From assembly GCF_963921235.1 (NCBI RefSeq), contig NC_086097.1:89468001-89532000 (forward strand): DNA of 64,000 bases, read 5' to 3'. Made by a program: the position numbers and the translations under genes. The stretch is from Mobula hypostoma. Taxonomy: Eukaryota. The first letter of the stretch is position 1, and every line of letters starts with the position of its first letter. This document shows, piece by piece, positions 1 through 64,000 of this stretch. The notes below the pieces were generated by a model, which worked only from the letters and a program-made list of their open reading frames with translations, did not search any database and was not told where the DNA came from.

Positions 1-167
1 CACAAATTGGACCTTGAGTCTGCTGCTGTCCCTTCGCTTCTCAAATTTCAGTCACAATTAAATTTAACTTATGATTATCTAAGCTGTGATGTCTAACCTC
101 CTCTCTCCCTCTTTCCATTTCCCCACACTTCTTTTGTTCCTCGTGGTGATCTCTCCTTGAACTCCAG

Positions 168-178
168 TTTCTCTAAAG
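168..178 (+). CDS. PLEKHG3: Probable 11-nt coding microexon of PLEKHG3 (xTT TCT CTA AAG = x-S-L-K)
   Basis: Branch-like TCTAAC at 91-96, ~70-nt pyrimidine tract, ctccag acceptor, AAG|gtaaga donor; read as phase 1 to phase 0 it joins the HAGSDGELL exon, giving K-HAGS as in PLEKHG2/3 proteins. Confidence 0.65.
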
Positions 179-989
179 GTAAGAGCAGCGCTTTCTTTTC
201 CTTTCAGCAAGTTGCTATTGTTACTTTTTACTTAACTTAAACGTCGGTGCTGATTAGTCACTCGTGTAATAATTGAAGCCTTCAGTGTTAGTCTTGTGTA
301 GGAGTTGACTGGTTCGCGGGCCCCTGAGCTGCCCTCCATGTATCAGGCCAAGATGGGGAGTGGTGGGGTGTCTTGGAGAGAAGGGGCTGTTTGACTCTGC
401 AATGTGTCATGTGTCTTCATGTATGCATAGACCTTATGTGAATGTTCATTTACCCCTCCACCTCAAGTGGGGGTGCTGAAGAGAACTCCAGTAGCTACAC
501 TGCTCTCCGACTCTGCGATCATGCGATCTCTGACTTTTATGAGCTTCGAGCATGGAGTTAGTAACAACCTGTACTGCAATATCTTGCTGTTGGAACCAAG
601 GAGTTTAGTCCGAAACAACATCTGAGACAAATTGAGACATCTGGGAAAACTCTCCTTACATATTGATCTGTAGCCTCCCTTGGATTTTTCCTCTTTTCCA
701 CCCACCCCCATACTTCCTCTTACAAGGGGAATCGGGTTCTCTGACTTGTTGACTTTCAGAGAATAGGTTGCAACTTGGCTCTAAATCTGTACTCTTTTTG
801 CTCTGTTTACACTAGTGAGAGCTCCATCTTGCTGACTGACCAAAGCAGTGCTTTCCTTTTCAGATGACAGCCCCCTTCTTCATTTGGAATTCATGACATA
901 AATAAGGTTGTGATGAACAATTTATTTAGTGCACTCATCTGACCTGGCATTGTGATCACGTTGACCAAACTGGTGCCAAATTACTTTAG

Positions 990-1390
990 GACCATAAGGC
1001 GTAGGAGCAGAATTAGGCCATTCGGCCTATCAAGTCTGCTCTGTCATTTCATCATGGCTGAACCATTTCCCCCTCAACCCCATTCTTCTGCCTTCTCCTC
1101 ATAACCGTTCATGCCATAACTAATCAAGAACTTGTCACCTCCACTTTAAATACACCCAATGAGCTGGCCTCCACAGCTGTCTGTGGTCATGAGCTCAACA
1201 GATTGGCCACCCTCTGGCTTTAAAAAAAAAATCTTCCCTGTATCTGTTCTAAATGCACATCCGTCTAACCTGAGGCTGTGCCCCTTTAGTCCTAGACATC
1301 CCCACTGTAGGAAACATCCTCTCCACGTCCGCTCCATCTAGCTTTTGAACATTCGATAAGTTTCAATGATATCCCCTCTTCCCCCATTCT
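990..1390 (-). mobile_element. Decayed CR1 LINE 3' fragment
   Basis: Resembles the 3' end of the younger CR1 copy at 11125-11830 (taggagcag..ggccattcggcc..atcatggctga). Confidence 0.7.
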
Positions 1391-2519
1391 CCCCCTGCCC
1401 CACCATGGATCCGGACGAGCAATATGACTGTTGTCTAGGCTGCCCTGCTCACTGCACTTGTGATCTCGCTCCCCAGCTCCTGACACCAGATGGCTATCCT
1501 TGCCTAAGCTGACAAATGTGAGTGAGGTTGGTGTTTCACAGTACTGTAGTAGGAGCCTCCTTGCTGGCCGAATGAATGGTTGATTATTGTGCCCATGTAT
1601 CTAAACATTCGGGTGTTTGATAGCATCTTGTGTTATTCTTGCTATATATCCCTTGGTTCCTTCAGGCACAGGGTAAGAACATGAGAGCAGTGGCTGGGTA
1701 TCTCTCTGTCCGTTATCAGGCACTCACAAACCTAACCTCATCCTCTGGGGCCTACATGTGTTGGGCCCCATGAAAATCCTAAGCGGATGGGACCAAAAGT
1801 ACTCTAGGATGGTGTTGGTATTAGGCCAGAGGCATCAGTGGCCAATCTAATGGTTAGCATTGTCGTGGAAATGAGACTGAACATTAGAGTCAGATGAATA
1901 TATTCTAAAAATGAGAAATAATAATTGAAGATTAGATCTTTAATGTATTCAGGAAGGTTTATGGGTCATCCTCGGTGCTTTGGAGAACATTAATAGTATA
2001 TTTGAAGGAAGATGTCTGCTTTCTCACTGTGCCACTGTCATATGTATTTAAGGTGATAGGTTGATAGGTTCTTGATCAGTAAAGGGATTAAGAGTTCTGG
2101 GGAGAATAAAACTGGGGGAAAAAATCAGCCATGATTGAATGATGGAGCATATTTAGTGGGTCAAATGGACTAATTCTGTTCTTCTAATCTTCTAGTCCGA
2201 TGGCCAGGTAAAGGTATCCAGTAAAGGTGTGAGCACCCCAAGAACAGCCCATGTTAATTTGCAGGCCACCAGCCCCATTCAAATGAGACGTCTTCTCAGT
2301 TGCCTTCAGACTCGGCATTAGTACCGGAGGCCTATAGTCAGGGGAGGTTTGTGGAACTCAGATTGCCTATAAACCAAAATATGATCGTGAATGAAATAGT
2401 TACTGGACTGCAAGACCAACAGGGAGCCTTCTAGAAGTGTGTTGGATTTCCTAATAACTTCTCCAACCTTATTGCAACTAAGGAGCAAATGTACACACTG
2501 AAAAGTTCCCACCACTGCC

Positions 2520-2720
2520 TGTAATGAGTTTGTGCATTCTCCCCATGACTCTTGGGTTTCCTCCAGGTGCTCCGGTTTCCTCCCAAAGACGTACCGGTTG
2601 GTAGGTTAATTGGTCATTGTAAATTGTCCCGTGATTAGGTGAGGGTTAAGTCAGGGGCTTGCTGGGCAGCGCGGCTGGAATGGCCTATTCCATGCTGTAT
2701 CTCAATAAATAAATAAAAAT
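2520..2720 (+). mobile_element. V-SINE (HE1-like) fragment
   Basis: V-domain-like ttctcccc..gggtttcctcc..gctccggtttcctccca, then ggttaattggtc..taaattgtccc and an (aata)n tail; related copy at 57160-57400 (-). Confidence 0.7.
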
Positions 2721-3599
2721 TAATAAGCCAACCTCTTCAGAAATAACATTGATAATATAGGATTAAAATGAGCCAGGATTTCAACTTGCTTGTAAATGAT
2801 GTTGTCATTCAGCCACTTCCTAAACTTTAAAATACACTCTTTTATATGAAGCTGACAGGTTCCGGAATTTATGTCTGTAGAATTGGAAGGAAGCTAGCCA
2901 GAGCAGATGACATTGCTTGGCATGTATTTCAGATGACTGCTGGCTACAGTCTATCTGTTGAAGACAGATTCCAAATATACTGTCATGTGCTTGCTCCTCA
3001 GAAGCCTGTCCCTAGCTGTTCCATCAGTTCTCAATCCAGACTGCTGGATATATAAGTCAATGTGCTGAGATGGATACAATGGCAGAGGCTAGTACATTAG
3101 CAAAGGCGATATGAGAAGATTGCAAGATGATGGTGCTTGTTTTCTGTTTCTTGTCACATTTATAGACTAGTATACTAATACTTACATTTATGTTCAGTTT
3201 TGGGTAATAGTTTAGGAGTCTGCTGAGAATGCTTTTGCTTATCTTGAAAATAAGATCTTTCATTTCAACCTGAGAGGTAGTTAAGAGCTTGAGTTGCCAG
3301 ATAAAATGATGCAACTAAAGTGGTTTGGTAGGTCAGTTAGTTTCTGCCATTTTGATATAGAATTGTTATCCCACCGAGGATGGATAGGGTAAAGAAGGTA
3401 TTAAATTGTGCTTGAGATGGCGGTCGGTTATCGTTCATTTAGGGTCTTTAAGGATGGTCAATAAATTTTGCCCTTGGTAGCATTGCCCAGATCTTGAAAA
3501 GTGATTAAATGTGAACAAGTAAGAGGATGTGACTTTTGCATCATTCCAAATACTTCAAACCAAAGAAGTACTGTTGAAGCATGCTAACATAAGAGATGT

Positions 3600-3860
3600 A
3601 ATTATTGCTGAATCATCTCTGCTATCAACATTATTGATGAATAAATATTGTCCAGAAGACTGGTGAGAGCCCTTCAACTAATCTTCCAAACAGGATCTTT
3701 TATTTCTGCCTGAGAGATAGATAGGGGGCTTGGTTTGTCAGACCTGAACATGTTAATTCAGCATTCTCTCACTGGAGTAATCACTTCGACTGTGCCCTCG
3801 GGCTTCATGAATTGGACGTGAACCCACAATCTTTTGCGTCAGGGATGAGTTACAATGATG
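3600..3860 (-). mobile_element. Ancient SINE remnant (Deu-domain/SacSINE-like); similar remnants near 21160-21450 and 23250-23500
   Basis: Degenerate shared blocks (aaatattg..cag, ggatcttt, ggttt, cagca..ccctca, gaacccacaa) recurring in the window. Confidence 0.4.
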
Positions 3861-4226
3861 GCATATGGGGTCGGCGAATGACTATTTGTCTGTTTTTGGT
3901 GCTCAGTCTTGCACCAACGGAAATAAAAGCATCAGGCATGTTTAAGAACCCGAGTTCAAACTGGTGCAACTGCCCCAGGTAATAATCTTATCAGTACTAT
4001 CTGCTTTTGACTTGGAGCAACTGGAATCTACATTTACAAATGAGCGTAAGGTGGGAATACTTTATGTTACACTAGGAATCATAACTAGCGCTAATGAAAG
4101 AAAATATCAGGTTAATCTTTACCAGTGATTATCTACAATGATTACCATATTGAAAGGAGACAGAATGTCTCCAAGTTAAAGTCTCAGTGTGTGTTTTTAA
4201 CGAAATCATTTGACCCCTTCAAACAG

Positions 4227-4562
4227 CATGCAGGCAGCGATGGCGAGCTCCTGGGCAATAAAGACTCCATGAACTCTCTGGCGGTTGTCAGTGCTCGGGG
4301 GTCTAGCACGAGCGAGCCGGAAAGCGAGAGGCATGACAATGATGATGACCTGGCCCACAGCAAGGACTCACTGAACCTCCTGAATGCAAGTGACTCGGAG
4401 GAACTGGCCAGAGGTACTGATCTTGCCTTAGAAGACATGGATCCAGAAGAGGAGTTGATGATAGAGGGCGACCAGGTAGCCGACTTTGCCAGCTCATTGC
4501 TGGCTGCCATCTCCTGCTGGCACTATAGAGCCAGGGCTTTGCTTTCTGCTAAGTTCTCTACG
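4227..4562 (+). CDS. PLEKHG3: PLEKHG3 internal exon (HAGSDGELL...VADFASSLLAAISCWHYRARALLSAKFST)
   Basis: aaacag|CAT acceptor, ACG|gtgagc donor, 336 nt phase 0-0; the VADFASSLLAAxxCWHYRAxALL motif is recognisable from PLEKHG3. Confidence 0.9.
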
Positions 4563-4944
4563 GTGAGCGCCTCTATTTCTGTCTTTCTCTCTGCTCTCCC
4601 GCATGGAAAAAGCCCATGGCTGTCTGCGCCGCTGTTTTGAACCAGCTCAAAGTGACTACACCACTAACTTCTTAACCCTGCTGCTTGTGTTTGCTGCCGC
4701 TATTCCCAGCATGCTCCAGGGATGATTACTAAGACGAGGAATTCATTGGACAATTCAGCAGGTTTGCATGTCACTACCTATGTATCTAGATCAATAAGCA
4801 CCCCAAATGTCAAGCCAAGAGACCATTAACCCATGGTTAATGCAGGTGACAGTTACTGCGTTGACCATTGCTGATTAATTTAAGAACTGAACTTAATTCA
4901 AATCAATCACAATTAACTGGATGAACATAGCCATCCACATCTGG

Positions 4945-5180
4945 AGATACGAGACTGCAGATGCTGGATTAACACATGAAGTGCCGCAGGAACTCAGTGC
5001 ATCTTGCAGCAGCTGTGGAGAGAAAAGGATGGCCACAGTTTCAGGTCAAGATCATCTTCATTTGGCTGATGAAGTCCAGGTGAATGGTCTTGACCCAAAA
5101 CACGACCTGTCCATTTCCCTGCACAGAAGCTGCCTGACCTGCTGAGTTCCTTTGGCACTATGTTTGTGACTCCTGCATAC
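4945..5180. mobile_element. Fold-back element made of two inverted PLE 3' ends
   Basis: Left arm (gcagatgctgga..ggaactcag) is the reverse complement of the PLE tail; right arm (gctgcctgacctgctgagttcc) is the tail in sense orientation. Confidence 0.6.
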
Positions 5181-5207
5181 TAATTATGCAGGAGTCACAA
5201 ACATAGT

Positions 5208-5666
5208 CTGGGTAGCCTCCTACCTGATGGCATGAACGTTGACTTCTTTAACTTCTGTACCTTCGTACCCCATCCCTTATTTATTTATTATTATTTATTT
5301 TTTTCCCTTTTTTTCTCTCTCTTTTTTCTCCCTCTGTCCCTCTCACTATAACACCTTGCCTGCTCTCCATCCCCTGGGCTCCCCTCCCGCTTTCTTTCTC
5401 CCTAGGCTTCCTGTCCCATGATCCTGTCCCTTCTCCAGCCTTGTATCCCTTTTGCCAAAAAACTTTCCAGCTCTTAACTCCATCCCTCCCCCTCCTGTCT
5501 TCTCCTATCATTTCGGATCTCCCTCTCCCCCTCCCACTTTCAAATCTCTTTCTATCTCTTCTTTCAGTTAGTCCTGATGAAGGGTCTCAGCCTGAAAAGT
5601 CGACTGTACCTCTTCCTATAGATGCTGCCTGGCCTGCGGCGTTCACGAGCATTTTTTGTGTGTGTT
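5208..5666 (+). mobile_element. 5'-truncated Penelope-like element tail
   Basis: Colinear with 50780-51230 of the RT/GIY-YIG element. Confidence 0.85.
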
Positions 5667-8627
5667 ACTGAGTATCAGTTCAGTTTTTAAAACAGGGCTT
5701 ATTGGCTGAATGACTGGCAAGATTCTTTGACAGCGGTTCAAGTCAGCACTGAACTTGATAGTACGCTGTTTGATGTTCAAAAGATTTTTAAGTTAGTTAG
5801 TTTGGGCAACCTTGCACCAATAATGTATGGACTTGTCTCCACAGTGTAAATTAGACTGTAGATGGAAGCAGCTCCCAAAAATTGCACCGATTTGCTTGAG
5901 GGAGGATGATGGTGGTTAACATGGACAAGGAAAATGTCATATGGTGCATTAAGTAAGCTGTTCTCATGAGTTAAGAGCTTAAAGCTATCTTTTGTGCTGA
6001 ATGTATCTGACTTTGGGGGGGGGGGGTGATCAAGTGGTCTAAAGAGAGATTCACTCAGCATTTAAGCTATTCTTTGCCAGGCAGAGTTTGATGGGACAGT
6101 GTTGAGGGAGTTTGCTCTATATTTGATCTGTCATGGACCTGACATGGAAGTTTTCAAAGGAACAGTTTCAAATAGGTTTTACTCTACAACTGTCTTTCAA
6201 AAGCTTTATGCTTGCCTAATATAACAGTCTGGAATGGGAATTCTGTGGCGTTACCAATTAGATGTTAAATAATTAAATTGGAAAGGATTATTTTTTTGAC
6301 TATTTAAAGAAAGAATGTTACAGTCGGCAACTCTGCATGGCCGTGTGTTGGCCCCAAATTCTGGTGGTGATGAAGAATCAAGCTCTCCCCCTCATACCCC
6401 AACAAAAGATCCTACCCCAACTGCACTACCAAAACTCTTGATTCTTTTCCCACCTCAACAGGCTGATTTTGGACACCAGAATATGACTCAAGTTGCCCCA
6501 ATTTAGTCTGAAAGAAAAGGGGATTCTGCAGTGTTGTAAAGTGTAGGATGGAGATTGCTAGACCTTTATTTGGATTTGGGCTTTTGGCTTTTATCGCCGT
6601 TGTGTAGACTGGATATGAAGCCCGGCTTTAGAGGTGGAAATTTGATGCCTGATCAACTGCACCACAGAAATTTCCAAATGGGAGCTTCAACACAACAGGC
6701 AATTTGATTGAATCGGTCCATACCAACACTTACCCTAAAAAAAAACAGTGTATCAGTCCTAGAATTTTATCCACCTATCCAATGATACATCATTTTGCTT
6801 CATTGCCATCCCCAATGTCAGTTCTGTATACCCTCTTGGTCCCTGTCTTAAACTTCTGTGTTTAATATTGCACCAGTGGCTCCATTGTTAAAGCCTTGTG
6901 AATAACAGTTTTCTTATATCAATCATGTACCATCCTTTCAGACTTAATATTATCATATTTTGTCTTCTGCATTGTCTGATTTTTTTTTTGGTGGAGAGGG
7001 AGGTGAAAGAAGAGTTTTAATGAATATAAGCATAAAAAACTTAAAATAATCAGCGCAGGCAGTATCTGTGGAGGGAAAGAGTTGATGTTTTAGGTTATAA
7101 TAACTTTTCATTGGAAATATCAGGCCAATGACTTGAAACGTTAACTTTACTTCTTTTACCACAGATGCTGCCTGACATGCTGAGGGTTTCCAGCATTTTC
7201 TCTTTATTTCAAGATTCCAGCATCTTCATTTTTCTTCTGCTCTTTCCTTCACAATGCTTTTCATGTCTTTATTATTGATCTGCATTGTAACCTCTTGATG
7301 GGTTTGACATCCTTCCTGTAGAAAGGAAAAAATACACTCCACGACACTCTTAAGTGATATCTAATTGGGGATTTTAATCCTGCATGTGATTTTAAACACC
7401 TAAATGCATTTGCTTTAATGACCTTATCAGCTTGAGGTAATGCATTTGGCATCCTGTCAGCTTGAGTCCCTCTGCCACAGCACTAAGCTGTCTCGTATAC
7501 ACAGTCACTGCCACTGATTTCTTTTTAATGACTATATGACCTTGTATTTATTGCTACTGAGCACCCACCTACTGCAATTAAGCACACTCACCCATTGCAG
7601 CCTTCCAAGGAAGTAAGAAAAGCTATTTTGCTGATGTTTGTACGCTTTAACATGACCGGCCTAGGCTTTTGTCCAGGACATTGGCTCGCACGGGGTGAAC
7701 ATTACTCTTGGTAATACCAATGTCTGCCCCCGACTACTCTGGAAAAACAATCCTAGCCTTCAAATACTTACTTTCTCCTTGCTATTCACCTTTAAATCTT
7801 GCTTGTTATCTGCTTATTCTATAAACATTGAGCTACACCACATGCTTTTGCAAAATCTTTTAAAATTAAAAGTCATTTTGTGCTGTACTACTCTGCTGTG
7901 GCTTTTTCTCACTATATACGACTAGATAGTATCTTACCTTATCACTCTTTTGCCTTTTGTTGTTCATTACACTTCGTATTTGGATTTCAAACTTTGCTAT
8001 GCTGCTTTAGTGATTCGGATTTTCTTAGTTTGTTCTACTTAAAGTTATTTTTATCATCTACTTTATTTAACACTAGCTCTTCGCCCCCACTTTACTGCCA
8101 CCATCTCAACATTTCCCTCACTTAATTCTTGATTCCTTTATCCTTTTTTCTTACGTTTTCATATCAATTCACTTGCTGATGGATCTTTTAAGTGATTGTG
8201 GATAAACAGAATTAATGGTCAGCTGAAGAATCAAATAAGAGAGAGAAAATTGCAACTGAAGATGCAAAATCAGTACAGGAAATAACATGCAGCATAAACA
8301 CTCAGAGTAAAGCGAGTTTTGCACCAGCCATGTTACTTTTAATGTTGCTGTAATCTTGTTCAGCCGTACATAATTCGCATGTTTGCTTCTAACGGTGCCA
8401 TTAATCTAACCTGTATTTAACAGAACAATCCAATTATTGGGTAGGCTCATCAGGGACACGATTAGACTTGTGGGAAGGGATCTAGGGCTAAGAGACCTGT
8501 GGGCCTGCACTTTTGACTCTGATGCGTGCAGGGGGATGAGTGGAGTGAACTGCATCTTTCCTGTTTCAGGCCAGTCCCCACCAATCACAGCCTGTTGCTC
8601 AACACTATTTATGATGTCTTTTAGCAG

Positions 8628-8744
8628 GCTGAGAACCCTGCTGAGCTACCGGAAGCCAAAGGATTCAAACGGCAGAACAGCCAGCCATCCGCAAATGCTG
8701 AGAAGCGGTGTGTCCGGGAAGCCGATAGCAGTGTGTCTGAAGAG
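8628..8744 (+). CDS. PLEKHG3: PLEKHG3 internal exon (AENPAELPEAKGFKRQNSQPSANAEKRCVREADSSVSEE)
   Basis: ttttagcag acceptor, GAG|gtacgt donor, 117 nt open, phase 0-0 compatible with both neighbours; not in the ORF track in this frame. Confidence 0.75.
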
Positions 8745-9030
8745 GTACGTACAAGGAAAAAGAAAGATTTGAGTTTGGAGTGTCCATTTGTTGTCCATTT
8801 CAAGCATTCCAAGGTGCTTTTCAGTTCATGTAATACTTCGAAATGTCACTTTATCAACATGGCAAATGCGGCAGTTAATCTGAGGAATGCCCAGAGATTA
8901 GACCCTTTCGCATATGTTCCTTTGCTGTAAATATTCCATCTGTATTGAAATATTTGCAACCGTTCCTTAGCAATTTCTAATTATTAGTGTTCCTGCCTTC
9001 TTTTTATATTAGTTTCCTGTTCTAATTCAC

Positions 9031-9242
9031 GTTTTTTTTTGGTCCTTTACACGCCTTGCAGTGCATTGGGCGGCAACCTTGCCGTTTCTTTTAGCATTTG
9101 TCTTTTTTTTTTTAACGGGGTCAAGTTGCTAGCTCGACGCTCAATCCAGCATGGATGGAAAGCGTGCAAGGAGTGGCCAGATGCAAACCCAGGACCACTC
9201 GCCTGTGAGTCTGGTGCGGATGTCACTTCACCACCAGCTGGC
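9031..9242 (-). mobile_element. tRNA-derived SINE
   Basis: On -: A-box-like TGGTGAAGTGA and B-box-like GGTTTGCATCT at the head, poly-A tail; flanked by ttctaattcac/ttctaatttac (9020-9030, 9243-9253) TSD. Confidence 0.7.
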
Positions 9243-10479
9243 TTCTAATTTACAGCCCTCATTTAATGCACCAAAAATGCTGAAGACCAATTTCTGGGCA
9301 TTTTTTTTTACAAAAAACGGAATGACTATGGCTCCATATACTAGGGCACGGCATCCCCTGCTACAGAGAGATTGTGTTCCTAGAAAGCAGCCTAAATCTT
9401 GTTTTTATCCATAATGTGAAACTGCACATTATGTCTGTGTGTGCATCAAGAAATGTGAATTGCAAGATAGAAATGTGTTTTTTTACTAATTCTATTATAA
9501 TGAATTTTATTCTGTATGTCAAAACTTTGGGTTATGACTTGTGAATTCTTTTAGGACAAATCTCTTTTACTCAAATGACTGTAAGGCAAGGGTTGCAGTA
9601 ATGTTGATTGTGAGGCAGATGCTGACCAGGAAGATGGGGAGAGCTTCCCTATCATTCATTAAAGGGACTTCAGACCTATAAGATGCTTGACTGAAAAGTG
9701 ACCACTTCTGATCAGGCAGCTTGGAGTCAGCAAATGCTTCATGCTTTGCTTACCTTGAAAGAGATTAAAACTTGGCCCCCTGTGATCCACTCCATGGGGA
9801 TTTGCTGGAGGGAATCACTCCAAGCAAAGCAAAGAAAGCCCACCCCTCTACACATTCAACCATTTCCGCGTAACTGCTTCGGAGGGAGGCAAAGTGAGGA
9901 GAAGATGAGCGGCAGCAATGACTGTACCTTGCCTTTATTTTTCTTCTTAAGTATAATGTAGTAACCAGTCTGCTTTTGAAATGTCAGACCTAGATTTTTA
10001 TGTTCACGATGCTGAAATGGGATTTAACCCACAGCCTTGTGATCTAGAGGTGAACGTCCTGAAAGTGAGCTACCTACTCTGAGGTCTCTCCCCAGAGAGA
10101 GTTTCAGAAGAAAACATCACAGACTGAGATGTCAAGTGTTGCAGTCCTGAGGTTACTCTGTACATCGGTCAGCGTAGACATGGTGGGCCGAAGGGCCTGT
10201 TTCCTGTGCTGTACAACCCTATTCCTATCGTCAGCGATTGCTGGATAGTGACCAGGACCATTGGCTAATTCAAATGGACTTGCTGAAACTTTGCAAGCAG
10301 CCTCTGATGCCTCTGCAACCACGACACTTCACATTTCTTTAGCGGCTTTGGCTCGGTAAAGCATCTCCAGCAGTTTAGAGGAACTTGATCAGAACAATTC
10401 CGTCCTCATAATGAGGTGTTAGACTAAGATGGTTTAGGAAGAGGTATTTTTTCCCTGATTGCTGGAAGAAAATTGTACT

Positions 10480-11124
10480 GGGCCATCATAGAGTCATACA
10501 GCATGGAAAGAGCCCTTTGGCCCAACTCAACTTTGCTGAGTGTGTTGCCCAGAAAGCTGGTCCCATCTTCCTGCATTTGGCCCATAGTCCTCAAAATCTG
10601 TTGTATCCATGTAGTTATCAGGATGGCATTTAAACATTGCTTCTGTGCCCACCTCCACCACTCTTTTACAACTCATTCGAAATATGCACCACCCTTTGAG
10701 TGAGGAAACTGTTTCTGATATTCCTTTTAAATGTTCCACCTCTGATATTAGACCTATGCTCTCTTGTTTTTCCCACACCTCTTCCCTGGGGATATCACTT
10801 CGTGCTTTCGCCCTGTCCATGACCTTCATGATCTTATATATCACTATCAAGTCACCTTTTAATACCATACCTTCCAAGGAATAAAGTCCTAGTCTACATA
10901 ACCACACTTCAGGTCCCCAAGTCCAAACATTCTGGTAAATCTTTTTGGTAATCTTTCTAGCTTAATAACATCGTTCTTGTAAGAAGGTGACGAAAAGTGT
11001 ACACAATACTCCAAGTACGGCCACACCAATGGAGCCAGTTATGGATCTAATCAACTTGCTCTGCTGGATTCCATGCAAGCTAACCTTCCAGACCATTATC
11101 AAAGGCCTTGCTACAGTCCATATA
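10480..11124 (-). mobile_element. Old CR1 LINE fragment (resumes at about 11830-11960)
   Basis: ORF 10527-10907 RLGLYSLE..GDLIVIYKIMK is the decayed CR1 ORF2 C-terminus. Confidence 0.75.
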
Positions 11125-11830
11125 TAGAAACATAGAAACATAGAAAATAGGTGCAGGAGTAGGCCATTCGGCCCTTCGAGCCTGCACCGCCATTTATTAT
11201 GATCATGGCTGATCATCCAACTCAGAACCCTGCCCCAGCCTTCCCTCCATACCCCCTGACCCCTGTAGCCACAAGGGCCATATCTAACTCTCTCTTAAAC
11301 ATAGCCAATGAACTGGCCTCAACAGTTTGCTGTGGCAGAGAATTCCACAGATTCACCACTCTCTGCGTGAAGAAGTTTTTCCTAATCTCGGTCCTAAAAG
11401 GCTTCCCCCCTATCCTCAAACTGTGACCCCTCGTTCTGGACCTCCCCAACATCGGGAACAATCTTCCCGCATCTAGCCTGTCCAATCCCTTTAGGATCTT
11501 ATACGTTTCAATCAGATCCCCCCTCAATCTTCTAAATTCCAACGAGTACAAGCCCAGTTCATCCAGTCTTTCTTCATATGAAAGACCTGCCATCCCAGGA
11601 ATCAATCTGGTGAACCTTCTTTGTACTCCCTCTATGGCAAAGATGTCTTTCCTCAGATTAGGGGACCAAAACTGCACACAATACTCCAGGTGTGGTCTCA
11701 CCAAGGCCCTGTACAACTGCAGTAGTACCTCCCTGCTCCTGTACTCGAATCCTCTCGCTATAAATGCCAGCATACCATTCGCCTTTTTCACCGCCTGCTG
11801 TACCTGCATGCCCACTTTCAATGACTGGTG
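11125..11830 (-). mobile_element. Young 5'-truncated CR1 LINE
   Basis: Open ORF2 C-terminus (LVRPHLEYCVQFWSP...RGHSLRI...FFTQRVVNLWNSLP) and an 8-bp (ctatgttt)n tail. Confidence 0.93.
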
Positions 11831-12789
11831 CACCTTAATGAACTTTAAGGCCTCCAGTATCTCATCTCTGCTCACTTGCATGTGGTCCTAGACATCACTC
11901 GTTTCCCTCATTTTCTTAACTTCCATTGTCTTCTCCCCAGTAAAAACTGAAGAGAAAGATTTAAAATCTCATTTGCTTCCACACACTTCCTTTTGAATCA
12001 CGTCCGAGTAACGGTTAATTTTGCCACTTCAGAGAGCAGTTCAGGTGACCAATCTGGTGGTGGGACTGGACTCAGCAGTAAACCATGATAAATGCTGGCA
12101 GTATCTTTCAATCCTTAGATGATGTTAATAACTTCTGCAATAATCTGATACCAACCAACATTTTTAAAATGCCATTTTCTTTATAGTGTATTCATATTCT
12201 TGAAGTACTGAGCTGATAGTTGACTTGTTTAAGAATAAATTCTTCATTTAAGATGGAGATGATTAACCACCCCCCACCCCATCAATTCCACCACTCTGGG
12301 GGATGAGTCTTTGGAATACTACTACAAAGGGCAGTGGAGTCAATGTCTAAATATTTTCAAGGCAAAGTCATAGAGTGTGCAGCATTGCATCTTTGGCCTA
12401 ATTGGGCCATGGCAACCAAGATCTTCATCTGTGCTAGTCCCATTTGCCTACGTTTGGCCTAAATACCTCTAAAGCTTTCCTCTCCACTTACCTGTCCAAA
12501 TGTCTTTTAAATGTTATTTATCTGCCTCAGTCACCTCCCTGACAGCCCAGAAAGAAGTAGGTAGGTTCGTAATAAGCAAGGGGCGAAAGTTTGCTGGAGT
12601 AGGGGGGAATGTGTGGACGAGCTGACAATCAGTGCAGCCATGTTTTTAATGGTGGAGCATGTTCAGTGGCCTCCAGGCACCCCGAATTCCCATGTTTGTA
12701 TCCATGGCCTCAGGGTTATAGATCAGGCCTTTGCATAATGAGCCCATTACTTTAAAAAAAAATTGGATAGGCACATGCATGATAGCTTC

Positions 12790-13620
12790 ACTATCATAGA
12801 GTCATAGAGCAATACAGCAAGAGGACGGGCTCCTCAAACCAGTGGCTCTGTGTCAAACACAGTGCCCATCCGAGCAGTCACAATTCAGCCTGTTTCCCTC
12901 TACAAACCTATCCAAGTGCTTGTACCTGCCTCAGCCCCTTCCTCCGACAGCTCAGTCCGTATACTCAGCGTTCTGCGTGAAAACGTTGCCCCTCAGGTCA
13001 CTTATAAATGTTTCCCCGCTCATCGGAAACCCATGGCCCCTAGTGTGGAGAAACGACTGTATTCATCCACATTATTTATACCTTTCATAAATCTTAAACA
13101 TTTTGATAATGTTGCCCCTCGTTCTCCAACATTGCAAGGAATCCAGACCTAGCCTAGTCAACTTCTCCCTGTAACCCTGACTGTCGAATCCTGGCAATAT
13201 CTTCATAAACGCACACAAAATGCTGGAGGAACTTAGCAGGCTGCCTGGCCTGCTGAGTTCCTCCAGCATTTTCTGTTTGTTGCTTGGATTTCCAGCATCT
13301 GCAGATTTTCTCTTGTTTGTGATTGAATATCCTCATAAATCTTTTGTGCACCTTTTCCAGTTTAACCACATTTTTCCAGTTAAGAGAGAGAGCAAAACTG
13401 TGCGTAGTACTCCAAGTGCTGCCTCACCAGTGACTCGTACAAAAGCAACATAATTGTCTCAGCTCATGCATTCAGTGCCCCTGACTGATGGAGGCCAGCA
13501 CACCTTCACTTGTCTAGCTGTGATGCTGCTTTCACTGAACTATGCACTTGTACTCCTAGGTGTCTCTGCTCCATTACACTGGCTAGTGCTGTAGTAAAAG
13601 TCCTATACTGGCTTGATATT
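12790..13620 (-). mobile_element. Old CR1 LINE fragment interrupted by a PLE-derived hairpin at 13210-13325
   Basis: Decayed ORF2 peptides (KLEKVHKRFMRI; YREKLTRLGLDSLQ) on both sides of the insert. Confidence 0.7.
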
Positions 13621-14021
13621 CCAAAATCATCGTCTACATATTTGTACTGGAAATCCATTTGCCAATCCTGGGCTCACTTCACCGAATGATCAAGTTCTTC
13701 TTGTACTTCATAATATGCAATAGTTAAGGGGTTATAGGCTGGTCACTTCTACCTAACACCTCCCAGCTTTTGATGTCATTCTCACTCTCACCTGAATCTA
13801 CTTATCACCTTGCCTCACACCTACCCTCCAGCTTCCTGCGCTGGCCACCTCCCCTCTTTCTTTCAGTCCAGAGGAAGGGTCTCAACTGTTTCCCTCCACG
13901 GATGCTGCCTGATGCACTGAGTTCCTGCAGCCGGATGCTTTGTTGCTCCAGATTCCGGCATCTCCTGGAGATCTGTTTTTGTTGACCTTATTTAACATTG
14001 CCACGTTTTTGTAACCATCAG

Positions 14022-15789
14022 GTCACCCCTGACGTGGAGCCGATGTCCATTCAACAGATTGTCACGGAGGCCTGCCAGTCTGCCCTCGAGGAAATGCAGT
14101 CGGACACCGAGGCTACTCACAGTCCGGAGGGAACCAAGGGAGCAGACGAGGTCCCGGAGGTGACTGATGCAGATCTAGGCGGCCCCGAGCAGGGAACTGT
14201 GGGTTCTGCTGCAGAATGCCCATTCAATGAGGTGGGCGATGAGCCAAAGCACTTCAGCAGCGAAGACTCCTCGGAGGAGGAGCAGGAGCGGGATTCCCAG
14301 AGCATCCTCCCTCCTTCGGTGCTGGGGCAGGCTAGCCTCATTGCAGAGCATTTCCTGAACAGCCCGTCAAGGTGCAACAGCTTGGTGAACGACGACGGCA
14401 GCTCCTATAGTTGTGTGTCGCCAAAGGTGACCAACAGGCAAAGTAGCCTCGAAAGCAGTGACAAAACATCGCGGAACAGGGGCACGCATGATGAATGGCG
14501 GCCAAGTGACGCTTTCTGGGGCAGCAATGGCCAAGAGGAGGGAAGCCTGTCTGAGGAGTCTGTCTTAAAAGGCCAGGAGGAGATGGAATTGGACGTTGAA
14601 CGGAACACTCCTAAGAGAAGGGATTCCACCCTCTCCAGGCAGGACCGGCTGCTCATTGAGAAGATTAAAAGTTACTATGACAATGCAGAACATGAAGACG
14701 CCAATTTTAGCATCAAGAGGAGAGAAAGCCTGACCTACATCCCAGCGGGTCTGGTCAGGAACTCTGTGTCCAAGTTAAATGGTCAAAACAAGGAAGAGGA
14801 TCTGCGGCAGGCCACCTTAAGAAGGCGACTGGCATCTTCCAATGTGGCTGTTCCCCGGAGGAATGACCCTCCGGTCAGGGCTTTGCAGGACCTTCCAAAC
14901 GTGAGCTCCTGCAGAGATGCTCATTTGCCTTTGGAGCCAGTAAGGGCCTTAGAACAACAGCAGCCAGAATCAAATGATCCTTTGGCAGGAAAGCCACCTT
15001 TGGACTTCTCGAAGGAGCCCAGTTCTGGTGAACAGAACCCAGTTACAGAGAGTGAATTCCGATCACCCGTGGACATGATTAAGATCTGGCAAGAGATGGA
15101 AAACATGTCAAATATTGCCACAAAGTCTCCAAAGGGAGCAGAACAGAAACATGACACAGTACAAGGGTTTGAGTCTTTTGAGAATAACTCAGAGAATCCA
15201 AAGAAAGTTGAAGAGAAGGACCCCAAACAATCTCAAACAAAACAACTCAGCAGTGTTAGAAGTAACTTGTGTCAAGATTTCAACGAGCCATTAGTTATTC
15301 TGGAAGATGGTGATTTAAGTGCTACTCCAGAAGTGTCTCCCATAACCTCTCAAGCAAGGCCTACTGGAGAAAGACTAAATGATGCATCAGTGAGTGAGGT
15401 CGGCAACCAAGCCAAAGAATATGTTCCACGTCCTCAAACGTCATTATGCATCCAGAAACGTAAATGCTCTGAAGATGAACGTGCACCGCTGCCAGATTCC
15501 GGTTCCGACCTAACTCAGAATCTGAGTTGTGACCACCGCACTCCAATCACAAGACCACAGGTGGCCCAGGCACAGGGTGAAGAACTGCTGAGAGAGGTGA
15601 CAGAGAAGATGAAGACCAAGGTCTACCAGCTGGCCAGGATATACAGTCAGAGAATTAAGAACAGCAAGCCAGTGGTCAGAAAGAGAGGCAGTCTGCTGGA
15701 GGTGGCACAGGAGAAGGAAGAGGAACGGGGCAGTGAAGTCAGAAAACTGGTAACGGTTCAGGAAGATGAGAAGGAAATAGTTGCTGCGG
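14022..15789 (+). CDS. PLEKHG3: PLEKHG3 large penultimate exon
   Basis: Within the 615-aa ORF; catcag|GTC acceptor, G|gtgggt donor (phase 1); motifs SILPPSVLGQASLIAEHF, DRLLIEKIKSYYDNAE, RRESLTYIPAGLVRNSVS, KVYQLARIYSQRIK match the PLEKHG3 C-terminal region. Confidence 0.92.
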
Positions 15790-15844
15790 GTGGGTACACA
15801 TTTATTTTCCATTCTTATTTTGTGGACTTTCTAAATCAGAATTA

Positions 15845-16945
15845 GGTTTAATATCACTGGCATATGTTGTGAAAGATGTGGCAGCAGTACATTGCAATAC
15901 ATATTTTTAAAAAATATAAATTACAATAAGAAATATATGCAGAGTATATAGTGAGGAATATGGATTGATTCATTCGCAATTCAGAAAACTGATGGTGGAG
16001 GGGAAGAAGCTAAAATGTTGAGCGTGTGTCTTCAGGCTCCCGTACCACCTCCTTGATGGTAGCAATGAGAAGAGGGCATATCCTGGATGAAGGGAGTTCT
16101 CAATGATGAATGCCACCTTTCTGAGGCATTGCCATTTGAAGATGTCCTTCTGCAGCTTTTTCCAATCCTGTGCAGTGTTAGCCCCCCCCATAATAAATTC
16201 GATGCAACCAGTTAGAATGTTCTCCACAGTATATCTGTAGAAATTTGCAAGTCTTTGGTGACATACCAAATCTCATGAAATATAGCTGCTGTCATGTCTT
16301 CTTTGCAAGTGCATCAATGTGTCGGGCCCAAGATAGGTCTTTGGAGATGATGACACCCAGGAACTTGAAACTGCTCACCCTTTCCAGTTCTGATCCCTAG
16401 ATGAGGACTGTTGTGTGTTCTCTTGGGTTCCCCTTCCTGAAGTTCACAATCAATTCCTTGGTCTTACTGACACTGAGTGCAAGGTTGTTATGACTCCACT
16501 CAACCAGCTGATCTGTCACACTCTTGTACACCTCCTTGTCACCATCCGAAATACTGCCGATAATTGTGTTATCAGCAAATTTATAGGCAGCGTTTGAGTT
16601 GTGTCTATCTACACAATCATGGGTGTAGAGAGAGTAAAGCAGGGTGCTAAACACACGTTCTTGAGGTGCGCCGGTGTTAATTGTCAGCGAGGAGCAAATG
16701 TTATTTCTGATCTGCACTGACTATGATCTCCCGATGAGGAAGTTTAGGAACCTGTTGCAGAGGGCCAAGTTTTGGAGGTTGTTGATTAGTACTAAGAGTA
16801 TGATGGAGTTGAATGCTGAGCTGTAATCAATAACCAGCAGCCTCATGTAGAGTATTGCTGTTATCCAGGTGATCAAAGGCCAAGTGAAGACCCAGTGAAA
16901 TTACATCTGCTGTAGAACTATTATGGCGATAGGGCAGTAGGTCCA
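15845..16945 (-). mobile_element. Decayed Rex1/Babar-type LINE 3' part
   Basis: RT peptides NTGAPQ..LYSLYTHDC..KFADNT, SVSKTKELIVNFRK, LANFYRYTVENILTGCI. Confidence 0.8.
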
Positions 16946-18200
16946 GGTCTATACATACATAGCTTAAAATTCATTACAATGAATTTTTTTTGTACCAGTC
17001 AACAAGTTGCTTTTCCAGCATTTCTCATTAACATGTATATCATGTTATTTCAGTTTTCCATAGCCTACTTGTGTAAATCTAGCTGGCTAATCAGTTCTCA
17101 CCACCTTACCTTTAGTAATGCATTACACAGACCAGGAAGCTTGATGTACAGGTAACTGGCTTTGTTAAGCTATTTTGACATGATATCACAGACATTACCT
17201 TTTATGTACATATCCACCATCCTCTACTGAAAACACACTTGCATCCTCCTCCCTGTATTCTGATGAAGCATCAAGGTCCTGGAACATTGAGAACTTCTCT
17301 TTCCACAGATTCCCTCTGACTTGTTAAGACTATCCAGCATCTGCCGATATATTGCTTTTCATTGAAGATGCATGTATACTGTGTTTAAGGTGGAAGGAAA
17401 TACAAGGGCAGAATGTGGATTTTTCAAGGTGGACTATAAGGGAGGTGGAGAATTGGACAGGGTTAGGGATAGAACTCACATGGTCATCTAGAAGCAACCA
17501 CTGTAATAGTGTCAGCTGTAGGAACATAAAGATCTCCAAGAAGTGGAAGGCTGGAGAGGTGCAGAGACATGAACACAAAGGTGAGGATGGTAGGTTGTTG
17601 AGGCAGGTATTGGTGAGCCAGCAATGGACCAGAGACTTAAGAGACATCGCACAGACGTGAGCCCTTTAGTCAGAAATTTTGCCCATCTTTCTATGTCTTG
17701 CCTTTCTAAGTACCTCTTAAATATAGTGATCTTATCTGGCTCCACCACTTCCTCCAGCAATCATTCTACATATCTACCACTATCTGTTTCTAACCCTGTT
17801 TCAGGTTGTGATCCTGCATTAGCACTGGAAAGGGAGATGTTGGAAGGTGAGGGGAAGGGGAGGTGTATCAATTGGCAGATGATGGATGAGACCAAGTGAG
17901 GGGGGGAGAAAGGATAAAAGGGAATGATGTGAGGATCTGGGAAGTGATGGGCAAAAGGCAGAACCAGTAGACCAGGGAATAAAGGGAGGCATGTTACATA
18001 CTAAAGGGAGGTGATGGGCAGATCATGATGGTAGGTGAGGGGAAGAGAAAGGGGTGAGAGGACCACCAGAATGGAGGGAAAATGAAGGTGTGTGTGGAGA
18101 GGGACTGAGGGGAGTTGTTCTGTGTGTTGCTCAAAATTTAGAGCATCCACAGAATCTCTTGTGAATAATTTTTAATTACTTGTTTCTGTTTAACCTCCAG

Positions 18201-19345
18201 CAGATAAGCCAAAGGAATCACCATCTTTGCCTCTCTATGACCAAGTTATTATCCAAGGGCAAGTCCCATTGGCTGCGTTAATGCAAGAACCTGATGCTGA
18301 CTCGCCAAATAAGTATTTGCAAACACTTCTTCCTCCTTCCACCAAGATCACTTCACCCAGACGTACTATTTTCAGTCTAATAACTCCTCCAGTGAGGCCC
18401 CAGTTGAGACCACTGAGCCCTACTGAGGCGGAAACATTTCCATGGCCTGATGTTCGGGAGCTCCGTTCCAAGTATACCTCTATGCATGATCAAGTCACAA
18501 AGGATTCTATACTGAGGGTAGCCAGAACAAACCTCTTCAAGCCACCTGAAAGTTGCTGTGCAAAGTTGGGCCGATTTTCCAAGAGCTTGTCCATGCCTAA
18601 TGGAATGATGGAAGGCAGAATGTCCCATTCTGGTTTGTTGGAAAAAAGAGGCAAATCCAAACCTGGCCTCTGCCCTGCTAGCACAATGGGGAAACGAGCA
18701 GGTTCTGACACCGTGCCCAGGAAAATGTTGCATTCAGATTCCTCCATCCAGTATCTCCTGAAAGAGGCTCCCGGGAGCTCTTCCAATAACCACGCAACAT
18801 GTTCACGGACTACTCCCTTGGACTCTACATGCACTGACCAAAGTTCCAGTTCAGAGTCCAAGTTCTGCCACTCTACCAAATGCCTGGAGGCAACCCACTA
18901 CGTTTCTTCAGAGTTACTGCTAGATGATCAGAAAGTCATAATCATGGAGAAATTGCCATGTGATGGTGATAGTTGGAGTATTCATAGGAAGGAGCAGGTC
19001 GCTAAGGACAACAGCAGTGATGATGAGGGATTTGTCCAGATCAGCTCTCCAACATCCCGAGAGAAAATCTCGATTCGAGCAGTCATGGAAAGGTGCAGGG
19101 CTTACCAAGAATCGGAAGAATATAAATCTAGGCAAGAAGGTGAAGACAAGGACAGGAGACAGGGAATTTCTAACCCAAAGGCCAAACAGCGGAGTTATGG
19201 AGGAGTAGAGAAGCTGACCTCCAGCACTCAGCAACCAGAGCCAAGGAGGGAGATGCGCCAACTTGGCAGTAGGACAGATCTAACCCAGCAAGGCCTGGTG
19301 AAGAACCTGAGGGACAAGTTTCAAAGCTTGACTTCTGCCAGCTAA
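18201..19345 (+). CDS. PLEKHG3: PLEKHG3 last coding exon
   Basis: ctccag acceptor in phase 1 continuing into the 18227-19345 ORF; motifs FPWPDVRELRSKY and terminal QGLVKNLRDKFQSL; TAA at 19343-19345. Confidence 0.92.
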
Positions 19346-19538
19346 ACTTAATCTGGCTTCCCGCTCAGATGCTAGTTGCCAGTTACAAATCAAACCACTG
19401 TACCGGGAAAAAATGGGTGTAAAATATTGAGATGTGAATTTCTTTTGGACTTGTGGCCAAGACTTTTACTGAACTATCTGGGAACCGAAACCAGTGAATG
19501 GACATTTTGATGCTTAACCAGGTTATTTATCATTCCTC

Positions 19539-19544
19539 AATAAA
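19539..19544 (+). terminator. Candidate proximal polyadenylation signal of PLEKHG3 (others at 19900, 20657, 21702)
   Basis: AATAAA hexamers downstream of the stop codon; which is used cannot be told from sequence. Confidence 0.35.
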
Positions 19545-22500
19545 TATATGATTGAACAGATTTTAATTTTGCACACCCTTATGTTAATTTAAAAGTAAAA
19601 TATTCCCCTTAAACTACTGTGGTCACTGCAGCTTAGCTATGTTCAGGTCCATGTATGTCATGTCTTGTTTAAATATTCAGTCAGTGGTCTTCTGTTGATG
19701 TGGGCATTCGCTGACTATATGCTTCAGTGTCTTCAGTTCTGAGAAAAAGTTTCTTTGTCTATATGAATTATATTTTCCACTCCCTCCATGGCCCATCCTT
19801 CCCCATCTTTGTAGCCTGTAATCCTTTAATGTGTGATTTCTACTTACCCCCACTTCTGACTTCTATTGGTGGCTGTGCCTTCAACTGCCCTGACCCCAAA
19901 ATAAATAATTCTTCACCTAAACATTTCTAGCTTGCTCCTGACCTTTAATTCTTGTCTCAGAGCCTGCCATTTTAACCAGGTCTTAGTATCACTTTATGTA
20001 ACAAATCTTATTTGAATAACCCTTTGTGAAGAACTTGGTGGTGTTTTACTGTGTTAAAGATGAAGTGGAAATCTAATTTTTTTTATTGTTTTTATGTCAA
20101 GAGATTTATTACCCATTGTTGAGCTAAACATGGTTTATAATTGCATTGATGCAGTCATCTGTTCTCACAAATTGTTTCTGCTGACTTCAGTATAATGAAT
20201 TTCAATGCTGGAGTCAAATCCACTTTGTCATTTTACAGCAGAATTAGCACTAACTATGGGGAATAAGTTAATAGGTGATTGTTTTCTGTCCCTCAAGGAC
20301 TTGTTGGTTATTGGCTTTTGGTGGTGTACAATCACCAGGTTAATGCACTATTTTGTATGAAATATCCAGATTTTTTGCTTTGTGTTGGTTGAACTGCCCT
20401 CAGCTGTAGCAGTAGGTATGGATGTAAGAATTGGTGCCAGAGTGCCACAAGTTTGGAGTTCCTACCCAAATAACTAATCAGTATCTGACTGAAAAATTAA
20501 TGTAGGTTATGACAAGGGTGCCTCTGTTCTGCTGTCCTCCCTGCTGCTGTTAAATGGCCAGCACTCAGCAGTTTAAACTATACTTTGGACAAAGTCTATA
20601 CGTGTAGTTTTCTCTTGTACCTGCCAGCTGGAGAGTATACATTTTCTATTGTTAAAAATAAATGTCAGTCCAGGCAATGAACAATAACACCTTAAAAGCC
20701 AACTTGCAATTTTACTGCACAGAACCAGGGCCTTTGGCCCACTGTGAAACAAGAACCATTAACACTGACCCTATCGTAATCAAGATTTTAAAAAAATTCT
20801 CCCCGATTCCCATCAACAACCCTGTCTCACACAAAAAGACACGCTACACACTAGGACCAATTCATGGTGATTATTTAACTACCATGCCCCATATCTATGG
20901 GATTTGGGAAGGAAAATGTATTGTCCGGAGGAAGCCCACGCATGTGATCACAGGAAGAATTTGCAGACTCCACAGTCAAGACCGGAAGTCAGGATTGACC
21001 CTCCCTCACTGGAGTGTAAGGCAACAGCTCTATCAGCTATGCCACCATACTGTTCAAATGATACAGTTCAGTTCACAACATCTGGGCTACCAAAGTTTAG
21101 GTTAATTAAGATTTTTTTTTAGAAATGTTGCTTCTGATTTCTTATATTACAACAATCTGGACATAGCAAATTCATGCAAACAATGTGATAATGAGCAGAT
21201 AATCCATTTTCACTAATGATGATTAAAATACCTACTGGCGAAGACAATGGGAAGAACTCCCCTGCTCTTTAAAATATTGCTGTGGGATTGTATTAAATTT
21301 GTATGTCAAGACCAAGGCTTCATGTCCTACCTAACAGAAGGCACTTGTAATATTGCAGTACTCCTTCAGTTTAGCACTGGAAGTGTCAGTTTGATTATGT
21401 GTTTAAAGTCAATGCAGTGGGACAAACTTTTAAGTTGTGGCTGACCCTATCCAATGTACTTGATCTGATGAGATTATGACTTCATGGAACCAGGTAGTTA
21501 GTTGCTTGTTGATTCTCTAGTCACCAAGGTCATTAAAGATTGTGGGAATGCCTGCTTCAGTCTCATTGCCACTACTTTTATGTTAAACCCTTCTCGACTT
21601 GTAGAATCTATGCATGAATTTCCTGTACGATGACTCCTTGAAAAGACCTTTTTGTTAAGAGTTGTCGTCACTATGCACCTTACCACTTTAATACTTCCTG
21701 AAATAAAATTTAAAATTTCACACTATCTAGCTCCATAATAGTCCCAAATTTTGCTGAATTAATTTGTAAACCTAAGGTTACCCTATAAATTTGTAATGAC
21801 AATGTTTTAATGCCTATTATATGAATTGTAAAGAAGCAAAAATAATTGCATACTAATTGTCTGCCTTTCATTGTGTTGAAGGTATGTGGTTTTACAGATA
21901 TGCCTTTAGTTTTTCTTTACAGGGAAATCCAGAACCTCAAATGGCTGGAGAGTTCATTGAAGTAAAAATTGACTCCTGCAACACCTCCAGATGCTGAGCA
22001 AATCAAATATTCGGTTGAGTTAGCCAGGCTTGGCCTGGTGTCAGTACCAATGCAGAAAATGTCCTTAGGCTGGTAGAGGACAAAGAAACCTTTGGTTTCA
22101 GCAAAGGCTACAATTGTTTTGTTTCTTTAAGATGAAATATCCTGCTTGCCCTAGAGGAATGAAACGAGCAAATTCCAGGAGGGTATAGGATGCCTAGAAT
22201 GTCACTGCTCACAGGAGATAAAAAGGGAGATAAACTGATTCTTAAAAAAAAATCTACTTCAGGGAGGTGGAATAAATTGTGGCATAAATTGACCATTTTT
22301 CGTCAGATATAGCTCGGCCACTCCTTATTAGAATCAAAATGCTGAACTTGCTCATATAACCAGACAGCCTTTTGAATCACTCTAGTCTGTCTTGAACAGG
22401 AGTTGAAGGACAGACGTTTGAAGGCTGCTCATCACAGGATGTTGTAACTTGATGGCAAATGCAGCATGGAGTTCCTGATAATAGATAATCACGTGTTTCA

Positions 22501-23696
22501 CAAATGCAAAATGTACAAGTCCCCATACTTGGATGCTGCTACAAGCAAACCCCAAAATACTTGAAGGCCATTTTATTTATGTTTACAAATAATAATAAAA
22601 ATATGTAGGTACATGGGGCAAGATCTACAGAGGAATGGTGATGCAGTTGGCATTTCATTAATAAAGTGTTTGCCACTGTATAAAGGCACATGGGTGGATG
22701 GACAAAGCTGAGATGTGAAGTTCTAAAGTGGACATGTATTTTTTTTTACAAACGAGAAAGCCAACTAAGTCATTGAGACAACTAGCAGTCAAAGAACAAG
22801 GGAAGAGAAGAGAACTGATGGAGACTAGCAACTGTTTTGTAGAGAGCAGGAAGTGCTTCAGTTTTGTACCTACAGTGACATTAATTATGAAAGACAGCAA
22901 TCCAAAATATCATCTCTGCAACTGCTAACATTTTATTGGAAGTGACTAGTAAAAGCACAGAGTTCTCATGAAAGGAAACTTGTGGAAAGGGTTCTTGATT
23001 ATGTATTAATCGTATAGGCCCTTCAGATCTACTCAATGATCAATCCATCCTCCAACTGCTTGACCACTGGCTTTAAATTCAGTATGTGTTAGAGCTGGCT
23101 GCACATCTTTAAGTGTTGCTTGAGTGTATAAAAACTTACAGCTCAGCTTTAATTTATAGAAATCATCAGATAGCCTATTGAATGCAAGTTAACCAAGCAA
23201 ACTTTTTTTATTTATAAGCTCAGAATATTCTAGTCAAAATATCTTTGAAGTAAAGTCACTACTAAAATGTAGGAAAACAGCGGCAAAGTATCTCAAAAAT
23301 CAAATAAGGTGATAGCCACTCAATCTGTTTAAATGACTTGGGATGAATGAAGAAACCACAAATTCCCTAGATTTTAAAAGCAGGTTAATGGAATCTGCTG
23401 CATCCATCCTGGACAGGTGAACTTTGGTTTAATGTCTTATTCAAGAGCCAGTAGCTCCAACAGTATGTGTACAAGTTGCTGCACAAACTCAACTGACAAT
23501 CAATAGTTTGGGTGAGTATTGATAGCAGGTCAGGCCTACCACCTCTTACCAACATAAACTCTACAAAAACAAAACAATTCTTGGTGCAGTGAAAAAAGTC
23601 AGAGAAAGCTTTTAATGTAATTAATACAAATCTACAATATATATAAGTCACATCATAATCTAGCCTTGCATGAAACTTAAGTCACATTGCACAAAC

Positions 23697-23702
23697 TTTA
23701 TT
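23697..23702 (-). terminator. Candidate polyadenylation signal of SRP14
   Basis: tttatt on + (AATAAA on -) about 860 nt downstream of the SRP14 stop. Confidence 0.4.
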
Positions 23703-24561
23703 AATCTTTAAACAAGAAACTCGCTCCTAGCCCACCAGAGAGGTCAATGCTCCAATAAAGAAAATCAAAACTTGATTCTCCCTTTTTACATTCACGCTTA
23801 AGATTTGTAATTCTATGAGACTCTTCTCCCGTTACTGTAGAAACCAGCTCTTTCTAGCTAGTTCTACAATAGCAGGAGAAAAAGACTTCTATATTGGAGT
23901 TGACGGCCATTGCCCACGTGTGACATTAAGGATTTGGTCTCAGTGGTGGTCAGCAAATTTGGATAACATTCAATTGTGAGATAAAGGGAAGCAGACAGTG
24001 CAACTATATCAATGAGATTAATTCAAATGAATACCTATTGATCAGAGGAACACACCTTTGAGGTTACAGAATGCACAGTAACTATGATCTATGTAAAACG
24101 ATCTTTGCTTGTAGTGACCACTTGCTTATGAACTAATCAGAAGCAAATCCCGACAAAGATCAGAGGTTTTTGGTCATGCCCTGTGATGCTTCACAATATT
24201 GTCACAATATGGTTAACTGCACAATAATTGAAGGAGGGTGGTGGGGAGACTGATTGTAGGATAATAGGCTTTTCCAACTGATACCCAACAGACTTCCTTC
24301 ATCATTCTTGCTGTTGCCACCAGATGTCCACGATAGATATTTGTAAACTTGCCCATGGACTGCAAAATGATGTGTCATGTGGGGGAATATTTATCCATTA
24401 CTGGTGGTATTGTGTATTTAATCAATGCTCTTCTGGAACTCATTCCTCTCCCAACATCGATTCCATTCGATACATGAGCAATTTCTAAGATGCCGGGTAC
24501 TGGTAAAGTGAACTCTCCTCCTCCCCCAACCCCACTCCCAGGAAACCCACACACCATGACA

Positions 24562-24651
24562 TCACTGTGTGGCTTTCGTCTTCTTACTCTTGCTCTTCTT
24601 GTCTTTCTTCTTTAACCCATCCATGTGCGCCCGTAACAGATTTGAATATGC
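24562..24651 (-). CDS. SRP14: SRP14 exon 5 (AYSNLLRAHMDGLKKKDKKSKSKKTKATQ*)
   Basis: Poly-T/cag acceptor on -, 90 nt to TGA; matches the SRP14 C-terminus with its basic elongation-arrest patch. Confidence 0.97.
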   Translation of the reverse strand, partial: AYSNLLRAHMDGLKKKDKKSKSKKTKATQ

Positions 24652-25877
24652 CTGAAAAAAAAATACCCCATGGAAATTAACTTCTGAGTATGTCAAGATG
24701 AATAGTACCATCTGAAAACAATGGCGGATGGGTGTAGGAAGAATATTTCTGACAGAATCAATCTGAGATTTGAGTACACGTCCTCTTCTTTAACACTTAA
24801 GACACACACGGTTACTTAATGACTTTCATGATCTCAGGGCTTCCCAAGGCACCTTAGAGCTTGGAGGTATTTCAGATGTATAATAACAATTATAATGCAG
24901 TAAAGAGTTGATTTATACTTGACAAAATCCCTCAAGCAATGTGATAATGACAAGATGCTATGCCTTCTCAGCAGGGTGAAGGAAGGGCATCATTCCTGAC
25001 ACACTGTTGCAGGACATAGTTCATCTCCTAGAGCTAGCATTAAAACCATGAAATCCTGACTTAAACCAAGTGCCACCCACTGAGTCACAGCTACAGGTGT
25101 GCAGCACTCCCTAACCTCCTCCAGTATAGAAACAGGTGAAGTATTGCACATCTCAGCCAAGTACACACATGGCAGAATGCTGGAATCAACCTATATGGAA
25201 ACTCTCAACAAGTTTACTTAAGTTCAGCAATTGCATTCCAAACTCCTACATCCTAACGTAGACCAAGTATCACTGAGACTGTAACTAATGGATCCTCAGA
25301 TTTTCTGCCACAAAAGAAAGGACTCTCAAACTAATTTTTAGTATCCAAGTCTTACAGCAGGCAAGTTTGCTATTAAAGATTAGAATGGTCACACTACCTT
25401 GCTCTGGACTCCAGTATTCCAAAGTTCCCCTGGTCTACGACTCATCTTCCACCTTCTCTAATTTCAAGTCAACTTTCCGCTACCCGTCGTATGCCTGACC
25501 CAATTCCAGTCATTTGTTACTTTATTTCCGTATACCACTCCAGTGTCCAACAACTGATTTTTTAAGAATCTCACCCTAGTATTTAAAAAACCCTCCAAGA
25601 TTTCACACTCCATTCCTCTAACTTACCCAGCAGAACTGTCTGATGTGTCTGTGTTCCTTCTTATCTATTTGCAACTTTCTCTTCTCCACCACTCACAGCT
25701 ATCTTCAGCTCTGAGCACTTTGCACTTCCTTTAAGATTCCCCATAAAAACTACCTGTTAGCTACTCGTTCTAATGACTACCTGTTCAGCCACAACTGTTC
25801 TCTAAAGAGTTGTCACTTTAATGTTAAAGGAACTATTTAAATGCAAATTGTTTTGCTGCCTTTCATTCTCTGATTTA

Positions 25878-26588
25878 CGGCCAATTTATACTTTTGCGTC
25901 AGATCTACGCCATAGGTACAGCGTAGCCGCGTACCTCATGCCGTAGCCTGACGCGCACCTCCCCAAAAATGTAACTACACGGCAACACAGACCGCAACAA
26001 CTATGATTGGTCCGCTTGGTAGCATCGCATTTCCTCCTACACTGCAATAGCTTCCCATTGAGTGACTGAAGGGCAGAGAAGGAACTCTGGCTGCAATGCT
26101 TTCCATAAAGCTTTACAGACCTCTGAAATTATGGAGGACCCTGTGCTTGACACCAGTTTGTAGCTAGCTGCTGCAGCCTGTTGACTTCCACCTGAAGCTA
26201 AAATTTGAATGGTGATTACCAGTCTCTGAGTATACCGTGCGTACACCGATGCGAAACAAACGGTTGGAGACGATGAACCAAATCGTCAAATCTACCTGCC
26301 GACATCCGAAAATATCTGAAATGCATTTCCTCGTCCATGTCTCTCAGTGGCCGGACAAGCACAGAAAATTCATCCTCTTTCAATTTCAGTTGCCATTGTT
26401 TGAAGTTTGAGTTTCTTCATGTTGAGTTTCAACACGAAGAAACTCAACACAGTGGCACAGAAACCCCACCACGAACTAGCGTTTTGGCGGTGAATTGCAG
26501 AGCGACGCAGACACACCAACACTGTATGAATGCTCACAATGGCATAGGCCACTTGAGTAAGCTACTACACAGAAGTATACATCAGCCT
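25878..26588 (-). mobile_element. PIF/Harbinger internal-deletion derivative
   Basis: TTA TSD (25875-25877, 26589-26591), imperfect ~22-bp TIRs, transposase fragment [31 protein letters not shown] preceded by HFRYFRMS. Confidence 0.85.
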
Positions 26589-26669
26589 TTAGACTGATTG
26601 GGGACAAGGGGGCAATGGTTTTTGTTTCTTGGATTATTCTAAATAACGAATAAGGGGGCAAAATAAGAG

Positions 26670-27801
26670 TGCATTTGACAAGGTTCCACATTGTTGGCTT
26701 ATTCAGAAAGTTCGAAGGCATGGGATCCAGGGAAGTTTGGCCAGGTGGATTCAGAATTGGCTTGCCTGCAGAAGGCAGAGAGTCGTGGTGGAGGGAGTAC
26801 ATTCATATTGGAGGATTGTGACTAGTGGTGTCCCACAAGGATCGGTTCTGGGACCTCTACTTTTCGTAATTTTTATTAACGACCTGGCTATGGGGGTAGA
26901 AGGGTGGGTTGGCAAGTTTGCAGACGACACAAAGGTTGGTGTTGTAGATAGTGTAGAGGATTGTCAAAGATTGCAGAGAGACATTGACAGGATGCAGAAG
27001 TGGGCTGAGAAGTGGCAGATGGAGTTCAACCCGGAGAAGTGTGAGGTGGTACACTTTGGAAGGACAAACTCCAAGGCAGAGTACAAAGTAAATGGTAGGA
27101 TACTTGTTAGTGTGGAGGAGCAGAGGGATCTCGGGGTACATGTCCACAGATCCCTGAAAGTTGCCTCACAGGTGGATAGGGTAGTTAAGAAAGCTTATGG
27201 GGTGTTAGCTTTCATAAGTCGAGGGATAGAGTTTAAGAGTCGCGATGTAATGATGCAGCTCTATAAAACTCTAGTTAGGCCAGACTTGGAGTACTGTGTC
27301 CAGTTCTGGTCACCTCACTATAGGAAGGATGTGGAAGCATTGGAAAGGGTACAGAGGAGATTTACCAGGATGCTGCCTGGTTTAGAAAGTATGCATTATG
27401 ATCAGAGATTAAGGGAGCTAGAGCTTTACTCTTTGGAGAGAAGGAGGATGAGAGGAGACATGATAGAGGTGTACAAGATAATAAGAGGAATTGATAGAGT
27501 GGATAGCCAGAGCCTCTTCCCCAGGGCACCACTGCTCAATACAAGAGGACATGGCTTTAAGGTAAGGGGTGGGAAGCTCAAGGGGGATATTAGAGGAAGG
27601 TTTTTTACTCAGAGAGTGGTTGGTGCATGGAATGCACTGCCTGAGTCAGTGGTGGAGGCAGATACACTAGTGAAGTTTAAGAGACTACTAGACAGGTATA
27701 TGGAGGAATTTAAGGTGGGGGCTTATATGGGAGGCAGGGTTTGAGGGTCGGCACAACATTGTGGGCCGAAGGGCCTGTACTGTGCTGTACTATGTTCTAT
27801 G
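26670..27801 (+). mobile_element. Young 5'-truncated CR1 LINE
   Basis: 335-aa ORF with SGVPQGSVLGP, KFADDTK and LEYCVQFWSP; ctatgttctatg tail. Confidence 0.95.
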
Positions 27802-28771
27802 TAAAATGTTTTCAGGAAGATAAACAGGTGTCCATCTTGGAGATCACAGCGACATTCAGTGATATTACATATTAACTGCAAATAGCAACACGAAAAAAAA
27901 CATTTCTGCTGGATTAATTAATAACCCACATACTTCATCAGGTCAGAAGTACCTTGGTTTTTTTTTTATCCCAAGGAGTAAAATATTTCTATCTTTGCAA
28001 AGGTCAACTAATTCATGTCAGAGGGAAATAAATCGAGGCATACTCTTGCCTCATGATCTCCAGCTGAATAAGAAGTTTTAATGCAGAAACAGAACAGGGT
28101 TTACTTCAGGATACTGCACCAGGGATTGATGTCCTTAGTAAAGCATTTCATAGATATACACCCGATTACATACAAGTGCACAAACAGTTACATAATAGGA
28201 ACAAGCTGAATTAGCTTATATTGCAACAAATTATGATTGTTGATTTAAAGTTGTAATGATTGATATGCAAAACCATTTCTTCTGATGCATGAATGCAGAG
28301 TAAAGCAACACAAAATTAAAAATTGAGCATGCTACAGGGAAATCATACAAAGGGTAGTGGAAATCTCCAAGGATGGATGCCAGGGGGCAATGAGCTTTCA
28401 AGGCCATGCACATCCATGGACGCACAGTAACGACAACAGCATGGAACAGGCTGTGATCAAACAACAGCAGAGGTGATGCATGAGGCTGTTCCTTTCAAGC
28501 TGTTGGCAAAGACTGCTGGTTATTTTAACTGGTGAAGAGGACAGAGTACATCAAGGGAAATACTGCGTCTATCAAATTAAAATAGCGCATATCAAGGTGT
28601 CTTGTTTGCATTCAGCAACTTCATCCCAAAAAATAGATATTCTGTAGTTGCTATGATCGTAAGCCATTATTCCATGAACTTGCAAACATCCACTCCTTGT
28701 TAAGAATGGTACTGGTAAAAGGGGAAGCAGAAACTTTCCAGAGTTGGGATACCTGTCAATTGCTAATCTGC

Positions 28772-29216
28772 AAACACGAGGAAATCTGACTTCTCAAACT
28801 TCCGCTAATGACCCACCTCCCCCTCCCCCTCGTACCCCATCTGTTATTTATATACACACATTCTTCTTCTCTCGCTCCTTTTTCTCCCTCTGTCCCTCTC
28901 ACTATACCCCTTGCCCATCCTCTGGGTTTTTCCCCCCTTTCCCCTTTTCTTTCTCCCTGGGCCTCCTGTCCCATGATCCTCTCATATCCCTTTTGCCTAT
29001 CACCTGTCCAGCTCTTGGCTCCATCCCTCCCCCTCCTGTCTTCTCCTATCATTTCGGATCTCCCCCTCCCCCTCCCCCTCCCACTTTCAAATCTCTTACT
29101 GGTTCTTCTTCCAGTTAGTCCTGACAAAGGGACTCGGCCTGAAACGTCAACTGTACCTTTTCCTAGAGATGCTGCCTGGCCTGCTGCGTTCACCAGCAAC
29201 TTTGATGTGTGTTGCT
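28772..29216 (+). mobile_element. PLE tail insertion with a short inverted 5' segment
   Basis: Colinear with 50813-51231; flanked by ttgctaatctgc direct repeat (28760-28771, 29212-29223). Confidence 0.85.
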
Positions 29217-29299
29217 AATCTGCCACCTTTTTGGTTGCAAGATTTACAAATTACACCAATAATGTATTTATAATTACAGATTACACTGTGCTTACTTAC

Positions 29300-29332
29300 C
29301 ATTTGAAACTTGTTTACTTCTTTGGAGCTTAT
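29300..29332 (-). CDS. SRP14: SRP14 exon 4 (ISSKEVNKFQM)
   Basis: tttcag acceptor, gtaagt donor, 33 nt phase 0-0. Confidence 0.96.
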
Positions 29333-30699
29333 CTGAAAGAAAAAGGATAATTTAACAGCATAAATTTTTAATATTTGTTTCATCAGTTTATACATTCACC
29401 ACGATAAGAATAGGAGGGAGATCCTAAACACCCTGGCTCATTTCCACTTGTCGTTAGTCAACAGATTAAAAATTAGTAATTGACCTAACTTCAGATGTCA
29501 CTTACGGAAGAGCTGTGAATTTCTACCACCTCTCATGTCCTCAGGCCATCAAACAAAATAAAACCTAACAAAAGTTACACATTATAGCTCCAAATTTTCA
29601 ATTAAACTATATGTTAAACCTTGTAAATTCACTGCTAAATGACCCTTGGAGCCTAGATAGCTGCCGCTAGCTGCAATTCTTCCCACAGATAAATAGTTCC
29701 AGCCAAAAGAAAGCAAATATTGGCTTAAAGGTGGGCACATGGGATTGCTGTAGAATTTAGACGAGGTACTTCTCATGTTCTAACAGACAAGTCCAAGAGC
29801 CTGCAGCTGAAAGAGACATTAGCCTCAAATTATTTGCTCCTCCCCCCCACCCCGACCCCAGAAAATATGCAGACAATAGGTAGAAAATGATCCCCCTCAG
29901 TCACAGATCCTTACAATTCGGTCACTGAGATTATAATCTCAAGTGCCTGCTCTTAATTTAACCCCTAGTACCCAACACTCATGAAACTGTGCCACTCAGC
30001 TACAGAGTCAAAGGAATAATTCCAGTCACAATGACTGCATCTTACGAGTTCCACTCAACCCCGCTTAACCGCACCAATTTTTATAGATGTTGTGCAAGGG
30101 TCAGGGTTTCATGTTATATGTTAACGGTTCGGAGGACAGAATTGATGGTTTTGTGGCCTTGCCTGCAGATGATAGGTGGAGGGGCAGGTAGCACAGAGGA
30201 ATGAGGAAGCAGGAATCCTGTAGAAGAACTTGGACAGATTAGGAGAACAAGCAAAGAAGCGGAAGATGGAATCAGTGTAGGGAAGTGCACTTCAGTAGAT
30301 GGAATAAAGGCATAGATTACATTCTAAACCAGTAGCAAATTCAGAAAACAGAGGAGCAAAGGGACTTGGGAGGCCTAATGTAAAATTCTACAAAGGTTAA
30401 AACTTCTGCAGAGAGCTGGAGACAGCGCTTAGTCAGAAGTTTCCAAAGGTTAAAAGGTCTGCTGAGCAGGAGATCTGAGAGGGTTGGAGATAGTTCCTTA
30501 TGGACCTTACACATCAGTTTTAAAAAGAAAGCAAGGTCTGTCGGGACTTGTCTGCAGGGCAGGAGATCACCTGGGTTATTAGCAACTTATCAATGGGCCA
30601 ATAAAGAGAAGCGAAGTGTACACATAGTGGGCACTGTGGGAGCAGCGACTGTTGGGGTAGTCCAGGGTTTGAGTGGGTGCTTTGGCTCAACAAGTTTCA

Positions 30700-33590
30700 G
30701 TGAGAACAGGCGGAGGCAAAGAGTAGCGAGTTGTTTGGAACCATTTCTTTGATTGTAGACCTTAGGCTTGAGAAATTAGAGCCAAAGATACAATATGCTC
30801 AGCAAGAGGCTGAGTAAGTGACCCAGTAAGCGTGAAACTCAAAGTGACCACACCTGTAGGAAGTGCATCCAACTTTAGCTCCTGACTGACAAGGTCAAGG
30901 AACTGGAACTGGAGCTGAATGTACTTTGGACCATTTGGGAGGCTGAAAACCTCAGACAAGACTTGGTGGCCATACACAGAGTACAGGCTTCAGATAGTAG
31001 ATGGGTGATCACCAGAAGGAATGGGAGTAAGCAGTCAGTGCGTCAATGCAAGGTTCCCATGACCATTCTCCTCAGCAATAAGTATACCCCTTTGGATACT
31101 TCTGTGGGGGGGGGGGGTGTGGGAGATGACCTATCAGGGCACAGCAGCAGCCAGGTCAGTGGCACTGTGTGACCAGCTCTCAGGCTCAGCAGTGAAGGGT
31201 AAATTTAGGTAGAGTGATAGTGATAGGAGTCTCGATAGTTAGATGGACAGACAGGAGATTCTTTGGCCGCGAAAGAGATGCCAGGATAGTGTATTGCCTC
31301 CCAAAATTAAGGACCAGGATATCTCAGAGTGGCTACACAATATTCTCAAGGAGGAGGGTGAGAAGCCAGAGGTTGTGGTGCACATTGGCACCACTGACAT
31401 AGGTAGAAAGGGGGAAAGAGACTGAAGTGCAGGTAGAAATCTCTGGATTACTCCAGTGACACACACTAGTCATAGCAGAAATAGGATGATAGTACAGATA
31501 CATGAGTAGCTGAGGATCTAGTGAATGGAGCAGGGAACCAATATCCAGGCTGGGAAGATTGCTAGTGCCTGTTCTGAAGGTTTAAACTAGTTTGGCAGGG
31601 GGATGGAAACCAGGTCAGAACGTGGAGGGATGGACAGGAAAGTAGAATTTGGAGCCAGTAAAAACAAGCAGGAGCAAAGTAACAGATACAATAAGACAAG
31701 TAGTTTGAAGTGTGTGTATTTTAAATGCTATAGGTATTACAGGTAAAGGTGATGAACTTAGATGATGGATCAGTACATGAAATTATGATGTTGTGGCCAT
31801 AACAGATACTTGGTTGAGAGAAGGACAGGAATGGGTGCTTAATGTCCCAGAGTTTCAATGTTTTAGAAAAGACAGAGAGGGAGGTAAAAGAGGTACTGGA
31901 GTTGCACTACTAATCAGGGATAATATTACAGCTGCACCCAGAGGGGACATAATGGAGGGATCGTCCACTGAGTCTATATGGGTAAAGCTCAAAAATAGGA
32001 AGGGTGCAGTCATTCTGATGGGATTATACTGCAGATCCCCCAGTAGTCACCAGGATTTTGAGGAACATATATGCAGTCAGATTAAGGAAAGGTATAAAAA
32101 CATTAGCGCTGTTGTCATGGAAAACTTCAACTTCCCTTAAACTGGTATCTTCTTAGCGCAAGAGATTTCGATGGGGCAGAAATTGTTAAGTGCATCCAGG
32201 AGAGTTTCCTAAATCAGTATGCATAGACCAACAAGAGGATGAGCTGTACTGGACAAGGTTTGGGTAATGAGCCTGTCCAGATGATTGACCTTTCAGTGGG
32301 TGAACAGTGACCACAACTCATTAAGCTTTATGATAGCTATACATAAGGGTAAGTATGGCCCTTGCAGGAGAGTATTAAAATGGAGCACTGCAAATTACAA
32401 AAGCATTAGGCAGGAACCAGGGAAAGTTCATTGGGAACAAATGTTTTGGGGCAAGACCACATCTGACATGTGGAGGGTGTTTAAGGACCAACTGCAAACA
32501 GCACAGGACAGGTACGTTCCAGTCAGAAGGAAGGACAAGGATGGCAATTTAAGAGAACTTTGGATGTTGAGAGAAGCGATGAATTTAGTCAAGGAGGAGG
32601 AAAAGGAAAGTACGTAAAGCTTAGGAAGCTATAATCAAACAGAGCCCTTTAGGATTACAAAGAAGACAGAACAGAAGCGAAATTAAGAAAGCCAGGTGAA
32701 GCCATGAAAAGTCTTTGGTAACTAGGATTAAAGAGAATCCCAAGGTATTCATCAAGAGCAACAAGATAAATAGGGAGAGGGTAGGACCACTCAACATTTG
32801 CTTGGATGTGGAGGATGTGGGGGAGGCCCTTAATAAGTACTTTACATCAGTATTAATGAAGTAGTAATGTGGAGGATAGGGAGATCAGTGCTGAGCGTAT
32901 TGATATGCTAGAGTATTTTGAGGTAAAGGAGGAGGTAGCGTTGGGTCTCCTAAAGAGCATTAAGGTGTACAAGTCCCTAGCCTGACGAAATATACTCCAG
33001 GTTATTGACGGAGGCAAGTGAAAAGATTGCTGGAACTTTGATCAATATCTTAGCATCCTCTCTAGCCACAGGCAAGTTCCCAAGGACTGGTGAATACCTA
33101 ATGGTGTTTCTTTGTTCAAGAAGGGGACCAGGGATAATTCTGAAAGCTATAGTCTCATGTCTGTGGTAGGGAAGAGAATTCTTATGGATAGGACTTATGA
33201 GCATTTGGAAAACCCTGGCCTAGTTATGGAGAGCCAGCATGCCATTGTACAGAGCAGGTTTTGTCTTACTAACTTGATTGAGTTTTTTGACGAGGCAACG
33301 AGGGTGATTTAAGGTAGAGATGTGGACGTTGTCTACATAGATTTTAGTAAGGGTTTTGACAAAGTCCCTCAGGGGAGGCTCATCCAGAAGATTGACATAC
33401 ATGGGATCCATGGTAAATTGGTCATTTGGATTCAGAACTGACTTGCCGAGAGAAGACAGAGGGTAGCGGTTGAGGGGACTTACTTTCGCGGAGGTCTGTG
33501 ATTAATGGTGTTCCATGGGGATCTGTACTAGGACCTTTACTGTTTGTGATGTATAACGTAAAAGATTGGTGAAGAATGCAGCAGGATATA
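30700..33590 (+). mobile_element. Long decayed CR1 LINE: ORF1 esterase, APE and RT remnants
   Basis: ORF1-like VIGVSIVR..IVYCLP and EVVVHIGTTDIG; APE AITDTWL..GVALLI; RT start QHAIVQSRFCLTNLIEFFD; broken by Tc1 at a TA. Confidence 0.88.
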
Positions 33591-34839
33591 CAGTGGCATG
33601 CAAAAGTTCGGGCACCCCAGTCAAACTTTCTGTTACTGTGAATAGCTAAGCGGGTAAAAGATGAACTGATTTCCAAAAGGCATAAAGTTAAAGATGACAC
33701 CTTTCTTTAATATCTTAAGCAAGAAAACTTCTTTAATTCCATCTTTTACAGTTTCAAAATAACAAAAAAGGAAAAGGGCCCAAAGCAAAAGTTTAGGCAC
33801 CCTGCATGGTCAGTACTTAGTAACACCCCCTTTGGCAAGTATCACAGCTTGTAAACGCTTTTTGTAGCCAGCTAAGAGTCTTTCAATTCTTGTTTGGGGG
33901 ATTTTCACCCATTTTTCCTTGCAAAAGGCTTCTAGTTCTGTCAGATTCTTGGGCCGTCTTGCATGCACTGCTCTTTTGAGGTCTATCCACAGATTCTCGA
34001 TGATGTTTACGTCAGGGGACAGTGAGGGCGATGGCAAAATCTTCAGCTTGAGCCTCTTGAGGTAGTCCATTGTGGATTTTGAGGTGTGTTTAGGATCATT
34101 ATCCTGTTGCAGAAGCCATCCTCTTTTCACCTTCAGCTTTTTTTTTTACAGACGGTGTGATGTTTGCTTCCAGAATTTGCTGGTATTTAATTGAATTCAT
34201 TCTTCCCTCTGCCAGTAAATGTTCCCCGTGCCACTGGCTGCAACACAAGCCCAAAGCATGATCGATTCACCTCCATGCTTAGCAGTTGGAGAGGGGTTCT
34301 TTTCATGAAATTCTGCACCCTTTTTTCCTCCAAACATACCTTTTCTCATTGTGGCCAAAAAGTTCTATTTTAACTTCATCAGTCTTGTTTCCAAAATGCG
34401 TCAGGCTTGTTTAGATATTCCTTTGAACCTTTTGAATAGAACTTGATGATGATGACTACGTTGACTCAGACCTGAGAGGTCAGTATCGGGCATTTTCATG
34501 CCTTACAAGGAAGAATGGACGAAAATCCCCCAAACAAGAATTGAAAGACTCTCAGCTGGCTACAAAAAAGCGGTTACAAGTTGTGATACTTGCCAAACGG
34601 GGTGTTACTAAGTACTGACCATGCAGGATGCCCAAACTTTTGCTTCGGACCCTTTTCCTTTTTTGTTATTTTGAAACTGTACAAGATGAAAATAAAAAAA
34701 AGTTTTCTTAATTAAAATATTAAAGAAATGTGTCATCTTTAACCTTATGCCTTTTGGAAATCAGTTCATCTTTTACTCGCTTAGCTATTCACAGTAACAG
34801 AAATTGTGACCAGTGGTGCCAAACTTTTGCCTGCCACTG
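33591..34839 (-). mobile_element. Non-autonomous Tc1-family element with ~330-bp inverted arms
   Basis: TA TSD, CAGTGGCA..CAAAAGTT termini, transposase C-terminus QQDNDPKH..SPDVNIIENLW..GGVTKY (33810-34130). Confidence 0.92.
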
Positions 34840-35239
34840 TAGATCAGCGATGGGTAGTTGCAATTATCTACTGCCTTAAGTTCACAAGGTGCTTCGAAAT
34901 GGAGGCATTTCTTTTGCCATGTAGTGAATTCCCTTCAGTGAAAATTCTCAAATGTTTTAAAACCATCTTGTATGCTCATATAGACGACTATAATATTCAA
35001 AGCAAGGCACCATGAATACATTCTGGAGGTTTCCAAAAGTCTGTGGATGTTGTAGATCAACATTTGATTTTTAAATTGAGCTTGATAGATAGGTTATCCA
35101 AGGCATTAAGTAATGTAGAAATAAGGTAAATAAATGAACTCAAGATTCAACTGAAAAGGAGGAACACGCAGGGCTGAATCAGCTCCTGCTTTTATTTGTT
35201 GGTTTTAGGGCTGCTGCTCACCGTCATCCTGTCACTTAC

Positions 35240-35352
35240 CACTGTGCTGATCTTCTTTTTCCCATCTGTTGCCCGCAGGAGACACTTGTTATCAGCAGGT
35301 TCAAAATTGTCAGGGTTCCCTTTCCGCGGAACTGGTTTTGTCCGACCATCAT
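35240..35352 (-). CDS. SRP14: SRP14 exon 3 ([Y]DGRTKPVPRKGNPDNFEPADNKCLLRATDGKKKISTV)
   Basis: ag/gtaagt boundaries, 113 nt phase 1-0; CLLRATDGKKKISTV signature. Confidence 0.97.
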
Positions 35353-35845
35353 CTACAGGAAGGGAAGCATTAATACCTGTCATTTCTCTTCAATTCACAT
35401 ACCTCAAGATTTATAACCCTCTCTACCCACTTCCAGCCCAATAATCTCAAATTTCAGTGTTCCCACAACAATAGACACTGTGTTCTGCTTTCAGTCGCCC
35501 CACCAGGCAGCTGTGGCATCAACTATCTTGGCCCCAAGCTCTGGGATTACTTCCTTATTCATATATCCTAACAATTTCCTTCATAGCTGGGTGTAAAAAG
35601 TTTGGGCACATCGTTAAAGGTGCTACACGAGCAAGACTTTGACTAACCTCTGAACTCTATCCAAGAGGTAACAGGGGAGCCGCAGGACCACCACTCACAT
35701 TTCAGACATCCCAATATGTGGTACAACAGTAGAGCAGTGATTAAACACAATTAAAGCCCAGGGTGTGCAAGAGATCCAGATGGAACACCAAGTACCAACA
35801 GTACAAAGCTCTGGAAATTATCTTCGTCTGTTACCCAACTTACAC

Positions 35846-36596
35846 CAGCGGTCCCCAACCACCAGGCCGCGGACCAGTACCGGGCCGCAAAGCATGCGCT
35901 ACCGAGCCGCGAGGAAATGATATGAGTCAGCTGCGCCTTTCCTCATTCCCTGTCACGCACTGTTGAACTTGAACATAGGGTTGCCAGCCGTCCCATATTT
36001 GCCGGGACATCCCGTATATTGGGCTAAATTGGTTTGTCCCATATTTACCCCGCTAAGGTACAGCGTTCCAATGAAACCTTTTGTGCCGAAATGGCGTGAA
36101 GCGAAGAAGCAATTACCATTAATTTATATGGAAAAATTTTTGAGCTTTTCCAGACCCAAAAAATAACCTACCGAATCATACCAAATAACACATAAAACTG
36201 AAAGTAAATAACACTAACATATAGTAAAAGCAGGAATGATATGATAAATACACAGCCTATATAAAGTAGAAATAACATACGTACAGTGTAGTCGGGAAGA
36301 TGCAGGCAAAACTGAGAAAATCGGCACGTACGCACATGCACACATTAGATGAGCACGTCACGCATGCGCACACAGGTGCCCACGTAAGGCTTCATGGTCA
36401 TGGTAGTCTTTCCTGAGGTAAAGTGTCCCGGGGTTTGACTGCTACTTTTGTCCCTAATTTGGGAGTGAGAAAGTTGGCAACCCTAACTGTAAAAGACATA
36501 TTGAGGTGAGTTTAACCCTACTTGAACAACCCACCGGTCGGCCAGTCCGCAAGAATATTGTCAATATTAAACCGGTCCGCACTGCAAAAAAGGTTG
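35846..36596. mobile_element. Non-autonomous hAT (Charlie/Buster-type) MITE containing a nested hAT element
   Basis: 8-bp TSD acttacac (35838-35845, 36597-36604); left TIR CAGCGGTCCCCAACC; right TIR truncated to GGTTG. Confidence 0.85.
35976..36520. mobile_element. Nested non-autonomous hAT element (TAGGGTTGCCA termini)
   Basis: TAGGGTTGCCA at 35976 and TGGCAACCCTA ending 36485; 8-bp TSD cttgaaca at 35968-35975 and 36521-36528. Confidence 0.8.
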
Positions 36597-37279
36597 ACTT
36601 ACACTTAGCAGAGGCCATCTCAAATGGTACAGCAAAATATGAGCTTCCAAAGGAAATTCTAAATTCATCTTAGAGTCAGAGTCAAGTAGTCTTCAAGATT
36701 GCAAGGAATCCGTTTAGTTCTAAGTGTTGCCAGAGAAAGGGATGGAGTTAATGGGTAGGGACTGAGGTTGTAGTGGGGCCCCTGATCATTCAGTCCTGGG
36801 TGTCAGACAATTTAGACACTGGAAGGTAATAGTGGGTAAAGCTGGTACATCTGCATACATGTGCAAACTCATTGCTGATAAACCACATGACCAGGAAATT
36901 AACTACAGAAGATAAACGGGGGCAATTAAAGTTAGATCCTTAAGAAACACAGGAGGGAATGAGTGATTCTGATTAGAATTGGAAAGATTAGAATGAATCC
37001 TGGGAAGGGCAGTCCTACCCATATGGTGATGGCAGGGAGTATTACAGATGACTTCAATTGTTCTTAAAATCAAAGGTTTACTTCCACTCTGTTCCAAATT
37101 GACTGACAGTTCAATGTGGAATCTAGAAACATTGGAGGGAGATTTTCAGACAACTACATTAAAAAAAATCTCCAAACCGTTTGAGAAGTCCAAAGAGAAT
37201 AAACCTTCACAATCAGGTAGAATGTCATTTAAAGAATTGAACAGAGCTGAACATCTCGTTGACAATCCACACAGGTTGC

Positions 37280-38090
37280 ATGCTTAACCCACTGCTCTAC
37301 TCTCTCTACACTCATGACTGTGTGGCTAGGCATGGCTCAAAGTCCATCGATAAATTCACCAATGACAAAACTATAGTTGGCAGAATCTCAAATGGTAGAG
37401 GAGTGAGATAGATTGGTTTGGATGAGTGGTATTGGAAAACAACCTTACACTCAACATCGGTGAGACCAAGGACGGGAAGTTGGGAGAACAGACCAGTCCT
37501 CAAAGGGTCAGCAGCTTCCTGGGTGTCAAGATATCTTATCCTGAGCCCAACATCTAATTACAAGGAAGGCACGACAGTGGCTAAATTTCATTTGAAGCTT
37601 GAGGAGATTTGATATGTCACCAAAGACTTTTGCGAATTTCTACAGGTGTACAGTAGAGTGCATTCTAACTGGCTGCATCACCACTGGAGGATCAAGAAAA
37701 GCTGCAGCGGGTTGAACACTCGGCCAGTTCCACCATGATCACTGAACTCCCCACCATCGAGGACATGCTCAAAAGGTGATGCAAGAAGCTGGCATCCATC
37801 ATTAAGGACCCTCACCATGCAGAACATGCTTCTTCTCACTACAATCAGAGAGGATGTACAGGAGCCTAAAGACACACTCAACATCTTCTTCCCCTCCAAC
37901 ATCAGATTTCTGAATGGTCCATGAACATCAGCTCACTATTTCTGCTTTTTTGCACTACATTTTTATGTACTGTATATTTCTTACCATAACTTGTAATTAT
38001 AATACACTTCCAATTTCTTATATGCCATGCACTGTACTGCTGCCGCAAAACAACAAATTTCATGACATATGTTGTGATAACAAACCCAAT
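37280..38090 (+). mobile_element. Old Rex1/Babar-type LINE 3' fragment
   Basis: Same decayed RT and 3' end blocks as 15845-16945. Confidence 0.7.
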
Positions 38091-38404
38091 TCTGAGCTCT
38101 TCAATATTTTGACAGGATTGGAAACCTGATGGAGAAACTGAAACAAATTTAAGAGGTTTAATGGCTTTGGTAGATTGGAGATTGGCAGGAGACACCACAG
38201 AGGGAAAAGCCAATAGATTTTTTTTACAGGAATGGAGAAATTGACACCAAATTTGAAAGAGGGAGGCTTAACATGAGAGGATAGTAACCCATCAACAAAA
38301 CCTTGGTTTGATAGCTTATCTGAAGGACAACACATCCAGCAACACAACACAGCAAAGCACAGGAATATTAGCCTGGATTGTAGTCTGAGTTACCTTAAAA
38401 TCCA

Positions 38405-39311
38405 ATTGTAGGCCGTATCTCGGGTAATGATGAGTTTGAGTACAGAGAGGAAATTAAGAACCTGGTGGCATGGTGCGAAGACAATAATCTATCCCTCAAT
38501 GTCAGCAAGACGAAGGAATTGGTTGTTGACTTCAGAAGGAGTAGCAGACCGCATGACCTAATTTACATCGGTGGTGCCCAAGTGGAACAGGTCAAAAGCT
38601 TTAAGTACCTCCGGGTCAATATCACAAATGACCTGACTTGGCCCAGCCAAGCAGAGCTCACTGCCAAGAAGGCCCACCAGCGCCTTTACTTCCTGACAAA
38701 ACTAAAGAAATTTGGCCTGTCCCCTAAAACCCTTGCTAATTTTTATAGATGCACCGTAGAAAGCATTCTTCTAGGGTGCATCACAACCTGGAATGGAAGT
38801 TGTCCTGTCCAAGACCAAAAGAAGCTGCAGAAGATCGTGAACACGGCGCAGCACATAACACAAACCAATCTTCCATCCGTGGACTCACTTTACACCGCAC
38901 GCTGTCGGAGCAGTGCTGCCAGGATAATCAAGGACACGACCCACCCAGCCAACACACTTTTCGTCCCTCTTCCCTCCGGGAGAAGGCTCAGGAGCTTGAA
39001 GACTCGTACGGCCAGATTTGGGAACAGCTTCTTTCCAACTGTGATAAGACTGCTGAACGGATCCTGACCCGGATCTGGGCCGTACCCTCCAAATACCCGG
39101 ACCTGCCTCTCGGTTTTTTTGCACTACCTTACTTTCCATTTTTCTATTTTCTATTTATGATTTATAATTTAAATTTTTAATGTTTACTATTTTTTACTAT
39201 TTTTAATATTTAATATTTGTAATCCAGGGAGTGGGAAGCGCAGAATCAAATATCGCTGTGATGATTGTACATTCTAGTACCAATTGTTTGGCGACAATAA
39301 AGTATAAAGTA
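38405..39311 (+). mobile_element. Young 5'-truncated Rex1/Babar-type LINE (family B)
   Basis: 200-aa ORF WCEDNNLSLNVSKTKELVVDFRR..NSFFPTVIRLLN; (taaagta)n tail; shorter copy at 54422-54868. Confidence 0.88.
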
Positions 39312-40069
39312 TCCAACGATGCTGCTAACTCACAGAATACAACTGCTATACCACAGTTATCAGTAAATGGAGATTTGTTGGAAAAAGATATGCAATCAAT
39401 AGATGGAATTTTTATTTCTTCATTCACAAGATGTGGATGTAATTGACAATTATCATGTGTCTCAAACTAGGAACTGAACTGAGTAGGCTATTAGACCTAC
39501 AACAATGGTTTGATTCTAGAGGCATCTCCAGTCGTGTGGCAACATTGAAGAATACTAGGAAGTAGTCATCAGGTTCCCCCACCACCCAGGACACGTTCTC
39601 TTCTCACTGCTGCCATCAGGAAGAAGGTACAAGAGCCTCAGGACTCGCAACACCAGATTCAGGACTATTTACTATCGCTCAACCATTAGGTACTCGAACC
39701 AAAGGGTATAACTTCACTAAATTACACTTCAAAGGTTAATTTATCATCAAAGTATACAACTTGAAATTCCTCTTCTCTGGGTAGCCATGAAACCAAGAAA
39801 GAAAGGCAGCATGATCATCAATCCCCAAAACCTCCCCTCCCTGCACAAAAACACGAACAAAAACAGAATAGGCATATCGATCCCCCCCACCCCCCCAAAC
39901 ACAAAGAAATCCCCTAGTTGGGTGTTCTGTCAATGATTCTGTTAAGGTTATTGTTCTATAGCTTTGTTAACTATGTCCAAAAGAAAATGAACCTCAGGGT
40001 TGTATATGGGGACATATATGTACTTTGATAATAAATTTACTTTGAACTTTGAACCAGATGTTGTTTTTT

Positions 40070-43000
40070 ATAGTCATAGTCATACTTTATTGATCCCGGA
40101 GGAAATTGGTTTTCGTTACAGTTGCACCATAAATAAATAAATAGTAATAAAACCATAAATAATTAAATAGTAATATGTAATTATGCCAGGAAATAAGTCC
40201 AGGACCAGCCTACTGGCTCAGCGCGTCTGACCCTCCAAGGGAGGAGTTGTAAAGTTTGATGGCCACTGGCAGGAATGACTTCCTATGACGCTCTGTGTTG
40301 CATCTCGGTGGAATGAGTCTCTGGCTGAATGTACTCCTGTGCCCACCCAGTACATTATGTAGTGGATGGGAGACATTGTCCAAGATGGCATGCAACTTCG
40401 ACAGCATCCTCTTTTCAGACACCACCGTCAGAGAGCTCAGTTCCATCCCCACAACATCACTGGCCTTACGAATGAGTTTGTTGATTCTGTTGGTGTCTGC
40501 TACCCTCAGCCTGCTGCCCCAGCACACAACAGCAAACATGATTGCACTGGCCACCACAGACTTGTAGAACATCCTCAGCATCGTCTGACAGATGTTAAAG
40601 GACCTCAGTCTCCTCAGGAAATAGAGACGGCTCTGACCCTTCTTGTAGACAGCCTCAGTGTTCTTTGACCAGTCCAGTTTATTGTCAACTCATATCCCCA
40701 GGTATTTGTAATCCTCCACCATGTCCACACTGACCCCCTGGATGAAAACAGGGGTCACCGGTGCCTTAGCTCTCCTCAGGTCTACCACCAGTTCCTTAAG
40801 TCTTTTTCACATTAAGCTGCAGATAATTCTGCTCACACCATGTGACAAAGTTTCCTACCGTAGCCCTGTACTCAGCCTCATCTCCCTTGCTGATGCATCC
40901 AACTATGGCAGAGTCATCCGAAAACTTCTGAAGATGACAAGACTCTGTGCAGTAGTTGAAGTCTGAGGTGTAAATGGTGAAGAGAAAGGGAGACAAGACA
41001 GTCCCCTGTGGAGCCCCAGTGCTGCTGATCACTCTGTCGGACACACAGTGTTGCAAGCACATGTACTGTGGTCTGCCAGTCAGGTAATCAAGAATCCATG
41101 ACACCAGGAAAGTATTCACCTGCATCGCTGTCAGCTTCTCCCCCAGCAGAGCAGTGCGGATGGTGTTGAACGCACTGGAGAAGTCAAAAAACATGACCAT
41201 CACAGTGCTCGCTGGCTTTTCCAGGTGGGCGTAGACACGGTTCAGCAGGTAGACGATGACATCCTCAACTCCTAGTCGGGGCTGGTAGGCGAACTGGAGG
41301 GGATCTAAGTGTGGCCTGACCATAGGCCGGAGCAGCTCCAGAACAAGTCTCTCCAAGGTCTTCATGATGTGAGAGGTCAATGCCACCGGTCTGTAGTCAT
41401 TGAGGCCGCTGGGGCGCGGCGTCTTCAGCACAGGGACGAGGCAGGATGTCTTCCACAGCACAGGAACCCTCCGGAGCCTCAGGCTCAGGTTGAATACATG
41501 GCGAAGTACTCCACATAGCTGAGGGGCACAGGCTTTGAGCACCCTAGTACTGACACCATACAGTCCTGCAGCCTTGCTTGGGTTGAGACATTTCAGCTGT
41601 CGTCTCACCTGTTCAGCTGTGAAGCCAACCATGGTGTTTTCGTGTGGGGAAGGGGTATAATCATGAGAGCAAGGTGGGGGACTGTGAGGAGGGATAAGAG
41701 GAGAGAGTGGAATATGTATTGGTTGGGGGCCGACAACAGATGACTCATGTGGGGGATGGGCAGGGGCCACAATGTCAAATCTGTTAAAGAACAGTTGAGT
41801 TTGTTGGCCCTGTCCACACTGCCTTCAGCTCCTCTGTTGCTAGTTTGCCGGAACCCAGTGATGGCCCTCATCCCACTCCAGACCTCTCTCATGTTGTTCT
41901 GCTGGAGTTTCCACTCAAGCCTCCTCCTGTACCTGTCTTTAGCCTCCCTGATCCTGGCTTTCAGGTCCCTCTGTATTGTCGTCAGCTCCTCCCTATTTCC
42001 ATCTCTAAACGCCCTCGTTTTAGCGTTCAGGATGTCCTTAACGTCCTTTGTTACCCATATGGCTTGTTATTTGCATAACAAAGGACAGTTCTTGTCGAAA
42101 CATTGCAGTCCACACAGAAATTGATGTAATCAGTGATGCATTCTGTGAGCCGATCAATATCCTCTCCATGTGGCTCACAGAGTGCCTGCCAGTCTGTCAC
42201 CTCAAAACAACTCTGGAGCGCCTCATAAGCCTCCTCCAACCATTTTCTCACTGTCCTTGAGGTTGCAGGTTTACTCTTCACCAGAGGCACGTAGCAGGGT
42301 TTTAGATGCACCAGGTTGGGATCTGACCTTCCCAGTGGGGGGGAGGGGAGAGGAGCTGTATGCATCCTTAACGTTAGCATACATCAAATCCAGAGTCCTC
42401 TCCCCTCTGGTTGTACAGCTCACATACTGCGTGAAGTTGGGCAGTGTCCTAGCCATGGTAACATGGTTGAAGTCACCCAAGATGGTAATGAGGGCACTCA
42501 GGTGCTGGGTTTGTAATCTGGCTATGACGGTGTAAATGATGTTACACGTCGACGTTGGGTTGGCAGAGGGAGGGATGTACACAACAACCACAATTGCATG
42601 TGAGATTTCCCTTGGCAAATAATATGGCCTAGAGTCCAACAGCAAAAAGTTCAATATCCAGGCTACAAACACGTTCCTTGATCGTAATATGATCAGGATT
42701 GCACCATCTGTTGTTTACCAGAACAGCAAGCCCCTCTCCTTTACCCTTACCACTCTCAGTGCAATTCTGGTCAGCCTGAACGGTCTGGAAGCCCTCTATG
42801 GAAATGTTTTGATCAGGTATGTCCTCGTGCAGCCACGTTTCAGTAAAACACATAACACAGCTCTCCCGAAATGTTTTCTGACTCCTGACAAGCGCCGTTA
42901 ACTCGTCCATTTTATTACCCAGCGATCTTACGTTGCCCATAATGAGAGGGGAGACACGGCTTATACCTTCTCTTCTCCATAAGCCTCTGTTGTCTCGACC

Positions 43001-43265
43001 CGGTCCTCTTCCCTCGCCCTTTTGATACCCCTCTGCATCCTCTGTGTTTTCCTCCAGATTTCAGCCAGGGTGTCCGCCGCTCTGTTTGCTAAACCGGCTG
43101 GCATAAGCACAATCAGCTGGTCACTGGAATAAACAATGCGGCCATACTGCTGCCACGATAATGAGACGTGTCGGCATGTAACTATTTCCAGCGCTAAAAA
43201 CCCAAATAAAACTCTCTCCACCAGCATGTCAGAGAGGGTGCAGCTTCAACGTGTTACCGTGAAAA
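40070..43265 (-). mobile_element. Near full-length Rex1/Babar LINE (family A), APE + RT, frameshifted
   Basis: APE GNVRSLGNK..CFTETWL..GDFNH; RT YRPVALTS..QFAYQP..FDFSSAFNTI..GAPQG..KFSDDSAIVG; (actatg)n tail. Confidence 0.93.
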
Positions 43266-43567
43266 AAAAATACAACAAATAACCTAAGTTAAAAAAGCAG
43301 TTTGAAACTTCCAAGTTTAAAATTACTGAGATTAACATCTACCAAGCAAAAGCTTTAATTACTTGAACTTAACTTGATCAGCTGCCATGGCTAGATTCAA
43401 ACATTCAGCGGATCATAAAGTCCAGTGCAGCCCACAGTGATACTCTACCCATACATTTAAGATGAACATCAGGCATCACCTCCCTCACTAAATACAAGTA
43501 GTTCGGGTCACTGGGTGACACCTATATTTCCAAAACAAAGCAAGAACTGGCATGCTTTGATACTCAC

Positions 43568-43640
43568 ATTTTTTCATGGTGAGGTAAATGCTTCCTGAGG
43601 TTCGGCATTTCTGGAAAAGCCTTGTTAGCTCTGTCAGGAA
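43568..43640 (-). CDS. SRP14: SRP14 exon 2 (FLTELTRLFQKCRTSGSIYLTMKK)
   Basis: ttacag acceptor, gtgagt donor, 73 nt phase 0-1. Confidence 0.97.
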
Positions 43641-43719
43641 CTGTAAGAGGAACAAAACTCAGTCAGCACGCTACACACATACATACACACACACACAAGG
43701 TGGATGAACATGGAGCAGT

Positions 43720-46700
43720 CACAAATTGGCATGTATGATGTGGGCATCAATCTGTGACTGAGAAGGTTACAGCTGGGAGCTTAACATTCAAGGATACACT
43801 TTGCATTGAAAGGACAGGCAGGTAGGCAGAGAGAGCAGGTAAAAAAGTGAAATCAAATCATTAGAAAGAGGTGACATAGGATCGGAAGACATCAAGTTGT
43901 TATAGGCAAAGCTAAGAAACTGCAAGGGTTAAAAAACCCTGATAGGAGTTGTATACAGGCCTCCGAATAGTAACAAAGATGCAGTCTACAAATTACATTG
44001 GGAGATAAAAAATGCACGCCAAAAGGGCAATATTACAATAGTCATGGGGGATTTCAATATGCAGGTAAATTGGGGGAAAAAAAAGAGGTTGGTGCCGGAT
44101 TCCAGGAAGGGGAATTTAGAGTGCCTATGAGATGGATTTTTGATGCAATTCATGGTTGAGCCCACTAGGGGATCAGCTATTCTGCACTGGGTGTTGTGCA
44201 ATGAACAGGAATTGATAAGAAAGCTCAAGGTAGAAGAACCCTTAGAGGTAAGTTATCATAATATGATCAAATTCACCCTGAAATTTGTGAAGAAGCTAAG
44301 GTCAGATGCATCAGTATTACAGTGGAGAAAATGGAATTACAGAGGCATGAGAAAGGAGTTGACCAAAATTTATTGGAAGAATACACTAGCAGGGATGATG
44401 TCAGAGCAGCAATTTCTGGAGTTTCTGGGAGCAATTCAGAAGGTGTAGGTTAGAAGTATTCTGAAGACAGGATGACACAGCCGTGGCTGACAAGAGAAGT
44501 CAAAGCCAACGTAAAAGCCAAAGAGAGGGCATATACAGTGGTACTTTAAAGTTTGTGAACCTTGTAGAAATTTCTCTACTTCTGCATTAATATGACCTAA
44601 AATGTGATCATAAAACTAGATAAAGAGAACCCAATTAAATAAACACAAAAACATTATACTTGTTCGTTTATTTATTTGAGAAAAATGATCCAATATTACA
44701 TGCATTTGTTGGAAAAAGTATACCTTTGCTTTCAGTAACTGATGTGACCCCCTTGTACAACAACTTCAACCAAACATTTCCAGTAACTGCTGATCAGTCC
44801 TGCACATCAGCTTGGAGGAATTTTAGGCCATTCCTCCTTACAAAACTACTTCCACTCTGGGATGTCGGTGGGCTTCCTTGCATGAACTCCTTGCTTCATA
44901 GGATTAAGGTCAGCACTTTGACTCAGCCACTCCAAAACACAAAAGTTCTTCTTTTTAAACTGTTCTATTTTTGATTTACTCCTCTTTCAGATGATTGTCT
45001 TGTTGCATTATCCAACTTTTATTAAGTTTCAGGTGACTGACTGCTACCCTGTCATTCTCCTGTAAAATATCTTGATACAATCTTGAATTCGTTGTTCCCT
45101 CAACGATTGCAAGCTGTCCAGACTCTGAGGCAGCAACGCTGCCCCAAACCATGATGCTCCTTCCACCATGCTTCACAATTGGGATGAGGTTTTGGTGTTG
45201 GTGTGCAGTGCCCTTTTTCCTCCAAACACAGCAATGTGTATTTCTGCCAAAAAGTTCAACTTTTGTCTCATCTGTCCACAGAACATTGTCCCAGAAGTGT
45301 TGTAGAACTTCCAGTTGGACTTTTGCAAACTTCAGATGTGCAGCAATGTTTTTTTGGAGAGCAGTGGTTTCCTGCATGGTGTCCTTCCATAAACACCATT
45401 CTTGTTCAGTGTTATTCTTATAATGGACACATGAACAGAGGCTTAACAAGTTCCAGATATTTCTGCAGGGCTTCTGCTGTTACCGTTGGGTTCATTTTCA
45501 CCTCCTTCAGCATTGCATATTGTGCTCTTGGTGTGATCTTTGCAGGATGCCCACTCCTAGGAAGAGTAGCAATAGTACTGAGTTGCCTCCATTTGTAGAC
45601 AATTTATCTTACCATGGACTGATGAACACTCAGCTCTTTAGAAATGCTTTTGTAGCATTTCTCAGCTTCATGCATCTCTACAATTCTTCTTCGAAGGTCC
45701 TCTGAAAGTTGCTTCGATCAAGGCATGGTGCACAGAACCAGATCTTTCTTGAGAATAGCAGGCTCTGTCAGTAACCTGACTTTGTGTCTCTTTTTTATAT
45801 ATATATAGGGCAGGGCATCTCTACAACCCACACCTCCAATCATATTTCACCGATTAGAATACCTGATTCCAAATAGCTTTTGTAGAAAGCGTTACCCCAG
45901 AAGTTCACATACTTATTCCAACAAATATACGTAATATTGGATCATTTTTCTCAATAAATAAATGAACAAGTCTTTTTGTGTTATTTGTTTAATTGGGTTC
46001 TCTTTATCTAGTTGTAGGACTTGTGCGAAGATCTAATCACATTTTAGATCATAGAGAAATTTTGGGAACACTTTAGGAAATAGAGAAAATTCTACAGGAT
46101 TCACCAACTTTCTAGCACCACTGTAAAAGAGCAAAATTAGCAGGAAGTTAAATGATTGGGAAGCCTTTAGAAATCAACAGACAGCAACTAAAAAGTCATT
46201 AAGGTAAAGATGAAATTAGAAAGTAAACCAGCCAATAATAAAAGGGATACCAAAAGTTTCTTCAGATATATAAAGTGTAAAAGAAAGGGAAGAGAAGATA
46301 TTAGAGTGCTCAAAAATGGTGCTGTACAGGTAGTAATGGGGGCAGAAGGAAATAGCCCATGAACTAGATATTTTGCAACATACTTCACTGTAGAAGACAC
46401 TAGCAGTTTGATGTCAATAATTTGGATGACAGAATTGATGGCTTTGTGGCCAAGTTTATGGATGATACAAAGATAGGTGGAGGGAAAGGTGGTGTTGAGG
46501 AATCAGAGGCTACAGAAAGACTTCGATTAGAATGGGCAAAGAGGTGGCAGATGGAATATAATGTCAGGAAGTGTATGGTCATGCACTTTGGTAGAAGAAA
46601 TAAAAGTGTAGACTAAATGGAGAGAAAATGCAGAAGTCTGAGGTGTGGAGGCACTTGGGAGTCCTGGTGCAGTATTCCCTAAAGGTTAATTTGCAGCTTG

Positions 46701-47322
46701 AGTCGGTAGTGAGGAAGTCAAATGTGATGCTAGCATTAATTTCAAGAGGACGACAATATAAAAGCATATAGAATATGTTGAGGCTTTATAAAGCACTGAC
46801 AAGGCCTCACTTGAAGCATTGTGAGAAGCTTTGGGCCCCTTATCCCAGAAGGTATGTGCTGACATTGGAGAGGGTTCAAAGGAGGTTCATGAAAATGATT
46901 CTGGGTTTGATAAGATTATCATATGAGGAGTGTTTGATGGCTCTGGGCTTATAGCAATTGGAATTCAGAGGGGAGGGGAATCTCATTGAAAGATATCAAA
47001 CGTTAAAAGACTTTGATAGTGTGATATGCAGAGGATGTTTCATTTGGTGGAGGAGTCTAAGACCAGAGAACACAGCCTCAGACTAGAGGGATCTCCACTT
47101 AGAATGGAGATAAGAAAGAATCTTTTGAAGCACAAGGTAGTGAATCTCTGGAATTTGCTGCCGTCATTGGGCATATATAAGGCAGATTAGTCAAGGTATG
47201 ATGGGAGACAGGGAGAAGGCAGAAGACTGGGACTGAGGGAAATGGATCTGCCATGATGAAATGGTGGAGCAGACTCGATGGGCCAATAGGCCTAATTCTG
47301 CTCCTATATCATGTGGTCTTAT
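43720..47322 (+). mobile_element. Decayed CR1 LINE interrupted by Tc1 (44536-46123)
   Basis: APE/RT remnants (QFMVEPTRGSAIL; FVAKFMDDTKIGG; WQMEYNVRKC) and a CR1 3'UTR. Confidence 0.85.
44536..46123 (-). mobile_element. Near full-length decayed Tc1 transposon (1588 bp)
   Basis: TA TSD, CAGTGGT termini with ~200-bp inverted repeats; transposase VLWTDETKVELFG..VKHGGRSIMVWG..QQDN; third codon mutated to TGA. Confidence 0.93.
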
Positions 47323-48441
47323 TACACCACAGCTGTCAACACAAAAACAAGTAGATATTGGACTGGCAAGAGGTGCAAGTTCCACAGAGGCACCATTATA
47401 CATCAAGTTGAAACAGGACACACAGGTGCTGCATCATCACTCTAGCAGCCTGAATCAGTTCTGGCTCTTAGTGCTGTGCAGAGAATGCAAGTTTTGCCTG
47501 GAACTGTGTGGCTTGCCCTGGGTGCTTCAATTTCCTTCCACATCTCTACAAGTATACATGGAGGCAAGAAAACTGGAGGAGACCTAATGGTCATGAAAAA
47601 GATTCCAGGAAAATAAGTGAGGGAATGACAGCCAACACAGACTCAGTGGCCCAAATGAACTCACACACCATAAGAAAATATAAATGTACAATATGACTTA
47701 GTTTCTCATTACACCACCTGCTCAGGAACTTCAATTCTGATCCCATGAGGCAAGTCCTTCAACTGTTCCACTCACCTTGCTCCACTAACAGCCCATTATC
47801 CAGTGTCCTGTGTAACACAGCCCCTCATTACCCTTGTGGAACTCTCCCTCTTGACCCACTATTAACCCCCTCCCCACTGATGTTGTCTTCAAAACAACCC
47901 ATCCCCATTGCAATGTCATGGCATTACATGGCACACTATTATCCATTGTCTAAGGGTAACCATACATTGTAAACCTCTGTCTCAGTATAACCTTACACTG
48001 GCTCAAGATTAACCACTGCCCAGCACAACACCCGCAAAGACCGAGACAGACGGTGCTCCAGTGTAACCTTACCTTGGTCCATCATTATCCCACCTTCCCT
48101 TAGAGCTTCTGTTGAACCCCTGACCCATTGCCCATTACCTCCTGACCTGAGGTATCCCTCTCTATGTCCAGCCACCCGATCCAAGTGTAACCTTTCCCAG
48201 ACCCCAGTGCTTCCTGCGCTTAATCATCCTTACCTGGGCCTAGTTAACTGCCACCCATAAAAGTCTGCAAGTCGGTGTTACTCCCATCTTTCCCATAGTC
48301 ACCCATATGGTCCGTGACTCCTACAGCAGTGTAACTTTCCCTCCTGGATTCCAATACCCCTTGGTCCAGTAAAGTGGTCATCCACCCCAACCCCAGGGTA
48401 ATGCCACCCCAGATCCCCTGTACCAACTGCCGGCACCTCAC

Positions 48442-48465
48442 CGAGTCATTTTCCAGCAGCACCAT
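48442..48465 (-). CDS. SRP14: SRP14 exon 1 coding part (MVLLENDS)
   Basis: ATG at 48465, gtgagg donor; the five exons sum to 333 nt = 110 aa + stop without frame breaks. Confidence 0.96.
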
Positions 48466-48700
48466 GACCAGTCCGTCTCAGCCGGAAGTACCCGGATCCA
48501 TCGGAAGCGCGCAATTGCGTCCGACACGTACCCCCACTCGAGCGTTCTTATTGGTTCTTGGCGATGCGTGATGTGCGGCACCCGGCCGCGCGCCCGTCTT
48601 CGCAGAGGCGGGACAAGACGATAGTGACGTGACGTAACTTGCATGATTGGCAGCCGTGGGCGTGAGTCTATGTTCGGTGTCTGGTCACGTACCTAAAGCT
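48466..48700 (-). promoter_or_regulatory. CpG-rich SRP14 5'UTR and promoter
   Basis: Locally dense CpG in a CpG-poor window; ETS/GABP GCCGGAAGT 48481-48489, CCAAT boxes (on -) 48550-48554 and 48646-48650, tandem CRE/ATF-like TGACGTGACGTAA 48625-48637. Confidence 0.8.
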
Positions 48701-49017
48701 TTAACTCCACTGAATGCACTTCCAAGCACCTTCTGTTTTCACTATTCACTCAGTTACCGGAGACACTCATACAGCCGTTAATAAAGTTTTGATATGAATA
48801 TTTCAGATATATAGTAATTAAACTACGTTTACCATCGCTCTTTCCTTTTTCCTTTTATTTCTCGTTTCCTTATCTTTGTAAGAAATGATGAAGGAGAACT
48901 TGATGGTCCTGATATTTTGGTAAGAGACTGCTTTGAGCTAGTGCTACTCTCGGTTGTCTTATGAACTGGCGAGGAACATGGTGATGCAGGCACAGTTAGG
49001 GTCCGAAGCTTTCTCTG

Positions 49018-51267
49018 TTGTAGTCTAGCCCTTACTATTAAACCCGCCGATAAGGGGGGTGCTGTTGTAGTCTGGCGTACTGACCTCTACCTTGCAGAGG
49101 CACAGCGACAACTCGCCGATACCTCCTCTTTATTTACCCCTCGATCGTGACCCCACTAAGGAGCACCAGGACATTGTCTCCCACACCATCACCGACTTTA
49201 TCCGCTCAGGGGATCTCCCATCCACTGCTACCAACCTTATAGTTCCCACACCCCACACTTCCCGTTTCTACCTCCTACCCAAGATCCACAAACCTGCCTG
49301 TCCTGGCAGACCTATTATCTCAGCTTGCTCCTGCCCGACCGAACTCGTTTCTGCATACCTCGACACGGTTTTATCCCCCCTTGTTCAATCCCTTCCGACC
49401 TATGTTCGTGACACTTCTCACGCTCTTAAACTTTTCGATGATTTTAAGTTCCCTGGCCCCCACCGCTTTATTTTCACCATGGATGTCCAGTCCCTATATA
49501 CTTCCATCCCCCATCAGGAAGGTCTCAAAGCTGTACGCTTCTTTTTGGATTCCAGACCTAATCAGTTCCCCTCTACCACCACTCTGCTCCGTCTAGCGGA
49601 ATTAGTCCTTACTCTTAATAATTTCTCCTTTGGCTCCTCCCACTTCCTCCAAACTAAAGGTGTAGCTATGGGCACTCGTATGGGTCCCAGTTATGTCTGT
49701 CTTTTTGTTGGCTTTGTGGAACAATCCATGTTCCAAACCTATTCTGGTATCTGTCCCCCACTTTTCCTTTGCTACATCGACGACTGCATTGGCGCTGCTT
49801 CCTGCACGCATGCAGCTCGTTGCCTTCATTAACTTTGCCTCCAACTTTCACCCTGCCCTCAAGTTTACCCGGTCCATTTCCGACACCTCCCTCCCCTTTC
49901 TAGATCTTTCTGTCTCTGTCTCTGGAGACAGCTTATCTACTGATGTCTACTATAAGCCTACTGACTCTCACAGCTATCTGAACTATTCCTCTTCTCACCC
50001 TGTCTCTTGCAAAAATGCCATCCCCTTCTCGCAATTCCTCCGTCTCCGCCGCATCTGCTCTCAGGATGAGGCTTTTCATTCCAGGACAAAGGAGATGTCC
50101 TCCTTTTTTAAAGAAAAGGGCTTCCCTTTCTCCACCATCAACTCTGCTCTCAAATGCATCTCCCCCATTTCACACACATCTGCTCTCACTCCATCCTCCC
50201 ATCACCCCACTACGAATAGGGTTCCCTTGGTCCTCACCTACCACCCCACCAGCCTCCGGGTCCAACATATTATTCTCCGTAACTTCCGCCACCTCCAACG
50301 GGATCCCACCACTAAGCACATCTTTCCCTCCCCCCCCCCGCTTTCTGCAGGGATTGCTCCCTACGTGACTCCCTTGTCCATTCGTCCCCCCCATCCCTCC
50401 CCACGGGTCTCCCTCCTGGCACTTATCCTTGTAGGCAGAACAAGTGCTACACATGCCCTTACACTTCCTCCCTTACCACCATTCAGGGCCCCAGACAGTC
50501 CTTCCAGGTGAGGTGACACTTCACCTGTGAGTCGGCTGGAGTGATATACTGCGTCCGGTGCTCCCGATGTGGCCTTCTATATATTGGCGAGACCCGACGC
50601 AGACTGGGAGATCGTTTTGCTGAACACCTACGCTCTGTCCGCCAGACAGGCAGGATCTCCCAGTGGCCACACATTTTAATTCCACATCCCATTCCCATTC
50701 TGATATGTCTATCCACGGCCTCCTCTATTGTAAAGATGAAGCCACACTCAGGTTGGAGGAACAACACCTTATATTCCGTCTGGGTAGCCTCCAACCTGAT
50801 GGCATGAACTTCGACTTCTCTAACTTCCGCTAATGCCCCACCTCCCCCTCGTACCCCGTCCGTTATTTATTTATATGCAGACATTCTTTCTCTCTCTCTC
50901 CTTTTTCTCCCTCTGTCCCTCTGACTATACCCCTTGCCCATCCTCTAGATTTTTCCCCCCTCCCCCTTTTCCTTCTCCCTGGACCTCCTGTCCCATGATC
51001 CTCTCATATCCCTTTTGCCTATCACCTGTCCAGCTCTTGGCTCCATCCCTCCCCCTCCTGTCTTCTCCTATCATTTTGGATCTCCCCCTCCCCCTCCCAC
51101 TTTCAAATCTCTTTCTAACTTTTCCTTCAGTTAGTCCTGACGAAGGGTCTCGGCCCGAAACGTTGACTGTACCTCTTCCTAGAGATGCTGCCTGGCCTGC
51201 TGCGTTCACCAGCAACTTTGATGTGTGTTGCTTGAATTTTCAGCATCTGCAGAATTCCTCATGTTTA
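49018..51267 (+). mobile_element. Penelope-like retroelement (RT + GIY-YIG endonuclease), 5'-truncated and frameshifted
   Basis: IKPADKGGAVVV, YLLPKIHK..GRPI, MDVQSLYTSI, GVAMG, YIDD; GIY-YIG IYCVRCSRCGLLYIGET..RFAEH; 9-bp TSD ctttctctg (49009-49017, 51268-51276). Confidence 0.95.
51133..51168 (+). ncRNA. Minimal type I hammerhead ribozyme motif in the PLE tail
   Basis: AGTC-CTGACGA-A-GGG(TCTCGG)CCC-GAAA-CG-TT-GACT: stem I AGTC/GACT, conserved cores, stem II, palindromic ACGT in place of stem III. Confidence 0.75.
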
Positions 51268-51489
51268 CTTTCTCTGGTCATGTTAGGATTGTGGATAGGG
51301 TTAAGTTAACCTCAAATAATAGTATTCAAAATGATGGGTCCAAGTTAAAAACCTCACTTACAGATGCCAGTTGCAGGAATGTGCCCTGTGGTATGCCCTG
51401 CCTAACAAATTTTCTTCAAAAAAGCATTACACACTATACACACATTACACACTTTTGAAAGCACACTATAAGCATTACACTTAGTCACT

Positions 51490-52270
51490 CTAATACAAGA
51501 AGGATGTGGAGGTGTTGGAGAGGATGCAGAAGAGGTTCACTGAGATACTGTATGGATTAGAGGCCATGTGCTAGAAGAAGAAGAGGTTGGATAAATTTGG
51601 GTGATCTTTTTCTGCAACAGAAAAAGGTTGAGGGGAGACTTGATTTCAGTTTATAAGATAATGCGAGGCATAGTGTGTAGACAGACACAATGGGTTCTAG
51701 AGGTGCTGGAAGTATTGAGCCACACACACAAAATGCAGGAGGAACTCAGCAGCATCGAGAGGGCCAGAATGAGAAGATGGGAGAGGAGGATTGCAAGCTG
51801 GCAGGTGATAGGTGAAACCTGACGAGGTGGGGAGAGGAGGGGAGAATGATGTGAGAACTGGGAGACAATGGGTGGAAGGACTGAAGGAGGAATCTGAGAG
51901 GAGAGGTTAGTGGACCATGGAACAAAGGGAAGGAAGTGGGGAGGAGATGAGATGGTCATGAGAGCAGTGGAGGGGAGAGATGAGAGAGCCACCAGAATGA
52001 GAGACAACTGGAAAGGGAGGGGGAGGGGAAACAGTGTGTTTCCCCCCAAGCAATGAAATATTTAAAACTAGAGATAACTAGTTTTTAAAAGAAGAATAGT
52101 GGTGGGTGACTGGAAGGTACTACCAGGATTGTTGAGTACAGTAGAGGTGTTTAAGAAGCTCGTTGAATGTTCAGAAAATGTTAGGATAGGGACATTGTGT
52201 AGACAGAAGGGATTAGTTTAGTTAGGCCTTTAGTCAGATCAGCACAACATGAGCCAAGGGGCCTGTTTCT
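51490..52270 (+). mobile_element. Old CR1 3' fragment with an inserted, decayed reverse-oriented PLE tail (about 51700-52030)
   Basis: RKRLRGDLISVYKIMRGI peptide; purine-rich block starting acacacaaaatgcaggaggaactcagcag. Confidence 0.65.
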
Positions 52271-54421
52271 GTACATTTTTATTAACACTTAGCTAATCTA
52301 TGTGTAGTGCAAGACAAACATTGTGATTACAATTCATAAGGCATCCTGAAAATTTACTTGCTATTTAATTGGACCTACAAGATAAACTTACGATGATTTA
52401 GGTTTTCAGATTGAGGGAGGTAAGTTAGTCAGGAAGCCAAAAGAACCTCTGTACCTTTCATTAATTTTACCTTGTCATCTCAAAAGATTGACAAACAAGT
52501 TCTGCTCAATATTAGTACCCTCATGGAAATAAATAGTTTGGTAATTTTCCATATTCTTGTGGGATTTGGCTCTGTACAAACTATGCTTGCTGTTGTTAAT
52601 TGTCAGAGTAATTATGGTCCGAAGACTCCCTGAAGATTGAGGGCACTATCTAAGGGATTTATTTTCCCCTGTTCATTTGGTGCAAAGGATACCAGACTTT
52701 TGCAAGAAAATACATGAGTTCTTTTGATGTTCCAGTCAAAGTCAGTCTCTTCCCCACACTTGTTTGATTCCTAAATTTCCCAACACTTCTGTCCAATTAA
52801 TTCTTAATGCCCACATTCCTGGAAGTCCTTTGAACAAGTTGCCAGATTGCTTTCTATCCTAATCTTGGTTAGTTGAACCATGACTTTTAAAGCCAGCTTT
52901 TGAAAATTTGTTCTTGTTAGAGATATGTTGTCATAGTCTAAAACTGTAATATACAAGAACCATGTACAGAAATGAGAAAAAAACTGTCTAAATATAGCTA
53001 TCAATAATCATCAGTCTTGAAGTTACGGAAGGACAATTGCATGAATACACACAAGTGTCCATGAAGAGAGAAAGATATGGAGACTCACACCAGTAGGGCG
53101 CTTAAACAGACTCGACCATGAGATACTTGCATATGCACTAACCAGGTGCATGGATGACATTAAAAATCATGTTAATTGCTCTACATCAAACTGGGCTCCA
53201 AGATATTTTGCACCAATGTGACAGAGAACAAGGTTTCATAATGACTATTTTGCCAGTTAGCACATCAAAAGTGATTACAGTCGATTATTTCTATACCCAG
53301 AGAGACAACCCTCACAATACTGTGATCAAATAAGTGTAGATTTAGTGTCTGGAACTTTTAAACCATCCATGCAAATTACTTTCTTCCAACCAGAGGTTTG
53401 AATTACAGCTCACCTTGTCAGTTAGAATACACTTCCACTGTGGATATATAACTCTATCAATAATTCATCCACAACCATAATACTGAAGCAAACCAAACAG
53501 TGGTATTTAGTCATCTGCTATCTTTGTAATGGGAAAGAGTGGAACATTTCTGCCACTTCAGAGAGATTCTACCAGCAGGTCTGTCTTTGATGATGGATGT
53601 GCTGCTTGTGAGTCTGCCTCACCAGCGGATTTAAAGCCCTTGGATGAAGTTCAAGCTCAAAGCATTGAGATTATGTTGTGGTGTTATTAAATCATCTCCA
53701 GTTTCGGCATTACTGGTAGAAATGGGTGAAGCACTTTTACATCTACACAGGTTACTGTTAGCAATGGTTTATTGGGTTAATGTGAGAAGATGTAAAGTAA
53801 GTCATCCAATATTGCCAACATTAATAGAAGATTGGAGACACTGCATTCATAGGCTCTTCGGGTTTGGGTGGCAGGGAAGTGAGTGGGTACAAAATCTTGA
53901 GTTGCTTAATATGGAACACGATCCCAGTGTACCCCCTTTCTGGGGCTCCTCCATGTTTCTTCTTCCCTTGCCTGTGGTTGATTTAGGCCTTCAGGAAAAG
54001 ATCAGGATGAGTGATTGTATATCTGTGGCACATGAAGTTCAGCAAGGAAGATATTATGGATTCTTGCAAATCTACACAGATGGTTCAAAAGATCCAGTGA
54101 TAGGCCGTTCAGGTGTTTCTATTATGTCCAAAGTTTCAGGTGACTGTGTAAGAAAAGATTATCAGATAAAGTATCAGTTTTCACGTCTGAGATGGTTGCT
54201 AACATTTTAGCCTTGGAATGAATTGAAGAAGTATACCCTGATTATGTGCATCTGATTCCTTCTTGATTTTGACATCTATTAAAACAGGCATTTCAAATTG
54301 TAGACCAGACATTCTTCTTGAGAGTCAACACCACCTGTTGATGATGCAGGGTCTAGGCTTGTGTATACATTTCTTCTGGGTCCATGCCCATGTTGGGGTT
54401 GAAGGAAAGAAGGTGACAGAT

Positions 54422-54868
54422 ATTCCGTCCTTCGACTCACTTTACACCGCACCCTGTTGGAGCAGTGCTGCCAGGATAATCAAGGACAACACCCACCCAG
54501 CCAACACACTTTTCGTCCCTCTTCCCTCCGGGAGAAGGCTCAGGAGCTTGAAGACTTTTACGGCCAAATTTGGGAACAGCTTCTTTCCAACTGTGATAAG
54601 ACTGCTGAACGGATCCTGACCTGGATCTAGGCCCTACCCTCCAAATATCTGGTCCTGCCTCTCGGTTTTTTTGCACTACCTTACTTTCCATTTTTCTATT
54701 TTCTATTTATGATTTACAATTTAAATTTTTAATATTTACTAATTTTTACTATTTTTAATATTTTTAATATTTAATATTTGTAATCCAGGGAACGGGAAGC
54801 GCAGAATCACATATTGCTGTGATATTGTACGTTCTAGTATCAATTGTTTGGCGACAATAAAGTATAAA
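54422..54868 (+). mobile_element. Short Rex1/Babar family B copy
   Basis: Closely similar to 38870-39308. Confidence 0.88.
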
Positions 54869-54924
54869 CAATCACTTAAAATTAAGGATATAAATGTGGT
54901 GATGCCTTTGCACCTCTGAACCAT

Positions 54925-56124
54925 GTCTACCTGCTGAACCGTGTCTACGCCCACCTGGACAAGCCAGCGAGCACTGTGAGGGTCATGTTTTTTGACTTCT
55001 CCAGTGCGTTCAACACCATCCGCCCTGCTCTGCTGGGGGAGAAGCTGACAGTGATGCAGGTGGATGCTTCCCTGGTATCATGGATTCTTGATTACCTGAT
55101 TGGCAGACCACAGTACGTGTGCTTGCAACACTGTGTGTCTGACAGAGTGATCAGCAGCACTGGGGCTCCACAGGGGACTGTCTTGTCTCCCTTTCTCTTC
55201 ACCATTTACACCTCAGACTTCAACTACTGCACAGAGTCTTGTCATCTTCAGAAGTTTTCGGATGACTCTGCCATAGTTGGATGTATCAGCAAGGGAGATG
55301 AGGTCGAGTACAGGGCTACTGTAGGAAACTTTATCACATGGTGTGAGCAGAATTATCTGCAGCTTAACGTGAAAAAGACTTAAGGAACTGGTGGTAGACC
55401 TGAGGAGAGCTAAGGTACCGGTGACCCCTGTTTTCATCCAGGGGGTCAGTGTGGGCATGGTGGAGGATTACAAATACCTGGGGATATGAATTGACAATAA
55501 ACTGGACTGGTCAAAGAACACTGAGGCTGTCTACAAGAAGGGTCAGAGCCGTCTCTATTTCCTGAGGAGACTGAGGTCCTTTAACATCTGCCGGACAATG
55601 CTGAGGATGTTCTACGAGTCTGTGATGGCCAGTGCTATCATTTTTGCTGTTGTGTGCTGGGGTAGCAGGCTGAGGGTGGCAGACACCAACAGAATCAACA
55701 AACTCATTCGTAAGGCCAGTGATGTTGTGGGGATGGAACTGGACTCTCTCACGGTGGTGTCTGAAAAGAGGATGCTGTCTAAGTTGCATGCCATTTTGGT
55801 CAATGTCTCCCATCCACTACATAATGTACTGGGTGGGCACAGGAGTACATTCAGCCAGAGACTCATTCCACCGAGATGCAGCACAGAGCGTCATAGGAAG
55901 TCATTCCTGCCTGTGGCCATCAAACTTTACAACTCCTCCCTTGGAGGGTCAGACATCCTGAACCAATAGGCTGGTCCTGGACTTATTTCATAATTTACTG
56001 GCATAATTTACATATTACTATTTAACTATTTATGGTTCTATTACTATTTATTATTTATGGTGCAACTGTAACGAAAACCAATTTCCCCTTGGTATCAATA
56101 AAGTATGACCATGACTATGACTAT
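54925..56124 (+). mobile_element. 5'-truncated Rex1/Babar family A copy
   Basis: ORFs 54976-55383 and 55598-55969 nearly identical to those of the 40070-43265 element; atgact tail repeats. Confidence 0.92.
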
Positions 56125-56186
56125 AAAGGGCAGTTGAAAGCCATAAATAAAAAGTCTATTCAGTCACTGTGGCAACAAAGTTAGTA

Positions 56187-56965
56187 CAGGCCAACCTTCT
56201 ATAATCCGGCACCATTGGGACCTGAGAAGTGCCGGATTAGTGAAAATGCCAAATTACAGACGGATCACATTAAGCAATAGCTAACCACCTCATCATACCT
56301 TTAAAATATCATGTAAATCAATACAAGTTAGATAATAATGAAACAGAAATATAAATGAGTAGCAAGTGAAGTTTTACTAAAGTAATATACTGTACAGGCA
56401 CAGATAAAATAAAGGATACAGGTAAATGTACAGGAATTAACTTATACAAAACAGTTGAGCACTTCCGCTTCAAAGTGAGACATTTAATATACCTTCAGTC
56501 GCAGTTACTGAGGGAATCCATGTTAGTTTCTTTTCCTCCACTTAGTAATATGCTTAAATTCAGCAGGTCACCATGTCTGATCTGAGGTCGTAGGCAGAAG
56601 AGAACGGAGCGCCGGCCGGGCAATGCCAGAGGGCAGTGTGCGACTGCTGGCAGGTGGGCGAGAGGGCGGACTGACCCAGTGCGCGCCAGCTCCCCCGCCG
56701 TTGGCAGGTGAGACGGGCGGGTGCCGGGCGGCCGCGCCTCACGCAAATGATATTAATAAATGCAGGAAAACAAGCAGGAATCGCCTGTCTGCTTACAAGA
56801 GCGTGCCAACACGTGAACAGATCTAGTGCAAGCAAAACAATGTGCAGCAGATTGGTACGGTGGCCCAGGAAATTTGAAATTACAGTTGCACAGAAAATTT
56901 GAAATCAGTGCCGGATTACCGAAGGAACCGGATTACAGGTAGTCGGATTAGTGAAGGTCGACCTG
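56187..56965. mobile_element. Non-autonomous Tc1/mariner-superfamily (Tigger/pogo-like) TIR element
   Basis: TA TSD (56185-56186, 56966-56967); TIRs CAGGCCAACCTTCTATAATCCG / CAGGTCGACCTTCACTAATCCG; repeated subterminal CCGGATTA motifs. Confidence 0.85.
56493..56742 (-). pseudogene. rDNA fragment: 5' end of 28S rRNA (56590-56493) preceded by a GC-rich presumed ITS2 3' end
   Basis: Minus strand reads CGACCTCAGATCAGAC..GCTGAATTTAAGCATATTACTAAG..GAGGAAAAGAAACTAAC..GGATTCCCTCAGTAAC, the conserved 28S start; CpG-type decay. Confidence 0.92.
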
Positions 56966-57159
56966 TATAAGGAAAAGCAAGCACGCCATTTATATAAAAT
57001 TCAGAGGATGGTGGGAACTCAACTGGAAGATGAGTATAAAGGGAGTGAAGAAGTTATACTTACATGTTTACGTATTTGCAATACTAGGTTAAATAACTCC
57101 TTGTTCAGAATTAATCTGCATGTTACGGGCATTTGTAGCGAGTGCAAGAAATAGTGCAG

Positions 57160-57400
57160 TATTTATTTTCTTTATTGAGATACAGCACAGAATAGGCCCT
57201 TCCAGCCCTTAGAGCTGCACTGGCCAGCAATCCCCCGATTTAACCCTCGCCTAATCAGGGTACAATTTACAATAGTCAATTAACCTACCAGCCCTTAGGT
57301 CTTTGGACAGTGGGAGAAAACCAAGGCGGTCACAGGGAGAACGTACAAACCCCTTATGGGCCGTGGAGGGAATTGAACCCATGTCGCTGTTATTCAAAGT
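57160..57400 (-). mobile_element. V-SINE (HE1-like)
   Basis: Reverse-complement match to 2520-2720 plus B-box GGGTTCAATTCC. Confidence 0.7.
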
Positions 57401-59098
57401 CGTGTTAGAATGCAGTTCCTATGAGGTGCAAAGGAAGTACCTTTTTTGATCTAAATTGAGATCTTTGGGACAGACACAGTTTAACATGGAAATTTTGTCA
57501 GGATATCACTGCTGCCATAATGTATATAAGTGCATATTTGACTTTCTGAAAAGCATTAGACTTTTTGATATTATTTGAGTTTACTTCCTGTCTCTTTGGT
57601 CTATGCTCCAATTCAGTAGGAGGCAGTAATGCACCGTATGTTGGTCTGCCAGCTGCCATTAAACTCTGCAAGAAAAAGAGATTCTACCCTTTTAGCTGTA
57701 AGAAGCAGTTAAATCGGCTGGGAGTTTGAGTCTGAAGCTAGAGGGTATAGGTTTAGTGTAAAAGGGGAAAGTTTTCAAAGGGATTTGAGGGTTTTCTAAG
57801 AAAGAAACACAGATAGAGGCAGGTACGTGGAATGAGCTACCAGAGGAAGTGATAGGGGCAGGTACATGGATAGAAAAGATTTAGAAAGATTTGAGCCAAA
57901 CACAGGGAGTGGTTTAAACAAAGAGCTTGGTCAGCATGGACACTTTGGGCCAAAGGACCCATTTTTGTGCTGTATTAACATTGTGCAACTGTTTGAGCTG
58001 GTTAAACACCTATTAACATCCACAATTCTGGTCTCTGTGTGGTTCATTCAATCACGGCAGCCACCTCAAAGGAACCAGAAAATGATCAAAGGAGCCAGAA
58101 ATCAGAAGAAAGAACAAGTAGTTAGCTGGGTGTGGGAAGTCCTAGGTCTCATTCTGAGTCATCTCCTGCAGGAGAGGAATAGTAAAACGACAGGAAGGCA
58201 CATCCCCACACCTCCAGCACTTTTCAAATTAATTTTGTTCGCTGGCTTTAAGACAACTGGTGAGGCTGATCCATAAGCGACGCATGAATAATCAAAGACA
58301 GGCCTGATTAAAGCAAACTACATTTGTTTAAGTGACCTCCTGCTCACACCCTAATCACATTAAACTAAGCACCTGAGCACTTTAAGGGCTTCACTTATAC
58401 TCCTCTGGAATTTTATTCACAGCACCTTCCATGTTAGCCTTCTGTCCATCCACATACCAAGAAAGATCACCACTGACTTTTGTTTCAGAGATTTACCACT
58501 TAACTTGTGATGAATTGTGGGTGGAATGTTCCTTTTAGAAAAACGAGTAACTTGAGCCTATGCAACAGAAACCCCACCAACATCCCAATTCCTCTACTTC
58601 ATTAATAGCTGCCTGCATTTTCCTAACAATATAATTTATTTTCTTGCCTCTCTTCCACAGGGCACCATCATTAGCCTGTAATGATTTGGAAATAACTGAC
58701 TCAATATTTTTAAAAAATCATCAATCATAATACTAAAAAGGAGTGGTCTGCACTCACCCCCTGTGAAGTCCCATTCTCTATCTCATACTCTTTAAAGAAT
58801 GTTGTTCCCGCACTAACTTGTATCTTCAGCTCACATAAAATATTATGAATCCAATTGAACATTCTACCACCTACCCCCATCTTTTCAAGTTTAAGCAACA
58901 AACCTTATGTCTATAACATATCATGCTTCCTCTATGTCAAAAAATACTGCTATCACTAATTTTTTATTAACTTGGTCCTTACGAATATCAGATTCCCAAC
59001 TTAACACCAAGTCCATGATCATGCTCCCTTTACAATATCTGGATTGGGATACAGCTAATTTCTCAACACCTTCCACAAAATAAGAAAGCCTTGCTATA

Positions 59099-62000
59099 CA
59101 AACACACAAAATGCTGGAGGAACTCAGCAGGCCAGGCAGCATCTATGGCAGGGGTGTCAAACTCATTTTAGGTCACAGGCTGGATTCGACAAAATGTGAC
59201 TTCATGCGGGCCGGGTCAGTTGTGCACACGCACGTACTTCCACAGCTTTCGTTGCCTTCGTATTTTCAACCTGCTCTCATGTGTCTCAGTCTCTGCTATA
59301 ACTACAAAGGGCTTCACTTTACGAATTTTGTTTCTTATGAAGAAGATTGCCCAGCAAGCATTACTTTTATGATTGGTATTAACTTACAGTCGTAGACTAC
59401 AAGAAAGTTGTGATGAGAGAGAGAAAAAACGATGCTATTTTGGCTAAGATTGATTTGGGAGCCACACCCTTTCCATTAGTGAACCATTTGAAATCGAACA
59501 TTGGCAGATACAAATGTAGACCTAACGAAACAAATTGTAAATGTAGGCTACACAACTGCACCTAATTTTTATTAGCCTGCTTCCAGCAGTCAAGCTCAGA
59601 CAATGAACACAGTTAGCCTCTAATTTTTATTGAAGTGATCACATTTACAATAATGGAATAGTCAGAAAATGAATGAATCACAATATTATGACACTCAATA
59701 TTTCATAATGCATTTTGCTTACATGTCGCAGTGCATCGAACAGTGTCACTCATTTTTCACTTGCTGCTTCCAGACTCCTGACATCTCTTGGCTTTAACCA
59801 GCCTGTCAACACCAGGGACCAGTTTCTGGGCAGTTGTAATTTTCATAATATCATTTAGGTGTCTGTGTGTCAGTTGCGAGCACAGTTTGGATTTGTTAAT
59901 GTTCGTTATGGAGAACACCTGCTCACAAAGATATGTTGTCCCGAACATGCAAAGGATCTTTGAGATAACGTCTGTCATCTTGGTTTACGTCGGTCCCAGG
60001 TATTGATAGAATGAGTCCAGACCCACAGTCTCAAATTTATATTTCAAGGCTGAGATACACTGAATTTCAATTAGTTCCATTTGGAGTTCCTCCAGCACAT
60101 CTGATGCTGTGTTGACGGCAAATGGTGAGCAAAATAGTGAGAATTCCTTCTCGAGCTGAGTGAAGACTTGGAACCAATTCTGAAACTCACTTTTCTGCCA
60201 TGATATTTTGTCCTTGTTATTGTCCACGTTGTCATTATTCCCATGAGCGACACGCACAGACTGCAAAGAGGGGAAATGAGCTGGGTTTCTCCAGGATAGT
60301 TGCATCTCCCACAGGCCTAATTGAATTTGAAAGGCACGAATGCTGTCGTAGTATTCCGTAACGAGTTTGTTGCGGCCTTGCATGTTAACATTAAGCACAC
60401 TTAAGTACTCTGTTATATCCACCAAAAACGCAAGATCATGAAGCCTGTCTTGGTCATCCAACTCTGCCACTGGCTTCCCTTTCTCATTCATGAATAGTCC
60501 AATTTCCGCACGTAATTGAAAAAAATGTTTGACCACAACCCCTCTGCTCAACCAGCGGACTTCAGTGTGGTAGGGTAGGCCGCGTCCAATATTACTTTCG
60601 GACAAAAGAGTGTCAAATTGCCGATGGTTAAGTCACTTGACTCTAATAAAATTAACCGTTTTGATTACTACATCCATGACATTGTCCATTTTCAGGCTCC
60701 CGCTACATAACGCCTCTTGGTGTATAATATTCCAGAATTCCTGCTCTAGATTCTCTGTCTGAACTTTCTCTCTGAGTTTCACAACAGCACCTGCCTTTTC
60801 CCCACCATGGACGGTGCGCCATCTGTTGCCACGCTGACAGCGTGACTCCAGTCAACCCTCAGTCTGTCCAGGGCCTCGACGAGGCTGGAGAAAACATCGT
60901 TCGCCGTTGTGGTGTTTATCATGGGCACCGTCTCCACAAACTCCTCGGTGACGGTCAAAGATGCATCAACACCACGAATAAATATTCCCAATTGAGCTAC
61001 ATCAGTCACGTCGGTGCTCTCATCAATTGCAATAGAGAAGGCAATAAATGACTTCACTTTGTCTTTTAGTTGACTGTTCAAATCTCCTGCAAGGTCCCTG
61101 ATTCTCTCTGCCACAGTATTTCTTGACAAGCTGATATTACCAAAAGTCTGTCTCTTCTCAGGGCACACCAGCTCAGCCACTGTCAGCATGCATGCTTTGA
61201 TGAGATCCCCCTCTGAGTATGGCTTCGACGCAGCAGCTATTTTGTTGGCAATAATATAGCTGGCCTTGACTGCTCCATCATGAGTCTCTCGACTTTTGGT
61301 GAACACTGACTGCTGTTTTTTCAGAGCTGCTTCAAGCTCGTTTACCTTTTGCGTTCTGAGTCATCCTGCGTACGTGTGACGTCTCATAGTGTCGTTTGAT
61401 ATTGTACTCTTTTGCCACAGCCACCTGTTGCGAGCATATCAGACACACAGGTTTGCCATTGACCTCACAGAAGAAAATACGATCTTTCCAATTATCATTG
61501 AATATCCGACCTTCAATGTTAACTTTTCTTTTCTTGGAAAGCATTTGAACCACAGCAGCAAACAGTCTCAGCCTTGCTACAGGTGTTACTTACCTGAGTA
61601 CTCTGTGTGTTTATTCTGTGTCTGACGACGTAAGTGGGGCCCTAGTGGTCTTCAGTACAGGGTGGTAGGTGCTTGTGCACAGCCGGTGGTTAACTGCCGC
61701 CTATTGTTTTCTAAGTACACACAACAAGCTGCCAGCGCAGCAGGCGGCCCAGACAGCGGTGGGAGAGAGAGCGGCTGCCGTACAGATACATAATAAATGG
61801 TCATGAATATACTTTTTTTTCCCCCAAAACATCCCGCGGGCCGGATTGGACCCCTTCGTGGGCCGGTAGTTTGGCACCCCTGATCTATGGAAAAAAGTAC
61901 AGTTGACGTTTCGGACCAAAACCCCTCAGCAGAACTGGAGAAAAAAAGCTGGGAGGTAGATTTAAAAGGTGGGAGGAGGGAAGAGAGGAAAACACAAGGT

Positions 62001-63070
62001 GATAGGTGAGACCTGAAGGGGAAAGATGAAGTAAAGAACTGGAAAGTTGATTGATGAAAGAGATCGAAGGCTATGGAAGAAAGAAAAGAGGGGAGGAGCA
62101 CCTGAGGTAGGTGATGGGCAGGGAAGGAGATAAGGTGAGAGGAAAAAGGGGATGGGGGTCATTACCAGAAATTCAAGAAATTGAAATTCATGCCTTCAGG
62201 TTGGAGGCTACCCAAATGGAATATAAAGTGTTGTTCCTCCAATCTAAGTGTGGTCTTCTTCATGACAATAGAGGAGGCCATGGGTAGACAAATCAGAACA
62301 AGAATGGGAAGTGGAATTAAAATGGGTAGCCACTGGGAGATCCCACTTTTTCTGGTGGGCGGAGCGTAGGTGCTCGGCAAAATGGTCTCCCAATCTACGT
62401 TGGGCCTCACCGATATATGGGAGGCCATACCGGGAGCACCGCTCACAGTAAATGACCCCAACAGACTCGCAGGTGAAGTGTCACCCCACCTGGAGGATTG
62501 TTTAGGGCCCTGAATGGTAGTGAGGGAGGAAGTGTAGGGGGCAGGTGTAGCACTTGTTCCGCTTGCAAGGATAAGTGACAGGAGATCAGTGGAGAGGGAA
62601 AAATGGAGAAGGGAATCATGTAAGAAGAGATCCCTGTGGAAAGCAGAAAGTGGAGGGGAGGGAGGAGGAGGGAAAGACGTGCTTGGTGGTGGGATCCTGT
62701 TGGAGATGGTGGAAGTTTCAAAGAGTTATAAGTTATGTGCTGGGCACAGAGGCTGGTGGGGTAGTGGGTGAGGACAAGAGGAACCCTATCCCTAGTAGGG
62801 TGGTGGGAGGATGGGGTAAGGCCAGACCCAATGTGAAATGGAAGAGAAGCAGTTGAGGGCAGCGTTGATGGTGGAGGAAAGGAAGCTCCTTTCTTTGGAG
62901 AAAGAGAACATCTCCTTTGTTCTAAAACGAAAAGCCTCATCCTGACAGCAGATGTGGCAGGGATGGAGGAATTGAGAGAAGGTGATGGTGTTTTCACAAG
63001 TAACAGGGTGGGTAGAGGTATAGTCCAGGTAGCTGTGAGAGACCGTGGGTTTATAATAGATATCAGTGAA
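59099..63070 (-). mobile_element. Penelope-like element 3' part (59099-59148 and 61883-63070), split by a hAT
   Basis: Reverse-complement similarity to 49930-51230 (RDRVPLVLTHYP; RLEEQHFIFHLGSLQPEGMN). Confidence 0.88.
59149..61882 (-). mobile_element. Full-length hAT transposon of the Buster/Charlie group, transposase frameshifted
   Basis: TIRs CAGGGGTGTCAAACT / CAGGGGTGCCAAACT; 8-bp TSD atcTAtgg; BED-like CLIC..RHYETSH, DDE motifs IDESTD, TDGAPSM, VRWLSRG, TTYLCEQVFS over four ORFs. Confidence 0.96.
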
Positions 63071-64000
63071 TGCTATATACTACAACCATTCATTCCATAA
63101 TCTTACATATATGTGAAATTAATGAAATAGTCTATAACTGAAAGGAGCTGATTGATCCTTATTGATCCTTCAATATAAGGATTACAACCACTAATTTTCA
63201 GGAAAGAAGTCGCCCTTCAACCCATATCATATTGTAAAAAATGCCAGAACTAGCATAAGTTTCGAATCCAATAACTATGTAAACGTATTATAATATATAT
63301 AATTCTTCCCAGGTGTTAACTAGCCAGCATTACTAATAGCCCTTTTAAGTTCATACAATGTAGATTTAATATCCAAGCAGGAGGTGGGACATTCTTCTTT
63401 CTTAGAATCTGAAAATTGCTCACCAAAACTATTTCTCTATAAGACCTCGTTTCTTTACTTATATTGGCCGAACTATGGCATGTGTTTTTGCTAATAATTC
63501 TGCTTTTTCAGAGTCAGTAACTGCAACTTTCTCCCCACCATACAAAACTGGCATTGCATCAAATTTTTTCACTTCCCCAATTTTCTGTATCGTGCCCCAA
63601 ATTTCCGCTACCTGGATCTCTTTCCCAGTACGAATGCAGTACGATCTCAAATAGATTTTTTTCGCCTTTCTCACTACTTTTTTAAACTATGGCTTGAGCT
63701 CTTTTACATTCTATGAAAGACGAATAGGGGTAACACTGCTTAACTTTCTTAAAAGCTTTATTCTGCTCCTTCACTGCTCTGTTATATTTCATCGATCCAG
63801 CAGGGAGCAGCTCTCCTTTTATTATCTCCCAGTGATCTGGGAATTGATTCCTTAGCTATTGAGTTGAGCACAGAACACCAGGTATTATTATGTAACTTGA
63901 TATTCTTCAAAACCAAATGATCAGGAAATCTACTTACACATAAATCATCAAATATATCCCAATTTGTCTTTTTAAAATTCCATCTGGGGATATGAGAGCC

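What the first reader, a model, noticed from the sequence alone, without database searches (positions are those of the whole stretch)
56185..56967. DNA-transposon MITE carrying a captured rDNA ITS2-28S junction
Seen: a 779-bp TA-flanked TIR element with no ORF. Its AT-rich body switches abruptly to ~98 nt of the 28S 5' end plus ~150 nt of GC-rich upstream sequence, with no polyA tail or TSD seen around the insert. Inference: the spacer implies an rDNA or pre-rRNA template, captured by gap repair (Pack-type cargo). If multi-copy, the family disperses a pre-rRNA processing site genome-wide, may come from or target rDNA arrays, and could confound ITS2/28S PCR assays. A foreign-species ITS2 would indicate horizontal transfer.
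Basis: partly seen in the sequence, partly recalled or inferred. Interest (0 to 1): 0.72.

Follow-up and report, generated by a model that had tools for sequence, protein, structure and literature searches.

The report
Transposon family carrying ribosomal DNA fragment
A small non-coding jumping gene of a probable ray picked up a 255-base piece of the host's own ribosomal DNA long ago and has since copied it to many places in the genomes of at least three related species, most likely as a harmless passenger that preserves an old version of a fast-changing ribosomal spacer.

Summary
56187-56965 is a 779-bp non-coding element with 22-bp terminal inverted repeats between two TA dinucleotides. Inside it, on the minus strand, lie about 100 nt of the 28S 5' end (Rfam, E 1e-12) and 153 nt of adjoining ITS2. 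Contigs of four public runs (three coded organisms) show that it is a dispersed family: both ends have many different flanks, empty sites fit a 2-bp duplication, and 17 of the 32 longest listed contig pieces join the ITS2 piece to the element's right body. So the cargo is not a one-off. It matches what appears to be the hosts' own rDNA, which argues against horizontal transfer, and it is decaying at CpG sites. A cargo-free 155-bp form made of the two ends is far more abundant in two of the three organisms. I found no sign of rDNA targeting, and the piece is probably not a working processing site. Best reading: a Tigger/pogo-like MITE that captured host rDNA once and spread it passively. Closest precedent: Daphnia Pokey, which carries IGS and ITS2 pieces. 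I found no vertebrate case in ten literature searches; repeat libraries could not be searched.

The parts
56185..56186 (.). left TA, target-site duplication
   Evidence: unoccupied copies of the surrounding repeat are shorter by exactly the element plus one dinucleotide (tables 5, 5c, 7)
56187..56208 (+). left terminal inverted repeat
   Evidence: 18 of 22 identical to the right one; holds the TAATCCG core seen in Tigger TIRs
56187..56276 (+). left end, shared with the short 155-bp family member; subterminal CGGATTA-type motifs at 56233 and 56261
   Evidence: joint 56276 to 56903 in 6 contigs of X1, 1 of X5, 1 of X15, 0 of X9; motifs
56277..56489 (.). AT-rich left body (GC 0.29), origin unknown
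   Evidence: covered in all four runs; 6 contigs of X9 run from it into the 28S piece (table 7, loose end at 56471)
56490..56590 (-). captured 28S rRNA 5' end, about positions 1-100; left break uncertain by several bases
   Evidence: Rfam RF02543, 56490-56567, 57.8 bits, E 1.2e-12
56591..56744 (-). captured 3' end of ITS2 (GC 0.75)
   Evidence: directly adjoins 28S position 1; one contig each in X5 and X15 aligns to 56744 and goes on with the same other letters (table 7); very deep contigs lie here (tables 3, 5)
56745..56902 (.). right body, origin unknown
   Evidence: 17 of 32 listed pieces bridge 56744 with 31 or more letters on each side
56903..56965 (+). right end, shared with the short form; three CGGATTA motifs (56912, 56929, 56944); right TIR 56944-56965
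56966..56967 (.). right TA, target-site duplication
   Evidence: loose ends at 56967-68 in 140 contigs of X1 and 101 of X5, consensus agreement about 0.4
56146..57153 (.). older unclassified dispersed repeat, interrupted by the element (56146-56184 and 56968-57153; outer limits approximate)
   Evidence: joints 56182 to 56967 in 6, 3, 1 and 1 contigs of X1, X5, X9, X15; up to 93 contigs per position in the right part

Best explanation
A non-autonomous cut-and-paste element (MITE) with Tigger/pogo-like ends. Once, in an ancestor of organisms A, B and C, one copy took up about 255 bp of the host's own 45S rDNA across the ITS2-28S border. That copy kept its ends, so a transposase supplied in trans copied it to TA sites around the genome, roughly on the order of a hundred to several hundred times. 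The cargo is a passenger: it decays by CpG mutation and does not follow later changes of the rDNA. A 155-bp form that lacks the whole 626-bp interior later multiplied much more in A and B. Shown: structure, 2-bp duplication, dispersal, cargo joined to the element in many distinct contigs of three organisms. Inferred: that the deep contigs are the rDNA unit, single origin, order of events, neutrality (together about 0.85). Inferred with least support: that the capture was DNA-templated, a template switch onto rDNA during repair of an excision gap (about 60-70 in 100 against an RNA template).
For: Unlike flanks at both exact ends; empty sites that restore the surrounding repeat to the base. 17 of 32 listed pieces bridge the ITS2/right-body junction: 6 of 8 in X1, 6 of 8 in X5, 3 of 8 in X9, 2 of 8 in X15, with 7.5-18% other letters. 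X15 record 13 runs from ITS2 to the right TA and then into another flank; X5 record 18 runs from 28S through ITS2 into the right body. 17 of 29 listed differences inside the element, 10 of 13 inside the cargo, are CpG decay in the window's copy. At 56674 the deep contigs of X5 and X15 read G while most low-depth contigs read like the window; at 56622 the reverse split is seen; a single X9 contig leaves at 56629 while other X9 contigs keep the cargo. No tail or duplication around the insert. Precedents: Pokey took up IGS, ITS2 and other host DNA (PMC3849761); Pack-Mariner families have members with and without an internal host piece (PMC8903248).
Against: No listed piece spans the whole element; 9,801 pieces, 95 joints and 922 loose ends were not shown. 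The left junction has less support than the right (a 6-contig loose end and one piece reaching 8 letters into 28S). Depth over ITS2 is several times lower than over the bodies (ratios about 100-240 against 300-950), so many long copies may lack or have lost the cargo. Summed contig depth is not a copy number. No autonomous partner was found, and 4 chondrichthyan Tigger TIRs seen in PMC9219625's supplement differ from these ends. Nothing here separates a DNA from an RNA template.
Confidence: 0.6

Rival explanations
1. Same family and same spread, but the founding insert was copied from RNA: a 32S-type pre-rRNA that still held ITS2 was reverse-transcribed by a LINE enzyme and patched into a break inside a MITE copy.
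For: The piece lies wholly in the transcribed unit and spans a border present only in precursor RNA or DNA; LINE reverse transcriptase remnants surround the locus; tail-less retrocopies of rRNA exist in mammals, though rare for 28S (10 of 2,402; PMC5322556); an earlier unchecked note reads a spliced cDNA patch in a hAT copy of this genome.
Against: No tail and no duplication around the insert, whereas the tail-less retrocopies of PMC5322556 were selected for flanking duplications; nucleolar RNAs were under-represented there.
Confidence: 0.25
2. The cargo is kept because it does something: it helps the element (an rDNA-like signal that eases silencing) or it yields antisense small RNAs that act on pre-rRNA.
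For: The cargo-bearing form is present in all three organisms; zebrafish Piwil1 binds 45S pre-rRNA and represses rDNA (PMC12289311).
Against: CpG decay throughout the cargo; internal deletions through it (joints 56443 to 56493, 56619 to 56696); the cargo-free short form is much more abundant in A and B; the sense strand folds no better than shuffles (z -1.18).
Confidence: 0.06
3. A Pokey-like family that lives in or targets the rDNA array and took its neighbour's DNA there.
For: Pokey shows that rDNA-resident DNA transposons gain ITS2 and IGS pieces, and one mPok sat in ITS2.
Against: Listed flanks are varied and AT-rich; the deep contigs leave at 56744 without TIR letters; the cargo differs from the deep contigs at shared sites, unlike Pokey's concerted repeats.
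Confidence: 0.04
4. A one-off rDNA fragment in this copy; the bridging contigs come from duplications of one locus.
For: No contig spans the whole element with its flanks.
Against: 17 bridging pieces in three organisms with differing numbers of other letters; up to 85 contigs at one ITS2 position; one piece exits at the right TA into a different flank.
Confidence: 0.03
5. The element came in by horizontal transfer with a foreign ITS2.
For: An earlier unchecked note reports a horizontally moved Tc1 in this genome; the ends resemble arthropod Tigger TIR cores.
Against: The ITS2 piece aligns to very deep contigs of organisms A and B themselves, and both continue alike. Transfer of the parent transposon before the capture stays open.
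Confidence: 0.02

Closest known systems
Pokey and mPok of Daphnia (piggyBac superfamily; PMC3849761, passages read)
   Same: A TIR DNA transposon that carries rDNA spacer DNA internally, including a 48-bp ITS2 piece; has MITE derivatives.
   Different: Pokey makes TTAA duplications, targets one 28S site, carries the rDNA pieces in autonomous copies only, and these evolve in concert with rDNA. Here: TA duplication, no coding part, dispersed, a single continuous ITS2-28S block, drifting from present rDNA.
Pack-TYPE elements, above all Pack-Mariner of rice (PMC8903248, passages read)
   Same: Non-autonomous TIR elements whose families split into members with and without an internal piece of host DNA of 60-280 bp.
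   Different: Described in plants and defined by captured protein-coding DNA; here an animal and non-coding rDNA.
Tigger family of pogo transposons (PMC9219625, passages and supplement rows read)
   Same: TA duplication, short TIR beginning CAG, TAATCCG core at nearly the same distance from the end as in 11 shown Tigger rows.
   Different: Those 11 rows are all insects and mostly begin CAGT, not CAGG; the 4 chondrichthyan rows seen have other TIRs; no transposase here to place it.
SINE28 of mammals (PMC4994717, abstract read)
   Same: A dispersed mobile repeat that holds 28S sequence and can be taken for rDNA.
   Different: SINE28 is a retroelement from the 3' end of 28S, transcribed by polymerase III; this is a DNA element with the 5' end plus ITS2.

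Membership tests
MITE (non-autonomous TIR element) | terminal inverted repeats | tested here: met
   18 of 22; ends confirmed by flank changes
MITE (non-autonomous TIR element) | target-site duplication | tested here: met
   TA on both sides; empty sites shorter by the element plus 2 bp
MITE (non-autonomous TIR element) | short and without transposase | tested here: met
   779 bp; 0 of 10 frames tested hit Pfam
MITE (non-autonomous TIR element) | many dispersed copies | tested here: met
   51 contigs with unlike flanks at the left end and 140 at the right end in X1; similar in X5, X9, X15
Tigger/pogo | TA duplication and TIR of 8-33 bp | tested here: met
Tigger/pogo | TIR sequence like a known Tigger | tested here: inconclusive
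   CAG start and TAATCCG core shared with insect rows; no match to 4 chondrichthyan rows
Tigger/pogo | pogo-type transposase in an autonomous partner with the same ends | not testable with these tools
   no genome held
Pack-TYPE | internal host chromosomal DNA carried by several family members | tested here: met
Pack-TYPE | cargo is protein-coding gene DNA | tested here: not met
   cargo is rDNA; works like a Pack element but is not filed as one
Pokey/mPok | TTAA duplication, piggyBac type | tested here: not met
   TA duplication
Pokey/mPok | insertion at a fixed rDNA site | tested here: inconclusive
   listed flanks are varied and this copy is outside rDNA, but most loose ends were not shown
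Pokey/mPok | rDNA piece evolves in concert with the array | tested here: not met
   shared differences from the deep contigs at 56622 and 56674, and divergence at 56629-56650
SINE28 | [quoted passage not shown] | tested here: not met
   model positions 24-103 of 3401; no tail or duplication at the insert

The most novel reading that the evidence does not exclude
Hundreds of dispersed copies of an ITS2-28S junction inside a transposon feed germ-line piRNA or antisense small-RNA pathways with guides that match the host's own pre-rRNA, so that transposon defence reaches the nucleolus and tunes rDNA output; the later success of the cargo-free short form would then be an escape from that conflict.
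Probability: 0.06. Interest if true: 0.8.

Novelty: new variant of a known kind. Interest (0 to 1): 0.45.

Why it matters
A 2024 review lists Pokey as the only DNA transposon known to carry rDNA, and SINE28 as the only element with 28S sequence (PMC10946416, section read). This would add a vertebrate DNA-transposon family that carries a piece of the 45S transcribed unit. Many independently decaying copies give a fossil of an ancestral ITS2 end, useful for dating the capture and for measuring how fast rDNA spacers turn over under concerted evolution. In practice the copies can give false 28S hits in annotation, in read-based rDNA counts and perhaps in FISH. No function is shown.

Tried and rejected
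No genome is held for this window, so copies could not be counted directly. No second copy in the 64-kb window. Exact-pattern scans found nothing: metagenome contigs 0 and 0, viral contigs 0, prokaryote genomes 0. No RNA holder is listed on record; X15 is only guessed to be RNA, so its low-depth element contigs are not used as evidence of expression. Earlier findings: nothing by sequence, words, near or relatives. A 24-nt inverted likeness between the 28S piece and 56750-56773 scored p about 0.001 in a pairwise shuffle (one of four tests, pair noticed beforehand) but p 0.35 when the whole interior was shuffled: left unresolved, not used. Folding of the cargo: 23 of 200 shuffles as good. PCR interference: PMC3322161 names the shark ITS2 primers but the passages give no letters; a literature search for a recalled primer gave two unrelated insect papers; the cargo has no 5.8S site, so a product from the usual 5.8S/28S pair is not expected (inference). 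The Atlas search of a nearby long exon gave no usable hit.

Full report
Observation. The sequence shows a 779-bp element at 56187-56965 between two TA dinucleotides. Its ends are inverted repeats, 18 of 22 identical, with further CGGATTA-type motifs at 56233, 56261, 56912, 56929 and 56944. By itself this TIR is not beyond chance in the window (E 0.78). The 28S match is firm: Rfam RF02543 at 56490-56567, minus strand, model 24-103, 57.8 bits, E 1.2e-12, although the whole-window scan with fast filters listed nothing. Position 1 of 28S then falls near 56590, and the 153 nt beyond it have GC 0.75 against 0.29 and 0.41 in the two bodies. Ten of the 18 stop-to-stop frames of 30 aa or more were scanned; none hit Pfam. 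There is no tail and no duplication around the insert.

Setting. The window is rich in LINE remnants: 7 of 24 frames scanned hit RVT_1 or ALKBH8_N, one set ending just left of the element. Earlier, unchecked notes on this genome call it a cartilaginous fish, one a devil ray; I did not test that. No genome is held and the window has no second copy.

Other copies. Twenty of 24 listed runs hold part of the stretch, best share 0.50. I laid contigs of 4 of them at 80% likeness: X1 and X15 (organism A), X5 (B), X9 (C). X1 may be the source of the window; B and C are separate studies. Contigs leave the stretch with unlike flanks (agreement 0.4-0.5) at 56185 (51 in X1, 9 in X15) and at 56962-68 (140 in X1, 126 in X5, 34 in X9, 30 in X15). 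The flank is itself a repeat: joints from 56182 to 56967 occur in 6, 3, 1 and 1 contigs, and 35 contigs in each of X1, X5 and X9 carry the left flank directly before 56967. Their length equals the window's flanks with one TA, so the element made a 2-bp duplication.

The cargo belongs to the family. Of the 32 listed pieces (the longest of 9,833), 17 bridge the ITS2/right-body junction at 56744 with 31 or more letters on each side: 6 of 8 in X1, 6 of 8 in X5, 3 of 8 in X9, 2 of 8 in X15, with 7.5-18% other letters. X1 record 8 and X15 record 14 look like the same locus. X5 record 18 runs from 28S through ITS2 into the right body; X15 record 13 runs from ITS2 to the right TA and then into another flank. 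Up to 85 contigs show the same other letter at one ITS2 position. The left junction is less well shown: 6 contigs of X9 are clipped at 56471 and their loose letters go on into the 28S piece. Against completeness: no listed piece spans the whole element, and 95 joints and 922 loose ends were not shown.

The ITS2 is the hosts' own. One contig in X5 and one in X15 align up to 56744 and go on with the same GC-rich letters, not the element's. In this part X15 has a contig of depth 838 where element pieces have 5-14, and X5 has about 9,000 where pieces have about 49 (tables 3, 5, 8). I read these as the rDNA unit; that is an inference, since table 7 gives no depth. The cargo has drifted from them: at 56674 the deep contigs read G and most low-depth contigs read as the window; at 56622 the many low-depth contigs read G and the deep ones of X5 and X15 do not; the X15 deep contig differs over 56634-56649; one X9 contig leaves at 56629 into a four-base repeat while other X9 contigs keep the cargo. 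Of 29 listed differences inside the element (40 rows shown, 197 not), 17 are CpG decay in the window's copy, 10 of 13 in the cargo.

A short form. A joint from 56276 to 56903 occurs in X1, X5 and X15 but not X9, giving an element of about 155 bp made of the two ends. Dividing summed depth by the median depth of listed pieces gives 5,200-8,500 at the ends in A and B but 770-1,140 in C; 300-950 over the bodies; 190-580 at 56574 in 28S; 100-240 in ITS2. The tool warns that such depth is no copy number, so these are orders of magnitude only. They suggest that the long form is shared by all three organisms and that the short form expanded in A and B. The lower figure over ITS2 may reflect faster decay and loss in assembly, or long copies without cargo; no joint that skips only the cargo is among the 15 shown.

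Mechanism. Shown: cut-and-paste anatomy, TA duplication, dispersal, cargo joined to the element in three organisms. Inferred: one capture in a common ancestor, then passive spread by a transposase in trans. For the capture I favour a template switch onto rDNA during repair of an excision gap, because there is no tail or duplication; a cDNA of pre-rRNA is the main rival (0.25). Nothing points to rDNA targeting.

Known relatives. Tigger elements have TA duplications and 8-33-bp TIRs (PMC9219625, passages). Eleven of 23 supplement hits to TAATCCG were shown, all insect TIRs with a CAG start (one CAC) and that core; four chondrichthyan rows have other TIRs. So the ends are Tigger-like, membership untested. 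Skates and rays are rich in Tc1/mariner elements (PMC12361510, passages). Pokey carries 200-bp IGS and 48-bp ITS2 pieces, kept in step with rDNA, but is a TTAA element that targets 28S (PMC3849761, passages). The review table of rDNA inside transposons lists Pokey as its only DNA transposon and SINE28 as its only 28S case (PMC10946416, section 11 and passages). SINE28 comes from the 3' end (PMC4994717, abstract). Pack-Mariner families show the same with-and-without pattern for coding cargo in plants (PMC8903248, passages). PMC10886601 and PMC10994358 (passages) added nothing. Ten searches (listings only, except the papers named) showed no vertebrate DNA transposon with an ITS2-28S piece. The library lacks most subscription journals, and Repbase and Dfam could not be searched, so the family may already sit in a repeat library.

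Verdict. Real, multi-copy and shared among related species; a new variant of a known kind, host-DNA capture by a non-autonomous TIR element, with unusual cargo. Probably neutral. Its value lies in the fossil ITS2 and in false rDNA signals. The bold reading, that the copies supply small RNAs against pre-rRNA, has a foothold in zebrafish Piwil1 acting on rDNA (PMC12289311, abstract start and passages) but no evidence here. Interest 0.45.

Noticed in passing
window 56750-56773 and 56528-56551: A 24-nt stretch of the right body resembles the 28S piece in the opposite orientation (20 of 24). Pairwise shuffle p about 0.001, whole-interior shuffle p 0.35. If real it could be a trace of fold-back during capture.
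   Followed up: partly
window 56187-56276 joined to 56903-56965: A 155-bp form made of the two ends is seen in organisms A and B but not C, and end depth is about 7 times higher in A and B: a lineage-specific burst.
   Followed up: partly
window 56146-56184 and 56968-57153: The element sits in an older unclassified repeat with at least two forms (joints to 56967 and to 56987). Its usual letters at the site are not TA; this copy had changed to TA before the insertion.
   Followed up: partly
window 54886-56120, 40070-41824, 38399-39067: LINE remnants with RVT_1 and/or ALKBH8_N hits; the 3' ends at 56001-56118 and 40070-40186 are 92% alike. They look like Rex1/Babar-type LINEs (name recalled).
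   Followed up: no
window 13986-15845 and 18194-19345: Two long open frames (619 and 383 aa) without Pfam hits look like large low-complexity exons of a host gene; they recall PLEKHG-type RhoGEFs (recalled; the Atlas search of the second gave no support).
   Followed up: partly
window 59985-61360, minus strand: Two frames read like pieces of a decayed hAT-type transposase (recalled likeness; no Pfam hit at E 0.001).
   Followed up: no
run X9, loose end at 56629: One contig of organism C leaves the ITS2 piece into a four-base tandem repeat, probably a microsatellite that grew in that species' ITS2 after the capture.
   Followed up: no
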